Of a stretch of 64,000 bases of DNA, positions 1 through 64,000 are shown one piece after another; the first letter of the stretch is position 1, and each line of letters starts with the position of its first letter. A program made the translations under genes and the position numbers. The notes under the pieces are model-generated. The model saw only the letters and a list, made by a program, of their open reading frames with translations, was not told where the DNA came from and searched no databases. Origin of the DNA: Sphingomonadales bacterium (lineage in GTDB: Bacteria > Bacteroidota > Bacteroidia > NS11-12g > UBA955); NCBI GenBank assembly GCA_016872175.1, contig VHBA01000003.1:790-64789 (forward strand), written 5' to 3'.

Positions 1-1514
1 AAACCTTTAGCCATGGTAAATTCTCCGCCTTCTTTGCCATCGCTGTTTCTGGGGCTCCAAACTTCTCCATTTGCGCCTTCAAAAGTGGTTCGTTCGCGCG
101 GAAATACCGTACATGGACTGTATTTGTTGATATCCATGGCAGTGGCATAGACAATGGGCTTGAATGTGGACCCCACTTGTCTTCTGGCATTTTTATTTAC
201 ATGATCATATTTAAAAAATTTGTGATTAATGCCGCCAACCCAGGCTTTTACATGGCCGGTTTCAGGTTCTACGGCTATAAATCCTGCATGAAGAAACTTT
301 TTAATGTACTTCATGCTGTCATACGGACTCATGGTAGTGTCGCGCTCGCCTTTCCATGAGAAAATGGTCATGCGAATAGGTTTTTTCAATTCTGCCATTA
401 TCGCTGATTCGTCTCCATTGAATTTTTCTTTCAGGGACTGGTAACGTTCGGTTCTTCTAAGTGCATTTTCTATGAACTCAGGAATTACTGTCCAATCGCT
501 GAGTTTTCGCCAGGGAGCGTCTTTACCCCAGGTTTGATAAAACTGTTTTTGAAGATCGGCCATGTGCTGTTCTACGGCTTTTTCTGCATGTTTCTGTATG
601 CGGCTGTCGATGGTGGTGTATATCCTTAATCCGCTTCGATATAGATTATGTCCGTTTTTCTTGCACCATTGCTTCATGTATTCGGCAAGTTGATCTCTGA
701 AATAAATGGCAGGCCCTTCATTGTCAACCCACTTATAATCCAGTTTTACCGCTTTCTCACGTATGTTTTCATAATCGCCAGCATCCAGTTTTCCGTATTT
801 CACCATTTGTTTCAGTACCACATTGCGTCGTTCCTTCGAATTTTCGGGGTTTAGGCGGGGATTATACAAACTGGTTGCTTTCAGCATGCCAATAAGAACG
901 GCAGCCTCTTCCACTTTCAATTCTGCCGGTTTTTTGTTGAAAAATTCGCGCGATGCGGCGTCAATACCCCAGCTCATTCCGGAAAACGGAACAGTATTGA
1001 GATACATGGTAATAATTTCATCTTTGGTAAATCGTCTTTCCAGCCTAATGGCAATGATCCATTCCTTGAATTTTTGCATCAGGCGTGTGATTTTCATTTT
1101 AGGCTTATCGTAAATGCTGAAAAGATTTTTGGCAAGTTGTTGTGTAATTGTGCTGGCACCGCCATCCCGGCCCATTCTTACAATCGCTCTTGCTGTTCCT
1201 TTGGCATCAATTCCGGAATGGTCATAAAAACGAACGTCTTCCGTGGCGATCAGCGCATCATACACGCATTGTGCAATCTGATCATGTTTTATATTGGTTC
1301 GGTTTTCCAAAAAATAGGTGCCCAGAATTTCACCATCAGCAGCATAAACCACCGAACTCTGCGCACTTTTTGGGTTTTCAAGGTCTATAATATCAGGCAT
1401 GTCGCCAAAAAGGCCAAAATTCACAAGCAGAAAGAAAACAATAATCATTAGAAAAACACCCAGAAGAAATTTCCAGAATTTTCCAATTAAATAATACCCT
1501 GAGTTGCCTGCCAT
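1..1514 (-). CDS. mrcA: Penicillin-binding protein 1A (transglycosylase/transpeptidase), 3' end runs off the window
   Basis: Not in the ORF track. Manual translation from ATG at 1514 gives MAGNSGYYLIGKFW, a TM segment, GT51 motifs EDVRFYDHSGID, GASTITQQLAKNL and YLNTV, and the transpeptidase SxxK motif RQVGSTFKP. Confidence 0.92.
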   Translation of the reverse strand, partial: MAGNSGYYLIGKFWKFLLGVFLMIIVFFLLVNFGLFGDMPDIIDLENPKSAQSSVVYAADGEILGTYFLENRTNIKHDQIAQCVYDALIATEDVRFYDHSGIDAKGTARAIVRMGRDGGASTITQQLAKNLFSIYDKPKMKITRLMQKFKEWIIAIRLERRFTKDEIITMYLNTVPFSGMSWGIDAASREFFNKKPAELKVEEAAVLIGMLKATSLYNPRLNPENSKERRNVVLKQMVKYGKLDAGDYENIREKAVKLDYKWVDNEGPAIYFRDQLAEYMKQWCKKNGHNLYRSGLRIYTTIDSRIQKHAEKAVEQHMADLQKQFYQTWGKDAPWRKLSDWTVIPEFIENALRRTERYQSLKEKFNGDESAIMAELKKPIRMTIFSWKGERDTTMSPYDSMKYIKKFLHAGFIAVEPETGHVKAWVGGINHKFFKYDHVNKNARRQVGSTFKPIVYATAMDINKYSPCTVFPRERTTFEGANGEVWSPRNSDGKEGGEFTMAKG

Positions 1515-1535
1515 ACTGTATGCGAATATACCAAG

Positions 1536-4127
1536 TTATCGCAACTTTCCACGGAAGAATTCCATGTAGGCGTTTATCCTGTTGTTGCTTGCAAGAGCCA
1601 GGTAGTTTGTTTTGGCAATCCAGGCCATTTCAAACTCGAAAAGGCCCTTTGCTGCCAGTATTTCAGGTTTCTTTTCAATAAATGACAGATACTCTTTCGC
1701 CTTTTCAGGTTTACTGAAATTTGATATACTGATATAAACAGTGGTGCCGGAAGCTCTGGCCGGACTTACTTCAAGATTTTCAAAAATGAAGTTCTCCTTG
1801 TTGAAATCATTCAATGTGGCCCTAATCATGTTTGTGTTGCTGCCTTTAGGGAAAACCAGCAGGTAAAACAGTTCTTCTTTTCCATCCCAGGTTTTCCATA
1901 ATTCTGTTTCATCCCTTGGGGTGTCGGATTTTCCATTATCTCCTGTATTGTCGGCTGTTGAAGTTTTTAATCTTTCCCAGGCTTCAATTGTTGTTTGTGC
2001 TTGATTAGCCATTGGAGTTCCGGGATAGTCCTGAGTAATTTGTTTCAGAACCTCAATGCCTTTTTCTGCACTACCTGATTTAATGAGGCAAATACCATAT
2101 TGATAATCAAACCTTGACTGGTATGCATTTCCTGCATATTTTCTATCGGCCTCCATTTTAACAGTAATGGCCTCGTTGTATTTAGCCTCGTTGGTTAGCT
2201 TATACATTTTTTCATATAATTCTTCTATAACTTTAAGTTCAGAGACCTGCTCAGAATTATTGTTGGTACTGTCCTTTTTACCATCAAGCAATTTAAGGTA
2301 CAATGAGTTTGGATATTTATCCAGCAATAATTGACGGTATTGGTTAAAATCTCCCAGTCTTCCGGCGTTTCTATGAATTTTAGCCATTTCGAAATAAATC
2401 TGGGGTTCATACAGCGTCTTGGGATATGATTTTAGCAATAATTCATACCATCGAAGTGCCTCCTTGTCTTCCTGAAGCTGGTTTTGGTAAATACCTGCAG
2501 CTGCAAACATTGATTCCTCCATGCGGTTTTGGGCATTCTTTTTGGCTTCGTCTGAAAAAGGAATGTCTTTATAGTATCTGCGTCTGTCTGCAGAAATACC
2601 ATCAGGTATTCCCTGCACCGGTTCATCATCTTTTTTTACAGCTGTATCGTTCGTCGTGCTGACCGTGGTTTCAGACACTTTTTTGGAGTTAATACGCCAA
2701 TAATCGCGGTTCACACGGTTGCCCCAGTAATTCTGAAATTCCTGACCGGATTTGTTACGCATAGCCGTGTTGTAAAATGGAAATGATCCAGTACCTGCCA
2801 ATGCATCGGTACCTATTCCTGAAGGCGGAGCCGGGGGAGGCGTAGGTTGATTTTTCAGTTTTTCTGCCAGTTTTTTCTCATTCTCAATAATACGGTCAAT
2901 GGATTTTTCCCTAAAAACAGGGTCATTAGCCATCCGAATCAGGCTGTCTTCCCGTTTAATGGTAAGCAGGTGCCTGAGTAAATCAGTAAGCTGGGCGCTT
3001 TTTTGAGATAAACGTTTATAATCGGGGTGTTTTTCATCCAGTTTTTTGTTGGCTGAATCATAATATAAGCCCGAGTTTTCATAATCCCTTCTCTTATAGT
3101 AATAATCCCCGACAGCCAGATAGGTGGTGGTCATCTGGGCATTGTCATTACCCGATTTTCTCAGCGACTGATTGAACTGATACAGTGCCTTTGATTCGTT
3201 ACCGGCCCTGAGTTCATTAAGCCCCATTCTGTAGTGGATCTGACCATAATACTCGATATTTTTATCATCGCGGAGCATCTTTTTCAGAATAGAATTTACC
3301 CGCGCATATCTAACGCCCTGGTCTGCCACCAACTGAGACAGCTGAATCCTGGAATTGAATGCCATATCATAAGGAGGATTCATTTTAATTACCTTTTGAT
3401 AATGTGAAGCAGCTTCATCGGTTTTATTCAAGTCAGCACAAACCTGAGCCAGTGAAAAATGAAGCCTGTAGCGTTCCATCTTCCTTTTGGCATGGGGTAC
3501 TGCTTTGTTCAGGAATTCATAAGCCTGCAGCATTTTGCTTTCCTTGAGATAAACGACAGCCAGTGCTTTGTATAATTCACCCCTTAGCGATTTAGGGAAA
3601 TCTTTGTCCTGATCGAGACTCCTGGCAAGGTTTTCTGCTTCTCCGTATTTTTTTCGCTGGTATAATGTCTGGTAAATCCATAGTTTGGCACTATACTGAA
3701 TTACCGGGTCCTTGTAGTTTGAGTGCACAAAATTAAACAAGTCTTCTGCAGCAATAAAATCTCCTTTCAGAAAATAGGCTTTCCCCATAAGCAGGTAGGC
3801 ATCATCGACCCAACGACTGCGGGGATGCTTGTCTATCATGGTGCTCACCTTTTTTACTACTTCATCCATGGCTGCCTGGTTGCCTTTGAGCGATTCGGCC
3901 GGTCCAAAGTTGTAAATTTCAATGAATGTGCGGTAATCGTCTTTATGGTTTTCTTGCAGTGTCAGCATGGTTTCATTCCATTTTGCCTCCGCATTGAAAT
4001 ATACATTGTAGTGCGCAGTGGTGTTGTGCCATGCCCTGCCCATCGCAGAATCACTGTTCTTGCATGAATGCAATGCAATAAGTAAGGCCGGAAATAGCAT
4101 CAGCAATAAAATTCTTTGAAGGCGCAT
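1536..4127 (-). CDS. sprE: TPR lipoprotein, T9SS/gliding protein SprE/PorW family
   Basis: Start moved to ATG 4127, which gives a lipoprotein signal (MRLQRILLL...ALHSC). Also the HNTTAHYNVYFNA N-terminal motif, many TPR-like helices and the F.FYN...F...WGNR...D.WR motif. Confidence 0.8.
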   Translation of the reverse strand: MRLQRILLLMLFPALLIALHSCKNSDSAMGRAWHNTTAHYNVYFNAEAKWNETMLTLQENHKDDYRTFIEIYNFGPAESLKGNQAAMDEVVKKVSTMIDKHPRSRWVDDAYLLMGKAYFLKGDFIAAEDLFNFVHSNYKDPVIQYSAKLWIYQTLYQRKKYGEAENLARSLDQDKDFPKSLRGELYKALAVVYLKESKMLQAYEFLNKAVPHAKRKMERYRLHFSLAQVCADLNKTDEAASHYQKVIKMNPPYDMAFNSRIQLSQLVADQGVRYARVNSILKKMLRDDKNIEYYGQIHYRMGLNELRAGNESKALYQFNQSLRKSGNDNAQMTTTYLAVGDYYYKRRDYENSGLYYDSANKKLDEKHPDYKRLSQKSAQLTDLLRHLLTIKREDSLIRMANDPVFREKSIDRIIENEKKLAEKLKNQPTPPPAPPSGIGTDALAGTGSFPFYNTAMRNKSGQEFQNYWGNRVNRDYWRINSKKVSETTVSTTNDTAVKKDDEPVQGIPDGISADRRRYYKDIPFSDEAKKNAQNRMEESMFAAAGIYQNQLQEDKEALRWYELLLKSYPKTLYEPQIYFEMAKIHRNAGRLGDFNQYRQLLLDKYPNSLYLKLLDGKKDSTNNNSEQVSELKVIEELYEKMYKLTNEAKYNEAITVKMEADRKYAGNAYQSRFDYQYGICLIKSGSAEKGIEVLKQITQDYPGTPMANQAQTTIEAWERLKTSTADNTGDNGKSDTPRDETELWKTWDGKEELFYLLVFPKGSNTNMIRATLNDFNKENFIFENLEVSPARASGTTVYISISNFSKPEKAKEYLSFIEKKPEILAAKGLFEFEMAWIAKTNYLALASNNRINAYMEFFRGKLR

Positions 4128-4187
4128 GAAGGAGTTCACGCTTAAAAACGATATTTTCGTGTTTTTATTACGTAAAGGCACAATATT

Positions 4188-4559
4188 ATGGTCAAAGTTC
4201 GCAAAATTATGGCTAAACTTAGAAATAAGTATCGTTTGGTATTGCTGAATGATACCCATTTCGGTGAAGTTTTTTCTATTAGCCTTACTCCAATGAACTT
4301 ACTGATGCTGCTGAGTACGGTTTTTATAACATTTGTCATAATAATTTATTTGCTGATTTCCTTCACACCGGCCAAGCGCCTTGTGCCGGGTTTTAGCAAT
4401 ACAAACAGCCGTGAAGCTATGATGGAACTGAATCAGCGGGTTGAAGACCTGGGCAGGGAGCTTGAAAATAAACAGATTAAAATTGATGCACTTAATGATA
4501 TGTTGTCTGATAAAGAAAAGAAGTTTGACAGTACTTCGGTTCGTCCAGGCAGAAATTGA
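4188..4559 (+). CDS. Single-TM coiled-coil protein resembling the N-terminal half of Bacteroidota bactofilin-linked M23 peptidases, without the M23 domain
   Basis: KYRLVLLNDTHFGEVFSISLTPMN, then a TM helix, FTPAKRLVPG and a coiled coil. Stops at 123 aa with no HxxxD/HxH motifs. Confidence 0.7.
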   Translation: MVKVRKIMAKLRNKYRLVLLNDTHFGEVFSISLTPMNLLMLLSTVFITFVIIIYLLISFTPAKRLVPGFSNTNSREAMMELNQRVEDLGRELENKQIKIDALNDMLSDKEKKFDSTSVRPGRN

Positions 4560-4583
4560 GTAATTCTTTGTTATTTTTGAAAG

Positions 4584-4591
4584 TATATTTG
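4584..4591 (+). promoter_or_regulatory. Bacteroidota sigma-A -7 element (TATATTTG) for the bactofilin-atp unit
   Basis: Exact TAnnTTTG, 7 nt before ATG 4599. Confidence 0.6.
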
Positions 4592-4598
4592 CAGTCCA

Positions 4599-5033
4599 AT
4601 GTTTTCATCCAATCAATCAGGCAAGCAAGGCAAAAAAGAGCCTGCTTCCGTAAATAACTTGTTAAATATTATTGGCCCGGGTACCAAGCTCAAAGGTGAC
4701 CTGGTATCTGAAGGCGATTTTCGTGTGGATGGCGTTATTGAAGGTCATGTAACCGTTAAGCAAAGGCTTGTACTTGGGGATGGCGGAAGTATCACAGGTG
4801 ATATAGATGCCCGCGACGCAACCATTGCCGGATTTATCAAAGGTAATATTACCGTTGCCGAAACGCTGGTACTCAAGTCAAACTCTAAAATTGACGGCGA
4901 TATAGCCACAGGGAAAATTATTATTGAAAGCGGTGCATCCTTCAACGGACGCTGCAGCATGAATGCACATATTACCCAGGTTACGACCAAATCCGTAACC
5001 CAAGGATCCGATGAAACCGGACAACCATCTTAA
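4599..5033 (+). CDS. Bactofilin (polymer-forming cytoskeletal protein)
   Basis: Beta-helix repeats IIGPGTKLKGDL...RVDGVIEG...IDGDI...IIIESGASFNGRCSM. Confidence 0.93.
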   Translation: MFSSNQSGKQGKKEPASVNNLLNIIGPGTKLKGDLVSEGDFRVDGVIEGHVTVKQRLVLGDGGSITGDIDARDATIAGFIKGNITVAETLVLKSNSKIDGDIATGKIIIESGASFNGRCSMNAHITQVTTKSVTQGSDETGQPS

Positions 5034-5217
5034 AAAATCGGGCAGCTTTCTCCGTTACAGCAGCCTTGCACTGCAAATGATACTAACCCTTTTGCTTTTT
5101 GTGGCAGGGGGATATTATCTTGATAAATGGCTGCAAACAGCATTTCCCTGGTTTACACTTTTTTTGACGCTGGGAGGTGTGGCCGGTTCGCTTTACTCCG
5201 CAATACGTAAACTTTAG
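5011..5217 (+). CDS. AtpZ/AtpI-family small membrane protein
   Basis: RYSSLALQM...GGYYLDKW, two TM helices, upstream of atpB. Confidence 0.85.
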   Translation: MKPDNHLKKSGSFLRYSSLALQMILTLLLFVAGGYYLDKWLQTAFPWFTLFLTLGGVAGSLYSAIRKL

Positions 5218-5225
5218 CCTTCATC

Positions 5226-5612
5226 ATGAAAACGTACTATCAAAGACTTATTGCTTTTTCTGTTATCATTTTTGCAGGAATGCTCACAAATGATTTTCTG
5301 AATAAAGATATAATTCCGGCTTATGGATATTTTGGTGTGCTCTTTCTGGTGGGTTTATCGGGATTCATACATTATTATATACACGGAAGTGGAAATACCG
5401 ACCCAAAGAAAACCATCAGGCGCATGATGCTGGGCAGTATGCTGAGAATGATGGCTGCTATTTTTTTTCTTGCAATTTCATTGTTCGCGTTCCGTCCTCT
5501 CAATTTTCCCTTTATCATTTCCTACACGGGCAGTTTTTTCCTGTTAATGGTGTTTGAAATTTCCCAAATTCGTCGTAAATTGCGCCCCGATTGCAATGGA
5601 CGCTCCAAATAA
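5226..5612 (+). CDS. Four-TM membrane protein, AtpI-like
   Basis: Four hydrophobic segments, positioned immediately before atpB. Confidence 0.65.
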   Translation: MKTYYQRLIAFSVIIFAGMLTNDFLNKDIIPAYGYFGVLFLVGLSGFIHYYIHGSGNTDPKKTIRRMMLGSMLRMMAAIFFLAISLFAFRPLNFPFIISYTGSFFLLMVFEISQIRRKLRPDCNGRSK

Positions 5613-5616
5613 GCAA

Positions 5617-6711
5617 ATGCCCTATTTCTCAGCGCTTTTCAGCGGATATAGAACTTCCAAAATTTTAGTATTGTCTCTGTTTTACGCGTTTTTTACGCTG
5701 GCTCTTCATGCTTCAGAAGCTGAACATACCCTTGAAAAGGGGCATGAAAATACCCATTCTGAGGAAAAAATGGATGCGGGTAAGCTCATTATGGAGCACA
5801 TTTCAGACTCGCATGACTGGCACCTTTGGGGACACACTTCCATCCCTTTACCTGTGATAGTTTATACCCAAAGTCAGGGTTTGCTTGTGTTCTCAAGCTC
5901 CCGTTTTAATCACGGGCATGATGCTTACAATGGATTTAAACTCAATGAAAAGAACCAGTTAGTATGGGAAAACCAAGCCAATACAGAGGCGATTTATGAC
6001 CTAAGCATTACAAAAAATGTTTTGGCCATGTTTATTGCTGTTCTCACGCTTCTCATTATCATGATTGCTGTTGCCCGCACCTACAGCAGGCGCCCCGGGC
6101 AAGCTCCCAGAGGATTTGTAAATATTATTGAACCTCTTATCTTGTTTTTGCGTGATGATATAGCCAAATCATCAATTGGTCCTAAGTATGAGCGCTACAT
6201 GTCCCTCATCCTCAGCATTTTCTTTTTCATTTTTGTAAATAACATTTTCGGTCTTATTCCTATTTTTCCCGGTGGAGCAAACGTGACAGGGAATATTGCG
6301 ATAACCATGGTTTTGGCACTGGTGGTTTTCCTTACAGTTAATATTATCGGTAACAAATACTACTGGAAACACATTTTCCTGCCCGATGTACCTAAAGCCA
6401 TGTATATTATTATTGTTCCCATAGAAATTTTGGGTGTAATACTGAGGCCTTTTGTACTAATGCTTCGTTTATTTGCGAACATCACCGCAGGTCATATTAT
6501 CATTCTGGGCTTCTTTAGTTTGATATTCATATTCGGAGCCATGAGCCCCGGCCTGGGATACGCTGTTAGTCCGCTTTCCGTAGCCTTTACTTTGTTTATG
6601 AGCCTGCTCGAATTGCTGGTAGCTTTCCTTCAGGCTTTCGTATTTACCCTGCTCACTGCCATATATATAGGTATGGCCATCGAAGAGCATCAACACGCAG
6701 AACACCATTAA
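5617..6711 (+). CDS. atpB: F0F1 ATP synthase subunit a
   Basis: RPFVLMLRLFANITAGH, LELLVAFLQAFVFTLL and a Bacteroidota-type N-terminal extension. Start inferred at ATG 5617. Confidence 0.96.
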   Translation: MPYFSALFSGYRTSKILVLSLFYAFFTLALHASEAEHTLEKGHENTHSEEKMDAGKLIMEHISDSHDWHLWGHTSIPLPVIVYTQSQGLLVFSSSRFNHGHDAYNGFKLNEKNQLVWENQANTEAIYDLSITKNVLAMFIAVLTLLIIMIAVARTYSRRPGQAPRGFVNIIEPLILFLRDDIAKSSIGPKYERYMSLILSIFFFIFVNNIFGLIPIFPGGANVTGNIAITMVLALVVFLTVNIIGNKYYWKHIFLPDVPKAMYIIIVPIEILGVILRPFVLMLRLFANITAGHIIILGFFSLIFIFGAMSPGLGYAVSPLSVAFTLFMSLLELLVAFLQAFVFTLLTAIYIGMAIEEHQHAEHH

Positions 6712-6725
6712 TAAAACAACAATAA

Positions 6726-7010
<285 letters not shown>

Positions 7011-7018
7011 TCCTAATC

Positions 7019-7049
7019 GGTTGCCCGCCCCGGCGGGCAACCTTATTTC
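7019..7049 (+). terminator. GC-rich hairpin between atpE and atpF (partial terminator or stabiliser)
   Basis: GGTTGCCCGCC-CC-GGCGGGCAACC perfect 11-bp inverted repeat followed by TTATTTC. Confidence 0.65.
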
Positions 7050-7070
7050 AAAAAAAGAAAAACAAAAAAC

Positions 7071-7580
7071 ATGGAGTTAGTAACCCCTGCCATAGGCCTT
7101 GTATTCTGGATGCTGGTAACATTCTCATTGTTGCTTTTTATCCTTAAAAAATTTGCCTGGAAACCCATCCTTACATCGATGAAGGAGAGGGAAGAGTCCA
7201 TCGAAAAATCGCTTCAGGAAGCTGCCAATGCGCGCTCTGAGATGCAAAAACTCAATCAGCAGAATGAAAATCTGCTTGCAGAAGCACGTGCAGAAAGAGA
7301 AATCATACTCAAAGAAGCCCGTGAAATCAAGGAAAAAATTGTGAGTGAGGCAAAAAATGCTGCCGATGAGGAAGCCAAACGCCTTATTTCTCGTGCCAAT
7401 GACGAAATCAGCCGCCAAAAAAATGCTGCTCTGGATGAATTGAAGAAAGAAGTAGCTCAGTTCTCATTGCAAATAGCCCAGAAACTGGTAGAAAAAGAAC
7501 TGGAAAACAATGATGCTCAGAAAGCACTCATTGCAGATCAGCTCAGTAAACTTGATAAGCAACAAAAAGCAACTTCATAA
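7071..7580 (+). CDS. atpF: F0F1 ATP synthase subunit b
   Basis: GLVFWM...KKFAWKPIL...ERE, coiled coil. Confidence 0.96.
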   Translation: MELVTPAIGLVFWMLVTFSLLLFILKKFAWKPILTSMKEREESIEKSLQEAANARSEMQKLNQQNENLLAEARAEREIILKEAREIKEKIVSEAKNAADEEAKRLISRANDEISRQKNAALDELKKEVAQFSLQIAQKLVEKELENNDAQKALIADQLSKLDKQQKATS

Positions 7581-7590
7581 GTAACAATAC

Positions 7591-8121
7591 ATGAAAATTG
7601 CATCCCGTTACGCTAAATGCCTTTTTGACATTGCCGTTGAAAAAAAGCAGCTAGATGCAGTTGCCGGCGATGTCGGTAATTTGTTGAACGCAATAGCGTC
7701 TTCATCCGAATTAGCATCTTTTTTGGAAAGCCCTTTGCTTCACAAATCAAAAAAGAAAGAGGTGTTGCGTCAAATATGTAAAGGGTTCAATGAAATTTCC
7801 CTTTCTGTTTTCGATATGATGGCCGACAAGAGTCGTGAAAATTTATTGGGCGAGATGGCGGAATCATTTATCAGTATTTACAATAAAGCCAACGGTATTA
7901 CACTGGCTGAAGTTACCAGTGCCATAGCCCTGGATAAAGATACACTTGCCGGTATTGAACAGTTTGTAAAAAACCATGCCGGTAGCAAACAAGTTGTTAT
8001 TACGCAAAAAGTAAATTCCGCACTCATTGGCGGACTGACCATCCTTTTTGACGGCAGAATGTATGACAGCTCTGTGATTGGTCAAATTAATAAAATGAAA
8101 AAAGAACTTAACCTAGCTTAA
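7591..8121 (+). CDS. atpH: F1 subunit delta
   Basis: IASRYAK, LIGGL...YDSSV. Confidence 0.95.
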   Translation: MKIASRYAKCLFDIAVEKKQLDAVAGDVGNLLNAIASSSELASFLESPLLHKSKKKEVLRQICKGFNEISLSVFDMMADKSRENLLGEMAESFISIYNKANGITLAEVTSAIALDKDTLAGIEQFVKNHAGSKQVVITQKVNSALIGGLTILFDGRMYDSSVIGQINKMKKELNLA

Positions 8122-8133
8122 AAAAATAAAATA

Positions 8134-9714
8134 ATGTCACAAATAAGGCCTGATGAAGTATCCAGCATCCTTAAGGAACAAATTTCCGGTTTCAGCGGTG
8201 CTGCCAGTTTAGAAGAAGTAGGTACTGTCCTCCAGGTTGGGGATGGTATTGCCCGTATTTTCGGACTCTTTGGTGTGCAAAGTGGTGAACTCGTTGAATT
8301 TGACAACGGAATTCGTGCTGTAGCATTAAACCTGGAAGAAGATAACGTGGGTGCCGTATTGATGGGTAGCAGTGCTGACATCAAAGAAGGCGACAAAGTA
8401 AAACGTACCGGTAAAATTGCCAGTATCAATGTTGGACATGGCATGCTGAGCCGCGTAGTAAATACGCTGGGTGAGCCTATCGACGGAAAAGGCCCGATTG
8501 CAGGCGAAGTGTTCGATATGCCATTGGAGCGTAAAGCACCGGGTGTATTGTTTCGTGAACCTGTAAAGGAGCCTCTGCAAACCGGTATCAAAGCCATTGA
8601 TGCCATGATTCCTATTGGCCGCGGACAGCGCGAATTGATTATCGGTGATCGCCAGACAGGTAAAACTACCATTGCGCTTGATACCATTATCAACCAAAAA
8701 GAATTTTACGAAAAAGGCCAGCCCGTATATTGTATTTATGTAGCCTGCGGTCAGAAAGAATCTACCGTAAAGCAGGTTGTGAAATCGCTGGAAGAAAATG
8801 GCGCCATGCCTTATACCGTGGTGGTTTCTTCACCTGCGTCTTCGCCTGCTCCGCTTCAGTTCTTTGCACCTATGGCCGGTGCCGCTATTGGTGAATATTT
8901 CCGCGATCTTGGTTTGCCAGCACTGGTTGTATATGACGATCTCTCAAAGCAGGCTGTTGCCTACCGTGAAGTATCGCTGCTGCTGCGTCGTCCCCCAGGA
9001 CGTGAAGCATATCCCGGTGACGTGTTCTACCTGCACAGCCGCCTGCTGGAAAGAGCATGCAAACTGAATGCGAATACAGAAATTACTGAAAAAATGAATG
9101 ATTTGCCACCAGGCCTGCAAGGCAAGGTAAAAGGTGGCGGTTCACTCACAGCCCTTCCCATTATTGAAACACAGGCCGGTGACGTTTCGGCTTACATCCC
9201 TACCAACGTAATTTCAATTACCGATGGACAGATATTCCTTGAATCAAATCTGTTCAATTCAGGTGTGCGTCCTGCCATCAACGTGGGTATCTCGGTAAGC
9301 CGTGTAGGTGGTAATGCCCAGATTAAATCCATGAAAAAGGTGGCCGGTACCCTGAAACTTGACCAGGCTCAGTACCGCGAACTGGAAGCGTTTGCCAAAT
9401 TTGGTTCTGATCTTGATGCCGCTACCAAAGCGGTTTTGGATAAAGGTTCACGCAACGTGGAACTGCTGAAACAGCACCAGTTTAGCCCTGTAAGCGTTGA
9501 AAAGCAGGTAGCTATCATTTACCTGGGTACCAGCAATCAATTGCGCAGTATTCCGGTAAACAAGGTTCGCGCTTTTGAAACAGCCTACCTCGAATATTTG
9601 GAAAATAAACATACTGACGTTTTGGAACAGCTCAGAGGTGGAAAGATAGATGATTCTATCACTGCTGTGCTCAGCGAAGCCGGCAGGGAAGTAGCCAAAG
9701 GATTTACCGAATAA
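8134..9714 (+). CDS. atpA: F1 subunit alpha
   Basis: GDRQTGKT Walker [23 protein letters not shown]. Confidence 0.99.
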
Positions 9715-9731
9715 ACCGCTGATTAACACGC

Positions 9732-10619
9732 ATGCCGAGTCAAAAAGAAATACGCAGCCGGATTTCATCCACCATTAGCACACAGCAAATCACCAAGGCT
9801 ATGAAGTTGGTGAGCGCTACCAAGCTGAGAAAGGCCAGTGATGCAATCGTACGCATGCGTCCTTATGCGGAAAAATTGAAAGGCATTATGGCCAACCTTC
9901 AGGATAGCATTGATGATCCTCAACTGGCTGTTTACTTTCAGCCACGTAAAGTAAAGAAGGTGCTTATTGTTGTTATAAGCAGCGACCGTGGACTTTGCGG
10001 AGCATTTAATTCCAATGTAATCAAACGCACCCGTTTGATTCTCACAGAAAAATATGCTGAGCAGACCAAAGCGGGTAATGTTACCCTGCTGTGTATCGGT
10101 AAAAAAGGGGGGGAATTCCTGAGTCGTCTAAAGTATACGGTGGATTCAACCTACATGCAAGCACTTACTGTGCTCGATGCTGAAAAAGCCTTTGAAATTG
10201 GCGAACACATTTTGCAAAGCTTCCGCGATGGTTCACATGATCAGGTGGAGCTGGTTTTCAATCAGTTTAAGAATGCAGCCACCCAGATTCTTACCAATGA
10301 AGTTATCCTTCCGGTAATTCCTCAGGTGAAAACGGCAACAGCTAATGCCGGTCGCCTGAATGACTATATTTTTGAGCCTAACAAAGTACAGATTCTGCAG
10401 GATTTGATTCCCAGAAGTGTTAAGACTCAGGTTTACCGCGCAATGCTTGATTCTCTTGCATCCGAACACGGAGCCCGCATGGTGGCTATGGATAAGGCTA
10501 CTGAAAATGCAGGAGAACTGCTATTTAGCTTGCGTTTGGCCTATAACCAGGCACGTCAGGCAGCCATTACCCGCGAAATCAGTGAGATTGTGGGTGGTGT
10601 TGCAGCTTTGGAAGGTTAA
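9732..10619 (+). CDS. atpG: F1 subunit gamma
   Basis: QITKAMKLVS, SDRGLCGAFN, ARQAAITREISEIVGG. Confidence 0.99.
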   Translation: MPSQKEIRSRISSTISTQQITKAMKLVSATKLRKASDAIVRMRPYAEKLKGIMANLQDSIDDPQLAVYFQPRKVKKVLIVVISSDRGLCGAFNSNVIKRTRLILTEKYAEQTKAGNVTLLCIGKKGGEFLSRLKYTVDSTYMQALTVLDAEKAFEIGEHILQSFRDGSHDQVELVFNQFKNAATQILTNEVILPVIPQVKTATANAGRLNDYIFEPNKVQILQDLIPRSVKTQVYRAMLDSLASEHGARMVAMDKATENAGELLFSLRLAYNQARQAAITREISEIVGGVAALEG

Positions 10620-10638
10620 GTTTAAACTGGATTATATG

Positions 10639-10668
10639 AAAACGCCTCGCATTTGCGAGGCGTTTTTT
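10639..10668. terminator. Bidirectional intrinsic terminator
   Basis: AAAACGCCTCGCA-TT-TGCGAGGCGTTTTTT between convergent atpG and the 10667 gene. Confidence 0.88.
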
Positions 10669-11155
10669 ATTCGTGCTCTTCGTGTCCATCTGCATCATGC
10701 GATGCCGATGGTTCGGTTTGTATTTCCTGAATATGCCTAATTTTTCCGCCTAGCCAGCCTGCCCGGGCAGATAATGTGCACCCTGCGGCAACAGCCAGCA
10801 GTAAAACCCATTGAGCAACACCTGCGTATTTATGGTTTTTTAGCAACAAAAATCCGGCGAGTAATGAAAGTATACCTGATGCTATGTTAAAAGGCATAGC
10901 GGCTTCTGCAGCCTCTTCATGCTCATGAATGGCGTCATGTGAAATTCCAATAATATGCTCAACTGCCTCTTCAGCAGCCTCGCCGGTATTGCCTGCGATG
11001 AAACCTCCGATGGCAGAAATCAATGTGAAGGAAAAAGCCAGTAAAAATGTATTTCTGGATTTTTGGTACATGCCCCAGGCAATTGCCATTAATGAAAATA
11101 ACAGCCCCTGTACCGGCAGGTGGTTGATGATCAGGTGCAGGTGTGCAGCATTCAA
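10667..11155 (-). CDS. DUF2231-like membrane protein with His/Glu motifs
   Basis: HLHLIINHLP, TGEAAEE, IHEHEEAAE, GGKIRH, four TM, TTG start. Confidence 0.7.
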   Translation of the reverse strand: MNAAHLHLIINHLPVQGLLFSLMAIAWGMYQKSRNTFLLAFSFTLISAIGGFIAGNTGEAAEEAVEHIIGISHDAIHEHEEAAEAAMPFNIASGILSLLAGFLLLKNHKYAGVAQWVLLLAVAAGCTLSARAGWLGGKIRHIQEIQTEPSASHDADGHEEHE

Positions 11156-11160
11156 GATTT

Positions 11161-11589
11161 TTATTTTCTGCGAATGTAAACAACAATTCCGTCCAGGTGT
11201 GAGATGATAGCACTTTCCCCTGCCTGTAATGTTTCATCACCGGTTGTGGCACTTTGCCATTCGGTACCGCGGTATTTTATTTTCCCTGTTTTACCGGGAG
11301 CAACATCTTCAACCACAACAACAGTTTGGCCTTTGTGTTCTTCAAAACGCTCTTCGTTGGAGGGGCCGAACCACAGTATTAACTTCTTGCGCAGCAAAAT
11401 AACACCCAAGGCCGAAACCGCTGAGAATGTCAACCATTGGGCTGTTGTATTCATTGGCACACCCATCCAAAGCAATGCTGAGGTAAACAGTGCACCGGCA
11501 CCAAGAAAAATAACGAAGAAGGTACCAAAAGCAACATCAGCCAGAATCAGCGTTAATCCGGCAGCGCCCCATATAATTTCAGCACTCAT
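11161..11589 (-). CDS. NfeD-family protein (short form)
   Basis: N-terminal TMs plus OB-fold GKIKYRGTEWQS, downstream of an SPFH gene. Confidence 0.88.
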   Translation of the reverse strand: MSAEIIWGAAGLTLILADVAFGTFFVIFLGAGALFTSALLWMGVPMNTTAQWLTFSAVSALGVILLRKKLILWFGPSNEERFEEHKGQTVVVVEDVAPGKTGKIKYRGTEWQSATTGDETLQAGESAIISHLDGIVVYIRRK

Positions 11590-12515
11590 GATTTGGATTT
11601 GCTGTTATCGTTTTGTTGTTTAATAACGCCCATGGCAGCAGAAATCATAGATCCCATATCTGCAAAATTGGCAGGCAGAATCATGGTGTTGGTGCTTTTG
11701 GCAAGTTTGCCATATTGTTCCACCAAATTCTCAGCCACCCGCAGCTGTACGGCTTCGAAACCGCCTTTTTCCTGCAACGCTGAGGCTACCTCACGTATTC
11801 CCTCTGCGGTTGCGCTTGCTACGGCTTTAATCGCTGCTGCTTGACCTTCTGCTTCGTTTATTTGTTGCTGGCGCATGGCTTCAGATTCCAATACTACCTT
11901 CTGCTTTTGACCCTCGGCCTGGTTGATGGCACTTTGCTTTTCACCTTCCGAAGTCAGAATAACAGCGCGTTTCTCACGCTCTGCCTGCATTTGTTTTTCC
12001 ATGGCATTTAGCACCGATTTGGGTGGTGTGATGTTCTTTATCTCATAACGAAGAATTTTCACACCCCAACCGGATGAGGCTTCATCAATGGCAGAAACGA
12101 TAGCACCATTGATGTTGGTCCGTTCTTCAAACGTTTTATCCAGGTCGATTTTACCGATTTCACTGCGCATGGTAGTTTGTGCCAGCTGAATAACGGCAAA
12201 CTGATAATTTGAAATACCATAGGAGGCTTTAGCCGGATCAATAACCTGCGCGAAAACTACCCCATCTACGGCTACCTGTACGTTATCTTTGGTAATGCAA
12301 ATCTGTTCAGGAATATCCATGGCAGCCTCTTTCAGAGAATGCTTGTAAGCAACCCTGTCAAAAAAGGGAATAATAATATTGAAACCGGGTTGCAAAACTT
12401 CATGGAATTTTCCCAGTCTTTCTACCACGTATGCGTTTTGCTGTGGAATGACTTTAATGGATCTCAGAATGACGAGGACGACCAGCGTCACGAGAATAGA
12501 AATAAAAATATTCAT
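11586..12515 (-). CDS. SPFH/stomatin-like (paraslipin/QmcA) protein
   Basis: VVERLGKF, QICITKDNV, LAQTTMRSEIGK, KQMQAEREKRA. Confidence 0.93.
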   Translation of the reverse strand: MNIFISILVTLVVLVILRSIKVIPQQNAYVVERLGKFHEVLQPGFNIIIPFFDRVAYKHSLKEAAMDIPEQICITKDNVQVAVDGVVFAQVIDPAKASYGISNYQFAVIQLAQTTMRSEIGKIDLDKTFEERTNINGAIVSAIDEASSGWGVKILRYEIKNITPPKSVLNAMEKQMQAEREKRAVILTSEGEKQSAINQAEGQKQKVVLESEAMRQQQINEAEGQAAAIKAVASATAEGIREVASALQEKGGFEAVQLRVAENLVEQYGKLAKSTNTMILPANFADMGSMISAAMGVIKQQNDNSKSKS

Positions 12516-12599
12516 AGCTTTTAATTTTGATATTCAAATGTATGAATTAAAAGTATCCGAATAATTTGTTTTTATCGATAAAATTGCGTATATTGTATT

Positions 12600-14822
12600 T
12601 TACGCATCAAGGCGTTTCACCTGAATATACTGATGTGTTCCTTGAATTTTCTGCATTAGCAAATCAAGGTGCGCTTTACTATGCAGAAATACTTCCAGGC
12701 GTCCTTCAAAAGTTCCTTCTGCCTCATTTGCCTGAATATTAATGCTTCGCATATTCACCTCCATATCCTTGGAAATGATATCTGTAATTTTACTAACAAT
12801 ACCTACATCATCAATACCTCTTACAGACAAGATGGCTTCAAAAGGCTTTTCATATCCGTCGCTGCGCCAGGATGCGGCGATGATGCGGTAACCATACTGG
12901 CTCATCAGGCGTTGGGCATTGGGGCAGGAAGTGCGGTGAATTTTAACGCCTTCACCTACGGTAATAAAACCAAAAATAGGATCACCGGGCAAAGGGTTGC
13001 AGCATTTGGCCAGCTGGTACGACATTTCAAAGTCGTCGCCAATGACAATTTGTCCTTTTACCTTTTGCGTTTTTTTGGGGGAGGTCGGCTTTTCAGTCTT
13101 CGGCTTGGAAACGGACTTATTAACAGCAATGTCTTTTAATACAAGCTTCTCAACCTTGATATCCCCATTGGCAACTTTATGGTAAAACTCTGCCGCAGTG
13201 GTGGTTTGAAAATGCCGCATCAGTAATGCGATATTTTTCTCGGAAATGACTTCGCCCTGGCTTTTAAATTTGCGCTCCACCATTTCCTTACCCATACCCG
13301 CCAGCTTGGTTTTCTCCATTTTTAGGTATTCCCTGATTTTGCTTCGGGCTTTGCCAGTTTTTACCAGATCCAGCCAACCTGCATTGGCGCGGGGTTTTTG
13401 GGTGGTTAAAATTTCAACAATGTCTCCGTTCTTTAGCACATGACTGATAGGAACTAGCTTGTTGTTGACTTTAGCGCCAATGGTATGCAAACCTACCTGG
13501 CTGTGAACGGCAAAGGCAAAATCGAGTGCTGTGCTGCCCAGCGGAAGGTTCTTAACGTCTCCCCGAGGGGTAAATAGGTAAATTTCTTCGCCCAACAGGC
13601 TAAACCGGAATTCGCTTACCAGTTCCAGGGCGCTTAAATCCTGGTTTTCCAAGGTGTCTTTTACGTTGGATAACCAATTTTCAAAGGCTTGGTCCTGAGG
13701 GGTGCTGCTTTTAGATCCTTCTTTGTATCGCCAGTGGGCGGCAAGACCGCGTTCTGCCACGTCATCCATGCGCTTGCTGCGTATCTGTATTTCCACCCAG
13801 CGTCCTTTTGGTCCAAGTACTGTTGCATGCAATGCTTCATAACCGTTGCTTTTGGGCTGGCTTAGCCAATCACGGAGCCTGTTGGCATGGCTGCGGTACT
13901 GATCGGTAATGATAGAATATACTTTCCAGCAATCTGCTTTTTCCAGAAACAGGGGAGAATCAATAACCACGCGGATGGCGAAGACATCATACACTTCCTC
14001 AAACGGTATTTGTTGCACCTTCATCTTGCGGGCAATGCCGTAAATACTTTTCGGCCTGCCTTTAATCTCCACGATTTTCATATCCGTTTTATCCAGTTCG
14101 GCACGCAAAGGCTCAATGAATTCGCGGATATAGCGCTGCCTTGATAATTTAGTTTCTGCCAGTTTTTGGGAAATTTCCCGATATAGTTCAGGCTCAGTGA
14201 ATTTCAGTGCCAGGTCTTCCATCTCTGTTTTGATGGCATTCAAACCCAGACGGTGTGCAAGGGGAGCGTAAATGAAATTTGTCTCTGAAGCAATTTTCAG
14301 TTTGGTGTTTTCGCTTACCGAACCCAATGTGCGCATATTGTGCAGCCTGTCGCATAATTTGATAAGGATAACCCTAAGGTCTTCACCCAGGGTGAGAAGC
14401 ATTTTCTTGAAATTCTCCGCCTGGATGCTATGGTCTTTGTCAACGTTGTCAAAAACCGTACTGATTTTGGTTAAACCGTCAATAATAGAAGCTACCTTAG
14501 GACCAAAGCGATGTTCAATATCGTCCAGGGTGATTTCGGTATCCTCCACCACATCATGCAATAAGGCACAGATTACGCTGTTAGGGCCCAGGCCAAGCTC
14601 GCTTACGGCAATCTGCGCTACTGCCAGCGGGTGAAAGATGTAGGGCTCGCCGCTTTTGCGGACCATGCCTTCGTGTGAACGGGCGGCTAGATCGAAGGCA
14701 TCTCGGACTTTATTTAATTTATCCTTTGAAACATCCTTATCCAGCGAGCGCAGCAGATGTCGATACCGCTTCAGCAGTTCTGATCTGTAAATCTCATAGG
14801 TTTCGCCTTCCAGCAGTGGCAT
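12600..14822 (-). CDS. relA: RelA/SpoT family (p)ppGpp synthetase/hydrolase
   Basis: RKSGEPYIFHP, LHDVVED, DRLHNMRTL, synthetase region NGYEALH, TGS, AKCCNPLPGD and ACT domains. Confidence 0.95.
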   Translation of the reverse strand: MPLLEGETYEIYRSELLKRYRHLLRSLDKDVSKDKLNKVRDAFDLAARSHEGMVRKSGEPYIFHPLAVAQIAVSELGLGPNSVICALLHDVVEDTEITLDDIEHRFGPKVASIIDGLTKISTVFDNVDKDHSIQAENFKKMLLTLGEDLRVILIKLCDRLHNMRTLGSVSENTKLKIASETNFIYAPLAHRLGLNAIKTEMEDLALKFTEPELYREISQKLAETKLSRQRYIREFIEPLRAELDKTDMKIVEIKGRPKSIYGIARKMKVQQIPFEEVYDVFAIRVVIDSPLFLEKADCWKVYSIITDQYRSHANRLRDWLSQPKSNGYEALHATVLGPKGRWVEIQIRSKRMDDVAERGLAAHWRYKEGSKSSTPQDQAFENWLSNVKDTLENQDLSALELVSEFRFSLLGEEIYLFTPRGDVKNLPLGSTALDFAFAVHSQVGLHTIGAKVNNKLVPISHVLKNGDIVEILTTQKPRANAGWLDLVKTGKARSKIREYLKMEKTKLAGMGKEMVERKFKSQGEVISEKNIALLMRHFQTTTAAEFYHKVANGDIKVEKLVLKDIAVNKSVSKPKTEKPTSPKKTQKVKGQIVIGDDFEMSYQLAKCCNPLPGDPIFGFITVGEGVKIHRTSCPNAQRLMSQYGYRIIAASWRSDGYEKPFEAILSVRGIDDVGIVSKITDIISKDMEVNMRSINIQANEAEGTFEGRLEVFLHSKAHLDLLMQKIQGTHQYIQVKRLDA

Positions 14823-14832
14823 GTATCGGTTT

Positions 14833-16203
14833 TCAGGATTTGTTTAATGCTGCAAAATGGTGGAAGAAACGGGGAATGGTTTCAATTCCTTTGAAATAAT
14901 TGAAAATTCCGTAATGTTCATTGGGAGAGTGCAATGCGTCGCTGTCCAGTCCAAAACCCATCAGAACCACTTTGGTTTTAAGTTCTTTTTCAAACAAAGC
15001 CACAATAGGAATACTGCCACCACCGCGGGTTGGAATCGGATCTTTGCCAAAAGTGTCTTTCAGCGCTGCTGCCGCTGATTTATAGGCAATACTGTCGGTG
15101 GGTGTTAAAACCGGCTCGCCGCCATGGTGTGGTCTCACTTCCACTTTTATACCCGCAGGTGCGATGCTTTCAAAATGGTTTTTGAACAATTCCGTAATGG
15201 CTTCGCTGCTTTGATTGGGAACCAGGCGCATGCTTATTTTGGCGTATGCCTTGGAAGGTAAAACTGTTTTACTGCCTTCACCTGTATAACCTCCCCAGAT
15301 GCCATTCACATCCAGCGTGGGCCTGATACCGGTTCTTTCTATGGTGCTGAAACCTTTTTCTCCCAGGACATCGTTTACATTCAGGTCTGTTTTGTACTCT
15401 TCAATATCAAAGGGAATCCGCGACATAGCATCCCTGTCTTCAGCAGAGGTTTCCAATACATCATCATAAAACCCGGGAATGGTAATGTGGCGGTTTTCAT
15501 CATGCATGCTCGCAATCATGCTGCAAAGTGCATTGATGGGATTGGCTACGGCACCACCGTATACGCCGCTGTGAAGATCGCGATTCGGTCCGGTAACCTC
15601 CACTTCCACATAAGACAATCCGCGGAGTCCGACATCGATACTTGGACAATCATTGGCCACCATGGAGGTATCGCTGATCAGGATAACGTCGGCTTTTAGT
15701 TTTTCGCGGTTGTTTACGCAAAAAGGTCCGAGGTTACCACTGCCTACTTCTTCCTCCCCTTCAATCATGAATTTTACGTTGCAGCAGAGGCTGTCGGTTT
15801 TCATCATGGTTTCAAATGCTTTCACATACATGAAAAACTGTCCTTTATCGTCTGCGGCGCCGCGTGCGTATATTTTCCCATCCCTCACATTGGGCTCGAA
15901 TGCGGGTGTAGTCCAAAGCTCATCGGGGGCTGATGGTTGTACATCGTAATGTCCATAAATTAAAACTGTGGGCCATGCCGGATTGACCATTTTTTCACCA
16001 TACACAATGGGATGCCCTGCGGTTTCTTCTATACTCACATTATCAGCTCCTGCACTGCGCAGATGTGCAGCCACAGATTCGGCGCATGTTCTCACATCTC
16101 CGGCAAACGCACTATCGGCAGAAATACTTGGAATACGCAGTAAATCAAAAAGTTCCTGTAAAAAGCGGTCTTTGTTTTGTTCGATGTAGGCGTCTTGACT
16201 CAT
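14833..16203 (-). CDS. M20 family dipeptidase
   Basis: YGHYDVQP, ARGAADDKGQ, EGEEEVGS, DLHSG, HSPNE. Confidence 0.92.
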   Translation of the reverse strand: MSQDAYIEQNKDRFLQELFDLLRIPSISADSAFAGDVRTCAESVAAHLRSAGADNVSIEETAGHPIVYGEKMVNPAWPTVLIYGHYDVQPSAPDELWTTPAFEPNVRDGKIYARGAADDKGQFFMYVKAFETMMKTDSLCCNVKFMIEGEEEVGSGNLGPFCVNNREKLKADVILISDTSMVANDCPSIDVGLRGLSYVEVEVTGPNRDLHSGVYGGAVANPINALCSMIASMHDENRHITIPGFYDDVLETSAEDRDAMSRIPFDIEEYKTDLNVNDVLGEKGFSTIERTGIRPTLDVNGIWGGYTGEGSKTVLPSKAYAKISMRLVPNQSSEAITELFKNHFESIAPAGIKVEVRPHHGGEPVLTPTDSIAYKSAAAALKDTFGKDPIPTRGGGSIPIVALFEKELKTKVVLMGFGLDSDALHSPNEHYGIFNYFKGIETIPRFFHHFAALNKS

Positions 16204-16278
16204 AGTGCCCGCAATTTACATCAACCACTTGATTTTTTTTGTAACTGCAATTGATATATGTTATCTATTTTTGTGACA

Positions 16279-16452
16279 ATGAAAGATACTTCGGCCATTT
16301 CTGTTCAGGGTTTTAAAAATCAGTTTTTTCTCTGGGAAGTGATCATCACTATTCTGGTGTTTGTGGCTATTTATTTCTTTTTGAAAGCATTCAAGAATAA
16401 AGAGTCAGCGGCAAAAACCCATAATAACCAGTTTGAGCGCTTTGATGATTAA
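16279..16452 (+). CDS. Small single-TM hypothetical protein (57 aa)
   Basis: TATTTTTG element 5 nt before ATG 16279, one TM helix with a basic flank, ends 5 nt before the ZIP gene. Confidence 0.6.
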   Translation: MKDTSAISVQGFKNQFFLWEVIITILVFVAIYFFLKAFKNKESAAKTHNNQFERFDD

Positions 16453-16457
16453 ATGCC

Positions 16458-17288
16458 ATGATGCAGACACTGATTGATTTTTTTAAAGGAATGCATCCAC
16501 TAATGCAGGGCTTGGTGGCTACCGGTTTTACCTGGCTGGTAACAGCACTTGGGGCCTCGTTTGTCTTTTTTATGAAAGATATTCGCCGCGGATTTATGGA
16601 CACCATGCTGGGATTCACCGGTGGTGTGATGCTGGCGGCAAGTTTTTGGAGCCTGCTTAATCCTGCCATCTCCATGGCCGAATCGGCCTGGTCGCCGCAA
16701 TGGGCATGGGTTCCTGTTGCCATTGGTTTTTTATTGGGGGCATTTTTTATTTTCGGACTCGACCAGTTTCTGCCACACTTACATATTCACCAGCCCATGG
16801 AAAAAAGGGAAGGGGTAAAAACTGTCTGGAACCGCACTGTTTTGCTGGTATTGGCTATTACACTGCATAACATTCCCGAAGGCCTTGCCGTGGGCGTGGC
16901 TTTTGGTGCTGTGGCCGAAGGATTGCCCGGTGCCGATATGGCCGGTGCTATTGCGTTGGCTATTGGTATTGGCATTCAGGATTTTCCGGAAGGCCTGGCC
17001 GTGGCCATTCCGCTTAGAAGGTTTGGCATGAGTCGCACCAAATCCTTTCTGTGGGGGCAACTGAGCGGTGTGGTAGAACCGGTTGCAGGTGTGCTTGGGG
17101 TGGCGCTGGTAATGGTCGCACAACCATTATTGCCTTATCTGTTGGCGTTTGCAGCCGGCGCTATGATTTACGTGGTGGTGGAAGAGGTTATCCCCGAAAC
17201 CCAGCGCGACGGGCACACAGACAAAGCCACGCTTGGCCTTATTTTCGGCTTTGTACTGATGATGGCGTTGGATGTGGGATTGGGGTAA
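16458..17288 (+). CDS. ZIP family (GufA/ZupT-like) metal transporter
   Basis: LHNIPEGLAVG, GIQDFPEG, HLHIH loop, VVVEEVIPE. Confidence 0.94.
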   Translation: MMQTLIDFFKGMHPLMQGLVATGFTWLVTALGASFVFFMKDIRRGFMDTMLGFTGGVMLAASFWSLLNPAISMAESAWSPQWAWVPVAIGFLLGAFFIFGLDQFLPHLHIHQPMEKREGVKTVWNRTVLLVLAITLHNIPEGLAVGVAFGAVAEGLPGADMAGAIALAIGIGIQDFPEGLAVAIPLRRFGMSRTKSFLWGQLSGVVEPVAGVLGVALVMVAQPLLPYLLAFAAGAMIYVVVEEVIPETQRDGHTDKATLGLIFGFVLMMALDVGLG

Positions 17289-17289
17289 A

Positions 17290-18018
17290 TCAATAAAAAT
17301 ACCCGTTCGATTTTTTGAAATTGCTTAGGTTGAAGTAGTAGCTGAAACCTATGTGCAGAAAGCCTCCGCGGTAATTAAGCGGAAACTGTTTTTTCAAACC
17401 ATCGCTGTGAGCAACCATAATTGAGGCATCATTGCTTAAAGATTGTGTGTAGGTAATCCCAAACTCATAGCGGTTGTTGTTCTCTGAAGTTCCACCCATG
17501 GCAAAACCCAGGTAAAACATAGGGTAAATATTGCGGGTGCTATATTCGTTTATACGGAATGCAGGTTTTTTGTCATTGTTTGTTAGAGATGTACTGTCTC
17601 CTCGCAAGTTGAAATTGGCAACAATACCGAATTTTTCGGTAATGAAGTTTTGTGCATTAAACTGTTGCCTGAAATGCAGGCCCAACGGCACATTGATGCT
17701 CCAGAATTTTCGCACAATATCCGGATTGATGGCCAAGGTATCATTATTCAGTTTGTAGCCTTTCTGTACAAAATTGGCTCCAAATGCTATGCCAGCATTG
17801 CTGCTGATGTCATATACGCCATTTAGGCCCAGTGCAATTCCCAATCGGTTGCGTTTGGTGAAATTTGCAGGAAAGGTATCGCTGTTTGCCGTCCGGCTAA
17901 AATTGGCGCCTGCGTTGAATCCCAGCATTAGCCGGGTGTCTTTTTTGTCTTCCTGTGCGCAAAGACTTTGAAAGCTGAAAAGCAAAACAGATAAAACAAA
18001 AAACAAACGGTTTGGCAT
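17290..18018 (-). CDS. Outer-membrane beta-barrel protein (PorT-like family)
   Basis: Signal peptide, GFNAGANFS, FVQKGY, INVPL, aromatic C-terminal strand. Confidence 0.72.
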   Translation of the reverse strand: MPNRLFFVLSVLLFSFQSLCAQEDKKDTRLMLGFNAGANFSRTANSDTFPANFTKRNRLGIALGLNGVYDISSNAGIAFGANFVQKGYKLNNDTLAINPDIVRKFWSINVPLGLHFRQQFNAQNFITEKFGIVANFNLRGDSTSLTNNDKKPAFRINEYSTRNIYPMFYLGFAMGGTSENNNRYEFGITYTQSLSNDASIMVAHSDGLKKQFPLNYRGGFLHIGFSYYFNLSNFKKSNGYFY

Positions 18019-18022
18019 ACGG

Positions 18023-18030
18023 CAAATTTA
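18023..18030 (-). promoter_or_regulatory. -7 element TAAATTTG
   Basis: Exact TAnnTTTG, 4 nt before ATG 18018. Confidence 0.6.
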
Positions 18031-18098
18031 CAAGTAGGCGTATACAATACAAAGCATCAATTTTATTCTTGTTTTTCCGATGACCCTCTGAAAATGGG

Positions 18099-18106
18099 TA
18101 ACTTTG
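18099..18106 (+). promoter_or_regulatory. -7 element TAACTTTG
   Basis: Exact TAnnTTTG, 4 nt before ATG 18111. Confidence 0.6.
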
Positions 18107-18110
18107 CCCC

Positions 18111-19124
18111 ATGCAACAACGGGTGTGGCTTGATTCGCTTAGTAACTTCATGGAAAAACATGAATCGGATGCCATTTGGCAACAAAAAAAGCATGAAGCA
18201 GAGATTAAAAATCCATGGTTCACCCAAGCTTATATTTCAAAAAGCATCAACACCTGGATTGCTGCACTGGATAAGGATTCACAAAGTTGGCTGGCAAAAT
18301 ATTCACTTCCATCAGTGTTTTCTACTCAAACCATGGGCATTATTATGGCCGGCAATATTCCCTTGGTTGGTTTACATGACCTGCTTTGCGGCATTGTGTG
18401 TGGTTATAAGGTTAGAATAAAGGCCAGTTCGGATGATGAGGTGCTTATGAAATATGTGGTTGCGGGATGGATTGCTGCAAATCCGGATTTGCAGGGCAGA
18501 ATTGAATTTTCGGATAATTTTAAAGGATTGGATGCGGCCATTGCTACCGGCAGTAATAACAGCGGCCGCTATTTTGAATATTATTTCAGGAATATTCCGC
18601 ATTTATTGCGTGGGCACCGAAACAGCGTGGCTGTTGTATCTGAGGATTCTACAGAGGCAGCACTGACGGTGCTTGGAGAAGATATTTTCACCTATTTCGG
18701 ACTGGGTTGCCGCAATGTTACCCACTTGTTACTGCCGCGGGGCTTTGATATGGTTCGTCTTTTTCATGCCTGGGAACCCTTCTCAGGGTTGATTCACCAT
18801 CATAAATATTACAATAATTATCACTACCACAGGGCTGTATTGCTAATGAATCTGGACAAACATCTGGATAATGGTTTTGTGATTCTGAAGGAAACAGAGG
18901 ATGTTTATGCACCCGTTGGCATGGTGGGTTATCATTTTTACGAAGCGCTCGAGGATGTAAGGCAATATATCGAGCAAAATGAGCCACGTATTCAGGTTGT
19001 AACAGGTATGACTTCAACAGTTGAATTTGGAAAAGCCCAGCAACCCGGTTTGGCTGACTATGCAGACCACACAGATACCATAAAGTGGTTAATTGACAAC
19101 TATAAAGCCGAGGCCAGCAGCTGA
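18111..19124 (+). CDS. Acyl-CoA reductase (LuxC-like)
   Basis: NPWFT, IMAGNIPLVGLHD, IATGSNNS, YFGLGCRNV. Confidence 0.9.
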   Translation: MQQRVWLDSLSNFMEKHESDAIWQQKKHEAEIKNPWFTQAYISKSINTWIAALDKDSQSWLAKYSLPSVFSTQTMGIIMAGNIPLVGLHDLLCGIVCGYKVRIKASSDDEVLMKYVVAGWIAANPDLQGRIEFSDNFKGLDAAIATGSNNSGRYFEYYFRNIPHLLRGHRNSVAVVSEDSTEAALTVLGEDIFTYFGLGCRNVTHLLLPRGFDMVRLFHAWEPFSGLIHHHKYYNNYHYHRAVLLMNLDKHLDNGFVILKETEDVYAPVGMVGYHFYEALEDVRQYIEQNEPRIQVVTGMTSTVEFGKAQQPGLADYADHTDTIKWLIDNYKAEASS

Positions 19125-20038
19125 GCAATGGTCTTCGACATCGAGTGATCGTTGTCAAGCAACGGGTTGATTTCGCTGATTTCAAAAACGACCGTTTTTG
19201 GGTGTGGCAATAAAGTTTTGAAAACAAGTTCTGCATCGCTGTAACTCAGTCCGTCTGGGGATGGAGTGCCTGTTCCGGCAGATATGGTGGGATCCAAAGA
19301 ATCAACATCAAAACTGGTGTAAAGCATATCGCAGTTTTGCAGATACTCCTGCGCTTCATCCAAAATTTGCTGCATGCCTTTTTTGCGGATATTGTCGGGC
19401 GTGTAAAACCTGATATTTAGGCTCTGAACCAGCGCCCATTCTTCTTCCTCATAATCTCGTGTACCAATAAACACAATGTTTTGTGGTAATATTTTAGGTG
19501 TGATTCCCCTGCGCCCTGACTTTTTAATCTTACTCCAGAATGTGATAGTTTCAGGATTGAGTTCATTTTTGAGGAAATTGGTAATATTGTCTGGCAACAG
19601 CGCTTTTACGGCCATGCCATGCATGTTTCCTGAAGGAGTGGTGTAGGGTGAGTGCAAGTCAAGGTGTGCATCAACCCAGATTACGCCAATTTTATTTTCC
19701 GGATAGGTATCTGCAATGCCAGTAACGGTGCCAATAGCGTTGCTATGATCGCCGCTGATTACAACAGGGAAATAGTTGTCTGAAAGGGCTTTTTGCACCG
19801 ACGCCGCCACCATGTTTACCGATTGGTAAATGGAATGGATATTAAATGCAAACGGTGTGTTGTTGGAAGAGATGGAAATGAGGTTATCTTGAAACAATGT
19901 TTCATTTTCAGCTTTTTCCAGAAGTGTCGGATTGGTTTTTATTATCTCTTCTCGCAAAGCCCCCGGTCCCAGTTTAGCCCCGGGTGTTCCTGCACCCAGC
20001 TCAAATGCGGCTTCAATGAATTTGATTTTTCTTTTCAT
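19100..20038 (-). CDS. rocF: Arginase
   Basis: GDHS, DAHLD, SGNMHGM, SFDVDSLDP, GTGTP, EINP. Confidence 0.93.
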   Translation of the reverse strand: MKRKIKFIEAAFELGAGTPGAKLGPGALREEIIKTNPTLLEKAENETLFQDNLISISSNNTPFAFNIHSIYQSVNMVAASVQKALSDNYFPVVISGDHSNAIGTVTGIADTYPENKIGVIWVDAHLDLHSPYTTPSGNMHGMAVKALLPDNITNFLKNELNPETITFWSKIKKSGRRGITPKILPQNIVFIGTRDYEEEEWALVQSLNIRFYTPDNIRKKGMQQILDEAQEYLQNCDMLYTSFDVDSLDPTISAGTGTPSPDGLSYSDAELVFKTLLPHPKTVVFEISEINPLLDNDHSMSKTIAQLLASAL

Positions 20039-20081
20039 AACTTACATATCATCCGCTTTAAGCAAAAGTAACAGAATTGGT

Positions 20082-21800
20082 TTAATAAATTGGTTTTAAG
20101 GGGTTGATTTTTTCCCAGATGTAATAAGCGCCAGCATCTGTTTTTTTTCTGAACTTCTTTTGAAATAAAGTGTCTACTTTATAATCGCAACGTGTTATTA
20201 GTCTCACCGGGTTTGATATGTGATTTTCTGTAATCCAGTGCTTTCTGGCGGTGTAGTTGGGTGCAGATTCAGCAGGGAACTCTTTTTTTGCAGTTTCAGA
20301 CCATTTCCCTTTGAATTGGTTTGGTTGTGCATTTCCATAAAAAAGGATGGCAAATGTCTTGTAATCCCAGGCTTCAACTATATTTTGATCTTGTAAAGTT
20401 TCATGCTGAATAGCAGAAATAACTTCACCTTGAAGTTGTTTTTCTGCCTTCGGCAGAATAAAGATATACAAGTATTGTCCAAATAGCAATACAGCCCAGA
20501 AAAGAGGTATGGCGTGGCGAACAATCCCCATCGCAAATTGGAAAATCCAGATGAGAACAAAGCATAGAAAGATGAGTGCAGGAATACCTTCCCAGCCGCC
20601 CCAGATATTTCCTGAGAGCAATAACCGGGTGGTAAAAAAGTCTTTGTTCAGCAGTGGTGTCAGTATATCACGGTTTTCTACGGTTAATAAATATGGGGCA
20701 ATAGTGAAAAAAGCAGCAAGAGGTACCAAGCTTAAAAAAACGGGCAGACTTAGCCAACGTGAAACAACCATGCGTTTTGTATAACCTGCGTGTAGCGTAT
20801 AGCCAGCCATGAAAGCAAGTGGAATCCAGCACAGGCTGCTGTAATGAATGATTTTGGTGGTTACAATGGAGAAAATGATGAGTACTGTCCAGAACAAACT
20901 TCTCATGTAGCTGAACAGAATAGATTCATTGCCTGTGCTACTTTCTGGGTTCTTGAATAAGTGGGGCAATGCCATTACAGATGCGGGGGCACAAAGGAAG
21001 AACAACACAAGAAAGTGATAATACCAAGGTTGGTTATGCCATTCAATTTGTCCCTGCACTAATACAACCTGATATTGCAAGAATTCTGTAAGAAACCAGG
21101 TTCCATGCCGGTATGTTTCAAATCCGAGCCATATTCCCAGTGTTAACATGAGTGTGGTAAAGGCAATTCCAATATTGGCCCAGCCCGGCCATGCGTTTTT
21201 CCCGCCTGAGAATAGCCTTATTAAAGCAACAGTGCAAGCCACTAGCAACGCCACAGGGCCTTTGGTTAAAAAAGCAAGTCCGGCAAACAAACCTGATAAC
21301 AGATAATGGATGCGCGCATTATTTTGTCTGCCGAGTTCCAGTTCTGCTAAAAACCATTGGTAGATGGAAAGAAATATAAACAGGTTGAAAACAGGATCAA
21401 TGATTCCTGTTTTGAAATATAATGCAGGCGCCAGGCTGCCAGCATAAGCCAGGATAAAGAATAAGCCAAAGAAATGTCCTACATGTTTTTTGCCAATATG
21501 ATAAAAGATATTAAGTGAAGCAATACCGGCTATTGCATTAGGAAGACGAGCGGCAAATTCATTGATGCCAAAAATTTTCATAAATAAGGCCTGAAGCCAT
21601 ATGAACAGGGGCGGTTTTTCCCAGAAAGGTTCAAAAGCAATTTGCACGCGACTCCAATCTCCGGAAATCAGCATCTCCCGTGCTGCCTCGGCAAAGTTTA
21701 TTTCGTCCCAGTCAAATAAATGAAAACTGCCCAGAAAAGGAACGTATAGCAATACAACTCCCAGGGTGATAAAAAGGTGTATGACTGTTTTACGGCTCAC
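20082..21800 (-). CDS. ArnT-like GT-C membrane glycosyltransferase
   Basis: LFDWDEINFAEAAREM, FWEKPPLFIW, EFAARLP, LTKGPV. Confidence 0.9.
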   Translation of the reverse strand: MSRKTVIHLFITLGVVLLYVPFLGSFHLFDWDEINFAEAAREMLISGDWSRVQIAFEPFWEKPPLFIWLQALFMKIFGINEFAARLPNAIAGIASLNIFYHIGKKHVGHFFGLFFILAYAGSLAPALYFKTGIIDPVFNLFIFLSIYQWFLAELELGRQNNARIHYLLSGLFAGLAFLTKGPVALLVACTVALIRLFSGGKNAWPGWANIGIAFTTLMLTLGIWLGFETYRHGTWFLTEFLQYQVVLVQGQIEWHNQPWYYHFLVLFFLCAPASVMALPHLFKNPESSTGNESILFSYMRSLFWTVLIIFSIVTTKIIHYSSLCWIPLAFMAGYTLHAGYTKRMVVSRWLSLPVFLSLVPLAAFFTIAPYLLTVENRDILTPLLNKDFFTTRLLLSGNIWGGWEGIPALIFLCFVLIWIFQFAMGIVRHAIPLFWAVLLFGQYLYIFILPKAEKQLQGEVISAIQHETLQDQNIVEAWDYKTFAILFYGNAQPNQFKGKWSETAKKEFPAESAPNYTARKHWITENHISNPVRLITRCDYKVDTLFQKKFRKKTDAGAYYIWEKINPLKPIY

Positions 21801-22402
21801 CAGGATAAATTATTTAGCAACGAAAACCGGGTATGCCCAAATCTGAAAACCAGCCAAACAAGCATTGCAATGCAAATACCTGCGGCTACATCATGCAGAT
21901 AGTGCTGCCCGAGATACAAACGCGAAAATGCTACTAAAGCCGCTAAAGTAACATACAATATTTCAACAGACCTGTTTCTGCATATAACGGCAAAAAAACC
22001 CAATGCAGTAAAGGCTCCTGCAGTATGTCCGCTTGGAAAAGACTTCCACGCAGCGATAGGGTTGCCTGGAACCTCGAAAAGTGCATTGCCCAGCTCTTGT
22101 ATAGGTCGAGGTTCGTTTAGTCCGAATTTAAGCCCTTGAACAATAAATAATTCCAGTAGAAAGCAAACTCCAAACCAAATGCCTAGCTTAGGTTGCCGGA
22201 TAATGGCAAAAGCTATAGAAAAAGAAATTAAAGGCCATTCACCTAAAAAACTACACCAGTTGAACATGAAGTCTAATAGTGGGGTGTGTAATTGATTTGC
22301 CCATAGAGTGGGTGCAAAAGATGGAATGAAAAGCAGCCAAAGAAAGGATAGTATTACTAGTGCCACACTCGTTTTGAAAAAATAATTTCCCTGCATTTGC
22401 AT
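21797..22402 (-). CDS. PAP2 family phosphatase
   Basis: K......RP, SFPSGH, SRLYLGQHYLHDV. Confidence 0.92.
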   Translation of the reverse strand: MQMQGNYFFKTSVALVILSFLWLLFIPSFAPTLWANQLHTPLLDFMFNWCSFLGEWPLISFSIAFAIIRQPKLGIWFGVCFLLELFIVQGLKFGLNEPRPIQELGNALFEVPGNPIAAWKSFPSGHTAGAFTALGFFAVICRNRSVEILYVTLAALVAFSRLYLGQHYLHDVAAGICIAMLVWLVFRFGHTRFSLLNNLSW

Positions 22403-22407
22403 TACCG

Positions 22408-22415
22408 CAAAGATA
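22408..22415 (-). promoter_or_regulatory. -7 element TATCTTTG
   Basis: Exact TAnnTTTG, 5 nt before ATG 22402. Confidence 0.6.
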
Positions 22416-22496
22416 ATATTATCATGATTCTGGTTATTTTCATTTTGAAATGTGGGTAAAAATCATTTTTTTGCGACTTAGTTATACCTGCAAGCC

Positions 22497-22895
22497 ATGA
22501 GTTCTTCAACAAATCGCCTTAAATTGGAATTGGAATACCCACTGAGGTCTTCAACCCATATTCTGTATCAGTATATTAGCAATCCTTCCGGCTTGCAAAG
22601 CTGGTTCGCCTATCATGTAGATATTATCGCTTCAGGGCGCTACAGATTTCGTTGGGAAGACGATACGGAAGTAAATGCGATTTTGGTGAAAAACGTCACG
22701 AATAAATACATACGCTTTACACTGGATAATGCCCAGGCGGAAGATGAATACCTTGAATTCAGAATTTCTCAGGATGATATAACAGGGGATGTGGAACTTA
22801 TTATTACTGAATTCATAAACAGCGGGGAAGAAGATATGGCAGCATCTATATGGGATTCCGCGGTTGATAGCCTGCGGCACGTAATCGGCGCCTGA
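22497..22895 (+). CDS. START-like/SRPBCC domain protein
   Basis: LEYPLRSS..ILYQYIS.PSGLQSWFA, EFRI..DDITGDV.L.ITEF, typical of the Bacteroidota START_2 family. Confidence 0.85.
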   Translation: MSSSTNRLKLELEYPLRSSTHILYQYISNPSGLQSWFAYHVDIIASGRYRFRWEDDTEVNAILVKNVTNKYIRFTLDNAQAEDEYLEFRISQDDITGDVELIITEFINSGEEDMAASIWDSAVDSLRHVIGA

Positions 22896-22898
22896 TTT

Positions 22899-24119
22899 TT
22901 ATTTTCCCATTTCCTTAATTGCAAGCCAGGCAAAAAGCCCGGCACCATTTTCAAGTGCTTCCTCATCTGCATCAAACGCCGGGTGGTGAACACTGTTTAC
23001 AATTCCTTTTTCTTCATTTCTCACGCCGAGTCTGTAGAAACAGCTGGGTACTTCCTGAGAATAATAGGCAAAATCCTCTGCAGCCATCCAAATATCAAGG
23101 TTTTCAACATAATCTTCTCCCAAATAGTCTGCTGCTGCATTTTTACAACGATTTGTAAGTTCCTCATTATTATGAAGAAAAGGATAACCACGGCGAATTT
23201 CAATATCAATGCTGCCCCCCATGCTCTCGGCAATGCCGGTTGCCATGCGGGTGATTTTATCGTGTGCATCCGTTCGCCATTGTTCGTTTAACGTTCTGAA
23301 GGTTCCTTCCAGTTTTACTTCCGATGGAATAACATTGGTAGCGCCATTGGCTATTACCTTACCGAATGAAAGAACAGATGGCACGGCAGGATTGGCATTT
23401 CGTGAAACCACCTGTTGAAGGCTAGTGATGATATGGGCCGCAATCAAAACAGGGTCTATGTTGAAATGCGGCATGGCGCCATGTCCGCCTTTTCCAAGCA
23501 CCGTCATGTAAATTTCATCGGTACTTGCCATGTAAAGTCCGGGTCTGAAGCCTGTTTTGCCGGTTGGAATCTGAGGCATAACATGTTGTCCAATCATCAC
23601 ATCCGGCTTTGGGTTTTGCAAAACACCATCAGCTATCATCAGGCTTGCACCGCCTGGTAATTTTTCTTCACCCGGCTGAAACACGAGTTTTACGGTACCT
23701 GAAAATTCATGGCTTAGTGTATTCAAAATAGTGGCTGCACCCAAGAGGGAAACCGTGTGAACATCATGCCCACAAGCGTGCATTACCCCTTCATTAAGAC
23801 TTCTGTAGGGCCTGCCATCATTGACCTCAGTTATTGGTAATGCATCCATGTCTGCACGCAGACCAACAACTTTATTGCCTTCTTTTCCTTTGCCCTCAAT
23901 TAAGGCAACAACACCGGTGTTGGCAAGTCGCTGGGTTTTTAACCCCAGTTTTTTTTGCAAGTAATCTTCCACCCAGGCGGCTGTGTTGAATTCCTGAAAG
24001 GATAGTTCAGGGTTCATGTGCAGATGCCTGCGCAGCTCCGCCAATAGGGGTTTCAGTGATTTGGCCTGCGTTTTTATGATATCCATCAATCCATTTTGGT
24101 GTTCATTGGGGTGTGGCAT
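22899..24119 (-). CDS. M20D amidohydrolase
   Basis: RRHLHMNPELSFQE, LRADMDALP, MHACGHDVH, FQPGEE, AEDF. Confidence 0.94.
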   Translation of the reverse strand: MPHPNEHQNGLMDIIKTQAKSLKPLLAELRRHLHMNPELSFQEFNTAAWVEDYLQKKLGLKTQRLANTGVVALIEGKGKEGNKVVGLRADMDALPITEVNDGRPYRSLNEGVMHACGHDVHTVSLLGAATILNTLSHEFSGTVKLVFQPGEEKLPGGASLMIADGVLQNPKPDVMIGQHVMPQIPTGKTGFRPGLYMASTDEIYMTVLGKGGHGAMPHFNIDPVLIAAHIITSLQQVVSRNANPAVPSVLSFGKVIANGATNVIPSEVKLEGTFRTLNEQWRTDAHDKITRMATGIAESMGGSIDIEIRRGYPFLHNNEELTNRCKNAAADYLGEDYVENLDIWMAAEDFAYYSQEVPSCFYRLGVRNEEKGIVNSVHHPAFDADEEALENGAGLFAWLAIKEMGK

Positions 24120-24165
24120 ATTTGCTGTATTATATTTTTTCAGTTACTTTGCAAATGTAAACACC

Positions 24166-24753
24166 TTGAGACAAGTATTAAACATAGTGTTATTTCTGAC
24201 GGGAATTTTTATGTCTACGTCGGGTTGTCGCAAGTTTTCATCCAGGGATTTATATAGCCTTGATGCAAATTTTAAAAGTATTTTCAGCTTTCCTGAAGGA
24301 AGCACCTGGACCTATTATTTGTCTACTGATACCAACCAAAGAGAAACAGTAATTCTCAAGAACAAGCAGGAAGGCAAAATGCGTTTTGACAATCTTGAAC
24401 AGGAGTTTATTTCCTACGAGTTGCATTCAACAACAGATAGCCAACAGCTTGTGAGATGCATGGCTACCGGAGAGAATACGGCTCGATTTGCACTTTTACA
24501 TAAAGATACGTTCTTTCGTCAGGTGGCAGAAATGTATTACAGTTCTTCTTTGTTTAGCGGAATTATGGGTAATGGTGATACCGTCAATTATTTGCCTACG
24601 CTGAGTGTGGGAGATGTGATGTATTTCAATGTGATTGAATTAAAGTCTTCACGAAAGAAAATATACAGTAGGTTATATTTTAGCAGTAATACAGGAATTG
24701 TGCGAAAAGATTACGTGGATGGTAGCACATATTTATTGAAATCCTTCCGTTAA
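24166..24753 (+). CDS. Hypothetical lipoprotein
   Basis: In-frame TTG 24166 avoids overlap with the M20D gene and gives a lipobox (…FMSTSGC). Beta-rich body F.FPEGSTWTY...YFSSNTGIVRK. Confidence 0.65.
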   Translation: MRQVLNIVLFLTGIFMSTSGCRKFSSRDLYSLDANFKSIFSFPEGSTWTYYLSTDTNQRETVILKNKQEGKMRFDNLEQEFISYELHSTTDSQQLVRCMATGENTARFALLHKDTFFRQVAEMYYSSSLFSGIMGNGDTVNYLPTLSVGDVMYFNVIELKSSRKKIYSRLYFSSNTGIVRKDYVDGSTYLLKSFR

Positions 24754-24770
24754 TTTCTTAATTTCGGAGC

Positions 24771-26681
24771 ATGATTAGTCGCAGCTCCATAGAGCAATTG
24801 TTGAATGCCGTTATTATTGAAGATGTAGTAGGGGACTATGTGGGTTTGAAGCGCTCAGGCTCGAGGTTCAAAGGTGTTTGTCCGTTTCATGATGAGAAAA
24901 CGCCTAGTTTCATTGTTTCTCCCGGTATGGGTATTTACAAGTGTTTTGGTTGTCAGAAAGGTGGGAATGCCATTCAGTTTCTCATGGATATTGATAACAT
25001 GTCATATCCGGAGGCCGCAAAGGCACTTGCAGCCCGCTACGGTATTGAATTAATTGAGACCGGTAATAGGGATGATGACGAGTATAAGGAAAAACAGAAA
25101 GTAAGAGAAAGCCTTCAGGCTGCACTGGATTATGCAGCCGGATTTTTTGAAAATCAATTGCATGAGGCTGAGGAAGGTAAGACCAAGGCCATGCCATATT
25201 TCAAGGAACGCGGCTATACCTATGAAACCATACGCAAATGGAGATTGGGATATAGTCCGGAATCATGGGAAGCATTTACGCAAATCGCTGTAAAAGAAGG
25301 TTATAAGTCAGAAAATCTTGAGCTCGCCGGTTTGATTAAAAAACGTGAAAACGGTTCATATTATGATTTGTACCGAAACAGGGTCGTCTTTCCGCTGATA
25401 GGTGTTAGTGGTAAGTTACTGGGATTTGCCGGTAGGAAGATGAGCAGCACCGATCCTGCGCCCAAGTATGTGAATTCACCTGAGACAGAACTATATAAGA
25501 AAAGTGACTTCCTGTATGGAATTTTTCAGGCGAAAAACGCTATCAAGAAGCTTGATAAGGTGTACCTCACGGAAGGTTATACAGATGTGATAACGTTGCA
25601 TCAGGCAGGTGTGGAAAATGTAGTGGCCAGCAGTGGAACAGCACTCACTCCCAATCAGATTAAACTCCTAAGAAGATTTACGCCAAATGTTACGGTTGTA
25701 TATGATGGAGACGCGGCAGGTATCAAAGCTTCCATGCGGGGGATTGATTTATTGTTGGCAGATGATCTGAATGTTCGGGTGGTTTCCCTGCCCGAAGGGG
25801 AAGACCCTGACTCATATTGCGCCAAATTGGGCGGTGAAGCATTCTCAGATTTTCTGCTTACGGAGGAACAAAATTTCATCTTATTCAAAGCCAAGCTGCT
25901 ACTTGCTGAGTGTGGTGATGATCCGATTAGAAAATCGGAAGCGATAAGGGATATTTTGCAAAGTGTAGCCTGTATAAACGATGGGCTGAAGCGCAATGCA
26001 ATGAACCAGGAACTGGCTAGGGTCTGTAAGATGGATGAAGCCTTGTTGGCAGCTGAACTTGGTAAATTGCTCAGAACAAAAAATCTTAAGGACGAACAGG
26101 ATTTTATCAGGGAAGTAAAACAAGTTACATCGGCTTCCGGAGTCGAGTTGCCTAAAGAGGAACTTACAGATTTGCATCAGGAGAGGGCTTTGTTCAGGCT
26201 GTTGTTGTTGCATGGCGATGAAAACTGGGATGAAAATATTAAGGTAAGTGACTTTATAATAAAAGAAATTAAGGAGGATGAGCAGTTGTTGTTTAATGAC
26301 GAAATGTGCGCCTCTCTTGTGTCACAGATAAAATTTGGCGTTTGGGAAAAATGGCCCGGTCAATCCTATTTTACCCAACATTCTGATGCTGAAATTGCAT
26401 CCTGGGCCGCAGGGGTGCTTTCTTCAGGATATGAACTTAGTAAAGCATTTGCCGATAATTTTATTCATGTTAAAAAGGAAGAAGACAATTTCAAAAATGA
26501 AATTACTGCCGTGTTTTTATATCTGCGCAAGAAGAAACTGGACAATTTGATAAAACACTACACCCTTTTGCTGCAGGATCCTGCTACGGATGTGTCTGAT
26601 ACACTGGAAATGCTAAATTATCTTAATGACCTTAGAAGCCGCGTGTCTAAAGAAATTGGCGGGGTTGTGTTTACTATTTAA
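24771..26681 (+). CDS. dnaG: DNA primase
   Basis: CPFHDEKTPSF...CFGC zinc finger, KYVNSPET, EGYTD, YDGDAAG TOPRIM, DPD. Confidence 0.98.
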   Translation: MISRSSIEQLLNAVIIEDVVGDYVGLKRSGSRFKGVCPFHDEKTPSFIVSPGMGIYKCFGCQKGGNAIQFLMDIDNMSYPEAAKALAARYGIELIETGNRDDDEYKEKQKVRESLQAALDYAAGFFENQLHEAEEGKTKAMPYFKERGYTYETIRKWRLGYSPESWEAFTQIAVKEGYKSENLELAGLIKKRENGSYYDLYRNRVVFPLIGVSGKLLGFAGRKMSSTDPAPKYVNSPETELYKKSDFLYGIFQAKNAIKKLDKVYLTEGYTDVITLHQAGVENVVASSGTALTPNQIKLLRRFTPNVTVVYDGDAAGIKASMRGIDLLLADDLNVRVVSLPEGEDPDSYCAKLGGEAFSDFLLTEEQNFILFKAKLLLAECGDDPIRKSEAIRDILQSVACINDGLKRNAMNQELARVCKMDEALLAAELGKLLRTKNLKDEQDFIREVKQVTSASGVELPKEELTDLHQERALFRLLLLHGDENWDENIKVSDFIIKEIKEDEQLLFNDEMCASLVSQIKFGVWEKWPGQSYFTQHSDAEIASWAAGVLSSGYELSKAFADNFIHVKKEEDNFKNEITAVFLYLRKKKLDNLIKHYTLLLQDPATDVSDTLEMLNYLNDLRSRVSKEIGGVVFTI

Positions 26682-26691
26682 TCTTTACGAT

Positions 26692-26714
26692 TTATCCACA
26701 GGGGTTTATTAACA
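26692..26714 (+). promoter_or_regulatory. DnaA box TTATCCACA plus adjacent degenerate box TTATTAACA
   Basis: Perfect consensus at 26692-26700 and a 2-mismatch copy at 26706-26714. Confidence 0.55.
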
Positions 26715-26846
26715 GACTGCTTAAAGCCAATGCAGATGTGGGTTCATGTATTTTATATTTGTTGATATGTGTTTTTAAGTAATTATATATTAATTATATA
26801 GAAACTAATATTTAGTTTGGCATACTTATTGCTTTTAAATGTAGCA

Positions 26847-27422
26847 ATGAGAAAACTACTAGCAACAATGGTCTTTGTAATCATGTTTGTGGCTACAGCC
26901 GCAACGCTGAATCAAAGTCGCACCCTGAAGTTAGAGTCGGATGAAACAGAAAAAGATGAGGTTGTTATTTCAGGAGAAACGCTTCAATACGATACATTAC
27001 AGCTGTCGTTAAAAACAATTCCAAAAGCACAACATCTTTACACGGTGGCCAAAAAAAGTGTAGGTCGCTGGGCAAAGTTGTTTGTTGTAATTAAAATTGA
27101 AGAGAGTGGAGCCGATGGACAGAACAGTTATTACGCCAAAAATTATGGAAACCTCACAGGTATGAGATTTCCCGGAACTGGACGTAAAACAACTGCCTTA
27201 AGATCGGGACATAACTTTTATGCTGTGTTCAATCATTGGCATGATTGTATGTTGGATTTTATGTATTACATGGAAGTTATGGACAGTAAATTCGAAGCCA
27301 AATATGGCAGACCTGCCAAAGATGAATATGAGATGGTGAATTTCATGTTCGGTTCATTCAATATTTACGGAAAGTGGAAAACCGATGTATTATGGTTGTT
27401 GAACCATTTCAGATATAAGTAA
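26847..27422 (+). CDS. Secreted glucosaminidase/lysozyme-like (GH73-related) protein, divergent
   Basis: N-terminal signal/anchor, then IEESG...S..AK..GNLTGM...RKTTA...YAVF.HW.DC..DF. This resembles the ESG/NxxGM/Y..W.S..DY pattern. Confidence 0.55.
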   Translation: MRKLLATMVFVIMFVATAATLNQSRTLKLESDETEKDEVVISGETLQYDTLQLSLKTIPKAQHLYTVAKKSVGRWAKLFVVIKIEESGADGQNSYYAKNYGNLTGMRFPGTGRKTTALRSGHNFYAVFNHWHDCMLDFMYYMEVMDSKFEAKYGRPAKDEYEMVNFMFGSFNIYGKWKTDVLWLLNHFRYK

Positions 27423-27439
27423 TAAGCTATTTACAGTTA

Positions 27440-28582
27440 TTATAAAGTCCGTGTTAACGGACTTTTTTTATGCTGATTGATGGCAACTGCCAAGGCAAAG
27501 ACAGAGGCTAGGGCGCAAAATCCGAATACTAGATAAAATCCTGTTTTATACAGGTTTAAAATAAGCCCCGATCCAAGTCCTCCTATGATTATACCGGTTT
27601 CAAGTGCTATAAATAGCATTGAGAGTGCACGTCCTCTGGTTTCGGGTGTGCTTACATCGCCGGCCCAGGCAAAAAGGGATGGCGCATTGAAACCCTGCCC
27701 TATGCCATATAGAACTGCGGCAGGGAAAAATGCAGTCTCAAAAAACAAAAGTAACAGGGCGCAAACCTGAAAAGCAGTGCCAATGCCAATACCGGCAGCC
27801 CGACCAAGTCGATCACTGAGCTTACCACTGAACACCCTCACCAAAAGACTGCTGCCAATGTAAACTGTCAAAAAAATACCTTTATTGCTGTAGCCAAGAC
27901 CAGCTGTGTAGTCTGGCATTACCGTGAGCAGCGCGCCCAGCGGTACACACACCAGCAACATGAGCAATGAGGGTGGCATGGCCTTTGGGTAAAAAAGTCC
28001 ACCTTCCGGCTGTGTTTTCTCAACCTGGGGTTTAGTTTCAGGCAAAAAACTAAAGATTAAAATGGCCAAAAAAGCAAGGACTGAACTTGCCACAAAAAGA
28101 CCTTGTTGGCCCCATAAAATAACCATTGATGCGCCCAGCGCGTAGCCTGCAGCTGTGCCGCTATTACTGAAAATTCCTTGCCAGCCGAGTGCTTCTCCGC
28201 GCCTTTCTTCTTGAATGATATCCGTGGTAAATGCGGTAAATCCTGTGGGTGAGAAGCCGGTAGAAAAACCATGCAAAAAACGAATGAGAAAAAATAGCCA
28301 CAAAGTATTTGCCCATGGGTAAAGTAAACCGGCGACTACACAAAATAATGCCCCACCAATCATGGCATGTTTGCGACCCAGTTTGTCGGTTATCCAGCCA
28401 CTGAAAGGCCTTGCTAGCAGCGCACTAAAGGCAAATGCAGGTAATATAAATCCAATATAAGCCTGTCCGCCCATTTTTCGGAGTACTTCCGGCAGCTCTG
28501 GTAGTAAGATGTTGAACGAAAGAAAAAAAAGCAGTGAGCCTGTGCTCATCAGCCAGAAATTGCCGGGAAGACCCTTAGCCAT
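27440..28582 (-). CDS. MFS transporter
   Basis: Motif A GWITDKLGRK and GKLSDRLGR, about 12 TM. Confidence 0.93.
   Translation of the reverse strand: MAKGLPGNFWLMSTGSLLFFLSFNILLPELPEVLRKMGGQAYIGFILPAFAFSALLARPFSGWITDKLGRKHAMIGGALFCVVAGLLYPWANTLWLFFLIRFLHGFSTGFSPTGFTAFTTDIIQEERRGEALGWQGIFSNSGTAAGYALGASMVILWGQQGLFVASSVLAFLAILIFSFLPETKPQVEKTQPEGGLFYPKAMPPSLLMLLVCVPLGALLTVMPDYTAGLGYSNKGIFLTVYIGSSLLVRVFSGKLSDRLGRAAGIGIGTAFQVCALLLLFFETAFFPAAVLYGIGQGFNAPSLFAWAGDVSTPETRGRALSMLFIALETGIIIGGLGSGLILNLYKTGFYLVFGFCALASVFALAVAINQHKKSPLTRTL
27444..27469 (+). terminator. Intrinsic terminator for the 26847 gene, overlapping the MFS gene's last codons
   Basis: AAAGTCCGT-GTTA-ACGGACTTT followed by TTTT. Confidence 0.8.
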
Positions 28583-30206
28583 GGAAAGCTACCAATGGCA
28601 TTTGACGGCCTCTGCCGAAAGCCTTTGAGGTTACTCGCAGGATGGGAGGTGACTGAAAACGTTTGTATTCTGCTCTGTTGACCATGTTTATGATTTTGTC
28701 TACCATGGCAGATTCGTATCCTTGTGCCTTTATTTCATCCCGGCTGCGCCTTTCTTCCACATACCAGTGAAGGATTTCGTCCAGAATGGCATATTCAGGC
28801 AGGCTGTCGGTATCTTTTTGCCCTGGCCTGAGTTCAGCAGAGGGCGCTTTTATGATAATAGCGGTTGGGATTATTTCAATTTCACGGTTGATATACTTAG
28901 CCAAAGCATAAACCTTGGTTTTCCACACATCTCCAATGGGGCTGAGACCTCCGCACATGTCTCCGTACAGTGTGCTGTATCCTACAGACATTTCACTCTT
29001 GTTGCTTGTGTTAAGTAACAAATGACCCATTTTATTACTCATGGCCATGAGCAGGTTTGCCCTGATTCTGGCCTGCAGATTTTCCTCTGTAATATCCTGT
29101 GGCAACTTATCAAAGGCTGGCTGAAGCGTGTTCAGGTAGTTTGAAAATATGTCGCTGATGGGGATTACCCGAAATTCGTTTCCCAGATTAATACTGAGTT
29201 GTTTCGCATCATTAACTGAACCTTCACTGCTATAGGGAGATGGCATCAGCAGGGCCATTACATTTTCAGGTCCCAGCGCTTTGCACGCCAATGCTTGCAC
29301 CAATGCACTGTCTATACCGCCTGAAGATCCCAGAATTATTTTCTTAAAACCGGATTTTTTGGAGTAGTCTCTGATGCCATAAACAATAGCATCATGCATG
29401 AGCGCTGTTTCTTCTGGTTCCGAAAAATTTACCGGTACACCAAGAAAGTCGTTTTTGCCGAAAGTAATGTAATCGACCTTTTCTTCAAACAGTGGCAATT
29501 GTTTTACGGTTTTCCCTTCTGCATTGATTACCTGGCTGTCTCCGTCGAAAATCAGATCAGCATGCGCACCTACCTGATTTACATAAACAATGGGTAAGCC
29601 AAAACGCTCTATGTTACCCGCAAATACTTTATCACGCATCCTTATTTTGCCAACGTTAAATGGAGATGCACTGGGATGGATGATAAGTTGTGCGCCCTCA
29701 TTTTTTAGGTATTGCAGCGGACTCTTTTCATAAAGAAATTCATTGTATACATCCCAGATATCTTCACAAATGGCGATGCCAATCTTTATCCCTTTGAATT
29801 CAAAAATCTGGCATTCATCGGCTGGTTCAAAATACCGGGATTCAGCAAATACATCATAGGTGGGGAGGAGTGTTTTTCTAACTACATGCTCTATGCGGCC
29901 ATTTTGTAAAAAGCAGGAAACATTGAAGAGGCCGCGTCCTTTGTCGCGGTTGCGCATAACACCACCAACAATGGCGGCAATGCCCTGACAACTTTGGGCA
30001 ATGGCGTCCATACTTTGCTCACATTTCTCTACAAACCATTCGTAATCCAGCAAGTCATCGGGCGGATAGCCGCAAACTGAAAGTTCGCTGAATACCACCA
30101 GGTCTGCTCCCTGCGATTTGGCCTCGGTAATGGCCTCATACATTTTAGTGGTGTTCAGCTCAAAATCACCAATGCGGTAATTCAGCTGTGCCAGGGCAAT
30201 TTTCAC
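28575..30206 (-). CDS. nadE: Glutamine-dependent NAD+ synthetase
   Basis: Nitrilase-like domain (E, K, ICEDIW) plus SGGIDS, ENLQARIR, NKSE, PSAEL. GTG start. Confidence 0.97.
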   Translation of the reverse strand: MKIALAQLNYRIGDFELNTTKMYEAITEAKSQGADLVVFSELSVCGYPPDDLLDYEWFVEKCEQSMDAIAQSCQGIAAIVGGVMRNRDKGRGLFNVSCFLQNGRIEHVVRKTLLPTYDVFAESRYFEPADECQIFEFKGIKIGIAICEDIWDVYNEFLYEKSPLQYLKNEGAQLIIHPSASPFNVGKIRMRDKVFAGNIERFGLPIVYVNQVGAHADLIFDGDSQVINAEGKTVKQLPLFEEKVDYITFGKNDFLGVPVNFSEPEETALMHDAIVYGIRDYSKKSGFKKIILGSSGGIDSALVQALACKALGPENVMALLMPSPYSSEGSVNDAKQLSINLGNEFRVIPISDIFSNYLNTLQPAFDKLPQDITEENLQARIRANLLMAMSNKMGHLLLNTSNKSEMSVGYSTLYGDMCGGLSPIGDVWKTKVYALAKYINREIEIIPTAIIIKAPSAELRPGQKDTDSLPEYAILDEILHWYVEERRSRDEIKAQGYESAMVDKIINMVNRAEYKRFQSPPILRVTSKAFGRGRQMPLVAFHG

Positions 30207-30215
30207 GCTTTATAT

Positions 30216-30992
30216 TTAGAAAAAAACACCTAGCTGAATGCCCAGAAAATTGTTTCTTCCGTCAACCGCATCATCGGTAAACACATCGGAAAAAGCGTTG
30301 TCAAACCGCAGACCTGCAGAAAACATGGTTTTACCACTGATTTTGGTTTCAATGCCTGCCCCGATAATCAAAGACATCCTGGCTTTGCGTATGTCATCCT
30401 GATATACTCCGTTTCCTGTGAAATTGCCTGCATCGCCCTTAAAATCATATTTGTCATTGGCATCCAGGTTAGGATTGTGTGACTGGGTTCCGTTACCGTA
30501 AATGCTGGGTGTGGAGGCTGTTTTGAGTTTTTGTTGCATCAAAAATGCAGGCGCCACACCAAACTGTCCCCAATACTTGAATTTACCTATTTCGTTGGTT
30601 TTAAGTTTTAATGTTATGGGTACCTGAATGTATTGCAGGTTGTAATTAAAAGTTGTGTTTCTGTGAATGACGCCACTATTGTTAGGTTTGTCTGACCATA
30701 ACGTATCATTGGTGTATATTTTACTGGGTGTAGAAGTAACAATAAACTCCGTGCTCAACCAATAATTGGGATTGTTGGCAATATTAATGTCTCCCATCAG
30801 TCCGTAGCTGAATCCCAGGCCGAGTCCATTGTTTTCCATGGGGCCTTCCATCATGCGGGTCCAGGCAAAATTGGGACTTACCTTGAAACCTATGGCAACT
30901 TTGCGGTTGTCCTGTGCGTTAACCGTGTGAATAAATGTGATGCCGGAGAGAAGGGCACACAAGCATAATCTGGCTTTAATTTGCATATTCAT
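30216..30992 (-). CDS. PorT-like outer-membrane beta-barrel protein
   Basis: Signal peptide, LQYIQVPITLKLKTNEIG, C-terminal LGVFF. Start is 30992 or 30986. Confidence 0.8.
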   Translation of the reverse strand: MNMQIKARLCLCALLSGITFIHTVNAQDNRKVAIGFKVSPNFAWTRMMEGPMENNGLGLGFSYGLMGDINIANNPNYWLSTEFIVTSTPSKIYTNDTLWSDKPNNSGVIHRNTTFNYNLQYIQVPITLKLKTNEIGKFKYWGQFGVAPAFLMQQKLKTASTPSIYGNGTQSHNPNLDANDKYDFKGDAGNFTGNGVYQDDIRKARMSLIIGAGIETKISGKTMFSAGLRFDNAFSDVFTDDAVDGRNNFLGIQLGVFF

Positions 30993-31001
30993 ATTCCTTT
31001 T

Positions 31002-32036
31002 ATGCAAAAAAACACAATTTTGAGGAATTGCCTGTTATGTTTTTCAGCAATTATCACATTGTTTTCCGGATGCCATTCTGAAAAGCATGTAAAACTGCAA
31101 ACATCCAATCTAACCGAGGCAATTGAAATGGCCGCAGATGGCGGAATCACGCCACTTGATGTAAATGGATTAAAGCAAAAGTTCAACAAGAAATTTGATC
31201 GCTGGTGTGTGGATATTATGGGCGTTCCGCCGCAGTATATGGGTAACGATTCCATCTTGTCGGTATTCCTGACCAGATTTATGGAGTTGAACAAACCGGT
31301 GCTAACTTCAGTGAAAATGCACTACGTCCGTTACCCTGATTTGAATGGGGATATCGAAAATTGTGTTTCCAAACTGAAGAAAGAACTTCCGGATGCAGGT
31401 GAATTTGAGGTTTTTGTGTATTTCAGCCAGTTTAGCCTAACCAATACATTCACCGATACAGTTTCAGGCAAACATGTATTGGGTTACAGCGCTGAAATGT
31501 TTATGGATGATACCTGTACATTGTATGACAAGATTGAGGGCATGCCTGCATGGATTAAAAGATATGCCAGAACCGAACAGATCGCGCCATATCTGGCCAT
31601 TACCTATCTTAATGGGCGCTACAATGAGTCGCATCCGCGAAAAACGATGTTGGATGAAATGATATTTCAGGGAAAACTGTGGTACAGTATGCTGCAGCTA
31701 ACTCCGGATATCGCTCCGGAAAGATTGCTTGGCTATACACCTCAGGAATGGAAGTTCCTGCAAAAAGAAGAATCCAATATCTGGAATTTTTATGTACAGG
31801 AAAAAACGCTGTTTTCCACGGATTTTAACCGTGGATACAAACGCTTTTTTGTGCAAGGTGAACGCACTACCGGTGCCGGTTTGCCCGAGGATTGCCCGCC
31901 TCGCATTGGGAATTTTACCGGCTTGAAAATTGTAGCAGCCTATGCCGATAAAACGGGTAAATCATTGAAACAGATCTGGGAAGAAACCATTGCGGGCAAC
32001 ATACTTAAAGAATCAGGCTATAATCCGATACGATAA
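31002..32036 (+). CDS. gldB: Gliding motility lipoprotein GldB-like
   Basis: Lipobox LFSGC, TMLDEMIFQGKLWY, LGYT..EW..L..EE..IW, PPRIG.F.G.KIV.AY, C-terminal SGYNP. Start is 31002 or TTG 31020. Confidence 0.8.
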   Translation: MQKNTILRNCLLCFSAIITLFSGCHSEKHVKLQTSNLTEAIEMAADGGITPLDVNGLKQKFNKKFDRWCVDIMGVPPQYMGNDSILSVFLTRFMELNKPVLTSVKMHYVRYPDLNGDIENCVSKLKKELPDAGEFEVFVYFSQFSLTNTFTDTVSGKHVLGYSAEMFMDDTCTLYDKIEGMPAWIKRYARTEQIAPYLAITYLNGRYNESHPRKTMLDEMIFQGKLWYSMLQLTPDIAPERLLGYTPQEWKFLQKEESNIWNFYVQEKTLFSTDFNRGYKRFFVQGERTTGAGLPEDCPPRIGNFTGLKIVAAYADKTGKSLKQIWEETIAGNILKESGYNPIR

Positions 32037-32464
32037 TGACCAATTTTAAAGAATATCTTCAGGAGAGATTGAAAAACAACCATTTTATCAATCACATAGG
32101 ATTGGTGCTGGATGAGGTGGTAAAAGGCGAAGCAATACTTTCGCTGGATGTGAAAGAACATCATTTGCAGCAAAATGGATTTACACATGGTGGTGTTACC
32201 GCTACCCTATGCGATGTAGCAACCGGTATAGCTGCTTATACAGCCGTAGCTGAAGGGAAAAATGTGGTAACTGTTGATTTGAAAATATCCTATATAAACC
32301 CATCGGTAGCCCGCAAAGTTATAGCAGTAGGCAGGGTAGTGAAATCAGGTAATTTTCTTGTTTTTTGCGAAGGCGAAGTTTTTGATTTGCTGGACGGTGG
32401 AACTAAGAAAATGGTTGCCACATGCACCAGTATTATGGCAACTGTGGATATACCGGTTCAATAA
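32036..32464 (+). CDS. PaaI family thioesterase
   Basis: HLQQNGFTHGGVTATLCD, VTVDLKISY. Confidence 0.92.
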   Translation: MTNFKEYLQERLKNNHFINHIGLVLDEVVKGEAILSLDVKEHHLQQNGFTHGGVTATLCDVATGIAAYTAVAEGKNVVTVDLKISYINPSVARKVIAVGRVVKSGNFLVFCEGEVFDLLDGGTKKMVATCTSIMATVDIPVQ

Positions 32465-32495
32465 GTTTAAATAAGATAGTATCTTTGGTGGGTTC

Positions 32496-34997
32496 GTGGA
32501 AAAGATAAAACGCATTTTTCTCCTTTGCCTGCTAGGCTTAAGCATACTATCCACAAGGGCACAGTTAAAAAGGCTCAGTGGAAAAATCTTTGCCGAAGAA
32601 ACCAGAGAGCCACTGGCTTTTGCCAACCTTTTCTTTCATGGTACCGAGTTTGGCTTTTATTCTGATTTTGAAGGCACCTTTAAATGGGGAGGCGATGTGT
32701 TTCCTTCTGATACTTTGCGGGTGGAATACATGGGATACAAAACCCGGCTGATTCCGCTGAACAACCTCTCTGCATCGGGACTAGAAATAGAAATGATAAG
32801 AAAAGTTTTTCAGACCGAAGAAGTTGTTATCAGGCTTAAAACAAATCCCGCTCTTAAGTGGATAGCCTTGGCTCAGGAAAACCGAAATAAAAATAATCCC
32901 GATAAACTGGAACACTACCAGTGCGAAACCTTTACCAAAAATACGATTGCCGTAAACAATATTTCGGGAAAGCTCAGAAAAGGTAAGTTTTGGCAGGAGA
33001 TAGGCCCTCTGTTTGATACCATTAGTTATTTGAATGGCAATAAAGAGAAGTCCATACTACCTGTTTTTATTTCTGAAGTTATCAGCGATTATTATTTCAA
33101 TAAAAATCCTTATCTAACCAAAGAATATATCAAGGCTTCCCGCTTGAAGGGTATTGGTGTGCAGGATGGTACATTTATATCCCAGGTACTGGGAAGCACC
33201 TTTGTGAATTATAATTTCTACATGAATACGCTTGTGGTAATCGACAAGGGAATTGTTTCGCCCATTGCCGAGGCTGCCATGAATACGTATGATTATAAAC
33301 TCGTTTACGTGGATAAATCGGGTCCCAGACGGGTATTCCAGATTTATTGTTCTCCAAGAATTGAAAAAGACCTTGCCTTTAAAGGTTTTTTATGGATAGA
33401 AGATACCACCGGCGCCTTGCTGAAATTGTCACTTGAGTTAAACAGCAGTTCTAATATCAACTACATAGAAAAACTTAGAATTACACAGGTGTATACCCCG
33501 ACAGATTTGGGAGCCTACTTTTGTGTGAATACCCGTGCCGTGATTGATGCAGCCGAAATGAGCACGCAGGCCGCCGGGGTAGTGGCTACCAGCGTTGTCA
33601 CTGCCAAGGATATCAAAACAAATATAAAACACGCCCCCAAATTTTTTGAAACACGCGTTACGATGGATCCGGATGCACTGAATAGGCCGGATTCATTCTG
33701 GGTACAAAACCGACATTTGCCCAATACTGCCATTGATGACAGGATTGCCCGTAAAATAGATACGCTGGTAAATCTGCCAAGAATCAGCACCTATGTGGAT
33801 GTGGTGAATTTTTTGGTGGATGGATATAAAAACTTTGGGAAAATAGATTTTGGCCCTTATTACAGTCTCGTCAGCTTTAACCAACTTGAGGGGCCCCGCT
33901 TGAGGCTGGGATTTCGCACCACGCCGATGTACAGCAAAGATTGGATTATTGAGGGTTTTGGTGCTTATGGTTTCTGGGATGAGCAATGGAAATACTCATT
34001 AAAAGTTGAGCGCATACTAAACCGAAAGCGCTGGACAAAACTCGGAGGTGTGTACCGAAGGGATGTGGAACAGATTGGAATTTCTGACAATGAAGATTAC
34101 AGCAGTGGACTGTTTACAGCCTTCAACCTGTTGGGCAGCAATAACCTGAATATGAACCGGGACGCGCGTATTATGTTTGGTACCGATCTGCGCAACGGAC
34201 TCAGGCTGTCAATAAGCCTTGGCAACCGGGCCTATCTTTTTCAAAAGGTAGGCAACTTCAATTTTGCATGGTATCCCAGGTTTCCGGATACATCTTCTTA
34301 TGCCAATGAGTTTTACAATACCACTACCAACGTAACACTTCGGTATTCTCCCAAGTATTATTACCTGCAGAATGATAATCGTCGTGTAACCTTTACCGGT
34401 ATTGGTCCTGAGTATTATGGCACATGGATTCAGGGATATAAAAACATTTTAGGCAGCCAGTTCAGTTATACCCGACTGGTTGCAGGTTTGAATTATAATA
34501 AAGTATGGGGCGCAATGGGGCGAACAGCTTTCAATTTTGAAGCTTCACGGGTTTTTGGCAACCTTCCATATCCTTTACTTACAGTGTATATAGGCAACCA
34601 GAGTTTCGTATACAACTCCGGCGCGTATAATCAAATGCGAATTTTCGAATTTATTACTGACAGAAGTATCTCAGCTGCTGCAGAGCATCATTTGAACGGA
34701 TTGTTTTTCAATCGTATTCCATTGCTGAATAAATTAAAATGGCGTGAAGTTTTGGGGACCAAGGCTATCTATGGTTCTCTGGCACAGGAAAACTTCAGTA
34801 TCATCCCGAAATTCACCACAGAGGGGGCCGTTTCGCAGTTTAAAACCTTTACGGATTTGCCCTACTGGGAGTGCAGTGTAGGCATAGAAAACATCTTTAA
34901 AATTTTGAGGGCTGACGCCATTTGGCGACTGACCTACAGGGAACCTGCCAATGTGCGCAATTTTGGTGTAAAAGTGAGTGTGGGGCTTGCTTTTTAA
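32496..34997 (+). CDS. CarboxypepD_reg-like plus DUF5686 outer-membrane protein
   Basis: SGKI...ETREPLAFAN...YMGY N-terminal domain, N.LEG.RLRLG.RT, GIENIFK.LR.D, terminal F. Confidence 0.85.
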   Translation: MEKIKRIFLLCLLGLSILSTRAQLKRLSGKIFAEETREPLAFANLFFHGTEFGFYSDFEGTFKWGGDVFPSDTLRVEYMGYKTRLIPLNNLSASGLEIEMIRKVFQTEEVVIRLKTNPALKWIALAQENRNKNNPDKLEHYQCETFTKNTIAVNNISGKLRKGKFWQEIGPLFDTISYLNGNKEKSILPVFISEVISDYYFNKNPYLTKEYIKASRLKGIGVQDGTFISQVLGSTFVNYNFYMNTLVVIDKGIVSPIAEAAMNTYDYKLVYVDKSGPRRVFQIYCSPRIEKDLAFKGFLWIEDTTGALLKLSLELNSSSNINYIEKLRITQVYTPTDLGAYFCVNTRAVIDAAEMSTQAAGVVATSVVTAKDIKTNIKHAPKFFETRVTMDPDALNRPDSFWVQNRHLPNTAIDDRIARKIDTLVNLPRISTYVDVVNFLVDGYKNFGKIDFGPYYSLVSFNQLEGPRLRLGFRTTPMYSKDWIIEGFGAYGFWDEQWKYSLKVERILNRKRWTKLGGVYRRDVEQIGISDNEDYSSGLFTAFNLLGSNNLNMNRDARIMFGTDLRNGLRLSISLGNRAYLFQKVGNFNFAWYPRFPDTSSYANEFYNTTTNVTLRYSPKYYYLQNDNRRVTFTGIGPEYYGTWIQGYKNILGSQFSYTRLVAGLNYNKVWGAMGRTAFNFEASRVFGNLPYPLLTVYIGNQSFVYNSGAYNQMRIFEFITDRSISAAAEHHLNGLFFNRIPLLNKLKWREVLGTKAIYGSLAQENFSIIPKFTTEGAVSQFKTFTDLPYWECSVGIENIFKILRADAIWRLTYREPANVRNFGVKVSVGLAF

Positions 34998-34998
34998 C

Positions 34999-35697
34999 TT
35001 ACTTTTCCGTAAATTTATATCCAACACCGCGCATACTGTGAAAGTAGATGGGTTTCTTTACGTCTTTTTCAAAGTACTTTCTGAAAGCAAGAATGAAGTT
35101 ATCGATGGTGCGTGTGCTCGGATACACGTTGTATCCCCATACAGTTTGCAGTATTCGCTCCCTGCTCACTACCTGACCTCGGTTTTCAATAAGTAGTTTC
35201 AACAACAAACTTTCTTTTTTGGTTAAAATGAATGTGCCTTCGTTACCACTTGCTTCAAAACTGTCAAAATTCACATAATTATTACCAAAATTATATTCAT
35301 GCAAGGCGACATCATTTTCTGACGAAACTTTACTTCTGCTTAACAGTTTTTGCACACGCAAAAGCAATTCTTCGAGATTAAAGGGTTTTGTCAGGTAATC
35401 ATCACCGCCTTTTTTAAGACCTAGAATCCGGTCCTGCGTATTGTTGCGGGCAGAAAGGAATAGAATCGGGATTTCACTATTTGTAAGCCTAATATTTTCT
35501 GTGACCGTAATACCATCTACATGGGGTAACATCACGTCCATAATAACCAGATCAAAACTTTCCTCCTTCATTCTTTGCAGGGCCTGTAAGCCGTCTCTTA
35601 CGGCTATTACCTTGTATCCTTCCGATTCGAGGTTTAACTTCACCAGATCGGCAATGTCTGCCTCATCTTCTACCAATAGTAATCTGTTTGTTTTCAT
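34999..35697 (-). CDS. OmpR-family response regulator
   Basis: LLVEDE, DVMLP..DG, DDYLTKPF, wHTH RTIDNFI...RGVGY. Confidence 0.96.
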   Translation of the reverse strand: MKTNRLLLVEDEADIADLVKLNLESEGYKVIAVRDGLQALQRMKEESFDLVIMDVMLPHVDGITVTENIRLTNSEIPILFLSARNNTQDRILGLKKGGDDYLTKPFNLEELLLRVQKLLSRSKVSSENDVALHEYNFGNNYVNFDSFEASGNEGTFILTKKESLLLKLLIENRGQVVSRERILQTVWGYNVYPSTRTIDNFILAFRKYFEKDVKKPIYFHSMRGVGYKFTEK

Positions 35698-36872
35698 ACG
35701 TTTGCCCTTTCTTTGAATAACAAATTAAACGCAGTTCCGTTGGGTTGATTGTCTGAAATGGAAATTATGGCAGAATGCTGACGGAGTAATTTTTCGACCA
35801 AAAATAGTCCCAGTCCGGTACCTGAGCTACTTCTGGTTCTTTCGTCACCCATTCGGTAAAACATCTTGAATATGTTTTTTCTTTCCGATAATGGAATGCC
35901 AATGCCATTATCAGAGACAGACATAGCCACCCTTCCTTTAAGAATGAAGGTTTGAATGTGTATTTTTTCCTCACCTTGTTTACTGTATTTCACAGCGTTT
36001 CCGATAAGATTGCTGAGGGCCATTTGCAAAAGCTCACGATCTCCCCGAATAAGAAGTTCAGGAACATACTGGGCACTAATAACTGCTGTTTCAGGCAATG
36101 AATCCTTAATTTCTGCAAGTGTGTCCTCAATAAGTTCTTCCAAAACCAAATCCTGAATAATAAACTTCATACGGTGACTGCTTTGTACTTTGGTTGCCAT
36201 AAGTACGTTATCTATGATACGAGAAAGCCTACTGACATTATTATCTGCCATTCGCAATAATTTATCCAAATCCTTTTGTTCAGTAGTTATTTTTCGTTGT
36301 GCGGTCTGTATAGCAAGTTTGGTGCCGGCCACCGGTGTTTTTAGTTCATGTGTAATGGCAAGTAAAAAGTTGTTTTGCTGAGAATTCAATTTAAGAATCC
36401 GATCCAGATATAAGTAAAGGGCCAGTGCAAGTATCAGCATAATAATCGTCATTACCACTCCTTCATAGATCCAGCTATCACGCTTTCTGAGGTATTTCTT
36501 GTTTTCGCTGGCAATTACAGATTTTTTAATGGTTACAGTAAATATTTTATCAAAAGATTTTCCGGGATAAAAACAAATATCATAGGGTGGGTATTTTTTC
36601 AGAAGAAAGTATTTAAGTAATTGTGTATCAACAAACATGGTTTTTCCATGATATTCAAATTTCATAGAATCTTTACCGGTGAATTTTCCGGTGAACATAT
36701 TATGTGATATTTCACCTGCCAGGTGCAGGCTATCCGATTTGTATAGCTGCAGACGCAGGTCTTTTTCAGTTTTACTGTAATTAACAAGACTCATAGCCCA
36801 CCAAACAAAAGCGGCGGACATGTATAATATTACAAGAATAATGGAAAGTCTAAGTTTGTTTCTGGCGGTCAT
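35694..36872 (-). CDS. Sensor histidine kinase
   Basis: Two TM, THELKTP H-box, NLIGNAVKY, DNGIGI, GTGLGL. Start moved to ATG 36872. Confidence 0.94.
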   Translation of the reverse strand: MTARNKLRLSIILVILYMSAAFVWWAMSLVNYSKTEKDLRLQLYKSDSLHLAGEISHNMFTGKFTGKDSMKFEYHGKTMFVDTQLLKYFLLKKYPPYDICFYPGKSFDKIFTVTIKKSVIASENKKYLRKRDSWIYEGVVMTIIMLILALALYLYLDRILKLNSQQNNFLLAITHELKTPVAGTKLAIQTAQRKITTEQKDLDKLLRMADNNVSRLSRIIDNVLMATKVQSSHRMKFIIQDLVLEELIEDTLAEIKDSLPETAVISAQYVPELLIRGDRELLQMALSNLIGNAVKYSKQGEEKIHIQTFILKGRVAMSVSDNGIGIPLSERKNIFKMFYRMGDERTRSSSGTGLGLFLVEKLLRQHSAIISISDNQPNGTAFNLLFKERANV

Positions 36873-36947
36873 ATAACTTGAAAGTGAATAACAAAAGTAG
36901 TTAGTATGCCGGTAAATAGATTTATTTGTGTTTGTTTTTACTGAAAA

Positions 36948-38339
36948 ATGAACCTTACAGAATCTTTTGTGAAAAACCTGATTGGTATAGCAGGCGCTGA
37001 AAATGTGCTTTTGGACACCATGAAATTGCAAGCCTATGGCCGTGATTATACCGAGGATCTCCAATATCAGCCATCATGCGCGGTAATGCCCGATTCCGCT
37101 GAGGCAGTTGCTGCAGTACTTAAAATTTGTAACGAACAAAAAATACCTGTTTATACCCGCGGAGCCGGAACAGGTCTTAGTGGTGGCAGTTTGCCCGTAA
37201 ATGGCGGGGTAGTGTTGAGTACCGAAAAACTCAACAAAATATTGCATATCGATACAAAAAACTTTCAGGCCACTGTTCAGCCCGGGGTTATTAATGAGGT
37301 TTTCGCTCAGGCGGTGGCCGGAAAAGGGCTATACTATCCGCCGGATCCGGCCAGCAAAGGCAGTTGTTACTTAGGAGGAAATATTGCGCATGGGAGCGGT
37401 GGTCCACGCGCTGTGAAATATGGAACAACCCGCGATTACGTTATTAATTTACAGATAGCCTTGCCCAATGGTGAACTGATATGGACGGGCGCCAACACAG
37501 TGAAAAATTCTACCGGTTTTAACCTTACCCAACTCATGGTAGGCAGTGAAGGATTACTTGGCATAGTCACCTGCATTGTATTCAGGCTCATAGCACGTCC
37601 TACACAGCAATTGCTTTTACTGGTTCCGTTCAAAACTGCACGGGAAGCTGCGGGGGCGGTAAATGAAGTCTTGTTATGTGGAATCACACCATCTGCACTT
37701 GAACTTATGGAAACTTCGGGTATACAGATAAGTGCAGAAGCTACCCGCACACCATTTCCATTTTACGCTGCTGCGGCTTTTTATATGCTTATTGAATTGG
37801 ATGGTGATAATCTTGAAATGCTTATGCAGCAAGCTGAAACGCTTTATCCTGTAGTTGAGAAATGCGGTGGTTTGGATGTTTTGATTGCCGATTCATCAGA
37901 TTTGAAAGAACAATGGTGGAAGGTAAGACGGGGTATTGGAGAAACCATAAAACAAGTATCTGTTTACAAGGAAGAGGATACCGTAGTTCCCCGTGCTGCC
38001 TTGCCCGATCTGCTGGTGTCAGTGAAAGAAATCGGAAACCGCTATGGTTTTCAAAGCGTATGTTACGGGCATGCCGGCGATGGAAACCTGCACGTGAATA
38101 TACTCAAGAATAATCTTTCAGATCAAGTTTGGGATAACGAAATTCCCAAAGCAATTCGGGAAATATTTGCGGTTTGCCGCGATTTGGGCGGAACCATAAG
38201 TGGTGAACATGGGGTTGGTTTGGTGCAGAAACCCTATCTGGATGTTGTTTTTAACCAAGAACATTTTAGGCTTATGAAAGGAATAAAAGCTGTCTTCGAC
38301 CCAAATAACATTATGAATCCCGGCAAGTGGCTGGATTAA
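36948..38339 (+). CDS. FAD-binding oxidoreductase, GlcD/D-2-hydroxyacid dehydrogenase family
   Basis: RGAGTGLSGG, YPPDPAS, GSEGLLGI, GHAGDGNLH, SGEHGVG, DPNNIMNPGK. Confidence 0.93.
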   Translation: MNLTESFVKNLIGIAGAENVLLDTMKLQAYGRDYTEDLQYQPSCAVMPDSAEAVAAVLKICNEQKIPVYTRGAGTGLSGGSLPVNGGVVLSTEKLNKILHIDTKNFQATVQPGVINEVFAQAVAGKGLYYPPDPASKGSCYLGGNIAHGSGGPRAVKYGTTRDYVINLQIALPNGELIWTGANTVKNSTGFNLTQLMVGSEGLLGIVTCIVFRLIARPTQQLLLLVPFKTAREAAGAVNEVLLCGITPSALELMETSGIQISAEATRTPFPFYAAAAFYMLIELDGDNLEMLMQQAETLYPVVEKCGGLDVLIADSSDLKEQWWKVRRGIGETIKQVSVYKEEDTVVPRAALPDLLVSVKEIGNRYGFQSVCYGHAGDGNLHVNILKNNLSDQVWDNEIPKAIREIFAVCRDLGGTISGEHGVGLVQKPYLDVVFNQEHFRLMKGIKAVFDPNNIMNPGKWLD

Positions 38340-38343
38340 TCAA

Positions 38344-38649
38344 TCAATCATTGGAAAGATCCTTCCACAGCATATTTGTGCTCCATGCTTCAGGCTTTCC
38401 ACCAAACAATACTTTTGTTTTTGCCCATGTTGTTTCAAACAAAGTAGAATGGCGATAGGCCTGTAATGCCTCATCGTCTTTCCATAAACTATAAGTAAAA
38501 AATACAGATTCGTCATCACTGCTTTGCAATAATTGCAAACCCATATTGCCAGGGAATGATCTGATATGATTTGCTGATTCATGAAAAACCGCCTTGAAAT
38601 CATCAATGGTCTCTGGTTTAAAAGTCATTTTTACTATTCTGAATATCAT
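38344..38649 (-). CDS. Putative quinol/antibiotic biosynthesis monooxygenase (ABM)
   Basis: RIVKMTF, IRSFPG, FFTYSLW, YRHS.LF..TW. Confidence 0.88.
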   Translation of the reverse strand: MIFRIVKMTFKPETIDDFKAVFHESANHIRSFPGNMGLQLLQSSDDESVFFTYSLWKDDEALQAYRHSTLFETTWAKTKVLFGGKPEAWSTNMLWKDLSND

Positions 38650-39446
38650 GATGCATCCATAAATTTAAGCAGTATTACGGTGCCTTCAGACAATCCGTAA
38701 TATTGTTTGGCAGATCCTGCATTCATGGCAATTTGCAGAAAATCACCCAGGCCGAAATAAGCGGCGGCATAGCCTTGGTCAACATCAAAAAGTGAAGCGC
38801 TAATACGGTCAATTTCCAAACGGTATGAACTGATTACGGAGAGCTTAAATCGTCGACCGTTTCTCATACGCTCGAATTCATCCCTTTTAAGATTGAAAAT
38901 TGCATTTCCCTGTGCATCGTTGTAAACCACAGTAAGACGCAGAAGGTTTTGCTGGAAGGCAGGCTTTGGTATCAGTGACTTTATTACATTTTCTTTAACA
39001 GTAAAGGGAATGCTGCCATTGTCTGAATTCATCAACGTGTTAATGGCCGGTAAATAAATATCCTTCATCACATTTTGTATGGAAATTTGTGAAGAGACGC
39101 TGTAATAATCTGCTGATGAATCCTGAAGAATAAGTGGCAGAAAACCATTGTCGGGGGCAAAAAACCACTGGCTTCCTGATTTTGCTGCCAGGTATGGTGC
39201 TGCTGCTCTTGGGCTGAGTTTAGTGTGTGTAATATCGCACAAATGCCATGTGTCTTCTCCAAATGAGGGCAAGACCATCTGCATAAACATTGCCGCGGTG
39301 CTTAAATGCCCTCTGGATAGTGTTGGCTGGCTAAATATATGGGGAAGGTCAGGGATTTGTGCAAACAACAAAGCCCTTGAAACAGAGCTTTCTGTCGCTT
39401 CGTCGCCATAATCGGTAAAAACGTGTATGAGCTTTGGTTTTATCAA
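38646..39446 (-). CDS. SAM hydroxide adenosyltransferase/chlorinase (DUF62) family, divergent
   Basis: TDYG, APDNG, D.QGN, LQIAMNAGSA. Divergent from phoH. Confidence 0.7.
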   Translation of the reverse strand: MIKPKLIHVFTDYGDEATESSVSRALLFAQIPDLPHIFSQPTLSRGHLSTAAMFMQMVLPSFGEDTWHLCDITHTKLSPRAAAPYLAAKSGSQWFFAPDNGFLPLILQDSSADYYSVSSQISIQNVMKDIYLPAINTLMNSDNGSIPFTVKENVIKSLIPKPAFQQNLLRLTVVYNDAQGNAIFNLKRDEFERMRNGRRFKLSVISSYRLEIDRISASLFDVDQGYAAAYFGLGDFLQIAMNAGSAKQYYGLSEGTVILLKFMDAS

Positions 39447-39459
39447 GGCTTCAAATCAA

Positions 39460-39477
39460 TATCTTTGTGCAAAGATA
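39460..39477. promoter_or_regulatory. Two opposed -7 elements TATCTTTG-TG-CAAAGATA (bidirectional promoter)
   Basis: 8-bp inverted repeat in the 43-nt gap between divergent genes. Each half is an exact TAnnTTTG. Confidence 0.7.
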
Positions 39478-39489
39478 AATCCCTAAACA

Positions 39490-40446
39490 TTGACAGAAAG
39501 AGTTTATACGCTGGAAATCATCAATCCTCAGGTATTTTATGGGGTGAATAACACCAATCTGAACCTGATAAAATCCAAATTTCCCAAGTTGCAGTTTGTG
39601 GCAAGAGGCGATGAAATTAAAGTTCTGGGTGAAGAGACTGAACTTGAAAATTTTGCTTCAAAAATGGAATTGCTGGAGCAGATTTACCTAAAAAAGGGCG
39701 AGTTGAATGTGCATACACTCAACGATGTTTTTGGAGGAAACCAGACTGCTGAACTTGCCGTAGGTGGCGAAGATGATGTACTTTTGGTTGGAACCCGAGG
39801 ACAGAAAATTAGAGCCAGGACCGCAAATCAGCGCGCTATGGTCAAGTCAGCGAAGAAAAATGACATACTGTTTGCCATTGGTCCTGCAGGAACAGGCAAA
39901 ACATATACAGCTGTTGCACTGGCGGTTCTAGCGCTTAAAGAGCGCGAAATAAGAAGAATAATTCTTACCCGACCTGCAGTGGAGGCCGGCGAAAACCTGG
40001 GGTTTCTGCCAGGTGATTTAAAGGAGAAAATAGATCCTTATTTGCGTCCATTGTATGATGCACTGGAAGATATGATTCCTGTGGATAAACTAAAGAGTAT
40101 GATTGAAAGCAGAACCGTTGAAATTGCTCCGCTTGCTTTCATGCGTGGCCGCACATTGGATAATTGTTATGTGATACTTGATGAAGCCCAAAACACTACG
40201 GATCCACAGTTGAAAATGTTTCTGACCCGCATGGGACCCAATGCTAAATTGATAATAACCGGTGATTTAACCCAAATAGATTTACCCCGAAAACAACAAA
40301 GCGGGTTGTTCAGGGCACTGGAAATATTACAGAAAATCCAGGGAATAAGTATAATACATCTCAACGCTGATGATGTTGTCAGGCACAGGCTGGTAAAGGA
40401 AATTATTGGTGCCTACGATAAAAGTCAGGAAAATGAGGATATCTAG
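39490..40446 (+). CDS. phoH: PhoH family ATPase
   Basis: GPAGTGKT, LTRPAVEAGE.LGFLPGD, AFMRGRTL, DEAQN. Confidence 0.96.
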   Translation: MTERVYTLEIINPQVFYGVNNTNLNLIKSKFPKLQFVARGDEIKVLGEETELENFASKMELLEQIYLKKGELNVHTLNDVFGGNQTAELAVGGEDDVLLVGTRGQKIRARTANQRAMVKSAKKNDILFAIGPAGTGKTYTAVALAVLALKEREIRRIILTRPAVEAGENLGFLPGDLKEKIDPYLRPLYDALEDMIPVDKLKSMIESRTVEIAPLAFMRGRTLDNCYVILDEAQNTTDPQLKMFLTRMGPNAKLIITGDLTQIDLPRKQQSGLFRALEILQKIQGISIIHLNADDVVRHRLVKEIIGAYDKSQENEDI

Positions 40447-40513
40447 TTATAAAGTCTGACAACGGGCTGTTTTATCTTTGCCATTGCATAGTAAAATGTA
40501 ATTTATACGCGCA

Positions 40514-41461
40514 ATGAAAGCACTTACCTCAACCCAATATTTTTTTACAAGACAGACAGCTTTTTACCGCGGTAAGGTGCGTGATGTATACACCATTGCC
40601 GATGATATACTTGTAATTGTAGCGACAGATCGTATTTCTGCCTTTGACCATGTGCTGCCCAAAAGTATACCGTTCAAGGGTCAGGTACTTACTGAAATAG
40701 CCTCAATGTTTCTGGATTTAACCGCTGATATTGTTCCCAACTGGAAATTGGCCACACCAGATCCCCATGTTACTGTTGGTAAGCGCTGCGATGCCATTCC
40801 CATAGAGTTCGTGGTCAGGCAGTATCTTACCGGTCACGCTTGGCGCGTTTACAGGAATGGTGGCCGATTGCTTTGCGGAAATGTTCTGCCTGAAGGGTTA
40901 AAAGAAAACGATAAACTGCCCGAACCAATAGTAACACCGGCCACAAAGGCAGTAAGCGGACATGATGAGGATATTTCGGCAGAAGAGATTTTGTCTAAAA
41001 AATTACTCAGTCCAAAACGTTGGGAGGCTCTAAAGGATATTTCTCTCAGGCTGTTTCAGCGTGGTATAGAGTATGCAGCATCCAAAGGGCTGATATTGGT
41101 AGATACCAAGTATGAATTTGGATTGCATAATGATGAGATTTATCTCATTGATGAAGTACATACACCAGATAGCAGCCGGTTTTTTTATGCCGATACCTAC
41201 CGGGAACTACAAGAGGCAGGAAAGCCGCAACGTCAACTCAGTAAAGAGTTTGTGCGTGAGTGGCTTATGGAAAATGGATTTCAAGGTCTGGAAGGTCAAG
41301 TAATGCCCAACATGCCCGATTCATTTGTGGATTCGATTACTCAGCGCTATGTGGAGCTTTACACTGTCATGACGGGGAAAGCATTTAAACCACGTAGTTA
41401 TGAACATGTGGTGCAAGAAATAGAAAATAATATTAATAATACTTTGATTAATTTCGTATAA
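40514..41461 (+). CDS. purC: SAICAR synthetase
   Basis: YRGKVRDVY, TDRISAFD, LVDTKYEFG, DEVHTPDSSR. Confidence 0.97.
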   Translation: MKALTSTQYFFTRQTAFYRGKVRDVYTIADDILVIVATDRISAFDHVLPKSIPFKGQVLTEIASMFLDLTADIVPNWKLATPDPHVTVGKRCDAIPIEFVVRQYLTGHAWRVYRNGGRLLCGNVLPEGLKENDKLPEPIVTPATKAVSGHDEDISAEEILSKKLLSPKRWEALKDISLRLFQRGIEYAASKGLILVDTKYEFGLHNDEIYLIDEVHTPDSSRFFYADTYRELQEAGKPQRQLSKEFVREWLMENGFQGLEGQVMPNMPDSFVDSITQRYVELYTVMTGKAFKPRSYEHVVQEIENNINNTLINFV

Positions 41462-41465
41462 CAGT

Positions 41466-43328
41466 ATGAAAGAGAATTGGCTGGCAATTTTGCCATTGAT
41501 GGCAGCTCAATGCGTATTTGGTCAAACGGTATCAACCTATGCAGGCAAACAGTACGTAGGTTCAGGTAAATATATTGGAGTAGCTTCCAATCCGCTGCTG
41601 GATGATTATTACAGCAATCCTTACGGAATTTGTGTGGATACTGGCGGCAATATCTGGCTGAGCGATCAACACAATATGATTATTCTGTACGGGGGCAATA
41701 GCATTCAACGTGGTGGTTATATGCTTGACCCAACAGAGCCCGGAGCAATAGGGCGCTACAGAGCGACTGGTACCCAGGCATATTTTAATAATCCGCGTGG
41801 TGTGTATGTTCATCCCAAGACAAATTCAATTTATGTGTGTGATACCGATAACGGACAGATTCGTTCAGGAACCGGTTTCGTAAATACCTCCAACCCAACC
41901 TCATGGGATGGATTGAGTAAAAGTAATCCGGATGATGATAATGCATATGCAGGTAAATATTCATTTCTTGGCGACTACCTGGATGGCGCAAAATCAACCG
42001 CATTTTTTAGCAGCCCTGAGGATCTGGTAATAAACACCGATGGGAATGTTTATGTATCAGATTATGGAAATGATTGTATTCGCAAAATATCTGGAAATAA
42101 CGTTACTACCCTAGCCGGTAAGGGCCTTTCTTATGGCGATGCTGACGGAATCGGCGGAAATGCCCGTTTTTACGCACCGGCAGGAATTTGCCTTGAAAGT
42201 TCCAGTAGCTTACTTGTAGCTGACCGCAATAATGGCAAAATCAGGAGGGTAAACCTTACTACTGCGCAGGTTAGTACCGTAGTCAGTGGTCTCGTTTCAC
42301 CATCAGACGTGGTGGCAGTGGACGGACTTGTTTTTATTGCAGACGACTACTGTATAAAGATGTGGGATGGTTCCAAACTGCGCGTTTATGTCGGTAAAGC
42401 AGGAGTGTCTGATTACAAAGACGGAAATGACAGCAGTGCCCGTTTTGGAGATCTTGGTTTGATGGTTTACCGAAGCAAAGACAAAAGCTTGTATGTGTGT
42501 GACAGAGAAAATAATGTGGTTCGTCGTATACCAATCATACAATCAGCGGTGCCAAATTTCATCTGCAATAATCTAACGCCTACAGTTGGGCAGACTGTGA
42601 AACTTACCAATAAAAGTTCATTTTTTACCACCGTACAGTGGAATATTACACCCACTACATATACCATTCAGGCGGGTGGCAAATTAACCGATACGGTTAT
42701 TTATGTGTCTTTTAATGCAACAGGCTCTTATAATGTTACCCTTACCGCTACTAATCCTTCCGGCAGTGTGCCCCTAACCAGAAATAATTATATTAACGTA
42801 AGTACAAACTCTTCTGCCAAACCGGCCGTGGATTTTGTGGCTATAAAAACCATGCTAAGCATCACCGAAAACGCCCAGCTGGTGGATATGAGCGCTAATA
42901 CACCAACAAAATGGGACTGGACAATAACCCCCAGGAAATTTTCATATGTTGGAGGAACAGATTCCACCAGCCAGTTCCCTCAGGTTAAATTTAATGCTAC
43001 AGGAACATATACAGTTAAATTAATTGCTACCAACTCTAATGGCAATGGAACGCTTACCAAAACCAATTATATTGTGGTTGCACTGAGTAAAAATAATGCG
43101 GTTGTTCCCAAAACAGGATTGCGTGTTTATCCTAATCCTACCCATGGTTTAATCCATTTGGAAGGTGCAAAGTCCAATGAGCCAATAATCCTGATAGCGC
43201 CGGATGGACGTGTAATTCACCGTGTGCTAAACGGTAATAGTTTAGATATTACCGATTTGCCGGATGGAATGTATGTTGCAAAACTTGTTTCTCAGGGCAT
43301 CAACTGCAGGTTCGTGAAACTCAATTGA
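41466..43328 (+). CDS. NHL-repeat beta-propeller plus two PKD domains plus T9SS C-terminal sorting domain
   Basis: Repeats F..P.G/D...VYV.D..N..IR, PKD motifs F..TG.Y.V.L.ATN, C-terminal VYPNP...DGMY. Confidence 0.85.
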   Translation: MKENWLAILPLMAAQCVFGQTVSTYAGKQYVGSGKYIGVASNPLLDDYYSNPYGICVDTGGNIWLSDQHNMIILYGGNSIQRGGYMLDPTEPGAIGRYRATGTQAYFNNPRGVYVHPKTNSIYVCDTDNGQIRSGTGFVNTSNPTSWDGLSKSNPDDDNAYAGKYSFLGDYLDGAKSTAFFSSPEDLVINTDGNVYVSDYGNDCIRKISGNNVTTLAGKGLSYGDADGIGGNARFYAPAGICLESSSSLLVADRNNGKIRRVNLTTAQVSTVVSGLVSPSDVVAVDGLVFIADDYCIKMWDGSKLRVYVGKAGVSDYKDGNDSSARFGDLGLMVYRSKDKSLYVCDRENNVVRRIPIIQSAVPNFICNNLTPTVGQTVKLTNKSSFFTTVQWNITPTTYTIQAGGKLTDTVIYVSFNATGSYNVTLTATNPSGSVPLTRNNYINVSTNSSAKPAVDFVAIKTMLSITENAQLVDMSANTPTKWDWTITPRKFSYVGGTDSTSQFPQVKFNATGTYTVKLIATNSNGNGTLTKTNYIVVALSKNNAVVPKTGLRVYPNPTHGLIHLEGAKSNEPIILIAPDGRVIHRVLNGNSLDITDLPDGMYVAKLVSQGINCRFVKLN

Positions 43329-45226
43329 TAAAAGCTTTTTTACATAGAATAATAAAAAACCCGGCAGTGTTCGGGTTTTTTTCTTTTTTATTGAGTGTTT
43401 TTCTATGGGGTATAGCCCTTCAATGGGTGGGCAGATTACTGTTTCTTTTTCTGAAAGGCGCTTTTCATCAATTAACCGGTACAGAAATATTGCAGAGCTT
43501 TCTGTTCGGTTTTCCCCTTGATCTTGCATTTGTTTCTTATTTTATAGTTTTGAGCCTAATCCTTTATTGGATGGGGACCTCATTGCAGCAGCGGCTGTCC
43601 AGGATCTTATTTATTTTGTTTGGAACACTTTATATGCAGGTTGAAATAATTGTCAGTCTCGCAGATGCTGAAATGTTTTCCGCCTGGGGTTCAAAATTCA
43701 ATAGACAGGCCCTGCAATATCTGTATAGTCCAAATGAAGCGGCAGCTTCATCCTCTGAGGCAAGTTGGACGGGAATAATTATTTGCTGGATTTTATTTAC
43801 AGTCGTATTTTTTCGCTATTTGTTAAAACTTTCAACGGGAATTGTAAAAACACCAAAATCAGCTGGGCAGCATCTCTTTACCGCAGGTAAATCAATCCTT
43901 ACCGCAGCGGTATTGGGTATTGCCATACGCGGCGGATTTGGCAATATTCCTATTAACCAGAGTGTTGCTGTATTTTCCACAAAACCTGCGGCCAATATGG
44001 CCGCCATAAACAGCGGCTGGAATTTTCTGTATTTTGTAATAAATAAAAATGAAACCATTCATGCGGAGACTTATCATTTTTCCAAAATTGGCGGTGATGA
44101 TATTTTTTTAAACAAATATTATTCCGATACAATTGTAAATACCCCCCTAAGCCATTTGGAGCAACCCAATGTCTGTATTGTTATTATGGAAAGTTTCTCT
44201 GCCTATGGATCGCAATTCCTAACAGGCCATTATAATGCCATGCCATTTCTTGACAGCTTGCAACAGTCAGGATTCTCCATGAAACGTGCTTACGCCTCAG
44301 GAGATAGAACAGATAAGGGTTTGGCAGCAGTTCTGAGCGGCTGGCACGGACAGCCATGGCAAAGTATTTTGCATGAACCGGACAAAGCAGCAAAATTGCC
44401 TTCCCTGGCAAAATTGTTCAATGATAAAGGCTATAGATCGGGCTTTATATACGGAGGTGATCTGGGTTTCTCCAATATGCGATCTTATTTATTTTCAGCA
44501 GGATTTAAATCGGTATTGGATCAAACTGATTTTAACATTGCAGAAGTAACCTCCAAATGGGGTGCCCATGATGAATGGGCGCTTAAAAAACTTTTAAATA
44601 TCAGTAATACGGCCAAAGAGCCTTTTTTTCATGTTCTGCTCACACTTAGCAGTCATGAGCCCTATGATGTTCCCGGTGGTCCATATTATACGGGCGAAGC
44701 CCCACAGAAGGAGTTACTGAACAGCATAGGATATACCGACTTTTCAATTAGGCGTTTCATGTATGAAGCCGAAAAAAATGCCTGGTTCAAGAATACCCTT
44801 TTTGTTTTTGTAGCTGATCATGGGCGGGATCTTGGCTTTCCGGAAACACAGTTTGACAAATCAGGCCATTTTCATGTTCCCTTATTTTTCTATGGTCCGG
44901 CTTTGCATCCTTATTTACGCGGCGTCAGCTATAATGAGGTGGCTTCCCAATGCGATATAGCTGAAACCTTGAATCAGGGTTTTCTCTTCAATAAAGTAAA
45001 ATATTTTGATTACTCAGCCAATTTGCTTGATAAAGGCAGGCGTAATCTTGCAGTATACCTATTCAACAGCGGATTTGGGGTAGTAGATGAAAACGCAGAA
45101 GTTGTATTCCACAATCAGCCGGGTCAGCTAACATTTAGCCGAGGCAATAAAAATTCATGCGACAGTTTATTGAGGGTTGGACAAATAATGCAGTATCGTC
45201 AAGTTGTCAATTATCTTAAATATTAA
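43325..45226 (+). CDS. LTA synthase/sulfatase-like membrane phosphotransferase
   Basis: About five TM, IRGG, PNVCIVIMESF, RTDKG (Thr nucleophile), TLSSHEPY, FVADHG. Start uncertain. Confidence 0.9.
   Translation: MIKAFLHRIIKNPAVFGFFSFLLSVFLWGIALQWVGRLLFLFLKGAFHQLTGTEILQSFLFGFPLDLAFVSYFIVLSLILYWMGTSLQQRLSRILFILFGTLYMQVEIIVSLADAEMFSAWGSKFNRQALQYLYSPNEAAASSSEASWTGIIICWILFTVVFFRYLLKLSTGIVKTPKSAGQHLFTAGKSILTAAVLGIAIRGGFGNIPINQSVAVFSTKPAANMAAINSGWNFLYFVINKNETIHAETYHFSKIGGDDIFLNKYYSDTIVNTPLSHLEQPNVCIVIMESFSAYGSQFLTGHYNAMPFLDSLQQSGFSMKRAYASGDRTDKGLAAVLSGWHGQPWQSILHEPDKAAKLPSLAKLFNDKGYRSGFIYGGDLGFSNMRSYLFSAGFKSVLDQTDFNIAEVTSKWGAHDEWALKKLLNISNTAKEPFFHVLLTLSSHEPYDVPGGPYYTGEAPQKELLNSIGYTDFSIRRFMYEAEKNAWFKNTLFVFVADHGRDLGFPETQFDKSGHFHVPLFFYGPALHPYLRGVSYNEVASQCDIAETLNQGFLFNKVKYFDYSANLLDKGRRNLAVYLFNSGFGVVDENAEVVFHNQPGQLTFSRGNKNSCDSLLRVGQIMQYRQVVNYLKY
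43354..43389 (+). terminator. Intrinsic terminator-like hairpin after the NHL/PKD gene
   Basis: AAAAAACCCG-GCAGTGTT-CGGGTTTTTT followed by TCTTTTTT. Confidence 0.65.
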
Positions 45227-45241
45227 AATTTTAAAACTAAA

Positions 45242-45270
45242 GTAACTTTTGGCCGGTTTTTTGCGTCTAA
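45242..45270 (+). promoter_or_regulatory. ECF sigma-type promoter GTAAC-N17-CGTCTAA
   Basis: AAC at 45244-46, a 17-nt T-rich spacer, CGTC at 45264-67. Confidence 0.55.
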
Positions 45271-45315
45271 TAAGTAAAGCCTATTGTTATAAAGAGGAAT
45301 ATTGCTAAATTTGAG

Positions 45316-45549
45316 ATGAAAATGCCCTTCCCACACAATTTGTCAGCAAAATTTAAGGTTATTTTAGTGCTTGTCATTCTCAATGTTATTGGATTTTTTA
45401 CGGCCCAGCGTTATTTTTCAGAACAGGAGAGCAGCAATACCCAAAAAGAAATGGTGGAAGAAAATCCCTTGCTTGGCGCCACTGTGGAAGAAACCGGCAT
45501 GTATAAGGAATGGGGCATTCGGTTGATTGCCTTATTTATGCGAAGATAA
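45316..45549 (+). CDS. Small membrane protein (77 aa), unknown function
   Basis: N-terminal TM, acidic linker, amphipathic C-terminal helix. TAAATTTG just upstream, and it ends 9 nt before the kinase gene. Confidence 0.65.
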   Translation: MKMPFPHNLSAKFKVILVLVILNVIGFFTAQRYFSEQESSNTQKEMVEENPLLGATVEETGMYKEWGIRLIALFMRR

Positions 45550-45558
45550 CAGCAGGCA

Positions 45559-46605
45559 TTGTCTTTGTTTCGAAATATAATTTCGGCCACATACAGGTTC
45601 ATCAACCAATCAAGGTTATACCACCTGTTTTTTTGGTTTTTATATGCTTTTATAGTTGCTATTTCACTGCAGCCCGGTAAAAATCTCAGAGAATGGCTTT
45701 TGTTTTCCTCTCTTATTCTTACTTTTCATGCTACTGTTAGCTATATAAATAATTATTTTTTTGTTAACAGATACCTTTACACAAGACAGTACGTAACCTA
45801 TGTGCTGGTTCTTGTGCTTACCATTGCTGCCACAGCTTTCCCAATATCAGTTATCATACATAAACTGGTAAATAATCGGGATTTGAAAAACATGGTTTGG
45901 TCATGGAATTTTTTCATTCTGATTGCATTGTCCATTTTATTTAGTGTCGTATTAAGCATGGTATTGAAACTGCTTAAAAACTGGTATCAAGGCGAGCAAG
46001 CCAGAAGAAGACTTCAGCAAATCAATACAGAAACAGAGCTTAAATTTTTAAAATCTCAGATTAATCCGCATTTTCTATTCAATTGTCTGAATAATTTGTA
46101 TGCACTCACATTGAAAAAAAGTGACCTTGCACCGGAGGTGGTTTTGCGCCTCAGTAATATTCTTCGTTATGTACTTTATGAGGCAGTGGATGGCAGGGTT
46201 TCATTATCTAAGGAAGTTCAGTACTTAAAAGACTACATTGATCTGGAAAAAATCAGACTGGGAGATAGGGCTGTAATTGCCTTTGAAACCAACGGTAGTT
46301 TAAGTGAAGCGCAAATTGAACCCATGCTATTTCTGACCTTTCTGGAAAATAGTATCAAGCATGGCGCTTTTAATACCATTTCAGATGCCTGGATAAAGAT
46401 TAACCTGAAAGCATCACCCGGAGAAATAATATTTGAGATATCCAACTCTAAACCTGCTTATTTGGACGAATCTGTAAAAGGACAAGGGGGAATTGGCATG
46501 GCCAATCTTAAAAAGAGATTAGATATTATTTATCCGGAAAAATATAGTTTGGAAGTAAGAGATGAGGAATCGGAATATCATGTTAAACTTGCATTAAATA
46601 CCTGA
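45559..46605 (+). CDS. LytS/YehU-type sensor histidine kinase
   Basis: ELKFLKSQINPHFLFNCLNN, ENSIKHG, GGIGMAN. Four TM. Confidence 0.95.
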   Translation: MSLFRNIISATYRFINQSRLYHLFFWFLYAFIVAISLQPGKNLREWLLFSSLILTFHATVSYINNYFFVNRYLYTRQYVTYVLVLVLTIAATAFPISVIIHKLVNNRDLKNMVWSWNFFILIALSILFSVVLSMVLKLLKNWYQGEQARRRLQQINTETELKFLKSQINPHFLFNCLNNLYALTLKKSDLAPEVVLRLSNILRYVLYEAVDGRVSLSKEVQYLKDYIDLEKIRLGDRAVIAFETNGSLSEAQIEPMLFLTFLENSIKHGAFNTISDAWIKINLKASPGEIIFEISNSKPAYLDESVKGQGGIGMANLKKRLDIIYPEKYSLEVRDEESEYHVKLALNT

Positions 46606-46609
46606 ATAT

Positions 46610-47344
46610 ATGTCTGAAACTTTGCGTTGTATCTGTGTGGACGATGAACCTCTGGCACTGGAGGTTATGCAAACATTGCTTGAGAGCTTTCCCGGATTGA
46701 AATTAGAGAAAACATTCAGTCATGCACTGAAAGCCATAGATTACCTGAAAAACAATAAAGTGCATGTTGTTTTCAGCGACATAAATATGCCGGGTGTTAG
46801 CGGTATTGAATTTGCACAAAGCATCGCTGATAATGAATGTGTAGTGGTGTTTACCACCGCACACCAGGAGTATGCCGCAGAGGCTTTCGAAATTGAGGCA
46901 CTGGATTTTTTACTGAAACCCTTTTCTCCGGATCGTTTGGCAAAAACAGTTAAAAGATTAGAAGAATATTTTGAGTTGCGTTCATCTCTCCAAAAAGACA
47001 ATACTGAACTTTCAGAGGGTTCAGTTTTTGTGAAAAGCGATGGGAAGTTGCTCAAAGTTGCTTTTACGGATATCTGGCTGGTTGAAGCATTTGCAGATTA
47101 TGTAAAAATTTGGACTTCAGATGATAAGCGGATAGTGACACTCCAGACTATGAAAAACATGGAACAGGGATTGCCTGAAGATCGCTTTATCAGGGTGCAC
47201 AGAAGTTTTATTGTTGCCATTGATAAGATGGTTTCTGTGCATAGCAGCAGTATTAAGGTGGGAAATAAGGAAATTCCCGTAGGCAAAAATTACCGGGATG
47301 GCCTAATGGAAATAGTTCAAAGGTTGAATACGCTAAGACGTTGA
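46610..47344 (+). CDS. LytTR family response regulator
   Basis: VDDEPLA, DINMP, FTTA, LLKP, FIRVHRSFIV. Confidence 0.96.
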   Translation: MSETLRCICVDDEPLALEVMQTLLESFPGLKLEKTFSHALKAIDYLKNNKVHVVFSDINMPGVSGIEFAQSIADNECVVVFTTAHQEYAAEAFEIEALDFLLKPFSPDRLAKTVKRLEEYFELRSSLQKDNTELSEGSVFVKSDGKLLKVAFTDIWLVEAFADYVKIWTSDDKRIVTLQTMKNMEQGLPEDRFIRVHRSFIVAIDKMVSVHSSSIKVGNKEIPVGKNYRDGLMEIVQRLNTLRR

Positions 47345-47347
47345 ATT

Positions 47348-48208
47348 TTATAAACCGAGGTACGCATCGGAAGCCCTTGTAAGGGCATTTGAGAAGGCTT
47401 CAGCATTTATATTTGATGGTGTATGTGAGTTTATCCATGCCAAAAGTTGTTCAGTGGGAATATTTCCTTTGAGTTCATCATTGGCAAACGGGCAACCTCC
47501 AAAACCTAATATTGCACTGTCAAACCTTTGGCAACCGGCCTCCCACGCGGCCTCCACTTTGTTTTGCCACATGTCTGTTCGGGCATGAAAGTGAGCTCCG
47601 AAAACTACATCAGGATGCCTGCAGGTTAGTGTCTCAAAAAGATATTGTATATCATCTGTTTTAGCCCGGCCAACCGTATCAGCAAGGCTGATAGTAGCGA
47701 TGCCTTCTTTTACAATTTTATCTGCCCACTCGATAACCTTGTCTCTGTCGTAATTCTCACCATATGGATTACCAAATGCCATGCTAATGTATACCACCAG
47801 TTCTTTGCCTGCTATGGATGCAAGTTCATGGATCTTACGCATACGAATGAATGCATCCGTGGTGCTGCTATTGGTGTTGCGTCTCTGAAATGTCTCATTC
47901 ACACTGAAAGGATAACCGAGATAATTCACCATGGGATAAGCGATAGCTCTTGCTGCACCTCTTTCATTGGCGACAATTACCAGCAGTCTGGTATTGCCCT
48001 TGAAAGGACCTATTGAAGATAATACTTCAGCCGTATCTGCCATCTGCGGCACTGCAGAAGGATTTACAAAACTGCCGCAATCCAGGGTGTGAAAACCGCA
48101 TGCAAGTAATTTCTTCAGATAATCGATCTTTACCTCAGTGGGTATAAAATTCTTTATACCTTGCATAGCATCACGAGGACACTCAATTATTTGCAGGCCT
48201 GAGATCAC
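47348..48208 (-). CDS. Hydroxymethylglutaryl-CoA lyase
   Basis: ECPRDAMQG, SFV.P.AVPQMAD, LADTVG, HFH, GGCPFA. Confidence 0.94.
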   Translation of the reverse strand: MISGLQIIECPRDAMQGIKNFIPTEVKIDYLKKLLACGFHTLDCGSFVNPSAVPQMADTAEVLSSIGPFKGNTRLLVIVANERGAARAIAYPMVNYLGYPFSVNETFQRRNTNSSTTDAFIRMRKIHELASIAGKELVVYISMAFGNPYGENYDRDKVIEWADKIVKEGIATISLADTVGRAKTDDIQYLFETLTCRHPDVVFGAHFHARTDMWQNKVEAAWEAGCQRFDSAILGFGGCPFANDELKGNIPTEQLLAWINSHTPSNINAEAFSNALTRASDAYLGL

Positions 48209-50337
48209 AGATTTTCCAGTATATAATTGGTTATTTTCTTATAAAGGTGAGCGCGGTCAGGTCCAACCACATTGTGCTTGTGCCCGGGATACAGGTAGAA
48301 ATCTACATTGGTATTCATTTTTTTAACAGCCTCCTGCAAATACATATAGCTGTGCTGAGGTACAACCACATCATCATCCATGCCATGAATCATTAATAGT
48401 TTACCTTGTAGCTGGTCTACATAACCTAAAAGATTCGCTTTTTTATATCCATCAGGGTTTTCGTTGGGTTTGTTCATATACCTTTCGGTATACATGATTT
48501 CATAATATTTCCAGTCAATTACCGGTCCTCCTGCCACGCCCAGTTTGAATGTACCCGGATATCTGGTCATGAGAGAGGTTGTCATGAATCCTCCAAAGCT
48601 CCAGCCGTGAACAGCCATGCGATTTGTGTCAATAAACCCTCTTTTTATAAGCTGTTCCAGCGCAAAAAGCTGATCGTTCATTTCAACGGAACCGAGTTTT
48701 CTGTGTGTTGCACTTTCAAATTCAAAACCACGGTTGGAACTGCCCCGATTGTCTACCGTATATACGATAGTACCTTTTTGCGCAAGGTAGGCCATCCATA
48801 GCGGACCTCCGCCAAGCCAACTTTCAGTTACCATCTGCGCATGCGGGCCTCCATACACATACACGAGTAGCGGATATTTCTTTTTAGGATCGAAATCAGG
48901 CGGTAGAAACATGCGGCCATAAAGGGCGGTATTGGTGTTTAAAATAACCGGTTCTATTCGGATGTCGCCAATCTGATAATCCGTCAAAGGATTTGGTCCT
49001 TCAAAAATAATATTGATTTGGGTTCCATCCAGTTGATGCACACTGTATCTGCGTGGAATCTGCATGGATGTGAAAATATCCATATAAGTTCCTGCATGAG
49101 TATTTAGAAGAACCTTGTGTGTTCCAACTCCCTTGGTGATTTTTACCGGTTTGGGATTGCGATCCCTGAATTTATAAAGATACACATGTCTTTGCAAAGG
49201 ACTTTCCTGGGTACTCTCATAGAAAAAGCCCTGGTTGCCTTTGGTGAATCCCAGAAAGTCAGTAACTGCCCAGTTGCCCTTGGTAAGCTGTATGGGTGCG
49301 CGCTGGTCGTCCATAAGATAAAGATGATTGTAGCCTGACTTTTCACTCATCCACAACCACTTATTGCCTTCCCCGGGTATAAAAATGGGCGGATGTTCGG
49401 GCTCAACATATTTTTCATTCTTCTCTTCATATACGATTTTGTCCAGTTTGCCGTCACTAACCCTGTATTTGCGCAACTGCATGTGATTTTGTTCCCTGTT
49501 TACCCATGCAAGATAAATGGATTGCGCGTCTGGGCTCCAGGCAATGTTGGTTAGATACTGATCATAAGGTCCATCTGTAACTAGGTAGATGGTTTCCTCG
49601 GTGAGGCAGTTGTAAATACCCACTTTCACAGAATGACTGCTGTCGCCGGCCATGGGATAACGAATGTAATTATTTTTGGCAGGTCCATCTGCAATATTGG
49701 TAAGCGGATACTGGGTTACCCGGGTTTCATCCATACGGTAAAACGCCAGTTTATTTCCATCGTTACTCCAGAATAAACCTTTATTGATGCCAAACTCATT
49801 TCTGTGAACGGATTGACCGTAAACTATTCCATTTCCACCATCTGCAGTTATTCGGCGGAGACCACTGGCTGTTACAATGCTGATATTGTCTTTTTCGACC
49901 AAGGCTGTGTTCAGTGAGCTTTCGGCAATTTCAATGGCGTCAAAATTCTCGGAGAATTTACGCTTGGTGATTAGGGTTTTATCTGAAGTGTTATAAATAA
50001 AAAGTCTGCCTTTATTAACAAACCAGCATTCATTTTCTGATTTCCATGTTAACGCAGGAAAAGATTTAATTTCACCGCCTTCTGCAGAAACAAGTTTTGC
50101 AAAGCTTTCCATGGTAAACATCGTATCGCTGAGCAGGGTAGAAGGGTCGGTAGACAGTAGAGCTTTCCCCTTAATTTGTGTGAACCTGTTGGAATTAGGA
50201 ATCCATTGCACACCGCGCAATCCTGATGGTGTAAATTTCGGATTGAAACAATCCTCAATGGTTAATGCCTGATTCTGGGATTTAAGCACTGTGCTGAATA
50301 AGCCGATGCATATGGGAAACAAAAGCAGTTTTCTCAT
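48205..50337 (-). CDS. S9B dipeptidyl peptidase IV / prolyl tripeptidyl peptidase
   Basis: HRNEFGI, YVYGGP, GWSFGG, DDVV, GHKH. Start moved to ATG 50337 (signal peptide). Confidence 0.95.
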   Translation of the reverse strand: MRKLLLFPICIGLFSTVLKSQNQALTIEDCFNPKFTPSGLRGVQWIPNSNRFTQIKGKALLSTDPSTLLSDTMFTMESFAKLVSAEGGEIKSFPALTWKSENECWFVNKGRLFIYNTSDKTLITKRKFSENFDAIEIAESSLNTALVEKDNISIVTASGLRRITADGGNGIVYGQSVHRNEFGINKGLFWSNDGNKLAFYRMDETRVTQYPLTNIADGPAKNNYIRYPMAGDSSHSVKVGIYNCLTEETIYLVTDGPYDQYLTNIAWSPDAQSIYLAWVNREQNHMQLRKYRVSDGKLDKIVYEEKNEKYVEPEHPPIFIPGEGNKWLWMSEKSGYNHLYLMDDQRAPIQLTKGNWAVTDFLGFTKGNQGFFYESTQESPLQRHVYLYKFRDRNPKPVKITKGVGTHKVLLNTHAGTYMDIFTSMQIPRRYSVHQLDGTQINIIFEGPNPLTDYQIGDIRIEPVILNTNTALYGRMFLPPDFDPKKKYPLLVYVYGGPHAQMVTESWLGGGPLWMAYLAQKGTIVYTVDNRGSSNRGFEFESATHRKLGSVEMNDQLFALEQLIKRGFIDTNRMAVHGWSFGGFMTTSLMTRYPGTFKLGVAGGPVIDWKYYEIMYTERYMNKPNENPDGYKKANLLGYVDQLQGKLLMIHGMDDDVVVPQHSYMYLQEAVKKMNTNVDFYLYPGHKHNVVGPDRAHLYKKITNYILENL

Positions 50338-50392
50338 GGTTGTCTTTGTACTTCGCAAATATGGTTGCAAATTTGCGGCCTAATTAATTTTC

Positions 50393-51208
50393 ATGCAAAA
50401 TACAAAGAATTTAATTGAAGAGGCCTGGGAAAACAGAAGTTTATTACAACAACACGAGTATATAAGCGCCATTGAAGTAGTTATTGAAAAGCTGGATAAG
50501 GGTGAATTGCGTGTGGCAGAACCGCTGCCCGACGGGAGTTGGCAAAATAATGACTGGATTAAAAAAGCAGTGATATTGTATTTTCCTACCCGAAAAATGG
50601 AAACCCTGCAGGCAGGCCCCATGGAATTCAATGATAAAATGAAACTTAAAAGTGGCTACGCAGCACTTGGGGTAAGGGTAGTTCCTCACGCCATAGCAAG
50701 GTATGGTGCTTTTCTGGCTTCAGGTGTTATTATGATGCCTTCATATGTAAATATTGGAGCGTATGTAGATTCAGGCACCATGGTAGATACATGGGCTACG
50801 GTTGGAAGTTGTGCTCAGATTGGTAAAAATGTGCATTTAAGCGGTGGCGTTGGAATTGGCGGTGTCTTAGAACCTGTACAGGCCGCTCCTGTGATTATTG
50901 AAGATGATTGTTTTGTAGGCTCGCGTTGCATTGTTGTGGAAGGTGTAAGGGTCGGAAAACAGGCCGTTTTAGGCGCCGGTTTGACGCTTACAATGAGTAC
51001 TAAAATTATGGATGCAGAAACAGGAAAAGAATTGCCCCGTGGCTATATACCGCCAAGAAGTGTGGTTATTCCGGGATCAATTAAAAAAACTTTTACCGGT
51101 GGTGATTTTTATGTTCCCTGTGCACTTATTATTGGCCAACGAAAAGAGAGTACCGATACGAAAACCTCACTGAATGACGCTCTCCGCGATTTTAACGTAG
51201 CTGTCTGA
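50393..51208 (+). CDS. dapD: Tetrahydrodipicolinate N-succinyltransferase
   Basis: LDKGELRVAE, MPSYVNIGAYVD.GTMVDTWATVGSCAQIG. Confidence 0.98.
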   Translation: MQNTKNLIEEAWENRSLLQQHEYISAIEVVIEKLDKGELRVAEPLPDGSWQNNDWIKKAVILYFPTRKMETLQAGPMEFNDKMKLKSGYAALGVRVVPHAIARYGAFLASGVIMMPSYVNIGAYVDSGTMVDTWATVGSCAQIGKNVHLSGGVGIGGVLEPVQAAPVIIEDDCFVGSRCIVVEGVRVGKQAVLGAGLTLTMSTKIMDAETGKELPRGYIPPRSVVIPGSIKKTFTGGDFYVPCALIIGQRKESTDTKTSLNDALRDFNVAV

Positions 51209-52278
51209 TGAATATCGGGTTTGATGCAAAACGCTATTTTAATAACCGCACAGGACTGGGCAATTATAGCCGCAGTGTGGTTGAAGCTTTGCTGAAAAGC
51301 CATCCCGAAAATCAGTATGTATTGTTTTCCTCTGGTCAAGAGGGAAGAACAATAACCTCTGGTCTTGTGGTTGCCGAAACCCGCCGCAAAGGTTCCCTAT
51401 GGCGCGTTATGGGAATGAAAAAAGATCTGGTCAGCACAGGGATTCAAGTTTATCATGGACTTACCAATGAAATTCCCTGGGGACTTAAAGATTCCAGTGT
51501 AAAAACCGTGGTAACCGTACACGACCTGATTTTTAAGCGTTTTCCCGATTACTACAGATTTGCCGATCCCTGGATTTATAATCTTAAAACCCGGTATGCA
51601 CTGCGCAATGCTGGTGTCGTGATTGCCGCCAGTGAAACCACTGCCAATGATATAAAGCGGTTTTACGAAATTGATTCAAGTAAAATAAAAGTAGTTTATC
51701 AGCCTGTGGATGCAGTTTGGTATCAAAAACCGTCTGATTCGCCTGTGAAACCGCCATATATACTTTTTGTAAGCAGTTTCACACAGCGAAAAAATCACGG
51801 AAGTTTGATTGAGGCGTTTGCGAAAATTCAAAAACAAACAGACTTACATCTCGTTTTGGCTGGCGCCAAAGGCGAAACGCTTGAAAAATGCCTTGCATTT
51901 GTTCAGTCTGAAAAGTTGACAGACCGGGTTCATTTTTTTGTTGATTGTGATTTCGAAACCCTTCACTCATTGATGTATGAGGCTTCACTGGTAGTGAACT
52001 GTAGCTTTTTCGAAGGTTTTGGTATTCCGCTTGCCGAGGCAGCGGTTTGTAATAAACCAATGGCAGTTTCAGATATCCCTGTTTTCAGAGAAATTGCAGG
52101 TAAGGCAGCTCGTTATTTCAATCCTAATAATTCGGATGAAATTGCCGCTGTTATGCTGGAAAGCCTTGCGCCTGAATATCAGGTTGGAATGCAGGCTGGC
52201 AGGGGAGAATTGCTTGCTAAAATAGATGCTGATAATATCGCAGGCCAGCTCAACCAAATCTATAAATCATTGGTATAA
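51208..52278 (+). CDS. Glycosyltransferase family 4
   Basis: FDAKRYF.N.TGLGNYSR, TVHDLIF, RKN, EGFGIPLAEA. Confidence 0.93.
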   Translation: MNIGFDAKRYFNNRTGLGNYSRSVVEALLKSHPENQYVLFSSGQEGRTITSGLVVAETRRKGSLWRVMGMKKDLVSTGIQVYHGLTNEIPWGLKDSSVKTVVTVHDLIFKRFPDYYRFADPWIYNLKTRYALRNAGVVIAASETTANDIKRFYEIDSSKIKVVYQPVDAVWYQKPSDSPVKPPYILFVSSFTQRKNHGSLIEAFAKIQKQTDLHLVLAGAKGETLEKCLAFVQSEKLTDRVHFFVDCDFETLHSLMYEASLVVNCSFFEGFGIPLAEAAVCNKPMAVSDIPVFREIAGKAARYFNPNNSDEIAAVMLESLAPEYQVGMQAGRGELLAKIDADNIAGQLNQIYKSLV

Positions 52279-52296
52279 CCCAATCTCTAATAGCTT

Positions 52297-55179
52297 TTAG
52301 TGCGGCTGCCACATTCTGCGCTCATCTCTGCCATCTTTTCCTTCCGGCATCTTGAAAGCCCTGAGATTGTAGGTGAATGTTAGCATATAATATCTTTGCA
52401 ACACATTGGTCTGAACATCTTCATAATAGGTTTCGGTAATGTTTCTGCTCAGGCTGTTATTTTGCTTTATTAAATCAAATGTTGTGAAACGGATTTCAGC
52501 GGTCTTTTTCTTCAAGAATTTATAACCAATTCCGGCATTCCAGAGCAAAAATTTGTTGTTGAAACCACCTGAAAGACCTTTATAAAGCTGGTGGTTAATA
52601 TCGGTTTGCAGTACCAAGCCTTTCCAGGGTTGAACCTGTATGCGGAAGCGGCTGTTTTGGTTGGTGAAACGGCTGTTTAACGAAGTTTGCAGCGTGTTTT
52701 TTACATCAGTAACAGACGTATTGGAAGAAATGGTAAAATCCACTTTTTCCGAAATATTACTGCTGATAACCACGCCCAGACTGGGTGTTAAATTGCGGGA
52801 GTAATTCATTGCATCATTCACTTTGCCCGGTGTACGGCTGATGGAAGCACCTGCATTAATATTTAGGTTGCACTTAATTGATTTTAGGGAAATACTATAG
52901 TTGGCAAAAGTTCTGAAAGATCTGTTTCCATCCATATTTTGAGGCCTGATAAGTTGTGCGCCGCGCCGAAGTAAAATGGATGTTCCATTAATTTGGGTAT
53001 CTGAAAAGGCAATAGTGGTGGTATTCCCAATATAATTACGGGTAAGTGTGCCGGCAATCATCAGAAAAACAGATGAACCTTTCTTCACATTAACCCATGA
53101 ATACCTGCTAAATAATGCATGTTGAAAATCCTGTTGCAGGTTACTGTTACCTATGCTAATGTTGAGCGGGTTGGTGTTATTGGCTACTTCCTGCAACTGA
53201 TCTATAGAGGGTGCATTGGTAGATGATCGGTAAAAAACGCGTAAACCTTCACGCTCATTGGGTTTGTACATGAGCATTCCGCCCGGCAGTATATTTCTGA
53301 AAGGCCTGGAAAGTGCATAAACAGCCGGAAACTGTTGTTCATTGTTAAGCCATGCCTGCTGCGCATTGACACTGATATTCCAGCTCCACCGGTTTTTTTG
53401 CCAGCGATAAGCTATGCCTGCATTGGCATTGCTGTAGCGGCTGTTGAAATTATTAGATAGTAAAGTATCAGGGCGCGTATACTCAAGGGTTGCACTATCA
53501 AATGCATTGGTATTGCGGTCACTTCGTGTTTTGTTTAGGTTGCCATTTGCCGAAAAGCTCCATATTGCGTTTTTTCCTGCGGGTTCAGTGTAGGTAATGC
53601 TGCCACTGCCGGTAGTGGATTCGCGAAGTTGACCTGCTTTGACATTATTTAATAAAACCGGTCCGGAAGACTGCTTTTGTACCGTTTCAGTAGACCAACT
53701 GCTCTTTCCATTATTGCTGCTCAATCCGGGTGTGGCGTTCAGTGTTAGCGAACGCCCTCTTTTTTTGTAGCGCACATTGTACTGTAAGCCAATGCTGGCA
53801 TTATAGCCTGTCAGGCTTGCCTGATAATAGTTGCCGGTGGTATTGATTTCAAGGTTGTTCAGTGCATTGTTACCCGATACCATATATTCTGGTTTGTTTA
53901 TCTGCAGACTTACTTTTGACGTTACCAGGAAACTTCTCATGGTGTCAGGTTTCCACTCCCAGCGCGCGTTTAGGCGATGATTGGTGTTTTGGGTCTTGGC
54001 TGTACTGTTTTCATTGTATACAAGACCATTCTGGTTACCGGTCACATAAAATCGTCGGGTACCGGAAACGTTATTGTTTTCTGTTGTGTTGCCGAAATAA
54101 GAAAAACTCAACTCTGATTTTTTCCATTTGTTGCTGTAGTTTAATCCAAAGGCCATGGTCTGTGTTATGCCATTGCGCTGATCAACCGTAAAATTGTCGG
54201 ATGGAGAGGGAGGGCCGTAACTTCCGCCGCCGGGGCGTCTCATTCCACCCATGCCACCCATCATACCGCGCATTCCACCGCCTCCGCCACTGCCAGCCAT
54301 TACACCCATCAAATCTTCGGAACTAAAGTTCTGCTCGTTTATATTATTAGCCGCGCCCAAAACGGTAAATCTTTCAGCACCTTTAAATCTGTTTACATTA
54401 CCGGAAAATTTATATCGATCATTGGTGCCATAGCCTCCGTTTACCCTGCCAAATGTGCCATTTCTGAACTGCTGGCGGGTAATAATATTCAAGGTTTTGG
54501 ATGTGTTTCCATCGTCAAAACCTGTGGCTTGTGCCTGATCGCTCTTGCGGTCAAATACCTGAATTTTATCAATTACTTCAGCCGGTATGTTTCTCAACAC
54601 CGTATTTGGATCATCCCCGAAAAAAGGTCTTCCGTCTACCAGCATTTGTTTTATATTTTCGCCCTGGGCCTGAATTTGTCCATTGTTATTGGTTATTCCG
54701 GGCATTTTAGTAACCAGATCTTCAGCGGTAGCGTCAGGGTTTGTTTTGTATGCCGATGCGGAATGTTCAGTGGTGTCGCCTTTTAACCTTACCGGTGCTG
54801 CATCCGAAACAATCAATACCTCCTTTATTTTTCCAGTGTCATGCATATTCATATAAAGAATCCGCAAATCATGGGATTCATCAGCATCATCAAAATTGAA
54901 AAAAGCGACGTAGGATTCAAATCCTTCAGCATTGGCATTTAGCCTGTATTTGCCTGGTTTAAAAACTTTCAGACGGAAAAATCCTGTAGAATCAGTGCGG
55001 CTTCTGAAAATAGCAGAATCTGCATTAAGGAGTGTAAATTTCAAAAAACAGGGAAAAACAGCCTTGCCTTTAATGGATTGTATTTTTCCGGAAACAGGTA
55101 TTCCTTTTTCCGAATTATTGCCCTGCGCCCCCAGTTTAGTGCTGACAAGCAGCAAAAACCCAATTAGTAAAATTCGCAT
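52297..55179 (-). CDS. Large outer-membrane beta-barrel protein (TonB-dependent-receptor-like)
   Basis: KGDTTE...AEDL..KMPG, VDGRPFFGDDP, GN..L, DLIKQN...RYYMLTFTYN. Start moved to ATG 55179. Confidence 0.88.
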   Translation of the reverse strand: MRILLIGFLLLVSTKLGAQGNNSEKGIPVSGKIQSIKGKAVFPCFLKFTLLNADSAIFRSRTDSTGFFRLKVFKPGKYRLNANAEGFESYVAFFNFDDADESHDLRILYMNMHDTGKIKEVLIVSDAAPVRLKGDTTEHSASAYKTNPDATAEDLVTKMPGITNNNGQIQAQGENIKQMLVDGRPFFGDDPNTVLRNIPAEVIDKIQVFDRKSDQAQATGFDDGNTSKTLNIITRQQFRNGTFGRVNGGYGTNDRYKFSGNVNRFKGAERFTVLGAANNINEQNFSSEDLMGVMAGSGGGGGMRGMMGGMGGMRRPGGGSYGPPSPSDNFTVDQRNGITQTMAFGLNYSNKWKKSELSFSYFGNTTENNNVSGTRRFYVTGNQNGLVYNENSTAKTQNTNHRLNARWEWKPDTMRSFLVTSKVSLQINKPEYMVSGNNALNNLEINTTGNYYQASLTGYNASIGLQYNVRYKKRGRSLTLNATPGLSSNNGKSSWSTETVQKQSSGPVLLNNVKAGQLRESTTGSGSITYTEPAGKNAIWSFSANGNLNKTRSDRNTNAFDSATLEYTRPDTLLSNNFNSRYSNANAGIAYRWQKNRWSWNISVNAQQAWLNNEQQFPAVYALSRPFRNILPGGMLMYKPNEREGLRVFYRSSTNAPSIDQLQEVANNTNPLNISIGNSNLQQDFQHALFSRYSWVNVKKGSSVFLMIAGTLTRNYIGNTTTIAFSDTQINGTSILLRRGAQLIRPQNMDGNRSFRTFANYSISLKSIKCNLNINAGASISRTPGKVNDAMNYSRNLTPSLGVVISSNISEKVDFTISSNTSVTDVKNTLQTSLNSRFTNQNSRFRIQVQPWKGLVLQTDINHQLYKGLSGGFNNKFLLWNAGIGYKFLKKKTAEIRFTTFDLIKQNNSLSRNITETYYEDVQTNVLQRYYMLTFTYNLRAFKMPEGKDGRDERRMWQPH

Positions 55180-55334
55180 CAAAAAATTGTAGCTGCAAAG
55201 ATGCGAAAGGTTTCTGATGTTTTTGTAAGGTAAAACCCCACTTTTGTTGAATATTAAACCAATAAAATTATTTTCATCACTTATGCACAAACCTTGTCAA
55301 CCTGCCGCCTTCCGTTTTATTTTGCAATCGGTTC

Positions 55335-56447
55335 ATGGAACAGTATATCGTATCAGCACGCAAGTATCGTCCTACCCACTTTGACGCCGTGGTAGGGCAG
55401 AAGCACGTTGCCGATACACTGATGCGCGAAATTGAAAGCAATAAGCTGGCCCAGGCATTTCTCTTTACCGGCCCCAGGGGTGTGGGCAAAACAACCTGTG
55501 CAAGGATTCTGGCCAAAGTAATAAACAGTATAGACGGAGCTGTAGATCCCAAACAGGATTTTGCCTTCAATATTTTTGAACTCGATGCCGCCAGCAATAA
55601 TTCGGTGGATGATATCCGCAATTTGCAGGAGCAGGTGCGAATTCCACCGCAGGTGGGTAAATACAAGGTGTATATTATTGATGAGGTACACATGCTGTCT
55701 CCCAGTGCCTTCAACGCTTTTTTAAAAACACTGGAAGAACCGCCCTCGTACGCCATTTTTATTCTTGCCACCACCGAAAAACACAAAATACTCCCAACCA
55801 TTCTCAGCCGCTGTCAGGTTTTTAATTTTAACCGGATTGAAGTGCGGGATATGGTAGAACACCTGAAACAAATCGCCGAAAAAGAGGGCGTTTCTGCTGA
55901 GGAAGATGCCCTGCATTTGATTGCCAGAAAAGCAGACGGTGGCTTGCGCGACGCATTGTCTATTTTTGATCAACTGGTTAGCTACAGCGATGGTGGCCTT
56001 ACCTATGCAAAATCCGTAGAGGTTCTGAACGAACTGGATGCAGATACCTATTTCGAGATTACAGATTCCATACTGAAAGGCGATTCAGGAAGTTGCATAA
56101 TAACGCTGGATAGCATTATCCGTCATGGTTTTGATGGTTCGGTTTTTATAGCCGGACTAACAGCCCATTTCCGCAACCTGGCAGTTTGTAAGGATGTCCG
56201 CACAGCATCATTGCTGGATATGTCTGATAATTTCAGGAAGAAATATGCCGAGCAGGCATCTGATATGGGTTTTTCTCTCATTTTGAATGGATTAAACCTG
56301 CTAAATGAATGCGATGAGAAATATAAAATCAGCCGCCATCCCCGGTTGCTGCTGGAACTGACGCTGATGAAACTCGCAAACCTCAAGTCGTTTATCTCTC
56401 ATGTGGCTACCCTTGAGGAATTAAAAAAAAAAGCCCTGAACCCTTAG
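55335..56447 (+). CDS. dnaX: DNA polymerase III gamma/tau, N-terminal part (gamma, 370 aa)
   Basis: ARKYRP, GPRGVGKTT, ELDAASNNSVDDIR, IIDEVHML, TILSRC. Confidence 0.97.
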   Translation: MEQYIVSARKYRPTHFDAVVGQKHVADTLMREIESNKLAQAFLFTGPRGVGKTTCARILAKVINSIDGAVDPKQDFAFNIFELDAASNNSVDDIRNLQEQVRIPPQVGKYKVYIIDEVHMLSPSAFNAFLKTLEEPPSYAIFILATTEKHKILPTILSRCQVFNFNRIEVRDMVEHLKQIAEKEGVSAEEDALHLIARKADGGLRDALSIFDQLVSYSDGGLTYAKSVEVLNELDADTYFEITDSILKGDSGSCIITLDSIIRHGFDGSVFIAGLTAHFRNLAVCKDVRTASLLDMSDNFRKKYAEQASDMGFSLILNGLNLLNECDEKYKISRHPRLLLELTLMKLANLKSFISHVATLEELKKKALNP

Positions 56448-56457
56448 CCAAGGGTCA
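56423..56457 (+). other. Candidate recoding signal: A10 run plus downstream stem-loop
   Basis: TTA AAA AAA AAA GCC C, then TG(A)ACCCTT-AGCC-AAGGGTCA hairpin (56437-56457) containing the 0-frame TAG. Confidence 0.7.
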
Positions 56458-57031
56458 AAATCAGGCACCGCCTAAGCAGCCCGAATCCACAGAAAAGCTT
56501 ACTGTCAAAGTGCATGAATCCAGGATTCAGTTATCGGGATTTGAGGAATACAAGCAAAAGAAACAGGAAGACAGAAACTCTGCCATCAAAGAAGATAAAA
56601 CGGTCGAAACCAACATAATTCAATCGGAAATCGCCTATGATGAACCTCCGCAGGAGGAACAAAAAGTTGCCGATCCGGCGCCTGTAAGTCAGGAAATGCT
56701 CACGCAATATTGGATTGAATTTAGCCATACCGCCGGTGTCAGGGCCTCCAGTCTCATGAAAGCCATTATCCCCGAATTGCAAAGCAATGAAGTGGTTGTT
56801 ACCATTGCTTCCGCTGCTCAGCAGGATGCTATTGAAGATGTGCGAATGAACTTTATACATTTTGTTACCCAAAAAACGAATGGTGTAATACAATCATTGC
56901 GCATTGAGAAAGGTGCGGCTGAAATAACCGACCGAAAACCCTATACAGAAAAGGAAAAACTGGAGTTTATGCTGTCAAAGAATCCAGAGTGGAAAGAGAT
57001 GATTGAGAAGTTGGGGCTGAGGCTGCCATAA
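56423..57031 (+). CDS. dnaX: DnaX tau C-terminal part in the -1 frame, probably reached by recoding
   Basis: The -1 frame is open from the A10 run (56423-56432) to TAA 57031. It encodes a P/Q/E-rich linker and ends YTEKEKLEFMLSKNP...KLGL, like Bacteroidota tau C-termini. Confidence 0.8.
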   Translation, partial: KKKSPEPLAKGQNQAPPKQPESTEKLTVKVHESRIQLSGFEEYKQKKQEDRNSAIKEDKTVETNIIQSEIAYDEPPQEEQKVADPAPVSQEMLTQYWIEFSHTAGVRASSLMKAIIPELQSNEVVVTIASAAQQDAIEDVRMNFIHFVTQKTNGVIQSLRIEKGAAEITDRKPYTEKEKLEFMLSKNPEWKEMIEKLGLRLP

Positions 57032-57095
57032 CTGACTATTTTCTGTTTAATTTGTGCATAAACCTTGGGTTTTCTTTTGTTCCTTTGCAGTTAGA

Positions 57096-58277
57096 ATGAA
57101 TATGCAAAATTCACCTGTTGAATTTTCTAATACCGAGGTTGCTTTTGCACACATGTCCAATGGGGGGTTGAGCAAAGCCCGCCTGCTTTTTAATAGTTTT
57201 AATTTTCCGGGATTGCTTACACTTGGCCCACCAATGGCGAATATGGCTATTGCCCTGGGTTTTAAAAACCTGATAAAAAACACCATTTTCGAACAATTCT
57301 GCGGCGGAGAGAATGTTGATACCTGTCGTAAAACCATTGACAGGCTTGCTGCTTCCCGCATTGGTACCATCCTCGATTATTCCGTTGAAGGAGAGGAAAG
57401 CGAAGCCAATTTTGACGCTACCTGTGCGGAAATTATCAGAACTATTGATGCAGCTGCAGGCAATAACCATATTCCTTTCTCTGTTTTTAAGACTACCGGT
57501 ATAATTCGATTTGCCCTGCTCGAAAAAATGAGCAGTCATGAAGCCTTAAGCGATTCGGAAAAAGAAGAATGGTCACGTGGTGTGGACCGATTCAATAAAA
57601 TTTGCTCACATGCCGAAGAAAAGCAAGTTAGAATTTTTGTGGACGCCGAAGAGAGCTGGATCCAGGATGCCATAGACCGACTTGCCGAAGAGGCTGCCAA
57701 ACGTCATAATACTAGAAAAGCCATCGTTTTCAATACCATTCAGCTGTACAGACATGACAGGCTTGAATATTTGAAAACCCAGATTGTGTATGCTACCTGG
57801 TTTCTGGGCTTTAAGCTGGTTCGGGGTGCCTACATGGAAAAGGAACGCAAACGCGCCAATGACGTGGGTTATATTGACCCAATTCAGCCAACCAAAGTGG
57901 CATCTGACCATGACTATAACGAGGCACTCAAACATTGCATGCATCATATTGATAAAATTAGCATATGTGCAGGTACCCACAATGAGAATAGCAGCCGCTA
58001 CTTAATGGAATTGATGCAAGAGAAACAATTGCAGCCCGCTGATGAGCGTGTATGGTTCAGCCAGTTGCTGGGAATGAGTGATCATATATCCTACAATCTT
58101 AGTCACGCCGGCTATAATGTTTGCAAATATGTGCCTTACGGTCCTGTAAAAGCCGTGATTCCTTACCTTACAAGAAGGGCAAGGGAAAACAGCAGTGTGG
58201 CAGGACAAATGGGACGTGAGCTTTCGCTCATCGAGCAGGAAATCAAGCGCAGAAAACAAGTGGGGGCGAGAGGTTAA
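57096..58277 (+). CDS. Proline dehydrogenase (monofunctional)
   Basis: QFCGGE, ILDYSVEG, VDAEE, KLVRGAYME, GTHN, QLLGMSD, YLTRRARENS. Confidence 0.95.
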   Translation: MNMQNSPVEFSNTEVAFAHMSNGGLSKARLLFNSFNFPGLLTLGPPMANMAIALGFKNLIKNTIFEQFCGGENVDTCRKTIDRLAASRIGTILDYSVEGEESEANFDATCAEIIRTIDAAAGNNHIPFSVFKTTGIIRFALLEKMSSHEALSDSEKEEWSRGVDRFNKICSHAEEKQVRIFVDAEESWIQDAIDRLAEEAAKRHNTRKAIVFNTIQLYRHDRLEYLKTQIVYATWFLGFKLVRGAYMEKERKRANDVGYIDPIQPTKVASDHDYNEALKHCMHHIDKISICAGTHNENSSRYLMELMQEKQLQPADERVWFSQLLGMSDHISYNLSHAGYNVCKYVPYGPVKAVIPYLTRRARENSSVAGQMGRELSLIEQEIKRRKQVGARG

Positions 58278-59293
58278 TGGCAAAGCATCTTTGGAAAATG
58301 CTTGCTGTCCTTTTTCTTGCGTATGTGCTGGTGGGAGGGTTGTTTGTGCCGCTGAAAACGGGTGTTACCGGCGTTGATAAGCTAAATATCATTTCCGATA
58401 CCACAACCACGCTAAACATAGATATTTATAATCCGGGTGAATCATTTAAACCCGAAAAAGCCGTGCTGGGAGGAAAGTATGGTTTTGTGGCAGATAGATT
58501 GGCTTATGATTCCGGTATTTTACATGCCGACTTCCTTCCCAGGCTTGGTAAAGAAGGTCCAGAGGGTATGAGTAATTTGTATGTGCTGGCCAATGGTCGC
58601 TGGATGGCTTTTCCTTCGGCAGTTTCCATCACACGTGCAACTTCCGACACAGGTACAAGCAATGCTCAGCCTATTGCTTCTGATGATTTGGATGCCCATG
58701 TAATGGCTTTTCCCAACAGACCCATCCTGAATGAAAGCATCAGAAACCTCTTTTATCATGTTCCCATGTGGTTTAGCATGATATTGCTTTTGCTGGTTTC
58801 GGCCGTGTATTCTGTTAAATATCTTGTAAAACCCAATTTACACTTTGATCTGCGCAGTGATGCCTTGATACGTGTGGCTATTCTGGCCGGTTTTCTGGGT
58901 TGTGCCACAGGTTCTGTTTGGGCCAGTGTTACCTGGGACAGCTGGTGGCCTCGTGACCCCAAACTCAATGGCGTTGCCATAGGAATGCTGATGTATAGCG
59001 CTTACCTGCTGCTAAGGTCCGGTATTCGCGATGATTACCAAAAAGCCCGAATCAGTGCGGTTTATAATCTGTTTGTTTTCCCCGTATTCATTGCCCTGAT
59101 TGTTATAATGCCCAAATTGAGCGGAGACAGCCTGCATCCCGGGGCCGGCGGAACCGTAGGTTTTAATCAGTATGACCTGGATAATACCATGAGAATGTTC
59201 TTTTACCCGGCTGTAATTGGCTGGATACTGCTGTTCCTCTGGGTTGCATCTTTACATTACAGAATCAATAAATTGAAAAATCCGATAAATTAA
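58277..59293 (+). CDS. ccmC: Cytochrome c maturation heme exporter CcmC with an inserted soluble domain
   Basis: IRNLFYHVP, WWD motif TGSVWASVTWDSWWPRDPK, SLHP. Confidence 0.9.
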   Translation: MAKHLWKMLAVLFLAYVLVGGLFVPLKTGVTGVDKLNIISDTTTTLNIDIYNPGESFKPEKAVLGGKYGFVADRLAYDSGILHADFLPRLGKEGPEGMSNLYVLANGRWMAFPSAVSITRATSDTGTSNAQPIASDDLDAHVMAFPNRPILNESIRNLFYHVPMWFSMILLLLVSAVYSVKYLVKPNLHFDLRSDALIRVAILAGFLGCATGSVWASVTWDSWWPRDPKLNGVAIGMLMYSAYLLLRSGIRDDYQKARISAVYNLFVFPVFIALIVIMPKLSGDSLHPGAGGTVGFNQYDLDNTMRMFFYPAVIGWILLFLWVASLHYRINKLKNPIN

Positions 59294-59297
59294 ATAT

Positions 59298-59510
59298 ATG
59301 AAAAAAAAGTCAATTTTCCTAATATTTATGCTGTTTTTGTTAAGCAATGCCACGCCGTTGCTTGCTGAAAACAGCCCCATGCGCGGTAATGCCAAATTTA
59401 ATGTGGTGGCTACCGTGCTGGTAATCATATTCGCAGGTGTAATCGGTTATTTGGTTTACCTGGACAGAAAACTGAGCAGGATGGAAAAAGACAAAGAAAA
59501 CCTGTCATGA
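59298..59510 (+). CDS. ccmD: CcmD family protein
   Basis: MR.N.K..VV..VL.IIF.G...YL..LDRKL..ME, between ccmC and ccmE. Confidence 0.82.
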   Translation: MKKKSIFLIFMLFLLSNATPLLAENSPMRGNAKFNVVATVLVIIFAGVIGYLVYLDRKLSRMEKDKENLS

Positions 59511-59905
59511 AACCCCTGCATATTATATTGCTATTAATGGCAGCCCTCGGAATTGGGGCTGTTATTAGTCTTTATGGAAATACCACCCAGTATATAGCTT
59601 TCAAGGATGCAGAGACTCTTGCCAAAGAAAATCCTGGAAAGGAATATCATGTAGCTTGTAAGCTGAATAAACAGAAGCCGATTTTATACAATCCGCAGAA
59701 AGATCCGAATTACCTTGAATTCTGGGCGATAGATAGTTTGGGCAAGGAAATGAAAGTGGTATTTGGAAAGCCAAAGCCACAGGACATGGAACGCAGTCAA
59801 AAACTTGTGCTGATTGGTTTTCAGGAGAAAGATTATTTCAGGGCCAATTCCATACTCAGTAAGTGTCCGAGTAAATATGAGGACGAACCCGTTAACAACC
59901 GCTAA
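59507..59905 (+). CDS. ccmE: Heme chaperone CcmE (CxxxY type)
   Basis: N-terminal TM, KPQD.ERS..LV..G, F.A..IL.KCPSKY. Confidence 0.9.
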   Translation: MKPLHIILLLMAALGIGAVISLYGNTTQYIAFKDAETLAKENPGKEYHVACKLNKQKPILYNPQKDPNYLEFWAIDSLGKEMKVVFGKPKPQDMERSQKLVLIGFQEKDYFRANSILSKCPSKYEDEPVNNR

Positions 59906-59908
59906 CAC

Positions 59909-62548
59909 TTGGAAAATATTCAGTTTAATGGTGAAATGCTGTGGCCTGGAAATCTAGGGCAGTTTTTCATTGTGCTTTGCACGGTAGCGTCGTTGGGTGC
60001 GGCCTGGTTTTATTTTCGGTCAGCCAATAAAGAGGAAGATTTAGACAGGCGCTGGGCACGCAGAATGTTTTATGTACAGGCATTTTCTGTACTGGCCATT
60101 TTCACTATTCTTTTTTGGATAATATTCAAACACCGATACGAATATTATTATGCGTGGCGCCATAGCAGCAATGCACTGCCGGTTTACTACATGATTTCCT
60201 GTTTTTGGGAAGGGCAGGAGGGAAGTTTTCTGCTATGGATGTTCTGGAATGCAGTTCTCGGATTGATTTTGCTACGCAAAGCCGGTCAGTGGGAAAGTCC
60301 TGTTATGGCAGTAGTCTCATTTGTGCAGTTGGGTTTAAGTACCATGTTACTCGGTCTTGGGCAGGGTGCGGCAGAATGGTCTATTCACATAGGTAGCAGC
60401 CCGTTTGATCTGCTGCGGGAACAAAGACCCGATTTTCTGCAAACTCCGGTAATGGGAACTATTGGTGGACCGGCCAATTATCTTCAGATATTTAAAGATG
60501 GAAACGGGCTTAATCAATTGCTGCAAAACTACTGGATGGTAATACATCCGCCTACGTTGTTTTTGGGCTTTGCTACTGCCATGGTACCCTTTGCCTACAG
60601 CATTGCCGGTTTATGGAAAAACAACGACCGCGGCTGGATTTCACCGGCTATTACGTGGAGTCTTGTGTGTGTAGGAATTCTGGGTGCCGGTATAATCATG
60701 GGGGGTTTCTGGGCCTATGAAAGTCTTTCATTTGGCGGTTACTGGGCCTGGGATCCGGTAGAAAACGCCAGTTTAATGCCCTGGCTGATAATGGCTTCAG
60801 CATCCCATATGCTGCTGATATCAAGAAGTACAGGCCGTCATTTGTTTACTGCTCATTTGCTGGTTCAGCTCAGTTTCTGGCTGGTGTTATACGCCACATT
60901 CCTTACCCGCAGCGGCATTTTGGGCGAAGCCAGTGTGCATTCATTTACCGATTTGGGATTAAGTGGACAACTGCTGATTTTGCTGTTGTCGCTGATGATG
61001 TTAAGCGTGCTGTCTGCCTTGCAAAATGCAAAATGGCGCTGGTCGGTGATTATAGGCTTTGTTGCCCTGGTGCTGGTGTTTAGCCTGCTTACCTTGTATG
61101 GTGGAAAGAAGAATCAGGAACAACTAACCCAAATCATGAAATGGACCGGTGTGATAGTTTTTACCGGTGTGTTTTCATGGTTTATTTACCAATTGTATTC
61201 CCGCACCAAAACTCAACAGGAAGACGAGCGCTGGCTGAGCCGTGAAATGTGGATGTTTATCGGGGCCATGTTTCTTATCCTCTCATTGGTGCAGGTCTTT
61301 TCCGCTACATCAATTCCTGTATTCAACAAACTTTTTGGTTTTAGCAAAGCACCACCGAAACCTGAGGAATACAATGCTTTTCAATTGTGGCTGGCCATGC
61401 CTGTCATGCTGCTCATGGCCGTAGGCCAGTGTTTTCGCTGGCGCGATACGGATGCAAAAGTGCTGGGAAAACAGTTACTTTGGGTACTTGGAATTGGTTT
61501 GGTGGTTTCAGGTCTTGTTAATTTGATTTTCGGCATCAGCCAACCCAAATACATGTTGTTTTTACTATTGGGAGTTATGTTGTTTGTAGCCAATGTAATG
61601 TACCTGCGTCAGCAGCAAAAGCCAGTTTGGCTGGCCTGGGGTGGAAGCGTTGCGCATGCCGGCTTTGGAATTCTGCTGGTGGGGGTATTGGTTTCTTCGG
61701 TAAACCAAAAAATACTTACATCTACCGAGGGTATACGATTTGCCTCAGAACTTAACAAAGACGGGAAAGTAGATGAGAAAGCGGTTAAATTCAACCGTGA
61801 GAATGTTATTCTGTATCAAAAACAGCCTGTGCAGCTTGGTGAATTCACAGCATCCTTTCAGGAAGTAATTCAGGATAAAGGCAATGACACCATCGACAAA
61901 TATTTCAGAGTGTTTTTTACCCGGCTAAATAAGGACGGAACAATAGCAGATTCATTTACTTTATATCCAAAAACCCAAAACAACCCAAAAATGGGACTGC
62001 TGGCTGAACCCAGTACCCGTCATTTTATAAGCAGGGATATCTTTACGCATGTAAATTATGAAAGCAGTTTGGAAAAGAAAGAGCCATTCAGCGATTTCCA
62101 GGAAACCGTTGCCGCCCCCGGAGAAACGATCCTTACTGCATCGGGTAAGGTGAAGCTGCGTATTGATAGTGTAAGCCGTTTTAGCAGTGAAGAAGGTGCC
62201 GGTGTGCAGCTGGGTATTACCGCCATTCGGCTGCAAGATTCTGCGGTATTATTTCCCAGGTTTATCGTAAATACTTCCCAAAATAATTTTTCATCTATTC
62301 CTGCAATGAGTTCAGAACTTGGTGTAATTGCAGATATTGTGAATATTGAAGTGCCGGAACCCGGGCAATCTTCCGATAAAGTAAGGTTCCTGATTAAAAC
62401 CGGTGAGAGAAGTCCCCAGAAAAATTATATCGTTATCAAAGCCATCGAATTTCCCTGGATAAACCTCGTATGGGCCGGCACCATTATCATGGTAATCGGA
62501 TTTGCCATGGCAGTGGTATATCGGGTTAAACAAAATGCTGCCGCATAA
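59909..62548 (+). CDS. ccmF: Cytochrome c heme lyase CcmF
   Basis: WEGQEGSFLLW, IHPP, WAYESLSFGGYWAWDPVEN, TRSG...SVHSF, AH.G, PWINLVW. Confidence 0.95.
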   Translation: MENIQFNGEMLWPGNLGQFFIVLCTVASLGAAWFYFRSANKEEDLDRRWARRMFYVQAFSVLAIFTILFWIIFKHRYEYYYAWRHSSNALPVYYMISCFWEGQEGSFLLWMFWNAVLGLILLRKAGQWESPVMAVVSFVQLGLSTMLLGLGQGAAEWSIHIGSSPFDLLREQRPDFLQTPVMGTIGGPANYLQIFKDGNGLNQLLQNYWMVIHPPTLFLGFATAMVPFAYSIAGLWKNNDRGWISPAITWSLVCVGILGAGIIMGGFWAYESLSFGGYWAWDPVENASLMPWLIMASASHMLLISRSTGRHLFTAHLLVQLSFWLVLYATFLTRSGILGEASVHSFTDLGLSGQLLILLLSLMMLSVLSALQNAKWRWSVIIGFVALVLVFSLLTLYGGKKNQEQLTQIMKWTGVIVFTGVFSWFIYQLYSRTKTQQEDERWLSREMWMFIGAMFLILSLVQVFSATSIPVFNKLFGFSKAPPKPEEYNAFQLWLAMPVMLLMAVGQCFRWRDTDAKVLGKQLLWVLGIGLVVSGLVNLIFGISQPKYMLFLLLGVMLFVANVMYLRQQQKPVWLAWGGSVAHAGFGILLVGVLVSSVNQKILTSTEGIRFASELNKDGKVDEKAVKFNRENVILYQKQPVQLGEFTASFQEVIQDKGNDTIDKYFRVFFTRLNKDGTIADSFTLYPKTQNNPKMGLLAEPSTRHFISRDIFTHVNYESSLEKKEPFSDFQETVAAPGETILTASGKVKLRIDSVSRFSSEEGAGVQLGITAIRLQDSAVLFPRFIVNTSQNNFSSIPAMSSELGVIADIVNIEVPEPGQSSDKVRFLIKTGERSPQKNYIVIKAIEFPWINLVWAGTIIMVIGFAMAVVYRVKQNAAA

Positions 62549-63278
62549 ATGGTATATTGCAGGCACCGGTAACCTGGGCAGGGCGCTCGGTGAATTACTG
62601 CAAGCTTCAACTGAAATTGAATTCGGAGGATGGCTTAGCCGCAATTCATCTGATGTTGATGTTTCACCGGTGTTCAATATTGAAACATATGCCGATCCCG
62701 GTGCAGGCGTTTTTCTGTGTATTCCGGATCGTTTTATTGAAACAACTGCTATTGAGCTTAAGCAGCGTTTTTCGGCAGTGGTGCACTGTAGCGGTATGCA
62801 ACCGTTGTTTGCTTCCTGCAATGCTGTTTGCTGGCCCATGCAAACATTTTCAGCGGATGTGCCATCGGTGTGGAATAATGTTCCTGTGTTTATTGAAGCA
62901 AGCAACACTGATTTGTTGGATTATTTAACCAATTTCTTCGGTAAATTGGGCGCGAAAACACTGGTTTCAGGTCTGAAAGAACGCCAAACAGCCCATCTAG
63001 CAGCAGTAATTGCCAATAATTTCAGCAATGCCATGTTCGCATTTGCCGCCGATGTATTAGCTACACGCAACCTTGATTCTGATTTGTTATTGCCAATTAT
63101 ACACCAAACGGTCGAAAAATTAAACCGTGTCAGTGCGAAGGATGCACAAACAGGGCCAGCTATACGCGAAGATTTAAATAGTATTCAAATGCAGGCAGAA
63201 ATGCTGAAAAACAACCCTGAATTGCAGCATATATACCGTGAAATCTCTGCCGCAATTCCTGTTTTGTTTAGAAATTAA
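62535..63278 (+). CDS. Rossmann-like plus DUF2520 domain protein
   Basis: GTGNLG, VHCSG, PMQTFS, HLAAV..NNF.N, QTGPA.R.D. Confidence 0.9.
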   Translation: MLPHKWYIAGTGNLGRALGELLQASTEIEFGGWLSRNSSDVDVSPVFNIETYADPGAGVFLCIPDRFIETTAIELKQRFSAVVHCSGMQPLFASCNAVCWPMQTFSADVPSVWNNVPVFIEASNTDLLDYLTNFFGKLGAKTLVSGLKERQTAHLAAVIANNFSNAMFAFAADVLATRNLDSDLLLPIIHQTVEKLNRVSAKDAQTGPAIREDLNSIQMQAEMLKNNPELQHIYREISAAIPVLFRN

Positions 63279-63347
63279 TTCATTTATTAAACGTTTTGTT
63301 TTAAAAATATTTTACCTTTGATACGGTATTTATTTTTAGACAATAAC

Positions 63348-63686
63348 ATGGATACGACGGCAACTGTTGTTAAAACATCCAGTATTTTGCTGCTGGAATA
63401 TAGAGGTCTCGAAGTTTGTTTATTTCCTTCCGATAAGACTCCAATCCATTTTTATGCCACAAGCGGTTATGATGTGGCAATGGCCAGAATTGTCTTCAAA
63501 AATGGTATTTTTGAGAAAACTGAAATACTGAATGTGCAGGGCTCAAGTCCAATGTCAGATAAGAATAGAGAGCGTTTTAGGGTTATAGTGGAAGAGTATC
63601 TTTCGGAACTGGTTCGCCAGTGGATTGACTACTACATTTATTCAAAAATGCCCCAAAGCGAAAAGATTCTTAAGAATCTGGAATGA
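63348..63686 (+). CDS. DUF4160-like protein, divergent
   Basis: EY.G......S...PIH, G..P, IV..W.DY.....P..EKI pattern. TACCTTTG at 63313-63320. Confidence 0.55.
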   Translation: MDTTATVVKTSSILLLEYRGLEVCLFPSDKTPIHFYATSGYDVAMARIVFKNGIFEKTEILNVQGSSPMSDKNRERFRVIVEEYLSELVRQWIDYYIYSKMPQSEKILKNLE

Positions 63687-63692
63687 ATCGGT

Positions 63693-64000
63693 TTATTTGA
63701 TTTTCAACCGAAATCCCATGTAGGCGTTTATTCCGATTACAGGGCCCCAGGCATAGGCAGCATCAAACCAGGGTTGTTGAGGGTTTTCTGCCGATAGTAC
63801 CGGATTCTCCTGCACAATGTTCAACAAATTTTCGCCACCTGCATACCACTCCCATTTTTTACTGATATCTTTACTTAATTGCAGATTAACTATTGTATAC
63901 GACGGACTCCATGGCAGCATTTGATTTTGCTCGGGGAGGCTTGATGTCTCAGGTAATCTTTTTGGGCTGTTCCACTGAAATATAGCGTCCATGTGCCATT
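63693..64000 (-). CDS. TonB-dependent receptor, C-terminal fragment (5' part outside the window)
   Basis: NLQLSK, Y.GGENLLN..Q.NP, FDA...WGP..G...Y.GFR. Confidence 0.85.
   Translation of the reverse strand, partial: WHMDAIFQWNSPKRLPETSSLPEQNQMLPWSPSYTIVNLQLSKDISKKWEWYAGGENLLNIVQENPVLSAENPQQPWFDAAYAWGPVIGINAYMGFRLKIK

Follow-up and report, generated by a model that had tools for sequence, protein, structure and literature searches.

In an uncultured, lake-dwelling member of the class Bacteroidia, the dnaX gene is split: plain decoding gives gamma, while the remainder of tau lies in the -1 frame behind a run of ten A's. This layout, with gamma in frame 0 and a conserved A tract at the frame break, is real. 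We propose, with moderate confidence, that programmed recoding at the A10 run yields tau besides gamma, and that the most likely route is slippage of RNA polymerase. The gene lies in a window of 64,000 nucleotides, the whole stretch of DNA analysed, taken from a metagenome-assembled draft genome of 91 contigs.

Layout of the dnaX locus

According to the sequence and its ORF list, frame 0 of dnaX runs on the forward strand from the ATG at 55335 to a TAG stop at 56445-56447 and encodes 370 aa. This first ORF (ORF1, 55335-56447, + strand) is a gamma-type DnaX with clamp-loader ATPase domains I-III, as indicated by Pfam matches to DNA_pol3_delta2 (6.9e-37), DNAX_ATPase_lid (6.1e-16) and DNA_pol3_gamma3 (4.1e-8), by the NCBIfam match to TIGR02397 dnaX_nterm (1.1e-115), and by alignment to positions 1-365 of the 614 in NF011531. 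Its 3' end reads GAG GAA TTA AAA AAA AAA GCC CTG AAC CCT TAG. The A10 tract (56423-56432, + strand), which we regard as the recoding (slip) site from its sequence and its conservation in orthologues, has the last base of TTA as its first A, and the in-frame heptamers are accordingly A_AAA_AAA; there are two of them within the tract. The first base after the tract is a G at codon position 1. The frame-0 TAG (56445-56447, + strand), which ends gamma, stands four codons past the tract, and a TGA in the +1 frame (56437-56439, + strand) stands one codon past it.

The -1 frame has a TGA at 56414-56416 and is then open from 56417, through the A10 tract, to the stop at 57029-57031. Its continuation beyond the frame break (56432-57031, + strand; 199 aa plus the stop) is predicted from its translation and from NF011531 to encode the tau linker and C-terminal domain. 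It matches NF011531 at positions 423-613 (E 3.8e-10), and the two ORFs are thus colinear on a single DnaX model. Together, 366 aa of frame 0 and 199 aa of the -1 frame make a protein of 565 aa, with LKKK meeting SPEPLAK at the junction. An earlier note on this DNA had listed the frames, the A10 run, the 565-aa fusion, an upstream GAGG and a stem-loop, and all of these are present at the coordinates given here. We find support for its claim that plain decoding yields gamma and that recoding at the A10 run is required for tau.

The tau part ends in a conserved C-terminal domain of 122 aa (56663-57028, + strand) that is probably of the tau domain V type. When compared with PDB sequences, the profile of this domain, drawn from 101 orthologues, reaches the PolC N-terminal domain at E 4.9e-5, DnaA domain I at 5.6e-4, and the DnaX gamma/tau chain 4iqj_M at 0.015. 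Atlas leads for the domain are DUF8439 and, weakly, PF12170; a Pfam search of ORF2 found no family. A tblastn search placed the tau C-terminus in the -1 frame where relatives have a split gene and in frame 0 where theirs is unsplit. Conservation at the protein level begins directly at the A tract ("SPEP..").

The A tract is kept in both gamma-in-frame and tau-in-frame relatives

Of the 28 complete dnaX loci from its order, 17 have gamma in frame 0, as have 38 of the 97 genomes sampled from the class and 23 of 80 named Bacteroidia; the compared genomes are kin, and these counts, like those below, overstate independent support. In the order and class samples, which give 56 gamma-in-frame loci with the present one included, the run is exactly A10 in 52 and A11 in four, and the shift needed for tau is -1 in all except one (L056), which needs +1. 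The 23 loci of the named sample carry A10 (20 loci), A12 (two) or A9 (one). They include isolate genomes of Flavobacterium quisquiliarum, F. denitrificans and F. psychrotolerans (L153, L165 and L175), in which tau lies in the -1 frame behind A10. Frame break and tract therefore recur at the orthologous site in all 55 other gamma-in-frame loci, which bears out the expectation in the earlier note that the arrangement would be conserved.

The tract is equally a feature of genes that read tau directly. Among 70 tau-in-frame orthologues, 57 keep a run of A9-A11 at the corresponding position: 10 of the 11 from the order and 47 of the 59 from the class. In the named sample, 45 of the 80 Bacteroidia combine tau in frame with such a run. 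Outside the class, 18 of 30 sampled genomes from other classes of the phylum have an A9 or A10 run in the searched span; 17 of these have tau in frame, one of them with its run displaced by about 200 nt downstream, and the remaining one (L218) has gamma in frame. The layout also differs within families while the run stays at A10, through an indel outside the run (L077, L079, L082 and L088 against their gamma-in-frame kin). Three loci require the opposite shift (L056, L133 and L164), and close relatives with the same flanks can be one A apart (L086 with A11 against A10 in the genus; L164 with A9).

Frames other than the tau frame are closed soon after the tract. In the 55 gamma-in-frame loci, frame 0 always meets a stop 1-7 codons past the tract, and the +1 frame is closed within six codons in 52, compared with 34% at control positions. 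In the 57 tau-in-frame loci, closure within six codons is seen for every -1 frame (control 43%) and for 51 of the +1 frames (control 35%). Quick stops in the non-tau frames are the pattern of Thermus as described in Baranov 2005 and Atkins 2016. Since the tract is kept in gamma-in-frame and tau-in-frame orthologues alike and the other frames are closed, it looks like a class-wide slip site, with the frame-0 product swapped between relatives. The frequency of such runs is by itself no argument, because the 2.26 Mb genome holds four A/T runs of length 10 where about six are expected from composition; what gives the A10 its significance is that orthologues conserve a tract at this site. The dnaX run is the sole one of the genome's A/T 10-runs that lies deep inside a long ORF.

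The hairpin and GAGG are rejected as likely frameshift stimulators

The earlier note had read the locus as a cassette in which the A10 run works together with a downstream hairpin and an upstream GAGG. The local stem-loop (56437-56457, + strand) has a stem of 6 bp, in which 56440-56445 pair with 56450-56455, plus two outer pairs across a bulge. Its folding is no better than chance (MFE -13 kcal/mol, z = -1.56), being equalled or surpassed by 19 of 200 dinucleotide shuffles. An alignment of 11 sequences from the genus gives a consensus energy of -0.85 kcal/mol, with no downstream stem predicted and no covarying pairs, and over the 55 loci the downstream region has a mean z of -0.15 and no conserved structure. 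A search for a nascent-RNA hairpin in the 45 nt before the run likewise gave nothing clear (mean z -0.67). We rejected the hairpin as a stimulator, since it is neither significant nor conserved, even within the genus.

In dnaX cassettes of the E. coli type, the SD-like stimulator stands about 10 nt upstream of the slip site. The GAGG (56415-56418, + strand) lies 4 nt before the tract and within Glu-Glu codons. SD-like 4-mers occur at most 20 nt upstream in 33 of the 55 loci, nearly all of them at -4 to -9 and inside conserved codons. We therefore discarded the GAGG as an SD-like stimulator as well: it belongs to conserved Glu-Glu-Leu codons and is too close to the run. None of the features of the E. 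coli-type cassette, namely A_AAA_AAG, the spacing of the SD-like element and a conserved stem-loop, is found at this dnaX locus. As neither hairpin nor GAGG is significant or conserved, RNA-polymerase slippage of the Thermus type is favoured over an E. coli-type cassette. Of the interpretation in the earlier note, recoding for tau and conservation are supported; the hairpin cassette and the GAGG stimulator are not.

Slippage at A10 and its alternatives

Plain transcription and translation would give the 370-aa gamma, comprising clamp-loader domains I-III without the polymerase-binding part, and a move into the -1 frame at the A10 tract would give the 565-aa tau. RNA polymerase slipping on the tract would generate a population of mRNAs with 9, 10, 11, 12 or other numbers of A's. 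Transcripts with A11 (also A8 or A14) would bring the linker and the C-terminal domain into frame. Those with A9 or A12 would stop at the TGA one codon past the tract and those with A10 at the TAG four codons past it, in both cases with a gamma-length protein. A ribosomal -1 slip on A_AAA_AAA may raise the yield of tau. The predicted masses are about 41 kDa for gamma and about 63 kDa for tau; A8 or A14 mRNAs would leave two or four Lys at the junction, and gamma made from A9 or A12 would end in KKKP or KKKKP. The product of an A11 mRNA and that of a -1 frameshift have the same sequence; the slippage itself, its level and the proportions of the products are what we infer.

It is possible, though doubtful, that tau is instead made mainly by -1 ribosomal frameshifting, with tandem tRNA-Lys slippage on A_AAA_AAA and an mRNA faithful to the DNA. 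The two in-frame heptamers in the run and the shift of exactly -1 at 55 of the 56 gamma-in-frame loci would suit such a mechanism, as would the G that follows the run in 44 of 55 loci, and E. coli dnaX employs a shift of this kind (Antonov 2013, Atkins 2016). Any run of at least nine A's holds an in-frame -1 slippery heptamer, and A_AAA_AAG is in frame in 18 of 55 loci, the present one not among them, so that a ribosomal contribution is conceivable. However, the downstream region lacks conserved structure and covariation, nearly all SD-like motifs sit 4-9 nt upstream within conserved codons, and A_AAA_AAA is far less shift-prone in E. coli than A_AAA_AAG (Atkins 2016). The run is moreover kept at 10-11 A's where seven would suffice for the heptamer, and the +1 frame, which a -1 frameshift would not use, is also shut at once. 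The three orthologues that require the opposite direction can be served by slippage of RNA polymerase but not by a -1 frameshift.

The remaining explanations place the event in the DNA, in a second gene or in the assembly. Homopolymers of ten are prone to replication slippage, and relatives with the same flanks do differ by one A, so the run could vary in length within the population in the manner of phase variation, with A11 cells making tau directly. We give this little credence. Tau is the essential form of DnaX according to a 2022 bioRxiv preprint, and a gamma-only majority genotype would therefore not be viable without recoding; the run is A10 in three other assemblies from two studies, although contigs cannot show minor variants, and the 52 of 56 gamma-in-frame species with exactly A10 also speak against a fluctuating length. 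There is a similarly slim chance that the locus comprises two separate genes, with ORF2 translated alone from the GTG at 56510 or another start into a free C-terminal protein and no fusion. The Atlas does group the C-terminal piece with stand-alone "DUF8439" or hypothetical proteins of about 130 aa, but these are probably annotation products of the dnaX split. Translation from GTG 56510, which the earlier note had named as the alternative to its own reading, finds no backing in relatives: the residue is no conserved start and is Ile in L015. In the -1 frame, the first ATG comes 15-201 codons past the run, with a median of about 98, and often falls within the conserved domain. All 55 loci keep this frame open from the run onward, the point at which protein conservation sets in; in the 57 A9-A11 orthologues of the order and class samples, the same sequence continues in frame 0 as one unbroken gene.

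Runs of ten A's are classic error sites and the draft genome was assembled from a metagenome, so the true run could be A11, as the earlier note had cautioned, or the gene could be a decaying pseudogene. Two other studies supply contigs (runs X18, X19 and X20) that span the gene with 4-16 substitutions and no gaps, and the absence of any indel in these independent contigs makes an assembly error very unlikely. Dozens of species, some of them represented by isolate genomes, show the same break with the same run length. Stops are retained in each of the two other frames, and both parts of the gene are conserved at the protein level; error and decay together are barely credible.

Comparison with known dnaX recoding systems

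The reversed logic of this gene is not new. Antonov, Coakley, Atkins, Baranov and Borodovsky (NAR, 2013) had already described a two-ORF "reversed" dnaX with a poly-A recoding site of A7-A10, nine of the genes having A10, and had proposed transcriptional realignment for those nine; Atkins et al. (2016) repeat the two-ORF description. The present gene shares with the genes of Antonov et al. (2013) a first ORF of gamma length read in frame 0, a -1 break that is present in the DNA itself, a poly-A tract (here A10, four codons before the stop) and a tau C-terminus in the -1 frame to be reached by recoding. Break and tract are conserved in 56 of 56 gamma-in-frame loci, with 23 more in the named sample. 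Nothing essential differs, and the present dnaX is a further species with the published layout, from an uncultured lake member of the Bacteroidia. Our literature search for slippage experiments on dnaX in Bacteroidetes or Flavobacteria found only Antonov et al. (2013).

In Thermus thermophilus, slippage on dnaX gives mRNAs in three frames (Larsen et al. 2000, as reported in Baranov 2005 and Atkins 2016). The Thermus gene resembles the present one in its poly-A run at the end of gamma, which in both has at least nine A's, in the close stops of the non-tau frames, and in having two products per gene. Thermus, however, has A9 with tau in frame 0, so that slippage makes gamma, whereas gamma is in frame 0 behind A10 here and slippage must make tau. 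E. coli dnaX, as described in Antonov 2013 and Atkins 2016, is recoded at the same point, where domain III gives way to the tau extension, on a slippery stretch of Lys codons and in the -1 direction. It differs in having tau in frame 0, the heptamer A_AAA_AAG, an upstream SD-like element and a downstream stem-loop, while the present gene has A_AAA_AAA and neither a conserved stem-loop nor a correctly spaced SD-like element. A further parallel is mxiE of Shigella flexneri (Baranov 2005), in which two overlapping ORFs need one untemplated nucleotide, inserted at a homopolymer during transcription, before the longer, functional protein can be made; that gene, in contrast, has a T run, and its longer product is a transcription activator rather than an essential protein of replication. 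E. coli dnaX is the only dnaX mentioned in a 2025 bioRxiv preprint on frameshifting.

The tract in the wider phylum

The runs in other classes suggest that the A tract is a phylum-wide feature. In a family of Bacteroidales from gut and rumen, an in-frame TAG with a conserved downstream context stands at the same gamma/tau boundary in place of the tract; TAG and context together point to stop-codon readthrough as the source of tau. A wider reading, to which we give about an even chance on the basis of these comparisons, is that an A9-A11 tract was the ancestral and near-universal means of producing both DnaX forms in the Bacteroidota and that the TAG family would represent a third device, readthrough. 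The tract, as proposed in this reading, would work at roughly even odds, which would explain why the frame-0 product has been swapped repeatedly, in some cases inside a single genus, with no change in run length; the dnaX described here would then represent one state of such a switch. In our literature search, no paper was found that describes either the TAG layout or a tract in genes of this phylum with tau in frame, and among the matches listed for dnaX stop-codon readthrough none was relevant, as judged by title and the start of the abstract.

For annotation, the locus is to be corrected to one gene with two products, and the split explains the truncated dnaX and the accompanying "hypothetical protein" (DUF8439 as an Atlas lead) annotated in many Bacteroidia. 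Tau is the form of DnaX that ties the polymerase and the helicase to the clamp loader. If recoding at the A tract is indeed how tau arises, an essential replication protein would hinge on RNA polymerase or the ribosome making a deliberate "error", and the tau:gamma ratio would be set without a regulator.

Two open reading frames of one dnaX gene

We examined the layout of dnaX on the plus strand of the window. The frame-0 piece, ORF1, runs from ATG at 55335 to TAG at 56445-56447 (370 aa) and contains ten A's (A10, 56423-56432), the first of which is the third base of a TTA codon. In the -1 frame, a TGA at 56414-56416 is followed by an open stretch, ORF2, that crosses the run and ends with a stop at 57029-57031, while the +1 frame meets a TGA one codon past the run, at 56437-56439. 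In translation, 366 aa of frame 0 and 199 aa of the -1 frame give a 565-aa product with the junction LKKK/SPEPLAK. The split, the run and the junction are all as described in the earlier note, made from the sequence alone, and the GAGG (56415-56418) and small stem-loop (56437-56457) that it reported are likewise present.

ORF1 matches the three clamp-loader domains of DnaX in Pfam (DNA_pol3_delta2, 6.9e-37; DNAX_ATPase_lid, 6.1e-16; DNA_pol3_gamma3, 4.1e-8) and TIGR02397 dnaX_nterm in NCBIfam (1.1e-115). It covers positions 1-365 of NF011531, the NCBIfam model of DNA polymerase III subunit gamma/tau (614 positions), with the -1 frame piece aligning to its positions 423-613 (E 3.8e-10). By tblastn, the homologue of the -1 frame piece lies in the -1 frame where a relative's first ORF is short, and shares the frame of the N-terminal part in unsplit dnaX relatives of 551-640 aa. 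The A2 profile, covering the last 122 residues in 101 orthologues, weakly matches PDB sequences of the PolC N-terminal domain (E 4.9e-5), DnaA domain I (5.6e-4) and the DnaX gamma/tau chain 4iqj_M (0.015), three proteins known to be related in structure to tau domain V; 4IQJ is the Thermus aquaticus alpha-tau complex. Because of the shared NF011531 model, the frames in relatives and the C-terminal profile matches, ORF1 and ORF2 are, judged from sequence, one gene.

Leads from the ESM Atlas for the C-terminal domain of ORF2 were DUF8439 and, weakly, PF12170 DNA_pol3_tau_5 (22% of one cluster, rank 15). The clusters found for 56663-57028 contain stand-alone Bacteroidota proteins, roughly 130 aa long and labelled DUF8439 (PF28557) or 'hypothetical'; most DUF8439 members may be the wrongly annotated second halves of split dnaX genes.

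Conservation of the frame break

We call loci gamma-in-frame or tau-in-frame according to the product, short or long DnaX, that frame 0 encodes without recoding. Short-frame loci with a poly-A run appear in the order, class and named samples, in line with the earlier expectation that the frame break would be conserved in orthologues rather than unique; break and tract are kept in 17 order loci and 38 class loci. Forty relatives were searched in the order and 29 loci obtained, one of them (L014) cut by a contig end. In all 17 the first ORF measures 362-371 aa and a run of exactly A10 precedes its stop by about 18-25 nt; tau is in frame in 11 others. The phylum sample comprised 400 genomes, 398 with a match, and the class counts refer to the 97 same-class matches listed. 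Among these, 38 have a short open frame, all with a poly-A run just 5' of the frame-0 stop (A10 in 34, A11 in 4); 37 of them have a -1 frame that stays open for 190-251 codons, and L056 has an open +1 frame instead. An independent sample of 80 loci from named Bacteroidia, including Flavobacterium, Pedobacter, Chryseobacterium, Chitinophagaceae, Cytophagales and Bacteroidales, comprises 21 gamma-in-frame loci needing -1, 2 needing +1, 45 tau-in-frame loci with the tract and 12 without a run of at least 8. The window's genome accordingly falls within the class Bacteroidia.

Three gamma-in-frame loci need +1, not -1: L056 (genome G231), whose A10 has TAG immediately after it, L133, which also has A10, and L164, from Flavobacterium sp. 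YO12, which has A9. The flanks of L164 are those of its A10 relatives, and its A9 may reflect either genuine loss of one A or an error in sequencing. Two Chryseobacterium ginsenosidimutans strains (L184 and L193) have the same A10 and nearly identical flanks and differ in frame assignment; the N-terminal match of L184 stops at residue 316, suggestive of an additional upstream indel in the L184 assembly. In two Bacteroidales dnaX loci (L194, L271) the first ORF is short, at 383 and 376 aa, and the C-terminal domain follows in the +1 frame, with no A run of at least 8 and no obvious slippery site at the break.

Outside the window's genome, dnaX of 15 uncultured genomes (L161, L191, L197, L253-L264) of a Bacteroidales family has no poly-A tract. 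Frame 0 gives 365-388 aa and is closed precisely at the gamma/tau boundary by an in-frame TAG, and the tau linker and C-terminal domain go on in the same frame for 178-254 codons (A2 profile scores 29-64). The 3' context, TAG AT(T/A) GCN AG(A/G), read as a stop followed by IAR, is conserved, as is the GC-rich stretch that follows. One TAG lies within the match in 13 of the 99 matches of the family sample, starting genome counted. This arrangement makes tau a candidate for synthesis by stop-codon readthrough, unless the gene is split; among the papers listed by a literature search on dnaX readthrough, none appeared relevant from its title or the opening of its abstract.

Assembly error, chance and independent translation

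The earlier note had named two outcomes that would undo recoding, a homopolymer assembly error and a start of ORF2 at GTG 56510. The window's genome is a metagenome-assembled draft of 91 contigs, and the stretch is present in 20 lake or freshwater DNA runs. Contigs spanning it from runs X18 and X19 (one study) and X20 (another) differ by 6, 4 and 16 substitutions and show no gap, at contig level, where minor variants are invisible. Given gap-free contigs from two studies and, as the stronger argument, the conserved tract, the A10 frame break is by sequence comparison no assembly error. Independent translation of ORF2 is also unlikely, because the -1 frame protein is conserved within the genus from the first codon past the run (SPEP...), one species has Ile in place of the Val encoded by GTG 56510, and the first ATG of the -1 frame comes 15-201 codons past the run (55 loci), often within the conserved domain.

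Four A/T runs of length 10 occur in the genome and none longer, with about six expected from composition, so the A10 run alone is unremarkable. It is the only one deep within a long ORF, and its weight, as we read the sequences, comes from conservation. A9/T9 runs well inside long open frames (997, 411 and 258 codons) on three contigs of the same genome (C53:6312-6320; C46:1653-1661 and 1986-1994; C42:5553-5561) may be further slippage-prone sites.

Route to tau

RNA-polymerase slippage at A10 is the route to tau that we rank first and consider fairly probable, because the hairpin, SD-like and heptamer signals fail and three orthologues need the opposite shift. Ribosomal -1 slippage as the main route ranks second and appears rather doubtful, although it may contribute in any case. 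A_AAA_AAG is in frame in 18 of 55 gamma-in-frame relatives, but the window's in-frame heptamer is A_AAA_AAA, which Atkins et al. 2016 describe as much less shift-prone in E. coli, and a -1 shift is the wrong direction for the three orthologues. Nor did the E. coli-type stimulators proposed earlier hold up. The window hairpin (MFE -13 kcal/mol) has a z of -1.56, with 19 of 200 shuffles folding as well; an 11-sequence genus alignment (consensus energy -0.85 kcal/mol) yields neither a stem 3' of the run nor any covarying pair; and for the 45 nt 3' of the run, z averages -0.15 (median 0.07) over the 55 gamma-in-frame loci. SD-like 4-mers occur in 33 of the 55, nearly all 4-9 nt 5' of the run and within conserved Glu or Gly codons.

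In Thermus thermophilus dnaX, the number of A's varies among the mRNAs that RNA polymerase produces, and the non-tau frames have stops nearby (Baranov 2005; Atkins 2016). The window's dnaX resembles that gene in its A run and nearby stops, but its template frame is gamma's. Antonov et al. 2013 list 17 dnaX genes, belonging to 12 genera, in which the DNA itself carries a -1 break and tau needs recoding; 12 of them have poly-A tracts (nine A10). They propose transcriptional realignment by analogy with Thermus, and Atkins et al. 2016 repeat these findings. The window's split dnaX is a further case of this layout.

The A tract in tau-in-frame orthologues

Tau-in-frame orthologues carry the same tract, A9-A11, in the same place (..EELKKK..). 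It is found in 10 of 11 such loci in the order and 47 of 59 in the class (A9 in 10, A10 in 32, A11 in 5), 57 of 70 when pooled; the remaining 12 class loci have A8 (four), A7 (one) or no run of at least 7 (seven). In 18 of 30 genomes sampled from the phylum's other classes, the searched span contains an A9 or A10 run; one of these runs lies about 200 nt further on, and one genome (L218) is gamma-in-frame. In one family, A10 loci with tau in frame (L077, L079, L082, L088) differ from A10 loci with gamma in frame (L035 and others) by one base outside the run; in one genus, L086 with A11 is tau-in-frame and its A10 relatives are not. Presence of the tract is thus, across these loci, independent of the split.

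We also counted loci whose non-tau frames close within six codons past the run, with the same off-frame across domains I-III as control; these counts are descriptive, not tests, since the loci are kin. At gamma-in-frame loci (n=55), frame 0 closes in 54 (control not applicable) and the +1 frame in 52 (control 34%). At tau-in-frame loci (n=57), the -1 frame closes in all 57 (control 43%) and the +1 frame in 51 (control 35%). A search of literature that included few subscription journals yielded no account of this tract in the phylum's tau-in-frame genes; the review by Atkins et al. (2016) contains the idea implicitly. Tau-in-frame orthologues with A9-A11 resemble slippage genes of the Thermus type and would pass unflagged through standard annotation.
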